Source: Alloascoidea hylecoeti (Eukaryota). From it: a DNA stretch of 42,882 nt. Below, piece after piece: positions 1 to 42,882 of the stretch. Where the stretch lies: assembly GCA_001600815.1 (NCBI GenBank), contig BCKZ01000004.1, positions 1,391,566 to 1,434,447 of the forward strand. Reading direction: 5' to 3'. The notes under the pieces are model-generated. The model had not been told where the DNA came from. It made no database searches and saw nothing but the letters and a program-made list of their open reading frames with translations. A program made the position numbers and the translations under genes. How positions within the stretch are numbered: the first letter of the stretch is position 1; each line of letters starts with the position of its first letter.

Positions 1-484
1 TTTATAATTGCATAAATATTCTTGTTTTATTATTATGTAAGGCTTATAATGTTTTCATAGTGAAAAATAAAGTAAAGTGTTACAGTTTTTAATTATTTTC
101 GATCTAGAGTCCTCGAAAATTACTTCATTTTTGTTGGGTGGCTATTGGCTGGCTACAGAGCCTACGCAACACTTTAAATTTTAGTTATGAATATTTAGTA
201 TTATAATATTAATTGAACAATTGTTGACCGAGTAAATTAACGGTCGGGTCTAAATATTATAATTATAATAATAGGCTATCATGAAAAACTTCCATCCTAG
301 ATTTCTCTATTATGTCCGGTTACCCTAATTCTTGTGTTATTATTTTATTACGACCAGCTTTATAACTTTATCACAATTCCAAACTATTTGATAATTTTGA
401 TCAAATGCATAAACAACTTCTTGATATCTAAAGTGTCGATAATTTGGTCAAATAGTTTGTAATGGTGATAAAGTTATAAAGAAG

Positions 485-736
485 TGTTACGAGGAGATTT
501 ATCACCATGGGCAAGGGTGGACAGACTGTGAACACACGAGCGCTCTATATAAATAGTGGGAAGACAAGATATGGAGTCTGGACTTTGGACAGTGGACTAA
601 CCTAAACTAAATAGGAATATATATATATAACTGAGAACAAAGCGTATAAATTAGATATAGCACTAAAATCTCTCACTCTAATATACCTATGAGCTGTGTG
701 AGCTCGAGTGGTTGTAGTATCATATTATGTAATACA
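485..736 (+). mobile_element. Possible degenerate solo LTR
   Basis: Starts TGTTAC, ends TAATACA, has an internal TATATAAATA, is more GC-rich than its flanks and has no ORF. No matching target-site duplication was found, so the boundaries are uncertain. Confidence 0.25.
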
Positions 737-1254
737 GTCGTGCTCAAGTTGTGGGTTGAAAAATATCAGTAAACAAATTGGGCCAGAGCAATTAGACCAA
801 TCTTAACAATAAATATTGGAATGATAGAGAAAATAATTGTTTGTGGGTTTGTCAAAGTTCTACACATACTGTGTGGGTTTAACGAGAAATATACATATGG
901 TCCATTTTCTTGATGCTCAAAATATTTATCGTTCGAATCGGTTCAATTGTTCTTCGTAATATTGTTCCATTTGCTTAGTGAAAGTGGATTCAAGATTTAT
1001 ATCATTTATATTTGGCAAAATTACCGGCCAATATTCGCACATATTGGAAACCTTAATTGACAAACTATAATATAATGCATTTGGCACATTTCGGAAAACC
1101 TCGGACTTAGAATGATCCGATCCAGGTAGAATGGCGGAAAGGCAAAGATAAAATAAGCTAACACCATTTGATAATCCTAATGCAATTAATATTATAACAC
1201 TAATTTTCCTCTTTCTTCTTTTTTATCCTCCTCTTTTATAATATACAATTAAAA

Positions 1255-2301
1255 ATGTCGAGTATTGATTCAGTTCTTTTAGTAGGTGGTTGTGGTTTCT
1301 TAGGTTTACATTTGATTCAAAAATATTATGATATTTCTCCAAGGCCACAAATTTCAGTTTTTGATATTCGAGGTTTACCTGAAAAATTACCAAATTTATT
1401 TACATTCAGCCGTGATGAAATCAAAGTAATTATTGGTGATTTAACATCTTCTGAAGATGTTGAAAAAGCTATATTGGAAACAAATCCAACTGTTATTGTT
1501 CATTCTGCGTCCCCGGTTCATGGATTGCCTCAAGAAGTTTATGAAAAAGTAAATGTTACAGGTACAGAAGTATTATTAAAATCAGCTAAAAAATTGGGAG
1601 TTAAAGCTATTGTCTATACATCATCTGCTGGTGTTGTATTTAATGGACAAGATGCTCATAATGTTGATGAAACGTGGCCGATCCCTGATGAACCAATGGA
1701 TGGGTATAATGAAACAAAAGCAATTGCAGAAGAAATGGTTCTAAAAGCAAATTCTTTTGGTGATGATTTCTTAACTGTTGCTATACGTCCGGCAGGAATT
1801 TTTGGTCCTGGTGATCGTCAATTAATCCCCGGACTTAGAGATGTAGCAAGACTCGGACAATCGAAATTCCAAATTGGTGATAATAATAATCTATTTGATT
1901 GGACATATGCTGGTAATGTAGCAGATGCTCATGTTTTAGCTACTTATAAACTTCTTGATGAAGAAGCTTATAAACAAGTTGGTGGTCAAGCATTCTTCGT
2001 TACAAATGATGCACCAACATATTTCTGGACTTTAGCTCGTTCTGTTTGGAAACATGATGGAGTTATAGAGAAACGAAATATTGTTTTACCAAGATCAGTT
2101 GCAATTGTAATTGGTCATATATCTGAATTTGTTTGTAAATTCCTTGGAAAACAACCTGGTTTAACTCCTTTCAGAGTTAAGATTGTTTGTGCTTATCGTT
2201 ATCATAATATTGAAAAAGCTAAAAGACTTTTGGATTATCGTCCTCAGGTTGGATTAGAAGATGCTATTAAATTAACATTGGATTGGTTGGATGAAAAATA
2301 A
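1255..2301 (+). CDS. ERG26: C-3 sterol dehydrogenase (sterol-4-alpha-carboxylate 3-dehydrogenase, decarboxylating)
   Basis: 348-aa ORF with the Rossmann motif GGCGFLG, YTSSAGVVF, catalytic YNETK, RPAGIFGPGDRQL and FDWTYAGNVADAH, all typical of 3-beta-HSD/Erg26. Confidence 0.96.
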   Translation: MSSIDSVLLVGGCGFLGLHLIQKYYDISPRPQISVFDIRGLPEKLPNLFTFSRDEIKVIIGDLTSSEDVEKAILETNPTVIVHSASPVHGLPQEVYEKVNVTGTEVLLKSAKKLGVKAIVYTSSAGVVFNGQDAHNVDETWPIPDEPMDGYNETKAIAEEMVLKANSFGDDFLTVAIRPAGIFGPGDRQLIPGLRDVARLGQSKFQIGDNNNLFDWTYAGNVADAHVLATYKLLDEEAYKQVGGQAFFVTNDAPTYFWTLARSVWKHDGVIEKRNIVLPRSVAIVIGHISEFVCKFLGKQPGLTPFRVKIVCAYRYHNIEKAKRLLDYRPQVGLEDAIKLTLDWLDEK

Positions 2302-3752
2302 TAATCTTATGAAAAGCTGATTAAATATATGAAGACAGTTAGAATAATTAGCTTTGAAATTTTGTAATGGATAATATTATACAAACGCTCATCTCATTAG
2401 ATTTATTTTCCTCTATTAAATAAACAAGTATATTAAAGAATGAAATATAGTCCTACACATTGTCATACATGTACCTATAAAATTGTACATGTATATGCTA
2501 AAACGGTTATATGTGGGGTTTGAGGAACTGAAGTCCATATGAAATAACGTTTAATATTTTACTTTCTATGTAACTGTATCGGTTTTTTACTTGACTGGAT
2601 TCAGTGTATAATTGCGGAAATCTTTGATTCCCATATGTCTTAATCAAGAAAACCTGACCAAAGTTATGCTTACATCTTTCTAAATTCTAAAGTAAACTTC
2701 TTATAGTTAGAGAGAGTTAGTTGATTTTGTTTGAGATCACCATGCAAAATGGTATAAGGATAGCAGATCGAAAAATAAGAGACATCAGAGTAATACGCTG
2801 TATTCATATTACGGGATTTTAACGATTTACTCCTTTTTGATGTATTCAGTTATCTCTGCTTTATTAAAATCCTACTAATAATTATTCCACTATAGAATTA
2901 TTTAAGAACAATATTATTAAGTTTGAATAATTATTACTTTAATAAAGCAAACATAACTGAATACATCAAAAAGGACTAAATCGTTACAATTCGAAATCCG
3001 CAATAATTCAGTTATAGTTTTGGAATTACTTCCTGAGCCATGTTTTATTAAAATTGGAAATAAGAAATATTAAGAAGAGAGGATTATTTAGAATGATTAC
3101 GATATTCTAGTTGTATTTTGAGTTAATTGAAAACAAAGATGAAGATATGTATGTGAACAACCATTACATTTATCTTAAATTTTCGATAATTCGGAGTCTC
3201 CAGACATAACGTTTTCTAAAAATGGATATATGGAAGATTAAATTTAGAGGATTATAAGGCAAGATATTAAAAATCGCTGAGAGAAGAATGCTAGTTAGTT
3301 ATTTTCTATTAGAGTCGGGCAATGGAGGTCTAGTGGGCGGATTTATATAATCTACTTACAAAATACATATTTAAAATATATATCCAAAAAGGTTTCTAAG
3401 ATTATTTGGTATTCAATAGTTAGTTGTAAACTAATATAAATGATTATTGTGTTAGGTATTTCATCCTTTTTGGAGACCCAATTCAATTGAGAGCAAGGGA
3501 CACAGGGACTAAATAGTTACCTGTGAAATCGGGCATGGTGGTTGACGTTTGATGTTGGCCGTTAAGGTCAAGGCGTGTCAAGCCCTCTTTGGTTCCAAGA
3601 AGGACGGGAATGTCACTATACTCAACCATATGTCACGTTGTTCCTTATATAGAGCGCAATTGGTGAGTGTGTGCTCAATTGTAAAAGGACCACTCTTGGA
3701 TTAGCTTTTACATGTGCTCACATGACTTCAATGAGCATTGACTTTTCAATTG

Positions 3753-3960
3753 TGACTCTTTTGTACTGAATCTTAATCGATAGAAGCTACAAATAGTATA
3801 ATATCCAGTACATTATCATTTCAATGCCTGGTAATTGTAATTAAAACATTCTCCTTAAACTTTACTTCTTAATTTTGATATGAATGTATTTTTGATATAG
3901 AACTAAAAATATAGAAATGAGTTCCATTACCCGGGCTTTATGTAGGATAAGATGAATCAT
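3753..3960 (+). promoter_or_regulatory. ILV1 promoter with Gcn4-like sites (TGACTC 3753-3758, ATGAATCAT 3952-3960) and a Reb1 consensus (TTACCCGG 3927-3934)
   Basis: Motifs read directly from the sequence. S. cerevisiae ILV1 is known to be controlled by Gcn4 and Reb1; function in this species is inferred. Confidence 0.5.
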
Positions 3961-3997
3961 CTTTAAATATTTCTTCAAACGAATATTTCAGATAAAT

Positions 3998-5743
3998 ATG
4001 TCTTTGTCTGTCGTTCGTCAGTCTTTGGGTACGACACCTTTTGGGAGGTGTTTGTATTCAGGCTTCAATTTTGGGCATTTTGCTCGAAGAAATCCTATTT
4101 TTCATAATTTAAGGTCCATATCTTCTAGTTCAACGGAAGTGAAGAAAGAGGTGAAAAAGATAAATAAAAACTATCCTGATTTAGCCGATACTGATTTAAC
4201 AAGTGAAGGTGTACCTGATTATGTTAAACTCATTCTTACTTCTCGTGTATATGATGTTGTGGACGAAACCCCTGTTACGTACGCTGTGTCTTTGTCACAA
4301 AGAACAGGAGCTAATGTTATGTTGAAAAGAGAAGACCAACAACCAGTTTTTAGTTTTAAGTTAAGGGGTGCTTACAATATGATGGCAAAGTTACCAGCTG
4401 ATCAGAAAGCAAAAGGTGTTATAGCTTGTTCAGCTGGTAATCATGCTCAAGGTGTGGCATATTCGGCAAAACATTTGGGTATACCGGCTACAATTGTAAT
4501 GCCTGTTGCTACTCCAAGTATTAAATATCAAAATGTTTCAAGATTAGGTTCTCAGGTTGTGTTATATGGTGATGATTTTGATGGTGCAAAATCTGAATGT
4601 GAACGTCTAACTATTGAAAAATCTTTAACTAATATTCCTCCTTTCGATCATCCTTATGTTATTGCTGGCCAAGGTACAATTGCAATGGAATTATTAAGAC
4701 AAATTAATAGTGATAAAATAAAAGCTGTCTTTTGTGCAATTGGTGGTGGTGGTCTTATTTCTGGTATTGGTGCATATTTAAAACGTCTTGCTCCCCATAT
4801 TAAAATTATCGGTGTTGAAACTTTTGATGCCGATGCCATGAAACAAGGTTTGGATAAAGGTGAAAATGTTACTTTAAATGAAATTGGTAATTTTGCTGAT
4901 GGTACTGCTGTTAAACACCCAGGAACTGAGACTTTTAGAGTTTGTCAAAAAGTTGTTGATGAAGTTATTTTAGTTAATACTGATGAAATTTGTGCTGCTA
5001 TTAAAGATGTTTTTGAAGATACAAGAACTATTACTGAACCTTCTGGTGCTATGACTGTTGCTGGAATGAAGAAATATGTTACTATTCATCCAGAATTAGA
5101 TCATTCAGATGCTACTTATATTCCAGTTTTATCAGGTGCTAATATGAATTTTGATCGTTTACGTTTTGTTGCCGAACGTGCAAAACTTGGAGAAGGAAAA
5201 GAAGTTTTTATGATTGTTTCTATCCCAGATAAACCAGGTACTTTCTTACAATTACATTCTATTATAAATCCAAGAGCTGTTACTGAATTTTCATATCGAT
5301 TTAATAGTTCATCAAGATCTGGTCAAGCTCATATTTACATGTCATTCTCTGTTCGTGATCCAAAGAAGGAAATTTCTCAAGTTGTTTCTGAACTTGAAAA
5401 GAATGGATTTGGTGCAAAGGATATTTCTGATAATGAAATGGCAAAATCTCATGGAAGATATATGGTTGGTGGATCAACTACATTACCAAATGAGCGTCTT
5501 TTAAGATTTGAATTCCCAGAAAGACCTGGTGCATTAGCTAAATTCCTTAATGGTGTTCAAAATCAATGGAATATAACATTATTCCATTATCGTAATCATG
5601 GTTCTGATATAAGTAGTGTTTTAACAGGTCTTGCTGTTCCTCCAGAAGATAATGAAAAATTCCAAGAATTTGTTGATTCTTTGGCTTATAAATATGTTGA
5701 TGAAACTGATAATTTAATTTATAAGATGTTGATGAGGGATTAA
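3998..5743 (+). CDS. ILV1: Biosynthetic threonine deaminase, mitochondrial
   Basis: 581 aa with an Arg/Ser-rich N-terminal presequence, PLP lysine motif [23 protein letters not shown] and two C-terminal regulatory repeats ([16 protein letters not shown]). Confidence 0.97.
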
Positions 5744-5992
5744 TCAATTTATTATATAAATTCATGTTCTTAATATTATTAGAGCCATAATGGTTATATA
5801 ATACAAAAAAATAAATCATATAAAATGGATAATAAAAGATAAAAATATTTATATATAAAGAATATTCTCGCATATATCATTTTGTTTAAAGGAATGAGCA
5901 TATAAAATTTGTCTATATAGTAAGAATATATCATACTTAACGTAAATAAATTAAAAAAGAAGAAAGAATTAAACATCTGTATCAAGCTTATA

Positions 5993-6169
5993 TAGTTATT
6001 CTACTTAATTTAGGCCATCCTAATCATTAAATATATAGGCCGGGTTTGGTACCCGAAGATGCCAATATCCAAAATTCACGACTATATCGGTAATCACACG
6101 GCTGAAAGATAGTTATGGTTATGTGCGATAATTTCTAATCCGAATGGCCTAAATTAAGTAGAAAAGTTG
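5993..6169. mobile_element. MITE-like element, 177 bp
   Basis: 26-bp terminal inverted repeats containing a perfect 20-bp core TTCTACTTAATTTAGGCCAT (5999-6018 / 6144-6163). TA on both flanks (5991-5992, 6170-6171). Non-coding interior. Confidence 0.7.
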
Positions 6170-6454
6170 TATTTCTACAAGTATGAAAAACAATGAGACA
6201 AGATTCTTTAAATAAGTCAATTGAAACTAGAACCAAAAGCTCAAATTTAAACATATTTTTATTTCTTACACAAAGACAAAAGAACAACACAAAAAAAAAA
6301 GATCGATTATACAAATGTTAAATAAATAAAAAAAGATAAAACAAGGAAAAATTCAAATTTAAAAAAGTTGAACAATATTTAAAAGGCAAAAAAATATATG
6401 TAAATATGTGAGATTACTATTATTATTGATATAAATATAAAGTTTCCTTTAATA

Positions 6455-8380
6455 TTAAAAGTTGATCAAACCTTGGTTTCCTGGTTGTTGTTGTTGTTGT
6501 TGTTGTTGATTTTGATAACCAGGAGCATTTCCAAATCCTACTCCAGTGAAAGCTGGTTGAATAGCAGTACTAGCTAATCCAGTATATTGTGCTCCAAAAA
6601 ATGGATTTGCGGTGCCTGTTGGTTGTGTTTTGAAACCAGTACCCGCAGAATTAATAAAATTTTGTGTTTGAGTATGTTGAGCTGCTATACGTGTTTCTCC
6701 AGTATTACCAAATGTATCAATTCCATCTCCAGCAGCAAGAAGATTGTTTAATTCAGAATATTGATCGTTAATGGCGTTAGATTTGGTGTTCTGTTGTTGT
6801 AATTGTTGTTGATTTTGGAATTGTAATTGTTGCTGTTGATTTTGTTGCTGTTGCTGTTGTTGAAGTAACTGTTGTTGTTGTTGTTTTTGGGCTAGAGCAG
6901 ATAGACTATTAGCAGTTTGTTGTGCGGTGTGTGCTGAATTGGGAGTGGACAATGCAAATGGATTGTTCGAACCGGTCTTAAGGGGCTGCAAAGGTTGTTG
7001 AGGTTGTTGCAAAGTTTGCTGTTGTTGCAAGGCCTGCTGCTGTTGTAATTGTTGTTGTTGTTGCTGTTGAAGTAAAAACTGTTGTTGTTCGGGGGTCATT
7101 TGAAATCCTCCAGTAGTAGTTCCATACTGCAAATTTTGAGCTTGAGGGTTAGGAGCACCTCCCATACTATAGGCATTTTGGAAAAATCCAGTTGACATGG
7201 GTTGTTGTCCTTGACCATAAATGGGATTACCATACATATCAAGAGTTTGATATGACACAGTTTGCTGCGTTGGAAGTGTATACTGCACAACTTGGACATT
7301 TAAAGGTTGTTGTGGTTCTTCCAAATCCAAAAGATTAGGTACGGGTTTGGACTCTTCTCCGGTGTGATTATTGTTCTGATATTCATACTCTTCTTCGCTC
7401 AATTTGATTGCACTATTCAAAGCAGCTTCATCGACATTTCCTGTTTGATTTTTTCGTCGTCTTTCTTCTTCTTCAGCAGTGATTTTACTTTCACCTAGTG
7501 CTCTTTCCATTTCTGGATCATAGCCATTATTATCTCTTTCCCTATGGGTCGGTCTACGTTCCGGGCCCCTATTTCTGCGGCCGCCTTTCCTAATGGCCCT
7601 TTCAGAACGAATACGTTCATCATCCAGTAATAAAGAAGTAAGTTCCTTTGCCTTGACACGAACTGAAGAAAGGAAAGGTTAGCTGAATGTAATGATAAAA
7701 ATAGAAAGAAGAATATAAACACTTACTTATAGCTCCTTTATCATGACCGGATTCATCTACATAAATAAATTCCCTTAATGTTTTAATGATGTAAATATTA
7801 TCTTTTGACCAGAGAACTACATTTTTGGATCCACAGCGGACACAGTAGTCTAACAAAGTCAACGCCTAGAAAAACTTCAGATTAGACCAAAGACCAAAGC
7901 CAATAAAAACAATCATGAGGCACCATACCTTAGCAACGTGTCGCCAATTTTTTCCTTTATCATTTAATCGGCGATCGATCATATCCATGATCTCCAATAT
8001 TTCTCCACTATATTAAAGTTTTTTATTAGACAAAACGAACTCATATAATATTCTTCCCGGGAAATAAATCATACTTGTCAAATGTTCGGTTTGCAATTTC
8101 TTGCATATCTTCGGTCGCGGGACCATAAGCCTCATTACTGGTAGCTAGTTTTTATCAAAAGCAAAGGTTAGATGAATATCTTTATAATTTTATGTATATA
8201 GAGTTTGAGTTGAGTGTTATTAAAACAATGAGAATCGAAGTTTTATTCCATGATATCCACTGAGGCTTTTTCCATCTCAATACGGGAATGAGAGCAGCAC
8301 TTACCATTTCGGACCTTCACCTGAGCATTTGTATAGCCATTCGCCACATTTTTAATGGAGCGAACAATCGATTTTGACAT
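6455..8380 (-). CDS. ENT2: Epsin (ENTH domain, UIMs, Gln-rich, NPF motifs); 5 exons: 8380-8305, 8144-8075, 8007-7929, 7865-7727, 7662-6455; about 523 aa
   Basis: Spliced frame reads MSKSIVRSIKNVANGYTNAQVKVRNATSNEAYGP...RLNDKGKNWRHVAKALTLLDY...RVKAKELTSLL. All four introns are GT-AG with CTAAY branch sites and phases join. NPF motifs (SNNPF, ANPFF) and a clathrin-box-like C-terminus LINF. Homolog of the ENT1/ENT2 pair. Confidence 0.92.
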
Positions 8381-8657
8381 TGTTGATTTCCAAGATTATC
8401 AAGGATTCCAAGTTGGAGGAAAGCTAATTAAATAACATAATTTCAATTATATTATTCAATCCTTTATTCAAAAGGAGGGTAAGTTTGGATGGAACACAGC
8501 CTGAAAATAAAATAACCCATAAAAATGGAGCTTTAAATCTAGAATTATATTTATTATAAAATGATTATATACAGTCATAAGCTAATATAATAAGGAATTA
8601 AAGGATAAGTTATCACTATAGTTAACTATAGTATATGTTATTGTAATCTATGTATGA

Positions 8658-10360
8658 TTAAACTACCGATGTTACATTTCCACTGTCAGCTTTTACAGCT
8701 TTAGAAATTTTGTCATTTCCATTTCTATCTCCAGTACCATTCTCAATTCCATTCTCATTTCCATTTCCAGCTGTAAATTTTCCATTTTGTAAAAAAGTTA
8801 TCTTATTATTATTCCTCTCAGTAGAATCACAACCAGGACAATTATGTAAAATCTCATGACAGAAAACATCACAATCTATGCAAAAGATTTTATGACATGT
8901 TGAACATTCATATCTAGAACTAGTTATATCATCTCTATCTGATGATTTCTTTAAAAAATCTGGAAATGGTTTTTGACAGGCAAAACAATGATTTGATTTA
9001 TATTCTCTAAAAAAAATAGTTAGAAATGAAATTTATTTTAAGAATTTTTTTTTAAAGTCTGAGCCCCTAATAACTTACCGTCTCACTTTAACCTCAGTAA
9101 ATGCTTTTAAAGGAAATAGATGATGATATGATCTAGCGAGATGTGTAGAAAGAATAAGCATCAAATTACAACAGGGACATGTCGTGGGCAATGCGCAGAC
9201 TTTAGCTTTGCACCGAGGACAAATATAACCCCCATATGTTAAATTCGAATGGCTTAAATATAAGTTAGTTATTGTATCGGGATAGTTTTTAGAATTGACT
9301 TACCATGAACATAGAGATGGGGATGCTTCCGAAATGCGTGTTGGAAATCCCATCTTCACCAATGTATAACCGGAATCTGTGGAAGCTACAACTGCTAATG
9401 GAGTAACAGCTTCCGTTAACAGATCTTTGAAATGTTCTTCATTTAAAATAACACTATACGTGGCTAATGAAAGATTTGGTTAAAATCGAAACTAAACTTT
9501 TCGTAAGAAATAAAATGTTTTACTTACTTTCATCACTAGAATTCGTTTTTTTAACAATTTCTTTACATACAGCAACTTTTGCTGCCAATCCAATAATCCT
9601 CACGCGAATCCTTTCTTTTACTAGTGCATTTATAGTTTTGTTGATATCACCTGGATCTAAAGATAACAATGAACCGAATATAATTAGAACTTCTCGGGTA
9701 CAATGTGAAGGAACATGCCTATTGTAAAAAAAAGTTAGTTTATAATAAAAACTCAATGATATAGTAAAATTCATACATTAATATTCCTCTCGCCATTTCC
9801 AATGCATTTTGTAAAGATGCACTTCCTTTTGCTTCTTGTCTTTTTATCGATCGTAATTTTTCAATGTGTTCATGTGGGTTCCCTCCAACTTCAGATATCA
9901 AAATAGCAACACCATTCCTCATTGCTAATATACCCATTTGAGATATTGGATTTTGATCAAAGAAATCAGTAACAAATTCAATCGCGTATTGTATGGTTAA
10001 AGCATATCTATTCGGCCTTAAATCTTTTTCTTGCATTGAAATACTCATATCAATAATTAAGATAAATGTTCTAATTATTCCTCTTTGAAATGGAGTACTA
10101 TTTCTCATAATTCTTTTTTTTCTAGATTCAACAAGATCCATAATGACACCTGCTAAACTACCTTGTTCATCTTCTTTTACCGCATCCCAACTTCGATGAT
10201 ATTCATCTTCCCATGAATAACCTGCGTTATTTCCTTTATTTTTCCCACCTTTTGTTTTTGACCTATCTGTTTTTCGCCGTATTCTCTTTGAGGTTCCAAC
10301 ATCACTGAAGTTTTCATCAGATGTATTATTTTCGATATATTCTTCGTCTAGGTCATCCAT
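8658..10360 (-). CDS. SSL1: TFIIH subunit Ssl1/p44; 5 exons: 10360-9777, 9718-9528, 9463-9304, 9252-9079, 9006-8658; about 485 aa
   Basis: vWA domain ([41 protein letters not shown]), C4 finger ([28 protein letters not shown]) and C-terminal RING-like [18 protein letters not shown]. Intron phases join. Confidence 0.94.
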
Positions 10361-10455
10361 TGCAAAACATATATTGGGGGTTTTGATTAATAAAAAAGAT
10401 TAGTTTATTAGCTTATACTATCTTAATTTATTTTACAATAAGTTTAGGTGTGACA

Positions 10456-10468
10456 AGTGCGGGTAACT
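10456..10468 (-). promoter_or_regulatory. Reb1-type site upstream of SSL1
   Basis: AGTTACCCGCACT on the gene's sense strand, about 96 bp upstream of the ATG; identical to the 13-mer upstream of MNS1. Confidence 0.55.
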
Positions 10469-10723
10469 TCAAGCTAGTGTATTTTTTCATATAATGTTAA
10501 TGTAGGCCTGTATTTACTGTTTTTCTTATTTAAAATATTGTAGTGTTTCTGCTATAATTAATTGTGGTCAGTTATAAACTAATTTTTATTAATTCCGTTA
10601 TTTGAAGTTGCTAGCTTTACAACTGAATATCATAATTTGTTTTATAGCTATAATTGGTAATCAATTATCTGATTTAATAGAAACAACTGTAATAGTTAAG
10701 TTAATGATAGATTGTACTTTGCG

Positions 10724-10885
10724 TAAATATCGACCACTTGTTGTCTTAAATATTCGCCCACATGTTGTAATAATGTTAAACCAATTGGCGCATTAAATAT
10801 TGGTCCACACTTTAAATTGAATAAAGTATTCGTCCCACATTCTGAATTAACCACCACTTCTTGAATTAAATATTTGGCTACACCT
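10724..10885 (+). repeat. Array of about five degenerate direct repeats (TAAATATT(C/G)G..CCACA-like)
   Basis: Copies start at 10724, 10747, 10794, 10822 and 10867. The core resembles AAATAT..GG(C/T)C motifs inside the MITE-like elements. Confidence 0.45.
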
Positions 10886-12698
10886 TGGATTATATATATA
10901 TTATATACACCAATTTCCGACTACTTTACCCGGATTTAACAGAAAATATAGCTAATTAGGTAACTAATACTAATTCTAATCCTCCTTCACAATTCAATTT
11001 ATCATTGTTTCTGTCTTCCCAAAAACCGCTTTATTCAGATGTTTAGTAGGGAAATCCGCTTGTTTTTAAATGGAATCTACTCTTTTGATCTGCTAGAATG
11101 CTTTGTTCAATTAATGATGATATCTTATGACAACTCCCTTTTTTAGAAATGAATTTTTGTTCATATCTAAGAATTAGTTAACAGATTTATGTTGAATAAA
11201 CCGAGTTTTTTTTAGCTTTTTTAAAAGCTATATCATTTAATTAAAAGGTTGAGGTTTATTCATTTGATACTGAAATATGGGTATTTAACTAACTTAGTTA
11301 TAAAATCTCATACATGGGCTTCATATTTGTGAGAAAAAGACTTCTATCGTTACCTACAATTACAAATTAATCATTCTATAGGTAATAGATATAAGCCTTG
11401 TCCATCAGTCTCAACTAAATTAATTCAAACCTTTTAAATTTGCGTGCCAGAGCAGTTCCAAGTACAATTGTTTAATCATTTGTGTGATAATAGTTACCGA
11501 TGTTGTTCCCTATTCTTTGATAACTGCTTAAACATGGAGGATATCTAGTTGTGTTGTAACTAGAAAAATTAATTAATTACTATTTAAATTTTTTTATTGA
11601 TTTATTCCATATCATGCCAATTGCAATTAGATGCAATTTATAATTAGTACGATACACTTCACGATAAATTGAATTTCGGTGATTCCACTTAATTAATATA
11701 AGCGATTATGAAGACTAAGTATTGGCCATACTCATAGTTAATTTTCGACGGAGTTTGTTTCCACATCTTATCGCCATTATTAGTGATCTAAAGCCGATGC
11801 TACTGTGATTCAACTACCGAATTTTCCTCCTAAAGATAGCACTAAATTGATAATAAAGTTGCATTAATTTCCCCCTTTGGTTGGTTCTGTAATTAGTTGA
11901 TGTTTTAGGTGTCCAGACGGAATAAATTTCGTTTAAATCGCTAAATTCAGGGGATGATGAATCACCAATTTCAATATTATATCTTACGGATCACTACCAA
12001 TACTCCTCTTGGTATTACCTAGGTGCACGTATCCATATCGATATCCACTCTTGAGTTTTGAGCAGCCGACAAGAGGTCGTGCGACTTCGCGGCAGAACTG
12101 GTTTCAAGTTCCAACATGGTCTTTAATAATAATTTCTGATACTCATTACAATATTTTTCGAACAAATTTAAATGGCCTTAGGTATACCACAAAATTTAAA
12201 TATGATGCATAAAAATATGAATTAAACGATGATAAACTATAAAAAATTGGACATATTTAGTCACCCAATTGGAGATACCTGTATATAAGGTATTTTTATT
12301 TAAACGAATGCGATTGTACTATGATTAATATAAAAAAAAAAGATGTGTGCTAATGTCAATATATGGAGCAATATTGATATCGAAGATAAAGTATTTCAAT
12401 TGGAACCATAAATATTTTTAAAAATTAATAACTAACGAATAAGATATCAGGAACTTCACAAGACCAAGACAATTAAAACAGAGCGATCATTGACCATAAG
12501 ACAATTACTTGGATAATTAAAATAAAACGATTTCATTAACATGTGAACAACACTTAAGTTGCAAATTATAGATATCGATATGGATTCAATATAGACTTTC
12601 TTTCCATATAGAATTGTTAACGTTGATCTTTACCGAGTTTCCTATATTTTCTTTGAAATAAGTTAATTATTAGATTTCTTTAAACATTTACAATGCAA

Positions 12699-13589
12699 TT
12701 AAATGCTATGTTTCTTTGATCCTTTGAGTGGTGACATTTCAAATATGTGTGAATGATCAACTGCTGTTGTAGCAGATTCTGTTTCAGAAGGTAAAGTTAA
12801 TGCTTTTTTCACTTTTTCACCTACAATCCCCATATCCATGTCTATACTGCTATCATTTCGCGATCGTTTAACTAGAGATGCAGGAGGTATACCATTCTCT
12901 GCACCACAGTGTGGACAGTAGTAGAACATTGAGAGGCGTGAATCGGGCTGTGCAAGGCCATTATGGTTAAAACAATGTGAACAAATTAAAGCATACTTGT
13001 CCTTTGTTTGGTTCTTTCCAATTAACAATTCTAATATTGAATCAAGCCATGAACCATTTGATCTATTCATTTCATTATATAAATCAACCATATTAAAACG
13101 ATGAGCTAGGTATTCTTCACTAGCACTCGTTGCATCGAAATCATCATCGTTTTGTGGATAGCCATTACCATATTTCCGTAGTAAAGTTTGTATAGTGTAA
13201 TAATCTGTCTGTGTTTTGAATTCATCTAATTTTTCTTCTTGTTGAAGTTTCAATGTATCCAAAGCCACTTCGGTACTTTCAATGGCTTTTGTATAATAAA
13301 TATCAAATAATCTTCTACCCCCTAAGATCGACACTGGAATTATTGGAACCAACAGACAATTTATTAAAAAGTATTGTTGGAATAAAAGCGTGTTCTTCAA
13401 GAATAATAAAGCAAATATATAAAAACCAAATATCCAAGACGCATATATCGTGAAAGAACGTTTGAATTGTCGTCGTCGAAGTTGGGCTATAATTACATAA
13501 CGTTTCAAATGTGTTATTTTATTTTCAAGTTGAGCCAACTGTTCTTCAGTCGAATTTTTATGAAAAAATTTGAGATTTAAAAATCCCAT
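12699..13589 (-). CDS. LNP1: Lunapark family ER junction protein
   Basis: Likely start MGFLNL at 13589 (the ORF track starts at an upstream TTG). Two N-terminal transmembrane segments, a coiled coil, SWLDSILELLIG, and zinc finger YALICSHCFNHNG...YYCPHCGAEN. Confidence 0.9.
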   Translation of the reverse strand: MGFLNLKFFHKNSTEEQLAQLENKITHLKRYVIIAQLRRRQFKRSFTIYASWIFGFYIFALLFLKNTLLFQQYFLINCLLVPIIPVSILGGRRLFDIYYTKAIESTEVALDTLKLQQEEKLDEFKTQTDYYTIQTLLRKYGNGYPQNDDDFDATSASEEYLAHRFNMVDLYNEMNRSNGSWLDSILELLIGKNQTKDKYALICSHCFNHNGLAQPDSRLSMFYYCPHCGAENGIPPASLVKRSRNDSSIDMDMGIVGEKVKKALTLPSETESATTAVDHSHIFEMSPLKGSKKHSI

Positions 13590-14567
13590 CTTAAACAAAT
13601 AAGTTTGTTGATAAAAGATATCAAACAAAAATCCGAAGGATTTAGGAATATCTTTATAATTATAACATATTGAGGTAACAACGCACAGTATCAGCTTTGT
13701 CGGGCAGTTACAGATATATTATTTGATGCGCGTATAACTGTTTTAGCAATATCCATCACTTTTTAAGAAAGAATAGCCAATTATGATCAAAATCCGGCAA
13801 TTTCTGGAACAAAATTAAATAATGTTGCATGGTTTAATGTTGAAACTGGAAATATTTTTCTGCTTGTGAAAAACATTATATAATTATTATTTTGGTAGAT
13901 CACCCAGTAACGAAAACCAAGGCTAGTATCCTGAGTGTTTATGCCTTAAATTCCAATTCCATATTCAAAATTAAGGGCTTATCATCATGGCCAAGGGATT
14001 TCGGAAGGGAAACTGTGGCAATGCTTATTTATATTATGTAGGGCTCGGTTATTTATCCATTCAGTACACGTTCAATGGTATTATTTAAAGCTTTAATTAT
14101 AAGAAGGAGTATGAAATATTCTTTTCTATAGCCAGAGTTAATATTATTAACATTAATATTAAACTTCGGATTTAAATGGCCAAGACTCATCATCAAGGTG
14201 CCACTAGCTAAGTAGGTTATAGCTCTTCTTGAATCTTGATAGTCACATTGTACTACAAGTAGTGAACTAGTGTACCACTGGTTGTCAATTGCAATTGAAA
14301 CCAATGGCATACGTCAGTTAATATTCCGCGATATATCTTTATGGCAAATAATTTGTAATTCTGATCATACACTTTATGATTATACATGACTGTAGATATG
14401 TGAATAAATATAGTAGCTACCCTCGATATCCAGCTTATAGAGAAAACAGACTAAATGATGGTATAGAGAAATAGAAGTATGATATCGATAGAACTAAAAA
14501 GAAGTTGATTAATATCAACCAATTGTAAATCAAATCATTTACGATTGTATCAATATAGTTGGACACA

Positions 14568-14813
14568 CAGTTGTTACACTTTTAAGCCACTTTTAGAACT
14601 TAATTTCGGTCCCTTTTAAATTTGATGGATAATTATAGGGCCATTGCCATTTACTTGAATAAACATTTCTCTATTTTAAGCTCGAGCTATCTACACCTTA
14701 TAGAACTATACCATAGAAAGAAGTCATCAGTGAAGGGGGTGGGAGATAATTATTCATCAAAAGGGGGCCTAATATTTAGATCCAAGGGTGGCCTAGACAA
14801 AGTGGCAACACCG
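14568..14813. mobile_element. MITE-like element, about 246 bp, with about 65-bp imperfect terminal inverted repeats
   Basis: Left end CAGTTGTTACACTTTTAAGCCAC...TTTGATGGATAATTAT aligns with the reverse complement of the right end, CGGTGTTGCCACTTTGTCTAGGCCAC...TTTGATGAATAATTAT. TA on the right flank, CA on the left. Confidence 0.55.
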
Positions 14814-14937
14814 TAATAGACAAAATTACGTGTGTGTGTGAACGGATTTGCTATAATTGGTTATTTTTTTTTTTTTTTTTATATATGATACGTATACAAA
14901 ATTATGGATGTAATTAATGCTATAAAAATATTTAAAT

Positions 14938-16521
14938 TCATTGCTTTGACCTTGACCAACCAGTTTTGAAAGGTGATATGTCAAACTTTGGGAAAGGATG
15001 TGCTTCAGTGCTAAATACAACATCCGACAAAGGTAGTAAGTCTTCATTATCATCAAATAATAGGTAGAGGTATTTTAAAGTTTCTGATAACCAGAATGAT
15101 TCCATATTATCCGCTTGAATTGCAGGATTCTGTGTTACATCTTTTAAACAAGCATAACCAGCATCTCCTTCAACTTTTGATTGATTTTGAAATGCTGTAA
15201 ATATATTCCAACCCCATTCACGATATATTGGATCTTTTGTTATCCTCCAAAGATAAAATAAACTTTCTACTGTTTCTGGCCTTTGTAAATTATGTCTATC
15301 ATTATATTTAATTATAAAATCTTTGGTTAGATCGGCTTTTTTATCGTTAGGATTTGTATTAAATACAACGATTTCTGGCGCTAAACCTGATTCTGTTTGA
15401 GCATATAATTCGTAACATGTTTTTGTTATTGATTTGGCTAGTTTTAAGTCTTGTTCTCTTTCAACTGTCCAAAATGGAGACTTACGTGCATCAGTAATAG
15501 TGGCACCATCAGTTGAACCTAATGCAAATATACTGCCTGCGAAACATACAAGATGATCCATCTTGTTTGAAAATTTTCCATCAACCCCACTAGGTAATTC
15601 ACCAATAAATTGAAGTTTTGAAGGATATGATTTTTTAAGTAGTTTTGTTTTAAGTCCATGTAATGCTTCTTTATATATATCCAAATAAACAGGTTCTTGT
15701 TGTTTAGTTTGAAAGTATTGTTTTATTAAATATTCATAATATGAATCGCCTCTTGATCCCCATCTAATATTATGTCCTTGAAATAAGCCAGTATCAGGTT
15801 GAATAAAAATGGGAACCAAACCACTTGGGGTATGATTTTTATCAATTTGTTCAAAAATTTTTTCTCCTTTTTTCCAATATGTATCATTCCCTGTTAATTT
15901 CGCTAACCATTTAAACTCCAATTGAATTGTTGAAGCTTCAGCAGTTGAACTTGCTCCTTGATCAAAATAACTTCTAATACCTTCCTTTAAACGTAAATTA
16001 ACTGTTGAATATGCAATACCCGTTTGACTGTCAAAGGCACTAATCAACCTATCACCTAAATCAATAGCTCTTTGTAAATATAATTCATCGTTAGATAAAT
16101 AATAAGCAGATAGAAATCCACCTAATATCCGTATCGTTGTTTCAAAAGTATTAACATTATAATCCATATCGTAATCTAAATCCATTACAAAATCCCTAGC
16201 TTCATGTAATTCATCTTGAAGATCCATTATCATTAAAGTATCTAAAGATTCAACAATTATCCAACCTAAGGGTTCAGGACCCATATTTTCACCTGTTTTA
16301 CTAAGTGGATGATAAACATCAAATCCCCAAGCATATTTTTCATAACCTTTCCATGAATCAATAAATGCTTGTCTAACTTCATTTTGTCGATCGTTCCACG
16401 TCCAATAATTTTTATTAATTGAGTGTTTTGAATCATATATATAACCATCTAAGAATTTATTCTTAATGAAAAGAAATGAAAAATATAATATTAATCCTGT
16501 GAAAAATGCCCGAGTTATCAT
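14938..16521 (-). CDS. MNS1: ER alpha-1,2-mannosidase, GH47
   Basis: Type II N-terminal transmembrane segment; motifs FETTIRILGGFLSAY, GSRGDSYYEYL, KMDHLVCF, LQRPETVESL, MESFWLSETLKY, STEAHP. Confidence 0.95.
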   Translation of the reverse strand: MITRAFFTGLILYFSFLFIKNKFLDGYIYDSKHSINKNYWTWNDRQNEVRQAFIDSWKGYEKYAWGFDVYHPLSKTGENMGPEPLGWIIVESLDTLMIMDLQDELHEARDFVMDLDYDMDYNVNTFETTIRILGGFLSAYYLSNDELYLQRAIDLGDRLISAFDSQTGIAYSTVNLRLKEGIRSYFDQGASSTAEASTIQLEFKWLAKLTGNDTYWKKGEKIFEQIDKNHTPSGLVPIFIQPDTGLFQGHNIRWGSRGDSYYEYLIKQYFQTKQQEPVYLDIYKEALHGLKTKLLKKSYPSKLQFIGELPSGVDGKFSNKMDHLVCFAGSIFALGSTDGATITDARKSPFWTVEREQDLKLAKSITKTCYELYAQTESGLAPEIVVFNTNPNDKKADLTKDFIIKYNDRHNLQRPETVESLFYLWRITKDPIYREWGWNIFTAFQNQSKVEGDAGYACLKDVTQNPAIQADNMESFWLSETLKYLYLLFDDNEDLLPLSDVVFSTEAHPFPKFDISPFKTGWSRSKQ

Positions 16522-16580
16522 ATTTTTACCTTAAGGAGTTTAGTTTAAACTATTCGAATTCGCTGTTATATGCATAAGTC

Positions 16581-16593
16581 AGTGCGGGTAACT
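16581..16593 (-). promoter_or_regulatory. Reb1-type site upstream of MNS1
   Basis: AGTTACCCGCACT on the sense strand, 60 bp upstream of the ATG. Confidence 0.55.
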
Positions 16594-17358
16594 CTAGGCG
16601 GATATTGTATTTCTAACGAAGAAAAAGATTAAGACATACGGGAATATCACAGATTCCATTCAATTAATATCAATTATTAATACATTAAAATATATGTGAG
16701 ATATAAAGATTTGAAAGGTGATCCAGTTATAGATCTATACGGTCTTGATATAATTGTATGTTTGTATTCATGATCATGTAATAGCTAGCTATAGCTATCT
16801 AGTACTAGTTTAACTCTTTCAATTATAAATCTGTAGAAACAATCCAAAACTATAGACAAAATAAATTAAACCAACAGATAAAAAACCGAATATAAATATA
16901 TATATATATATAAAGCAATAACTAACAACAAGTTTAAACAGCAAAAAGAGTCAATGCAGATAATGTCTAATAGTTACATTCAAATAAGTATAAGTCTTTT
17001 AGTTTTATATCGAAGATGTAAAAATGATTGATGACATGGTTGAAATTGCAAGAGTATATGTTTCGTTTAAATAAAATAGACATGTTCCAAATATAACATA
17101 ATGACCAATTCAAATCTAAGTTAAGAATGTTTTTGCATTTTTATAAATCAATAATATTGATAGTGAGGAATCAAAAGAATGCATAGCACATTTGAAAGGA
17201 GTAATAGGCATAAATTCATTGATGGTGCCTCTTGATAATCCATACCTTTATAAAATAGGTAAAATCTAGAATTTTTTTCTTTAAAAAAGCGAAAGTTAGA
17301 AAAGAGAAAAGAAAATCAAATGAAAAAAAAAGTTTTGGTATTTGAAATGAGTTTATAT

Positions 17359-19038
17359 TTATATATCATTAACAAGCATTTGTCGTAATTGCATTCTCCT
17401 TCTTCTAAATTCTTCATCTTCTCGAGGAGTATTTTGATTTCCTGGTCGACTTTGATTTGTCTGTGATGACATTATACTTTGAGCTGAAGATGTTGGATAT
17501 ATATCTGAGTTAGCATCAACTGGGTATGGAGGTCTTATATTTGTATTTGGGCCTCTTGTATTTGGACCTTGTGATCCCTGTTGCGATACAGTAGACATTG
17601 AAAATTGACTATCGGTTATTTGATGCCCACGTTCAGAATACATTTGAGAATTTGCTGCTGCTGTTGTCATTGTATGAGATGTTGTTGATGTTATTGTCGA
17701 ATCAAATGTTGATGTTGATTTTAATGGTTTGAAATGTTCTGAACTTTCATTATAACCTTTGTTCATATTTAATCGCGAATATGATTGTTCATTTGTTAAT
17801 GTTCTTGAACCGGAACCTGTTGATGATGTGAAGTCAGTGAATGATCTTTCTGGAGGTTTTGGATATCCAGGAACTGGTCTGGACACAGATTTTGAATCCA
17901 TCGGTACTAATGGTATCGATTCTTGATAATTTCCTAATGATTCAACGGACTGTGATGGATCTAATGATCTATTTTGAATAAAGCCTTGTGATGATGAAGG
18001 TTTTATGACCGAGTATGTTCGTAATGGGTGTGAATATTCTAAATCATTTTCAGTTTCATTTGGAGCGCCTCTTGTAGTTGTAGTAGATAATAAGTTTGCT
18101 GAGGATGCAAATGGATCCTTTTTACTATATTCCGAACGACTGTCTGAGGAATATAAAGCTTCTAAATCAACGATTGGTAATGTAGGTCTCATTTTAAGAT
18201 CTTTATTTTGCTTGACAACATCAACAAGACCTTTTTGATGTTGCTTTTTAACGATTTCTTTAATCCTTTGATTAATTCTTTTACAAATATATCTTTCTAA
18301 AGATATTTTTTCATTCCCTGACGTATTATGTTTGACATGCATATAAACAGGAATGACGCAAAAGAAGGCAGTTAGTAAAGACAGAATTCTAATAACCCAA
18401 ATTGTGAAAGCGAAAGTCATGAAACAAATAACAACAGCTTCTTGATATGATGAGGTAGCTAAACGTTTGACAGCACCAACAAAATCATCAGATAATTGTA
18501 AAACTGAATATAATGTTATACCATTTAATACTTGTCTTGGAGAATCGGCAATTAATAATCTAAAAATACCTTTCATTGAAAAGTAAACAAATAACGTGAC
18601 TCTTTCTTGAAAGTTCCTTGCACCGGTGATAGCTTCAAATAGACAAAAATAACCAAAACCTTTGTAAGAATAATATTTCTTAGCCATTGGATTTGTATAA
18701 GCTAACGATATAACTTTTGTTTTAACGATCATGACACAGGCAGCGATTTCGTATATGTACCAAACAATACTGAATAAAATGCAAGCACTAAAGATCCACC
18801 GACTTATATGAAAGGGAATGGAGGGTTGAACATTTGAAGCCCATTTTGAATACCCCAGTAACAATACACATGTATAAAGATCCGAACCAAAAACAGCCAA
18901 ACCAATTAGTGATTCGATAAACATCCAGATATAAGCAAAAAAATTTGAACAAGTCACTTGAGAAAATTCCGGTATATACAGTAAAGAGAATGTGGATGGG
19001 TCCATATGAGAGACCCATTCTTTGCTAAAGATTCCCAT
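17359..19038 (-). CDS. KCH1: Fungal Kch1/Prm6-family potassium transporter
   Basis: Membrane N-terminal half with SDLYTCVLLL, PFHISRWIFSACI and ADSPRQVLNGITLYSV, matching the Kch1 pattern; long Ser/Thr-rich tail. Confidence 0.85.
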   Translation of the reverse strand: MGIFSKEWVSHMDPSTFSLLYIPEFSQVTCSNFFAYIWMFIESLIGLAVFGSDLYTCVLLLGYSKWASNVQPSIPFHISRWIFSACILFSIVWYIYEIAACVMIVKTKVISLAYTNPMAKKYYSYKGFGYFCLFEAITGARNFQERVTLFVYFSMKGIFRLLIADSPRQVLNGITLYSVLQLSDDFVGAVKRLATSSYQEAVVICFMTFAFTIWVIRILSLLTAFFCVIPVYMHVKHNTSGNEKISLERYICKRINQRIKEIVKKQHQKGLVDVVKQNKDLKMRPTLPIVDLEALYSSDSRSEYSKKDPFASSANLLSTTTTRGAPNETENDLEYSHPLRTYSVIKPSSSQGFIQNRSLDPSQSVESLGNYQESIPLVPMDSKSVSRPVPGYPKPPERSFTDFTSSTGSGSRTLTNEQSYSRLNMNKGYNESSEHFKPLKSTSTFDSTITSTTSHTMTTAAANSQMYSERGHQITDSQFSMSTVSQQGSQGPNTRGPNTNIRPPYPVDANSDIYPTSSAQSIMSSQTNQSRPGNQNTPREDEEFRRRRMQLRQMLVNDI

Positions 19039-19981
19039 TTTTTGGAGAAGTTGGTGAAGATATAAAAAGAAGAGGTTGATGTTTCAAACACGATAAAGTC
19101 AGGGTAATTCAGATGGTACTGCGTTTCATCAATATGCATAACGAGACCCTATAAATAATCAAGCACGGCTTATTTTATTGGTCTTTCTATAATATATATA
19201 TATTCATATAAGATTTAGACTTAGTGATCCCTAAAAATTTTCGAACTCAAAAGGTTCAATGGAGGGTGGACTCCAATTAGTTCTTGGGTCTCAAATGCAT
19301 AATCCTGATGCTAAAATATAAGGTTTCTGTAAAATGCTTATATGGTGATGTAATGCTTGTTTCAATATTACTAAGAATTGTTTTATTTTTTTGTATAATT
19401 TTACACCATCAAATTTGAGGGAAAAAAGAATCGGGTTACATGACTTAGGGGTTTTTATTATACAAATAAGGCGATTAGGACGAGAATTAATTTGAAAATC
19501 AGGTGAATAGATAGCCAATCCTGTGCGTGGTATTATACGAGCAAAGCTTAACAATGTAAAACGCCCAAGTTACGCATACGAGAATCGGATCCAAAATTCT
19601 AAATTAAACCATTTATAATATTAACATTACCATTCAAATCTCTTCATTAATATTAATGTTGAAATATAATTTGGAATAGATGACAAAATATACTATGCCC
19701 CATAGCTGGATTTGCACGTTAGATCATGGATATAAATAAGTTAAATTAGAGTTTTCATTTGTCCAGGTACAGGAGGTGAACAACATGGACATAGATCAAT
19801 AAAGAAAACGTATTAGATGACAACTTGTATAAGTTATAAGCTAGCTATCCAATATAAAAGGAAGAAAAAAAACAAAAAACTAGAAAACAAGTTAAAGAGA
19901 ATCATATAATGAGAATTTGAAAACGAAGTTCTAAATTTCTAAAATTAGGGATTCTAAAAAAGGGAGTGTGAATTTAAAGTT

Positions 19982-22900
19982 TTAAGATGATGCATCATGA
20001 TAATTTTCTATAAGATTTCTCAATAAAATCTTAACAAGACGGGTATGTTCAGAAGTATCCTCATTATTCATTGCATTTGGAATTGTCAATACATCAATAT
20101 TAGTACCAACCTTTTTAAATCCATATCTTTCAACAGGATCCATAAGTGCTTTCATATAAATTGCTAGTTGTTTTTCATTAAAATCAGGAGTTGTGGTTAC
20201 ATCTTTTATATAATGTTGTAGTGATTTAATAGTTGGAAATGAAGATGCATTCTCTAGTATCTGATCAAATTTATCTTTCATAAATGCAAGTATAAGCATT
20301 TTTTGTTGAACACTATCATTGAAATTCAACCATCTTAAAAACTTTAATAAAACAAGTTCATCATTTGCGCAATACTTATACAACGACATTTCTATAAATC
20401 CAGAGACGTAAACAAAATCATCATTACCACCAAATGCTTCAAAAATACATTTTGGAAGCTTAATACCATAATCGCAATCTATTAATTCGGCATGATCTTC
20501 AAGGATATTAGCATAACGTTGTAACAGCTTATTATCACTGATAAAAAGATTTATCAAGTCAAGGCATAATACTGGGAATACTTCATCCCTGCGTTCAACA
20601 GTTGTATGAGTCTGACGATAAAGTTTCATGTTCTTGACTTCAATTCTCATAATTCTAGCTAGACACTCAATTGTAATACTTCTTGTAGCTTGGAGATGGA
20701 AACCCTTTAGCATATTAGCTCTTAAATAATTGTCAAACATCTCCGGTGAATATCTGACACTTTCAATCTCATCAATCTTGTCCAAATATGGTCCCATCGC
20801 CATTCTTTCTTTTGTCAACACTCTAACCATTTCACCGTTTGGGAAAAACCCATATTTATCCATACATTCCAACACAGTTGCAACCAATTTAATTGATGCT
20901 GTATATAAACCTCGGTGGGGGTATTGCATACAAGCGAAACCAATCCATAATAATTTACCATACCAATATAATTTAGAAGAAAGACCATTACAAAGAAGCG
21001 ACAGACTCTCTAAAATGCAAACACTCAAATCTAAAGATATTTCATCACTTACTAAAGTAGCATCAGTTGCTCTTTGCCAAAATTCGAGTAATCTAAACAT
21101 AATACTTTCAGTATTTGAATGTTTACACAATGAACTCATAACTAAAAAGGCTCTAGCTCGAACCACTGAACCTGGCTTGAAAGCCGCTTCAATTGTCAAG
21201 GATGTTAATATATCCTTCCATTTTGCTTCTTCTTTTTTATCTCTGGCCGCTAGAGTTATAATTTCAGTATAATATTCCACATATAATTCAATCGAATTAA
21301 TTAAAGCAGGAGTATGAATAATATCTGAAGCTTCATCCAACAAACTAATACCCAAGTTCAACTCTGCTTTTTTACCTGCAAACTTATCCGACATTATTTC
21401 AAGTCGGCTTTTAGTAGTACTATCAAGAGTAGGATCGTTTAGGAAAGTATGGAATGAATTAACCGTAAGACTTTGCAATGCTTCTCTTAGGTCAGATGGT
21501 CCATCATTGATGAGCATTAGACCAATAAAACATAGTTGTGGACAAAATGCTCTGCAAAGTTCAAGGTTATCAAATGACAATACTATTACCGCTTTAATTA
21601 AAACGATAATTTCAACCCAATTCGATTCAGAGTGGGCCAATGCTTTTGCTTCAACATTTGTATCTTCCTGATCAACTGGAATACTGGAAATATTAACCAC
21701 TTTATTCATTATTTGTTGACAATGATTATGTGTTGGACAATTATTTAGAATTGTTATAACTTCTTCACAGTCATTACCTTCACTTCTTCTATCATAAGCA
21801 GCACTTATTATTTCATCAACAATAATTACCGCCAATTCATTCGTTTCACACAATGGCTTCCAAATAAATTCATGAAATATTCCAACATGAGATTTTGAAA
21901 TAAATGATATTTTCAAAAACTCTCTGATAATATTCTTAGTTCTTCTTTTACCCTTCTTTGGATCTGAAAGATATACATTTGAATATATATATGGTATCCA
22001 TGGTGCAATATACATCAATAATAGATCTTTTTTTGTAGTGGTTGCCATTTGATATGCTTCAAAAAAACTAGATATAATTCCATGGGTCATTTTTGGATTT
22101 GAAGCAACAAGTTCTTCTGACAAGGTCATCAAATATCTTAGATTGTTTTTCGGTACAAATAAATCATCTCTAGGTGGAACAAGTTTAGAAGTTGTGATTG
22201 AAAATACTTTTTGTACCGCACAAGCAAGATTAAAACCAGCAGTTCTAACATCACTATCATCAGCGCAAATAGAAGCGTAAACTAAGTTCACAAGAATAGA
22301 CATAATATCTTCTATGGAATGAACAGCATTATCATTTAATGACGCCGTTGATGAATGTTCACTATATCTTCGAACTAATGAATTAATAGCGCCTACAACA
22401 TCTTTATATCTTGGGGATCTTAGCAAAATCTTTTTTCCTGATTGGAGTGCAATTGAAAATTCATCTGAATATCCAGATTTATTAGACAAATATGAGCGTA
22501 CGATGTCTGCAGCATGATAAACATCTAAAGGTTTAACAAGTTCTATCAAATCCCCACATTGAATTGAAATAGGATCCGTAATATGTATTTGAAGATACCC
22601 TTCACCAAGACTAATATTAACCGGAACAAACTTTTTCACATCTTGATCAAATAAGAATGCATCAGTGTACCTTATCCTGATATCACGTTGAATACGTGTC
22701 GTCTGTTTACAGAGACCAAACGGTTTTGAAGGTATATCTTCATCTTCATTAAATGAAGAAAAAAATTTGAATGGAAGTTTATAAGGATTGATATAGCAAG
22801 AAAGTGATTGAGTATCAAGGATCATTCTTAAAAATGATAAGAATTCACTAGAAACATTAAAACAATATAAGCCCAAGCAATTTTCAAGTAAAGCGGGATA

Positions 22901-25900
22901 GCAAAAAGTATTAAACCTAAAAAGAATTTCTTCTGGCATATTAGTCTTTTTAGAAAAACCAGTAGCATCCCATAAGAGTATAAATTTTTTATCTTTAACT
23001 CCCTGTAACACTTTTAGGATTCGATACAGTATCATTTCGGCGCCAACACCTTCGGCTCCATCAAATATATCCCACGATACTATTAAATATACAGTCCCAT
23101 CTGCAGATATACCTTCTACAAATGCCTGTCTATCAATAGAGGGACCAAAATCTTTTATCGCGTGCTTTTCTAAAAACTCATTTAGTTTTCTTTCCTCGTC
23201 ACTGATGTTTTCGTTAGATAAATTATTATTAATTTGTGATGGGATACCAACCTTAGGTTGACCGATTTCTTCAACTAGATCCTGTAATTTTTCGAAAATG
23301 AATATTCCATCTGCAGACATTTCAGAACCTATGTTTGAAGAAGTTGTTGTTGATGAAGATTCCATGGATTTTGTCTTATGAAGAACAGTATCAAAATTAT
23401 TCTTACTATTATCAATATTCGAGGCCTTGATCTCATCCCAGTGATTATATAGATATCCGTGTATAAATTTCATATCCTTATCTTCAATCTTACATTTTCG
23501 AGATTCCGCATCAGTTATGAATTCAACATCTGGGCTTATATCCAAAAGAACTGATGTATCATACATTGCAGATTCTCTCATGAAACTAACGATATCCTCA
23601 TTTGTTCTGGTCAACTCATCCATTCTTTCATAAAGTAAAGGCATTTTTAAAGAATATAATGTACCATTGGCCATGTTTTGAATTACTTTGGCGAGCAATA
23701 GGAGAGACCGTCTTACCTCTCTCTTCGGTGGATGCTTTAACAAACCTTCAGCCTCTGGAGCACAAATTGCAGGACAGAAAAATCTGAGGAAGAGAAAGGA
23801 ACCAACTGAAGCAATTACAAATTCGGGAAATATTTTTGCCGTAGAGTCATATATGGTTTTGCAAATATACTTAAATGATTTTGGCATTATCTTACAAGAG
23901 TTATGCAATGATTTAGAGAAAAGAGAGAGTACCTTCATAAACTTTTCAACATTTTCAACTGCTTTATTTTGCGATGCTACTTTATCCACATTAAGCTCAA
24001 AAACATATTTATCTGGATAGTTGGCAAGATCTTCAATGATTGGGTCAAATGTTGTAGCTAAATATTTTGAGCCATATTTCTTAGCATATAAAGATAACAT
24101 TCTTGTAGCGACACTGTTTCTTCTCAAAAGATCTACTACTCGGTTTGTATTTTCAATCTCTTGAACAACCAAAGCTTTTAGCAATTTTAACCCTTTCCCT
24201 TGAGATTCATACAAGTTAAATAAGCCACCAGCTAATCCATTGACTTCAGATGCTGGACAATCTTTACAAACGTGAACACAGACATTCATATTTTCAAGTA
24301 AAAAGTTCATCAAATTTTGAAGCTTCTCTTCATCATGGCTATTTAATCTAGTTGATGCACCCTGAAGGATAATTCCAGCAAATACCTTCAGAAAATCTGC
24401 TCTGATTTTATCATTTCTATGATATCCAATTGGTAGACTAAATTTGAGACCAACATCAGGATTGGCTGACAATAAGTTCGTTAATGATGCAATTATAAAC
24501 TTTGGTAAAGACCCTGAGCGTTGGAATTGTGGTCTATTATTAACAATGTCTTTATAACTATCTGAGGTATTGGTCGAAATTGTTTTTGCCACAAAACTAC
24601 TAGATCCAGTAATACTTCTCTTTGAGCTCGAGGAAAGTGATGATCCAATTTCTAAACACTCTAGTGCTTTAAGCAGCACAGAAAAAATCTGCCCATACTT
24701 TGAAGATTTCGCAAGTAAATAATCCTCCTCAGATTCAGTTTGAGGTACCTCAATTACAACATTTTGAGAAATATAAGCTACTGCCTTAATACAAGCAAGA
24801 GATAAATCAGCATATACATAATCAAGCTCATTAAACTTTTTTTCAAATGTTGTGTAAACACTGTTACTATCCGCATCATTACGAAATAAAGATTTTTCAA
24901 ACCATTTCACAAAAACAACAATAGCCATGAACTTATCACTATTCAATGCTTTGCATTGGATCTCATTCTGACAAATGAAAAGCTCTTGAACCAATCTTGC
25001 ACATCTTATCTTAAGTTTTATAATTCTAATATCATCAGCGAACTCCTCCAATTTTGTAAGGACAAGAGTTCCAGTATCTAGAATAGAATATGGCATCTTT
25101 ATTTTCTCTTTCGCACATCTTTGAGCCGCAGATCTAAGCAGAGAGAAATAATGATCTGAAATCCTAAGAATATCATCCTTGGTACCATTTTCTATAACAG
25201 ATCTAACAACCTGTTCTGTTAATTTGAAAACAGAAGGAAGTGCACAAGCACTAAACTCATTAGATAAAATATCTTTAGCTGCAGTTGTGATATACATATT
25301 AGGAGAATTTAATAGTTTAACAACATCCTCTAAAAATTTATAAATTAACGGAATAAGTTCTGCTACTTTACTGTTGGTTTCTGGGTCACTAGCTAATATT
25401 GGTTCACAAAGACAACCAAGCATCCCAGCATAATTCCTTCTTTCTTTTACCAAAGTGTTCTCATATACACTTTGATCTGCACCCACTGAGAATCGACAGA
25501 GAATATTTTCCCAGGCATTCATAATTCCATCAGTAGGAATACCAAGCTTAAGAACCGTTTTTTGTATATGTTTTTGAAGAGCAGCAGCACCAGTGATGAA
25601 GAATGAACTAGAGGAAAGCTCTTCATATTGCTCAAGATTAAACAACAAGGGACATGAACTTCGATCAGAATTTGAACCACTTGTCAAATGTCCATCTATT
25701 AAAGCGTGAGATAAAGCATCGCGTACAACTTTATAGATTTCTATTTCTGGTGAACACATGAAAACTAGAGAAGCTGTTTCAAATCTAGAATAAATTAATT
25801 GTCTCCTGTTCAAATCCTCTAGTTTTGTGATATCATCATGACATTTTTTTCTCAAACCAAAATGTTCTGCAATAAAAGCTCTAGCTTTAAAACTAGATTC

Positions 25901-27981
25901 AATAATATCTAATATTGTAACAATTCTTTGATCATTCATATCCATATCTAAAATTTTATCAGACAGAGATTTTATAAAATAACCAGCTGCGGAATATAAT
26001 GGAATCACAGGATTATTTACCTCTAGACTAACACTATTGACATCAACAGAACTTAGATTATCGTAATATGCTTCAACATATCTTATTGAACTAGATGCCA
26101 CGTCCTTATCAATATCAACCATACAGGCAACAATAGGCTCAAGATCTTTGTCAGCAACATTAATTATAACCGAATCACTTTTATCATTATAACCTTCGAA
26201 ATAAGAATATGGGTGGGGCATAAAAGCATAAAATACATTCATTAAGATTGGAAGACTCACTGTCTCAGAATTACTGGTTGATAGCGAACGTTTCGATGAA
26301 GTGCCACCTACAGCACGGGTCTTCAATAATAAACGAGCATGTTTTCTTATTAAAGCTCTTAAAGCTGTTGCATTTTGACTCATGCAACGTAGGTAAAATT
26401 TGAATAACTGAGGAATCGCACTTATAGCTCTTAATGAAGTCGACAAATAACAAACTGTAGCTGCATCTGCATTAAGGTTGTTCAATCTTTTATGTAATTT
26501 ATCCAGGACATAATCAGGTGAAAGAATAGAAAAAGTAGTAAAAGCTGAACAATATAATAAGATAAGAGATGGTGAAATTTCACCACCAAGATTTTCAAAT
26601 ACTAATTCAATTTCTTCAACAAGAGATAAATAAAATTTAATAATATAACTTTCTTTATCATATTTGAAAACTTTTGTAGCAATAATACCAACATTAATAA
26701 TTGAAGCAATTTGATTATCACCAACATTATTTGAATATAATTGATTTTTAAGATAAGTAAGAAGTTTTAACTTTTTTGTATTAGAAGTAAATCTTTTAAT
26801 ACCAGTTGATAAAAAAGCTGTAAAACAACTAGGAGTAAAACAAGCCAATATAGACATGAATCGATACAAAACTGATCTATATGGTGAAGATTCGGTGGTG
26901 GTATACATATAATCAAAAAAGGAAGAAGCTTCATTGGATAAAGAAGATCCCTCGGAAATGGCTTTGAAAAGTTCATCACCTCTAGCATTGATCCAATATT
27001 CCATATTAGCTGAAAGAAAGTTGAAAGCAACGGCTTGATGTAAAGGATTTCTAACTAAGCTTAAAAAGTGCCATAATTCTTGGAATACCATTGAAAGGGA
27101 ATTTTCAGTAATGTACAATGATCCCAAATAGTCAATAAATGGAACGACTCTCGTTTCGTTTTCGTTGGAACTCGAAACTTCAAATATTCCCAATTCATTG
27201 GTCAAAATAGAAAAAACATCTTTCCAATTCGCAGCTGACAAATATCTTATTATGTTTGAACAATAATCATCAATTTCTTGTAAAGTTGATCTATAAGGAT
27301 GTGTCTCATAGTCATTTTCAGAAGATAATTGTATACTTCCATTTGTAATAATAGTCATTGCTTCTATTATATCTTCTTGTGATTTTATTTTTCTTATGTG
27401 ATTAAATAAATTTTGAACAAGAGTAGAACTTAAAGTTCCAGGAATAACTGTATGATAAGGTAAAAATGGTTTAACATATCCTACCCTTCCAAATGAACTT
27501 GGAACTCGGCCTTTTGCAACTGGGGTTGGTTCTGAAGCTTCCCAATTTTCTTCAATACATTCTGATATCAATCGCATTACAATTAGAATAGAGGAAAGAG
27601 CATATATATTTTTTTTGGTAATTTTCTCATAAAGATCGCCCTTTAAAAACAAATAGATGTTAGTATTGAGTTTAAAGTAAACTATAGCTGAGCAATATAT
27701 GGAATCTCTTACCTTTTGTATATTATCTAATAAAGTCACAAAACCAACTAGGACATCAGAGATAAGTTTAGTCCTTGATAATTTGAACAAAGTAGTTTTC
27801 GTTGAAATGAATATTTTGTTTGCTTCCACATCTTCAATACTATTACCAGTTTCAATTGGCAACTAAACATTTTAATTTATAAGAATTAGTAATGGAAGAT
27901 ATTATCCACAAATATTTATAATCTTCTATGACATACTAATTTTGCAATTTGAGTGTGTAACTTTGGTATGATTTTGCTCAT
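19982..27981 (-). CDS. IRA2: Neurofibromin-like Ras GTPase-activating protein; exons 27981-27937, 27862-27713, 27640-19982; about 2617 aa
   Basis: RasGAP motifs LLRRNSVATRML, FLRFFCPAI and LAKVIQNMAN, followed by a Sec14/PH-like region. Intron 1 (27936-27863, GTATGT...TACTAAT...TAG) supplies an ATG exon MSKIIPKLHTQIAKL. Intron 2 is 27712-27641 (GTAAGA...TACTAAC...AAG). Homolog of the IRA1/IRA2 pair. Confidence 0.9.
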
Positions 27982-30900
27982 ATTGTATAAGTTATATATT
28001 CTTATAATATCCTATTTATAGGGTGTAATTAATCTTCTTTGTTTTCACTAATTTAAATTCGATTTTGAAAAGAGGATAAGTTTTATGATCTGTATTCTGT
28101 ACTGAACTTGGAAAATAAAGAGCAATTCTAGTTACTTAAATCAATGGTTGGTTTGAAATAAAAACAGATAGTAGTAATAATTATTATATTATCTGTTTGA
28201 TGTATACGGATATCCAAGGCCTCTATTAGGATTGGTATCTTTGTTCGTAAACCAGTTTAGACAACCAGTTTAAACATCCATCAATTATAGTCATCAACTA
28301 ATAGATTTGATTGCCATATTTTCAAGAATATTTCCGAGGCGTCTCTTTGATGAAACCCTTGACCATGGTTAGATTATTAAATTCATTGTATTTTCGATGT
28401 TAAATATAATATAAAGAAAATTCTAAATCACAATTGGAATTGGTAATTGTTGATTATTAACAGAAATAATATAAATTGTATTTTGTGACTGAGACGTTGT
28501 TTTCTGCCATTTCTATGTTAGAGCGTAATTAAATATGTTCTTTCCCTTGGTTTGTTTCATGTTCAGATAAATAGAAGCATTAAATTTAGTCTGTGAATAT
28601 CTCATTGAGTGATATATCCCATCGAGTGATATTTTGTAAGAGTATTATTAATATATTAATTAAAATACAGAATTTACACGTGCTTTTCTGTTTTGGAACA
28701 CCCTTTTCCGCTTTTCAATTACCAAAAACTATTATAATTAATAGTTGAACCATGAAGACTACTTGGTACAATAATAAGTTGGTATATTATTTGGTAGGAA
28801 ACAACATTTACGAAGAAACTTACAGCCAGGTCAAATCAAAACTTACACTTTTTTGGGCACCGCTCGGAAGACCCACTACTCTGAGATACAGTGCCCTTTT
28901 AAGAAATCATGGATATGTAATTTTTCTGACCCTAAAAGGTGTTATCCAAATAAAAATAAGCGAATTCGAAGAAACAGAAATATATGGTTTAAAGATAGAT
29001 TCAAGTAATCTCCAGGACGTTTGAGATGATGTTGTATTCAATGACGAATGTTCAGTCGTTACGGGATCCAGATCTGGAAGATTATAAGATCATGAATCAT
29101 TGTGATCCACCACAATCAGGCTAGGCATTTGAACCTCAAAATATATAAAATAGAAGTCTGTAAGTCTTATGTATGGATAGGAATTTGGAAAGATAGTCGT
29201 AGTTCACTGTATATAATTATAAAGGTTAGTGATCCTAATACTCCATAAAGTAGCTCGCGATCGAGTGACAGCCGTTTTGGGTCAATTTTAAGGGCGCTAA
29301 AACTAAATACTAATAAATTTTACATCAAACGTCATGATCATTTCACAACCGGTGTGATTGTTATATCAAGGAGGCATCACACTTAATAAGAAAATGGAAG
29401 TAGGATAAGCATCTTATATATTGAGAATCAATCGAAAGAGTTACAATCTATCAACCTCAAGGCTCGAGATAACTGATTATAATTAATCAAGAACCTATGA
29501 GAAGTACAAAAACGAATAGCTCAATTATATAAGTCTATATAGTAAAGTCCAAGTAAACATAGATATCGATCTGTTTGTATAACACCGTATAATAGCTATA
29601 TAGACCCTATATTATTCTTAAGTTCGGCAAATAGTCTCGAGAAAAGTACAATCCTCTAGCTACAAGAATTCTAGTTCTTATGTAGTAATTTGTGGAGCTA
29701 CTAAATAATTAACGATTGGTTGAAAATGATACCTATAGTAAGAAATGAGCATTCTCTTGGCCACTAGCTAGAATACCTGGCGCTAACTGAACTGCAGCTG
29801 ATCTATTACGTTCTAAAATACTAATAACATGAGATCTAAGCTTTAAATTATATCGATCTCATGTTATCGGGGTCAGGTATTACATTGTATTATTCAACAA
29901 TTTTTTAAAAGCCATTCAAGTATTTCTCCAAATTTCAAAATAACTTATAAGTTATATGCATTCTCACTTTCTCATACTACAAGGTTGTGGGCTCCACTTT
30001 GATTTGAATTTAGATATTGATAGATCGATGGATCTAGAGAATGAAATGAATTCGAATATTTACACCAGCCCATAAATATGATTAGAATTAAAATAAAATT
30101 CTAGATTTAAATATTTTTTTGTATAATTATAAAAATAAATACTGCAATACATGTGAAAGTACATCTCAAATTAAAATACCGCGAGAAGAAGGAAAAACAC
30201 GTTAATTAATTAACAAGTAATTATTATTTGTTTACAATAGCGAAATAATTTTTTACTATATGGTAGCTATATAAATAGATCACCTTATATAGGTTTATAC
30301 ATGTTTATACCGGCGGTATAGCTAGTTCGATTACCTTGAGGCTTGAACTCGATCGTAGCCCATGGGTGTGTCTTTCGTAAAGTATAATGTATAATTATAA
30401 TACAAAAGTTATGCTTAAATAAATACATAATTATAAATCGTCGTATTTATTGTAAGCTTATAAGCTTAAACTAATTAATTAATTGTTATAATATGAACAA
30501 AAGTATTAATATTTATTAATCAATTGTATGGCTGCAATCAATGTTTAAAACAATTCTAGAGAGATACCATGGCCATGGTGAAAAGTGAAGTCGACTGGAC
30601 GTCTTTACTTAATTTCTTATCTTTTAATTGTACAATTACAATATTGATTTTTGCAATTGGCTCTGGAAGCAAGAAAATAACCGTTTCATTAGAGATTTAG
30701 ATATCGACATGTTTTGACTCTCTTTGAGCCAGATATGGAAAAAAATACGACATAGGGCGAGCTCGAGGAAAGTCATTTGATCATAAATACCTAGACGTTC
30801 AACAATCAATAATTAATATCTAATGTATATTGTATACATCAGAAAGAAGTTTTTCTCTTAGTATGAAAAATTGCTAATCAATTGAGCTTCGGGTATATTT

Positions 30901-31149
30901 GTGGCTTATAATTATTATACATCTAATATTCAGCTACAGTCAGTACTAGCTTAAAAGGTTTATATAGTAAATAGAACAAAGGATTGGCTTGGGACTTTCA
31001 GTATACATGATGGGGTTAACTCTTCGGTAGACAAATATAAATCAGATCCATCTAGAAGTTATAAGAAGAAAAAGAAGAATATCTACTTAGAAGAAGTTAT
31101 TATACAGATCTCTAAGGTTTTGCACTAAATATTTGGTATAGACATATAG

Positions 31150-31422
31150 TTAAGTGGATAAATTATAGAAAATATATAAATAAGATGATACAGGCTTGGA
31201 AGGGTTTAATTCTGTATTATCAATATTTGGATCTTTATCAGCGATTGTTGAAGTTGTAAGCTTTTCCAACAACATATCAAACTTATTTGATAGATCGTCA
31301 AACCGATCCTCAAGGTGTTTGCTCATATTATTGATTTTCACATTAACCTCTGATTTGAATTCCTCAAATTGGGGAAGAATACTATTAGCAGTTGCTCTAC
31401 CTGGGTTACTTGTTTCAACCAT
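31150..31422 (-). pseudogene. Short ORF with a coiled-coil segment; possible degraded gene or element remnant
   Basis: 90-aa ATG ORF; FEEFKSEVNVKINNMSKHLEDRFDDLSNKFDMLLEKL has a heptad pattern and then decays into AT-rich sequence. Family not recognised. Confidence 0.3.
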
Positions 31423-31561
31423 TTTACCTTATTTATTAGTTCAGATAACTTGAGTTCGTTATGATATGTAACTAAGGTGTTTTGTGGTTGGTCATTTATT
31501 ATAAATAGAAAACTCTATTTCATGACCACATTTTCACATATTTTCTTGAATTTAAGTCATC

Positions 31562-31760
31562 TAGTAATTACACTTAATTGCGGCCATACTTATTACTAAA
31601 TATCGGTCGTCTAAGTAGCAAATATTAGCCCGTTATTACCGATATAACCGATATGACCTGTAAATGTTGAGAATTTGTGATGCCAAACTCGGTCGAAACT
31701 AAATAACGAGGTTGGCCGATATTTGGTAGTCAGTTTGGCTAAGATTTAGTGGAATTACTG
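31562..31760. mobile_element. MITE-like element, about 199 bp, with about 47-bp imperfect terminal inverted repeats
   Basis: Left TAGTAATTACACTTAATTGCGGCCATACTTATTACTAAATATCGGTC aligns without gaps to the reverse complement of the right end, CAGTAATTCCACTAAATCTTAGCCAAACTGACTACCAAATATCGGCC. TA flanks are not preserved. Confidence 0.6.
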
Positions 31761-31999
31761 TTTGTGGTGGCTACAAAAATCAATAGTATATGATACGCAA
31801 AGACTTTACCTTTTTAGTCGAAGAAACTGTGTAATTATAAGTTTAATTAAAGTATGCAGTTTATAAATCTTTATAAGGTTATTGATTATATGTTCCTAAA
31901 TGGCTAGCGAAACTATAGAGTCTCATGAAACTACGTTACATAAGCACACATATAATCAATGTCGTTTTATTTTTCAAAATTTAATATGATATATACACA

Positions 32000-32846
32000 C
32001 TAATCTTGTTCAGCAATTGCTATTAATCTTTCATCAATTTCATCAGGTGTCAAGGTTTTGAAAATTCCACCAGGTGTCCCATCTTTATTTGTAATAGCAA
32101 TACCAACTTCTAAATCATTCTTCTTAAAATCAGTGGATAAAACATTGGAGAAAACAATAATTGCAGCTTCAACAACTTCTTTCCAATCTCCAGGAACATA
32201 TTTTCTACCATCTTGACTTGGATCAGCTTTAATTTTCTTAAATTTTTTCTCTAAAGCAGTAATTATCTCCTGTTGTTTTGGTCCTGTGGATGTAGCTTGA
32301 TAGCCAATGAAATAACCAGCAGGATCACATTTAAAAATTTGAGGTCCAACTTCATCATCGATTGCGATAAAAGTTAAACTCACACCTAGTGGTCTCATAT
32401 AAGCTCTTTGAGTGTAAACTTGACTTAAATTGGCGATTCTTTTAGCTAAAACTGAAACAGGGATAGAGTATCCATTCTTATATCTGAATTCGGCAGCTTC
32501 CTGCTTTGCTCTGTTTGCAAGATTTCTGGCGTCTGCAATTGCACCTGTAGCGAGAACACCAATGTTTTGATTAATTTGAAATAAGTAAGTAACAGTCTCT
32601 GGGTCTAGTAACTTATCAGGAACCTTCTTCTGAGATATAACAACTGCTGAATCCTTTCCTGTTACGGCAATTGATGAAATGTTTGTTGAGGTGATTGCCT
32701 TAAAAGCGTACTCTACTTGATAGAGACGTCCTTCAGGAGAAAAGATGGTAATGTGACGGTCAAACCCTGCGTTTCCTTTATGCCCAGAAATAGTTAACAA
32801 TTAAATTTAGCAACGGAATTATAAAAATTAGAGTCTTACCTGACAT
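32000..32846 (-). CDS. SCL1: 20S proteasome alpha-1 subunit; exons 32846-32840 and 32775-32000; about 260 aa
   Basis: Spliced N-terminus [58 protein letters not shown]. 64-nt intron GTAAGA...GTTAAC...AAG. Confidence 0.95.
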
Positions 32847-32990
32847 AATGACAAAACAATTGACAATTGACGATGGCGAGAGAGAAGGTTTTGGTGGTGA
32901 AGTAGAAACTAAGATAGTGGCAAACAACACCCATACACCCTCATCTGTGTTTCACACAAATCTTTTTGTGTCACAAAAAGTACTATTGGT

Positions 32991-34322
32991 ATGGATACGA
33001 CAACTCTTACTTATGACTCCAAAACAGAGTCTGGTCACCAGTACACCTTTATAGAAGAGCCCTCACGGGTTTCATACCATCATTCTCTACAGGCCCCAAA
33101 GTACCATTTTGGTGTACGACACCCGATGAAACCATTTCGTTTAATGCTTACAGATCATTTAGTATTTGGTTACAATTTACACCTTTTAATGGATTTATAT
33201 TCACCTCCTAGAGCTTCTTCACAAGAACTAATGGAATTCCACAATCCTGAATATATTGAATTCTTGGAAAGGATTTCACCAGAGACGGCGTCAAAATGGA
33301 CGAAACAATTTCCCAAATTCAATATTGGCGATGATTGTCCTATTTTTGATGGAATGTACGACTTTGCAACAATATATGCTGGTTGTTCGTTAGATGCTTC
33401 TAGGAAATTGGTATCTGGATTAAGTGACATTGCGATTAATTGGAGTGGAGGTTTACATCATGCAAAAAAAAGTGAACCTAGTGGATTTTGTTATGTGAAT
33501 GACATAGTACTTGGAATATTGAACTTACTGAGAGTGCATCCCAGAGTTTTATACATAGATATCGATGTTCATCATGGAGATGGTGTCCAGGAAGCTTTTT
33601 ATCTTACAGACCGAGTAATGACTTTATCATTTCACAAATATAATGGAGAGTATTTTCCGGGTACAGGAAACTACGATGAAGTTGGATTAGGTCGAGGGAA
33701 ACATTTTGCGCTGAATGTTCCTCTGAGAGATGGAATAGATGATGATTCTTATATTAGATTGTTTAAATCCATAGTGGAGCCTGTGATATCAACTTATCAA
33801 CCTTCAGCTATTGTTCAACAATGTGGTGCTGATTCATTAGGTGGTGATAGATTAGGGAGATTCAACTTAAATATAAAAGCGCATACAGAATGCGTCAAAT
33901 TTGTTAAAAGTTTTGGTTTACCCATGTTAGTTGTTGGTGGCGGCGGATATACTCCAAGAAATGTTTCAAGACTATGGACAAATGAAACAGCCATGTTGTT
34001 AGGCGTTGAACCAAATCCAAAACTTCCATCAGAAACACCGTTCTTACCTTATTTTGGGCCTGATTATTCTCTTCATCCATCACTATCGGGTAGAGTGGAA
34101 AACGATAATACAAGAGCATACCTGGATTCTTTACGATCAAATATCTTACAACAGCTACGATATTTAAATGGAGCACCCAGTGTTCAATTTAATGAAATCC
34201 CCGATGATCCTTGGAGGTTAAGTGATGAGGAAGAGAAGGAAATTGAAGATCTGAATGAAAGTGAAAGACAACAACAGGAAATGAAGGATGAAGCAAGGAT
34301 GAAGGAGCAATACGTGGATTAA
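32991..34322 (+). CDS. HOS2: Class I histone deacetylase Hos2
   Basis: [60 protein letters not shown] and [14 protein letters not shown]; the FRLMLTDHL and PSGFCY variants fit Hos2 rather than Rpd3. Confidence 0.93.
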
Positions 34323-35584
34323 TTGAATTCAAAATGGGTAATGTAAAAAAATGTATAGTATCAGTTAGGATGGACTTAAAAGTTTTGTTTCTCTTTTTCT
34401 TGCTTTCAATATGCTTAAGCTCTCTATAAGGTTGAGTATATTGTTTGTGTAATATACATGATCTTATAGAGTGATGATATCAATGATATAAAATGATGTG
34501 TCAAAAGTCATATTTAATTAATATCAACAGTAAATGATTAGCTGAAGCTTAAGTGAATTTATACACTATGAAATGACTTCATCTCTTAAAATAGAAATTA
34601 ATTCATTATGTACAACAATAACAAATACTTTAACGCGTAATTCATTTAATATTAACTATTTCATACAAAAATGCTGCAAACTATAGCATAAGTAATGAGA
34701 AGTTAAAGCCCTACAGTAAACGGATTTGCGGATAATTACGTATTAGATCTAGATCTATCTGTGTTCTCTGAGTTTGATCAGGTAAAAGTATACCAAATTT
34801 TATTCTATTCGATCTCTGTAAATTCATATTGAAAAATATTTATAGTAAGACTTATTCAAGTCCATCAGCTTTATTTTGAAATCACAGGCGTTACTAAGTT
34901 AACTCCGATACTTTTAATGTTTTCTTTATTTTTATAATTCTTAAAGGTTCATAACTATTGTCGACACCTTCAAACTGTCCGGATCCTACAACTCCAAACC
35001 CATCCGCGATAAGCTTATAATGATTTATAAATAAGTGACATAATATCTACGCAGGGACCTGCAGGTACAAAGTCACTCAATAAATGGTAGCCTACTTTTA
35101 TTTTTTTTAAATAAAATGATGGTTTGGTGATGTATCTTTAATAATAATATAATCTGAATCATCAATGTTTGAATAGTTTGATACAGAGGTTGTGTTTGAG
35201 ATTTATTGCAATATTTATTAGAAACATAAAGAGCTAGTAAATATTATATAAAGGAAAAAAAGTTTAAGATTAATATTATTAAATCTATAGTAAATAAAAG
35301 GAGTTAAGGGTATAGAGTATTTCATTATAATCATAAGAACCCAGTACTTATTTGTGTTTATAGCTATAGATCTATGTCACTATAGCTACTAAAGTCATAT
35401 TTGAGCTCGTAATTCTATAGTAATTACTACTTGTGCTTGAAACTTATTTCTCAATTTTAATATCTTTTATTCAATTAAACTAAACATCATAAAACTATAT
35501 TTATCACTATATAAGCTTATATCTTCATAATTAACATGGTGCAATTTTGCAATTGTCCAACATATCGCTATCAATCATTATAAT

Positions 35585-36016
35585 TTACTCGATAACACGA
35601 ATGGCAATTCCAAGAGATCCAGATGGAGCGTTGGATGTTGCATACCAATAAACATTATAACTTCCATCATCATTTTCCAAAACAGTTGCATGCTCTTCAC
35701 CATTCAAAGCTAAATGGTTATCAACAACAGACCAACCAGTAATGGAACTACCTGAACCATCTGGAGAGTAGGTAAGCTTATTGTTATCAGTAATATCGAG
35801 GTAATAAGAAGTTCCTGGCGCGACTTCAACCTTTCCATCTGAAGTTATAGTAGCATTGATTGCAGTACCTTTTCCAAGAACAACATCATAAGATTCTGAT
35901 GTAAGAGAAAGAGGTAAATATTGGACAGCACTTCCTGAACGAATAGAAATTAGACCAACGGCAGAAGCATAAGTAGCTAAAGAAAGAGCAGCAGCAATAG
36001 AAGTAGCGAATTTCAT
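35585..36016 (-). CDS. Secreted Cwp1-like cell-wall protein, copy A
   Basis: Signal peptide MKFATSIAAALSLATYASA. GLISIRSGSAVQY, ATITSDGK, GWSVVDNHL and LGIAIR parallel the Cwp1 N-terminal domain (GLVSIRSGSDLQY, ATITDDGK, GFSIKDGHL, GVAIR). No Ser-rich, PIR or GPI tail. Confidence 0.8.
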   Translation of the reverse strand: MKFATSIAAALSLATYASAVGLISIRSGSAVQYLPLSLTSESYDVVLGKGTAINATITSDGKVEVAPGTSYYLDITDNNKLTYSPDGSGSSITGWSVVDNHLALNGEEHATVLENDDGSYNVYWYATSNAPSGSLGIAIRVIE

Positions 36017-37367
36017 TTTTAATGATTTCTGAGGAATTATCTGATATATGAATCTGATAAATAACTTACAAAAGTTGAGGATAATAAACCAATTTATACT
36101 TTTCTTTTGAAGGGTTTAACATCTATAGAATGGATCTAGCCAGCTAGATGTTTTTGAGACAAATATTAATCTATCCTATCATATGGCTGTATCTTCTTAA
36201 ATATATTAGAAGAAATATGAGATCATTTTATTGGAATTCTATATCGAGATCTCTGAATATAATGTTCCTCTAAAATAATTAAAGAAAGCTGTCATTTTCT
36301 GAAATTAAACAATTACTGTATGTTTATTATGATTAATTGGATCAGCGGATACTTAATTATGATTAAATTAACGTTTCTTAAAGCCTCATAACTACTGGTA
36401 TTTATAATGGTTTCAAATAAATTTTCAGTCCATAATTATTTATAGATTTATGTAAGAAAAGACCATATATATGGTTTTCATGTAAAGATTAGCTATAGCT
36501 GATCATGGTACTAAATTTTGTTACCAATCCAAATCAAATAACGATTGGCTATGCTATATAGTGGGTTTAGCTGCCCTTAATAGATATCTTCATCAACTTG
36601 TAATTATTGTAATTATTGCAACTATGACTATAACATACATATAAATTTGGCGTCTTTATCTTCTTTATTATTAACTTAAGTATACGTGTTAATTATTATA
36701 AGATAGAAAGCAATTAAATTATGAAATATGAGATGTAATGTGTGTACAATATGTATCTTACTCTACTACCTTTAACATTTTAATATATATCAGGGGTAAG
36801 TTTGAAGCTCATACACAGAGATGGAGACACCACTGGCGCTATAGTTAAGCTTAATTAGAGGTTGCAATTGAATACTCAAATGAGACAATTATAATAAACT
36901 GTCTTACCATATTTAAAAACCGTTATTTTTATATGTCTTTCAATTTTAAATTTAGTTTATTAGCTTGAAAATTGATCCGAGATGTATCGTAGCTGTAGTT
37001 ATATGATGTAATCATGCATAAACGAGCACCTAACCTTAAATAAAGAACAACGCCATGCTTTAAACAAACTGAGACATGTTTAAGGCCTTCTTTGCATTTA
37101 AAGTACCCAATATAATTATATTAATTAATCCGAGTTTCTAATGATTATAAAGGTCTGTGGTTATGCATTAGCTGTAGTTAAGCTACATGCTTTTTTTTAT
37201 ATATGGGTCTAAAGAATAATGAAGGGTTAAAAACATCTAGCTGGCTAGATCCATTCTATAGATGTTAAACCCTTCAAAAGAAAAGTATAAATTGGTTTAT
37301 TATCCTCAACTTTTGTAAGTTATTTATCAGATTCATATATCAGATAATTCCTCAGAAATCATTAAAA

Positions 37368-37799
37368 ATGAAATTCGCTACTTCTATTGCTGCTGCTCTT
37401 TCTTTAGCTACTTATGCTTCTGCCGTTGGTCTAATTTCTATTCGTTCAGGAAGTGCTGTCCAATATTTACCTCTTTCTCTTACATCAGAATCTTATGATG
37501 TTGTTCTTGGAAAAGGTACTGCAATCAATGCTACTATAACTTCAGATGGAAAGGTTGAAGTCGCGCCAGGAACTTCTTATTACCTCGATATTACTGATAA
37601 CAATAAGCTTACCTACTCTCCAGATGGTTCAGGTAGTTCCATTACTGGTTGGTCTGTTGTTGATAACCATTTAGCTTTGAATGGTGAAGAGCATGCAACT
37701 GTTTTGGAAAATGATGATGGAAGTTATAATGTTTATTGGTATGCAACATCCAACGCTCCATCTGGATCTCTTGGAATTGCCATTCGTGTTATCGAGTAA
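37368..37799 (+). CDS. Secreted Cwp1-like cell-wall protein, copy B (identical to copy A)
   Basis: Same 143-aa translation as 35585-36016; TATAAA at about 37286. Confidence 0.8.
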   Translation: MKFATSIAAALSLATYASAVGLISIRSGSAVQYLPLSLTSESYDVVLGKGTAINATITSDGKVEVAPGTSYYLDITDNNKLTYSPDGSGSSITGWSVVDNHLALNGEEHATVLENDDGSYNVYWYATSNAPSGSLGIAIRVIE

Positions 37800-38077
37800 A
37801 TAAAATTACTATTATTAGAAACATTGGATTTAATATTATTAAATAAATGTCAGTTTGTTGAAGTTAATTATCGATAGTTTTATAGCTAAATATGATTGGA
37901 TTAATAATAATGATAATGAAATTTGTTGCTTATTTTGACTGTATTTCTAGTTATTGTTTGAGAGTTTTTTTTTCTCAATAAAATCCTGATACCACGCACC
38001 CAAATTGGAATTGATAGAAGTGACCTATTAGTTATTGTGACCAGTTGGTGTGGTCTTTCCCCTCGTTATAAGCTATA

Positions 38078-38102
38078 CAATGTTTCCACTTAATTCCGGC
38101 CA
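38078..38102 (+). mobile_element. Isolated terminal repeat of the MITE-like family
   Basis: TA|CAATGTTTCCACTTAATTCCGGCCA matches the termini at 5993 and 31562; no clear partner end. Confidence 0.45.
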
Positions 38103-38264
38103 CGTTTTAATGTATATGTATGTGGGGAAACTTTATTGAATTTGATAACATACTGGATTGTTGGCCAATATGGTGCATAAAGTACTAACTTAGCCAGCCT
38201 ATATTCTACTTTCAATTAACTGTTCTAAATTCAATATTTATATTTTTACCCAGAAATACATTTT

Positions 38265-38623
38265 TGCTGGATATATTACACTCTCGGAATTCACTAAAGA
38301 GTCGATTGGCTCTTTGGCGCAACTGGGAGAACAGGCACTTTGAACTTTAACATGGTAGCGGCGCAGTACGGGAGGCAAGTACACACAACAGGATCGTCGT
38401 CACAGGTGATAAACGTACAACAATCGACTCGGTAGAATTATCAATGCTGCCAAAATTAACAATCGACTGTTTACCACAATCCTTCAAAACGTGGGAATAT
38501 CTAATAAAATCAACCTTAAGAAGATTAAACTTATCTGAATATATTTTAGATGAAACCATATATGATGATCTTCCAACTGAAGACGTTCTTTCTATAATAA
38601 AACTCTACTATGCATCAGAATAA
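38265..38623 (+). mobile_element. 5' end of a Ty1/copia-like element: 88-bp LTR (38265-38352), primer-binding site (38353-38364) and gag-like remnant (38444-38623)
   Basis: The LTR ends TTTAACA and is followed at once by TGGTAGCGGCGC, 11/12 to the complement of the S. cerevisiae tRNA-iMet 3' end as I recall it (TGGTAGCGCCGC). The ORF MLPKLTIDCLPQSFKTWEYLIKSTLRRLNLSEYI resembles a copia Gag N-terminus. Confidence 0.7.
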
Positions 38624-39661
38624 ATCCAAGAGCATCAACCAACAAGAGTCCACGAGCCGACAATTTTTTGTTCTCTGTATCCTACGTATATTACGATTAA
38701 GAATGGTCAACAATTGTAAGATTCAAATTAAGTTGAAGTTTCTAATTGAAATACCAATTAATGGTTTAATTAAGCTTCAGCAGCGCTACAATGAATGTCT
38801 TTTGTTTTCAACCAAAATTAAGTTATTTTTTTAATAGGGGAATAATTCTATATGCTCTAATCACTATTTAAAGTGGAGGGAAGATATTTATTGCACTATA
38901 CGCATGTTTAAATTAAGCTTTTAAAAGTTTACTTCCACGATCCTCTCATCTTAGCTATTCCTATTTCTAATCTTATAAAGAATTTTATATAATAGTTTTA
39001 ACGGGAGATTAGTATATTTGGAAGAGCTACACAATTATTTAAAGGTTGTAAGGCATAACTTGATTACGTCTACCGTATCTGAATCAATACAATCGCGAAA
39101 AAGTTACGCTCACTTAAGTACACAATTAGGTAGAAAGTTAGATAGAGTGTTAAATAGAACTCAAAGGTTAGTTCACGATTTAGCCTCATCAGAAGCCACC
39201 TTCTCTTTTATTATCATCTAATGAATGAATCAATTAGAACCAATGGGGAGATATCTTTTCTATTTCTATATATATATTGCTATTTAATGAGTATTGAATA
39301 AAATGATTCTAGTTGATGAATGTAATGTGGCCAATGACTATATATAACACGGTAAATGTTGCGATTCTATTATTAAAGCTTGATGTATTGATTCCTTCAC
39401 TTATTTATCTAGCTAACTGTATGTTTTTTCTATATAATTTCATAAAAGTACCATGGAGTTAATTTATTAGTTAATCACTTGGTGAGAGGATATGCGGATT
39501 ACAGTCAATAATATGTCATACTACCTCAAAATGATTTTTTCGGGGAAAAAAGAGATATAAAGCAAAACATTGGTGTTTTGAAAACTATATAATTGATAAT
39601 ATCTGCGCTTCATATAAAATATATAGAGCACTGTTATAATGTACAATTGTACTACATAATA

Positions 39662-39754
39662 TGTTGGATATATATTACACTCTTAGAACAGTTCACTAAA
39701 GAGTCGATTGGCTTTTTGGCGCAACTGGGAGAACAGGCACTTTGAACTTTAACA
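39662..39754 (+). mobile_element. 93-bp solo LTR
   Basis: TGTTGG...TTAACA flanked by the 5-bp duplication TAATA (39657-39661 / 39755-39759). Confidence 0.88.
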
Positions 39755-39877
39755 TAATACATTCTAAAGTAACCTTCATAAAGCGGTGGGAACTCGGGCT
39801 CTAGAAAATGCATAATAGTGTATATAGCTACCTACTAACCTGATAAATCAGTTAGCTCAATTCAATCTATTGTCAAT

Positions 39878-39968
39878 TGTTAAAGTTCAAAGTGCCTTTT
39901 CTCCCAGTTGCGCCAAAAAACCAATCGACTCTTTAGTGAACTGTTCCAAGAGTGTAATATATCCAACA
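39878..39968 (-). mobile_element. 91-bp solo LTR
   Basis: Same family, with 3 substitutions and a 2-bp deletion relative to the 39662 copy; 5-bp duplication TCAAT (39873-39877 / 39969-39973). Confidence 0.88.
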
Positions 39969-40149
39969 TCAATTGATTATTAGAGAGAGATATTAACGTT
40001 AATATTAATAATTTCACAATTTTTCCTACCACAACTGCACTTTAACTAGAGGATAGTTACCTTAGTTACTGATGACTTGTATGTGCATAAGGATAGAATA
40101 GTAAACGATTTTTCACTGCTTAATACAGTTTAGGTGGGTTTGTAAAAGT

Positions 40150-40270
40150 ATGCATATACCAAGAACAATGTTAAATCATACCTAAATAGAACACTACATA
40201 AAATCAATAAGAATATTGATTGTGTAGCCTAAACCAAACTATGCAAATGCATATCTCCTAAATCGAAATT
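40150..40270 (+). pseudogene. Highly degenerate copia integrase-like remnant
   Basis: LNRTL (40182-40196) and NYANAYLLNR (40237-40266) occur in different frames and resemble the copia integrase ER.NRTL...A.Y..NR pattern. Confidence 0.35.
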
Positions 40271-40883
40271 AGCATATTATTAACTAGTAATATTTAACTT
40301 TAAGAATCCTATTCCTGAACAGGATTAAATAAGAAAAAATGATTCACAAATTCAAGAGCTACAGTAACAAAATTTGATTTGGAATAACAAACGCAAACGC
40401 AAACGCAATCACAACACAATACAATATGTTTGTTTCTAATTATTACCGAAATTTAATCATTAAGGATCACTACTGTAACTAAAAATCGTTTTGTCGAACT
40501 TGGACAAGTATTCTCTAGTATCAGAAGAATAAGCGAACATCATATGAATGATATAGAAGGCTATTATAAGATAGTTAAGGGTTTAAAATTTGCACGCAGA
40601 TATATTATTCAAGATGTCCTAGGACAAGAGTGCTGAAAGGGATCAGAATTTTAATGAGGCTTTCAGAAAATAGTGAATCCGAACAACGGTTGTTTAGAAA
40701 TAAAAGACAATTGTTTGTAATTACCACATTCGTATAGTGTCTGACTTATTGGGAGAGGACTTGTATGAATATTTGAACAATGCTATCACCCCATATAATG
40801 TTATTCCTAATATGGTGATGGGTAGTTTATATAATTTGTGAGATATACAATCTATCATGGAGCAACTGATTCGATCCATTGGG

Positions 40884-41321
40884 TATTGGGTTTACTAGCT
40901 TGAAACATCATGGCTGGTTTAGAAGATCTACATTATTTTTGAGGGGTAAAATAAATTACATATATATAGAGTAGATGATTTCCACTTATAATAAGATAAC
41001 TGAGAATAGATCAATAATTTTCCTATAACGCTTTAAAATCGCTTACACAACAATGAGCTTAGAACTTTATATTAAGCAATTAAATGAAACTATGCAAGAA
41101 TTTGTGAAGCTCAAGGAGGAGAAGGAAACTCTTGCATAGTTTCATTTAATTGTTTAATATAAAGTTCTAAGCTCATTGTTGTGTAAGCGATTTTAAAGCG
41201 TTATAGGAAAATTATTGATCTATTCTCAGTTATCTTATTATAAGTGGAAATCATCTACTCTATATATATGTAATTTATTTTACCCCTCAAAAATAATGTA
41301 GATCTTCTAGTAAACCCAATA
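40884..41321. repeat. Two LTR copies tail-to-tail forming a fold-back (arms 40920-41103 and 41126-41309, 22-bp spacer)
   Basis: 184-bp arms with 2 mismatches seen; a further 16-bp match at 40883-40898 / 41307-41322. The minus-strand copy directly follows the polypurine tract of the pol fragment, so it is that element's 3' LTR. Confidence 0.85.
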
Positions 41322-41331
41322 CTCCTTCTTC
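41322..41331 (-). other. Polypurine tract GAAGAAGGAG
   Basis: Lies between the pol stop codon (41347-41349) and the LTR start at 41321. Confidence 0.75.
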
Positions 41332-41346
41332 ACTAACACCAAAACG

Positions 41347-42377
41347 TCAATTAAAACTAATTGGTTTAGTGAACCTTAACTTCTGTAATGATTTCTTAAA
41401 CACCAATTTATTAACAGGTTTGGTAAGAAAATCTGAATAATTATTTTCAGACTCAACACGAGCAAGTTTTTCTTCTCGGTTATTTCTAAACCTGTTTCTT
41501 AAATCTCTCAAAACAACGTCTAAATTAGCTCTTCTAGCCTTTACTTTCGGGTTCTTAATCCAAGNTTCAACATTTTTATTGTCCTCATAAAACGTTATGT
41601 CAAACTTACCATAGATATGAATCAAGACCTCCTTCATTGAATCATAAGCTTCAACACCATGATCAAGGGCATAAAGCTCAGAGATAGAAGTACTTCTACT
41701 CAACTTTTNTTGTTTTGAAGAAGTCCAATAGCATAGATTTTTATCAACCATAATGACTACACCNCTCGTACTTTTTCTAGTACTCAGGTCTCCTGCATAG
41801 TCGCTATCGATATATACTTCAACAGATGTATTGTCAACAGCTCCTTCATGTTTCTCAAATAAAATGCCATTTTCAATATTATTCATCAAATATTTCATAA
41901 TATCTAATATCAATGACCATGTTTCTTTACTCTCTATGCTGGTAAATCTACTGAGATATGATGTGATATATGACAAGTCTACNCTTAACCAATTTGCTAA
42001 ATAAAGTAGTTTGCCAATGATGGTTTTGTATTTGGAATCATTATTAATTATTATGTTCAATAGATCCTTATCTAGATAATTGTTAGGAATATAAGGAATT
42101 TCATGATTCCCCTTGTATTCATGCTCCTTCAAGTTCATTATATCGCATAGCAGTTCTTTAATAGCCGCCGGTTTATTGATAAACACAGATTCAATCGTAT
42201 TATTGATCAATTTAATATCAACATCTAAACCAAGCAATCTAAATTTAAAGTTGTCTTTGCCAGCTTCAGGAGTTTTCCATTTAACGGAGTATTTAGATTC
42301 TGGAAAAACAACAGAATTCATAAATGTAAGATCTTCAGCACTCTCGTAGATAATTAGGGCATCATCTACATATAAAC
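41347..42377 (-). mobile_element. Ty1/copia pol fragment: C-terminal reverse transcriptase and RNase H
   Basis: Frame continues upstream of the listed Met to SLYVDDALI (YVDD at 42361-42372). Also LLGLDV, YKTIIGKLLYLA, and RNase H motifs YIDSDYAG, ELYAL, EDNK, NYSDFLTK. Truncated just upstream of YVDD. Confidence 0.93.
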
Positions 42378-42700
42378 TATTGGATATATAGTTATATAAT
42401 TAAATTAAAATAGTTTTTGTTATTACATAGTGTTAAAGTTCAAAGTGCCTGTTCTCCCAGTTGCGCCAAAAAGCCAATCGACTCTTTAGTGAACTGTTCT
42501 AAGAGTGTAATATATATCCAACACATAGTTTCATATATATGGGGTGATATTTATGAAGATCTTCATTTCCCTTATATATTAGCGAGTGGCCACATTATTT
42601 AGTTTTAGAAAACACACGTTCTTTATAATATAAATTTATTACCAACTATGCCTCCGAAACAATTCAAGGACATCGCCACTGATGAGCCCATAACCCAACA
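42378..42700. mobile_element. Probable LTR (about 225 bp net) interrupted by a 93-bp solo LTR
   Basis: Bounded by TATTGG...CCAACA and non-coding; separates the minus-strand RT from the plus-strand integrase. Flanks TAAAC and GATCT do not match. Confidence 0.55.
42431..42523 (-). mobile_element. 93-bp solo LTR, nested
   Basis: Reverse complement is identical to 39662-39754; 5-bp duplication CATAG (42426-42430 / 42524-42528). Confidence 0.9.
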
Positions 42701-42702
42701 GA

Positions 42703-42882
42703 TCTGTTGAATCTCCTCAAAGTCAGGGTTCTGTTGAGAAGGAGAATCATGTGGNTTTGAATTTGGTCAGGTCCATTTTACACGATTCTAACCTCGGTGA
42801 TAGATTTTGGGATCTAGCTGCAAAATATGCAATTGTGACTCGCAATATCATTTTGGGTAAATTTAATCAATTGGGAATTAAT
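42703..42882 (+). mobile_element. Ty1/copia integrase fragment, runs off the window
   Basis: Translates SVESPQSQGSVEKENHVXLNLVRSILHDSNLGDRFWDLAAKYAIVTRN, matching the copia integrase pattern PQ.NG..ER.N......RS.L..S.L...FW..A..YA...N. Confidence 0.8.

What the first reader, a model, noticed from the sequence alone, without database searches (positions are those of the whole stretch)
38265..42523. Retrotransposon family with an ultra-short (88-93 bp) LTR, inserted four times within 4.3 kb
Seen: four copies of a TG...CA element at 38265-38352, 39662-39754, 39878-39968 and 42431-42523. Three have distinct exact 5-bp target duplications (TAATA, TCAAT, CATAG), and two copies are identical. The fourth is followed with no gap by TGGTAGCG and then a Gag-like ORF. 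Known: 5-bp duplications, TG...CA ends and a PBS abutting the LTR are Ty1/copia hallmarks, but yeast Ty LTRs are typically a few hundred bp. Inference: either a recently active element that fits U3-R-U5 into about 93 bp (needing an internal or borrowed promoter), or a non-autonomous unit mobilised by another element's integrase.
Basis: partly seen in the sequence, partly recalled or inferred. Interest (0 to 1): 0.8.

Follow-up and report, generated by a model that had tools for sequence, protein, structure and literature searches.

The report
Miniature yeast retrotransposon borrowing several helpers
The four short repeats are leftovers of a 396-base, gene-less retrotransposon in a yeast-like genome that appears to borrow the machinery of several larger retrotransposons and probably uses a tRNA-gene-type promoter, an arrangement I found no report of in budding yeasts.

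Summary
The 88-93 bp repeat is the whole LTR of a 396-bp non-coding TRIM (LTR, 12-nt tRNA-iMet PBS, 210 bp, PPT, LTR). The genome has at least 108 LTR copies, 7 complete elements with 5-bp TSDs and 50 TSD-flanked solo LTRs among the loci fetched. No longer LTR and no gag-pol of its own were found. The gag after copy 1 belongs to another copia family: copy 1 is a 398-bp chimera (38265-38662) with its own TSD, ATTTT. Ten of 12 such TRIM-by-helper units tested have exact TSDs, involving four copia families, which points to several helpers. A TATA-like run, T5 and an A box lie in the LTR, and a B box lies 30 nt past it. A tRNA-targeted Ty3-like LTR sits in one TRIM LTR 20 nt before that A box, its modal distance at tRNA genes; this single event supports Pol III factor binding. 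No transcript was examined. This scan had already noted the TRIM and the Pol III motifs elsewhere in this genome; the footprint and the helper census are added here. New variant of a known kind (TRIM, TRIMp3-like).

The parts
38260..38264 (+). left target-site duplication (ATTTT) of the chimeric unit
38265..38352 (+). TRIM LTR copy 1 (88 bp, diverged, T5 run broken), 5' end of a 398-bp chimeric unit
38353..38364 (+). primer-binding site, exact 12-nt complement of the 3' end of this genome's initiator tRNA-Met (CCA included)
38365..38590 (+). leader and 5' gag fragment of copia subfamily A2 (not the TRIM's own); frame 38444-38623 stops after 59 codons
   Evidence: family A is copia by Pfam
38583..38662 (+). 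3' 80 nt of the A2 LTR, joined to gag through an 8-nt overlap (38583-38590); right end of the chimeric unit
   Evidence: 86-90% to A2 solo LTR ends
38663..38667 (+). right target-site duplication (ATTTT)
39662..39754 (+). solo TRIM LTR copy 2 (93 bp), TSD TAATA at 39657-39661 and 39755-39759
39668..39675 (+). TATA-like AT run, LTR nt 7-14, about 30 nt before the predicted Pol III start
   Evidence: sequence; function inferred
39698..39702 (+). predicted Pol III start region, LTR nt 37-41; nt 36-40 is where a tRNA-targeted gypsy-like LTR sits in another copy (L212)
   Evidence: start not mapped
39713..39717 (+). T5 run, LTR nt 52-56, candidate Pol III terminator; the only run of 4 or more T on the TRIM sense strand apart from its twin in the other LTR
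39717..39728 (+). A-box-like motif, LTR nt 56-67; the B box lies in the TRIM interior, which is absent from this window
39878..39968 (-). solo TRIM LTR copy 3 (91 bp), TSD TCAAT at 39873-39877 and 39969-39973
42431..42523 (-). solo TRIM LTR copy 4 (93 bp, identical to copy 2), TSD CATAG at 42426-42430 and 42524-42528
42378..42700 (+). LTR of copia family A (about 226 bp without the insert), host of copy 4, which sits after its nt 54

Best explanation
The repeat is the LTR of a non-autonomous TRIM of 396 bp. SHOWN: structure LTR(91-93)-PBS-210 bp non-coding-PPT-LTR, 5-bp TSDs, many solo LTRs, recent spread, and a PBS shared with at least four copia families (A, B, C, D). INFERRED: (1) Pol III transcribes it from a promoter split across the LTR-interior border: A box in the LTR, B box 30 nt into the interior, start at about LTR nt 37-41, end at the T5 of the 3' LTR, giving an RNA of about 320 nt with an R region of roughly 12-20 nt. 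Solo and 3' LTRs lack the B box and would be quiet. (2) The RNA enters particles of several copia families, is primed by tRNA-iMet, reverse-transcribed and integrated by their enzymes. (3) Because the PBS is shared, plus-strand transfer sometimes crosses between TRIM and helper cDNAs, giving chimeras such as copy 1. (4) LTR-LTR recombination leaves solos such as copies 2-4. Confidence by step: TRIM 0.97; several copia helpers 0.8; Pol III promoter 0.7.
For: Complete elements: 7 on single contigs with exact 5-bp TSD (5; L058 and L063). Of the 5 measured, 3 have identical LTR pairs. Interior found near full length 17 times among 33 of 33 candidates, 6 identical. A 328-nt contig of run X2 joins LTR, PBS, 198 letters and LTR. 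50 solos with exact 5-bp TSD, 0 of 50 with 6 bp; 28 of 131 LTR hits identical to copy 2. PBS matches the genome's tRNA-iMet over 12 nt. Helpers: A, B, D hit copia gag; C hits gag-pre-integrase weakly. 10 of 12 TRIM-by-helper units have exact TSDs: A2 1, B 3, C 4, D 2. L135 joins a TRIM LTR and a C LTR head to head through the palindromic last 4 nt of two 12-nt PBS copies. No helper-by-helper swap among A, B, C, D, G and no TRIM-by-gypsy-G chimera among 71 distinct PBS contexts. Pol III: exact B-box 11-mer (105 genome hits against 10 for the control; 22 of 30 hits examined are tRNA genes); intact in 17 of 19 interiors, both losses private, while shared variants remove bases next to it. A-to-B spacing 67 nt against 42-68 in 22 tRNA genes here. 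Gypsy-like family H ends 19-21 nt before the A box at 16 of 18 scorable tRNA genes (25 examined; mode 20), and exactly 20 nt before the predicted A box in TRIM LTR L212, with no tRNA gene within 1.5 kb. Ty3 targeting needs TFIIIB/TFIIIC on the promoter (PMC5911963, passages).
Against: No transcript was examined, so start, end and polymerase are unmapped. The footprint is one event (two records with the same flanks; one search found no second among 9 hits), in an LTR that is now solo and has no B box, so insertion must precede solo formation or need only TATA plus A box. T5 is the commonest first T-run behind tRNA genes here (18 of 46), so the T5 of the 5' LTR should stop many transcripts early; read-through is assumed (T5 is leaky in S. 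cerevisiae, PMC5356446, passages). 5'-truncated LTR-plus-PBS junctions start at nt 53-56, 60, 67 (after poly-A), 68 and 85, none at 37-41; only one PBS-less young piece starts at nt 41 (L072). A shuffle test of the A-box score was not significant (480 of 5000; matrix partly out of register). 2 of 12 chimeric units lack a TSD. No chimera proves shared particles. The TRIM's PPT differs from those seen for A, C and D. Long N runs hide parts of full-length elements.
Confidence: 0.68

Rival explanations
1. [quoted passage not shown]
For: Truncated LTR-plus-PBS junctions at nt 53-68, one directly behind a poly-A tail at nt 67 and present twice in one unit, look like strong-stop ends. The T5 lies only 12-20 nt after the proposed Pol III start.
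Against: Does not explain the H insertion at the tRNA register; TFIIIC-only sites are not Ty3 targets (PMC5911963, passages). The AT box varies in older copies. The exact B box is kept in 17 of 19 interiors.
Confidence: 0.2
2. One helper family (or a missing parent) moves the TRIM; the chimeras arise at the DNA level, by cDNA ends annealing in the nucleus or by repair through the 12-nt PBS.
For: The genome has many fold-back and fused retrotransposon products of single families too. The LTR's first 12 nt resemble family A's start most. 2 of 12 units have no TSD.
Against: 10 of 12 units carry 5-bp TSDs around the whole unit; in 8 of them one end is a TRIM end and the other a helper end, so they were integrated whole. 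No helper-by-helper swaps although they share the same PBS.
Confidence: 0.2
3. An autonomous Ty1/copia element with a 93-bp LTR exists and the minis are its deletion products.
For: LTR plus PBS is followed by gag in copy 1 and by a 639-codon gag-integrase frame in L133. Full-length elements are partly hidden by N runs.
Against: Those gag sequences belong to families A2 and B, which have their own LTRs. All 27 PPT-preceded LTRs carry the TRIM 3' end. The interior has no match to any helper interior tested.
Confidence: 0.04
4. The repeat is a MITE-like DNA element or a deletion product of a longer LTR.
For: Most copies stand alone with a TSD.
Against: Paired direct repeats with PBS and PPT; no long terminal inverted repeat; every solo ends at 91 or 93 bp.
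Confidence: 0.01

Closest known systems
TRIM and SMART (FRetro129 of grasses, 292 bp, 85-bp LTR; PMC3281118, passages)
   Same: Tiny non-coding LTR element, LTR under 100 bp, 5-bp TSD, solo LTRs, copia helper suggested.
   Different: Yeast-like host; solos far outnumber complete elements (50 against 7 in the loci fetched), whereas complete elements outnumber solos 3.4 to 50-fold in grasses; chimeras link it to four helper families instead of one candidate found by similarity.
Helenus (TRIMp3; Kojima 2024, PMC10886601, parts 1-4 of 6 read)
   Same: [quoted passage not shown]
   Different: Helenus has a tRNA-derived sequence with both boxes inside the LTR. Here the B box is outside the LTR, behind the PBS, and no tRNA-like fold was found (at 4 TRIM loci). 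Fungal Helenus is reported there from rusts and three Agaricomycetes only, with no functional test.
Cassandra (PMC10886601 introduction; PMC7215508 and PMC12486564, passages)
   Same: Pol III promoter and terminator in a TRIM; an R region of 18 nt, close to the 12-20 nt predicted here.
   Different: 5S-derived type 1 promoter wholly in the LTR; plants; helper unknown; transcription shown.
Tca1 of Candida albicans (PMC7175516, passage)
   Same: Non-autonomous LTR element without ORFs in a budding yeast.
   Different: 5.6 kb, about 14 times longer.
Ty1/copia of yeasts
   Same: TG...CA ends, 5-bp TSD, PBS for tRNA-iMet directly against the LTR.
   Different: No gag or pol; not enriched near tRNA genes (0 of 72 copies within 2 kb of a listed B box, about 1 expected).

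Membership tests
TRIM/SMART | two short direct terminal repeats around a short interior, under 1 kb in all | tested here: met
   322-396 bp, LTRs 90-93 bp
TRIM/SMART | PBS after the 5' LTR and PPT before the 3' LTR | tested here: met
   12-nt complement to this genome's tRNA-iMet; G-rich tract against the 3' LTR
TRIM/SMART | 5-bp target-site duplication | tested here: met
   7 complete elements and 50 solos
TRIM/SMART | no coding capacity | tested here: met
   all three sense frames of the 190-210 bp interior carry stops
TRIM/SMART | moved in trans by an autonomous LTR retrotransposon | tested here: inconclusive
   inferred from TSD-flanked chimeras with copia families A-D; no direct assay
Helenus | tRNA-derived sequence with A and B boxes inside each LTR | tested here: not met
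   B box at element nt 123-133, outside the 93-bp LTR; no Rfam match at E up to 5; ARAGORN finds no tRNA
TRIMp3 (any TRIM with a Pol III promoter) | Pol III promoter motifs | tested here: met
   B box exact, A-box-like motif at tRNA-gene spacing; A-box score alone not significant
TRIMp3 (any TRIM with a Pol III promoter) | Pol III factors bind and transcribe it | tested here: inconclusive
   one tRNA-targeted gypsy-like insertion at the exact register; transcription itself not testable here
Cassandra | 5S rRNA-derived domain in the LTR | tested here: not met
   no Rfam match
autonomous Ty1/copia | gag and pol (PR-IN-RT-RH) between its own LTRs | tested here: not met
   gag seen next to this LTR belongs to families A2 and B

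The most novel reading that the evidence does not exclude
A budding-yeast TRIM whose Pol III promoter exists only when LTR and interior are joined (A box in the LTR, B box behind the PBS), so that solo and 3' LTRs are switched off by design, and which rides as a generalist parasite in the particles of at least four copia families through their shared tRNA-iMet primer site. A tRNA-targeting Ty3-like element treats it as a tRNA gene.
Probability: 0.5. Interest if true: 0.75.

Novelty: new variant of a known kind. Interest (0 to 1): 0.6.

Why it matters
How TRIMs depend on their helpers is stated as not known, and Cassandra is called the only validated Pol III TRIM (PMC10886601, discussion). Here the genome itself records the partners, as TSD-flanked chimeras, and holds an in vivo mark of Pol III factor binding. 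A yeast host would make both questions testable with standard methods. It also shows that about 92 bp is enough for an LTR and for frequent solo formation. My searches listed no TRIM or TRIMp3 in Saccharomycotina; the library lacks most subscription papers and I could not search Repbase.

Tried and rejected
Extra pairing of the leader with tRNA-iMet (Ty1-like boxes): two 7-nt complements, duplex reached by 27 of 500 shuffles, and shared variants break both; not supported. Structured RNA: z = 0.78, 76 of 100 shuffles fold as well. Rfam: no match. Insertion near tRNA genes: none (only tRNA genes with the searched B box, 19 contigs). Polymorphism: contigs of runs X3, X5 and X6 run from the flanks into copies 1-3 and no empty site was listed; these may be the same strain and contigs do not show absence. 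RNA: no RNA holder listed. Relatives: 0 matches for an LTR-end, PBS, B-box pattern in metagenome contigs; the genome tool holds no relatives. A second H-type insertion in a TRIM LTR: none among 9 hits; that pattern selects for the A box, so the older copies it returned (82-90% identity) say nothing unbiased on A-box conservation. The apparent 6.7-kb element at C51 is an N gap between two half TRIMs whose flanks pair with small contigs C111/C113. Supplements of the papers were not read; Kojima's Table S1 may list hosts that bear on novelty.
Full report
Observation. The four copies, three TSDs, the identity of copies 2 and 4 and the PBS behind copy 1 are as described. The window is the end of contig C4 of a 24.8-Mb assembly in 136 contigs. 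The host looks like a budding yeast from its intron-poor genes (my reading, not a taxonomic test).

Family size. The 93-mer gave 184 candidates, 40 scored, 29 identical. A 20-nt core has 108 exact matches against 0 for the control; 100 places were listed and I fetched those not already held. In all loci fetched there are 131 distinct LTR hits (a few fold-back pieces are counted twice). 50 are full solos with an exact 5-bp TSD (32 of 93 bp, 18 of 91 bp; none extends to 6 bp) and 28 are identical to copy 2. The LTR is therefore 91-93 bp and not a piece of something longer. An older subfamily at 82-90% also exists. Four copies in 4.3 kb reflects a nest of mobile elements: 16 of 77 copies lie within 20 kb of a contig end against 3.1 expected, which may partly be assembly breakage at repeats.

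The element. Pairs of LTRs 283-303 bp apart enclose a 190-210 bp interior: PBS, non-coding sequence, G-rich PPT. The interior occurs near full length 17 times among 33 of 33 candidates, 6 identical. Seven elements are complete on one contig with their own TSD; of the five measured, three have identical LTRs, one has two mismatches and one three gap positions. Run X2 independently holds a contig joining LTR, PBS, 198 letters and LTR. All 27 PPT-preceded LTRs carry this interior's 3' end. No copy runs into a gag-pol of its own, with the caveat that N runs hide parts of long elements. The PBS is the exact 12-nt complement of the 3' end of the three initiator tRNA genes found. That 12 nt is where copying of yeast tRNA-iMet stops at modified position 64 is recalled, not tested.

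Copy 1 is a chimera. Its gag-like sequence is 94.5% identical to copia subfamily A2 and 80-85% to other family A copies, which carry their own 226-bp LTR. After 238 nt it switches, through an 8-nt overlap, to the last 80 nt of the A2 LTR, and the whole 398-bp unit is flanked by ATTTT. The simplest origin (inferred): an A2 minus strand that jumped into gag, completed by a TRIM plus strand annealing at the shared PBS, then integrated.

Several helpers. The PBS 12-mer occurs 75 times and is shared by copia families A, B, C, D and gypsy families G and H (C and H are assigned on weak Pfam hits and structure). Among 71 distinct PBS contexts there are 6 helper-LTR-plus-TRIM-interior joins (3 C, 2 B, 1 D), 3 TRIM-LTR-plus-helper-interior joins (1 A2, 2 B) and 2 head-to-head fusions (C, D). 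There is no swap among A, B, C, D and G themselves and none between the TRIM and G; one B-like LTR (L127) precedes an interior I did not assign. Of 12 TRIM-by-helper units whose two ends I could place, 10 have exact 5-bp TSDs; one further join (L220) had no placeable left end and was not counted. This shows joint integration. Shared particles are inferred; annealing of free cDNA ends in the nucleus remains possible.

Promoter. The interior has an exact B-box 11-mer 30 nt behind the LTR (105 genome hits against 10 control; 22 of 30 examined are tRNA genes). The LTR has an A-box-like 12-mer 67 nt upstream of it, whose first eight letters equal those of a tRNA-Cys gene here; tRNA genes here have 42-68 nt and yeast genes 31-93 (PMC5356446, passages). 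With starts 17-19 nt before the A box (same paper), transcription would begin at about LTR nt 37-39, 30 nt behind an AT-rich run, and the T5 at nt 52-56 would close a short R region, as in Cassandra (18 nt; PMC10886601). The B box is intact in 17 of 19 interiors. The one common variant in LTR nt 52-85 is C to T at nt 64, inside the A box and compatible with it. On its own the A-box score was not significant (480 of 5000 shuffles, with a partly misregistered matrix).

Evidence beyond motifs. In L212 (contig C34; the same locus again on C51) a solo TRIM LTR is split at nt 36-40 by a 346-bp TG...CA LTR of family H (duplication 4 of 5 letters). Of 28 other H loci, 26 hold a tRNA gene within 1.5 kb. 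At 18 of 25 distinct tRNA genes an H end could be scored; it lies 20 nt (9), 19 (5), 21 (2), 18 (1) or 17 (1) before the A box. In L212 it lies 20 nt before the predicted A box, with no tRNA gene nearby. H has a PBS 2 nt behind its LTR, as in Ty3 (spacing recalled). Ty3 inserts 1-4 nt from Pol III starts, needs TFIIIB and intact boxes, and ignores TFIIIC-only sites (PMC5911963, passages). TRIM LTRs make up about 0.04% of the genome, so a chance hit at this register is unlikely (rough estimate 0.0004 for 30 insertions, made after the fact). It is one event, and the copy now lacks a B box.

Against Pol III. T5 is the commonest first T-run behind tRNA genes here (18 of 46), so the 5' LTR must be read through. 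Truncated LTR-plus-PBS junctions begin at nt 53-56, 60, 67, 68 and 85, which suits a Pol II start at 56-68; only one young piece without PBS begins at nt 41. No transcript was examined.

Comparison. It meets the structural TRIM criteria tested; mobilisation in trans is inferred. It works like Helenus and Cassandra if the Pol III reading holds, but it is not a Helenus (B box outside the LTR, no tRNA body) and not a Cassandra (no 5S domain). Fungal TRIMs appear in listings for rusts and other filamentous fungi (listing only). My searches listed none for Saccharomycotina. Papers seen: PMC10886601 parts 1-4 of 6; passages of PMC3281118, PMC7215508, PMC12486564, PMC5911963, PMC5356446, PMC7175516; no supplements.

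Earlier scan notes describe this TRIM five times and the split Pol III motifs twice in other windows of this genome. I had reached both readings before the look-up (notes), and a repeat is not independent evidence. A word search for the Ty3-like footprint and helper chimeras returned nothing.

Verdict. Real feature; a TRIM with high confidence (0.97); several copia helpers likely (0.8); split Pol III promoter likely (0.7). New variant of a known kind; interest 0.6.

Noticed in passing
window 35583-37801: Two identical 143-aa secreted-looking genes in a perfect 573-nt inverted repeat, 1073 nt apart, transcribed outwards.
   Followed up: no
window 40920-42370: 3' end of a family C copia (RT/RNase H frame 41347-42321, minus strand), its PPT and LTR, with a fold-back copy of the LTR (184-nt arms).
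   Followed up: partly
window 42378-42882; L037, L136: LTRs of copia families A and C begin TA rather than TG, and C ends AA rather than CA; C ends still give 5-bp TSDs. The window ends in family B interior joined directly to the A LTR.
   Followed up: partly
L226-L253: Gypsy-like family H: LTR ends sit mostly 12-14 nt before mature tRNA 5' ends in both orientations, a Ty3-like targeting family.
   Followed up: yes
L136 (C47), L068 (C3), L200 (C16): Poly-A tails of other RNAs fused to TRIM LTR pieces or to the PPT end; the 2003-bp L136 unit has a 5-bp TSD.
   Followed up: partly
L134 (C13), L057, L074, L081, L053: Many fold-back and head-to-head cDNA products were integrated whole, in several families; reverse transcription in this genome seems error-prone.
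   Followed up: partly
L126, L131: Ty3/gypsy family G has copies with open pol frames of about 1400 codons and the same PBS, yet no chimera with the TRIM was seen.
   Followed up: partly
L233 1789-1876, L230 1233-1321: ARAGORN calls one tRNA-like gene as a stop suppressor with a 7-nt intron and a look-alike as tRNA-Leu; probably an intron-containing tRNA miscalled.
   Followed up: no
L035, L037, L116, L136: In families A, C and D the gag frame appears to open inside the LTR and read through the PBS, as recalled for Ty1.
   Followed up: no
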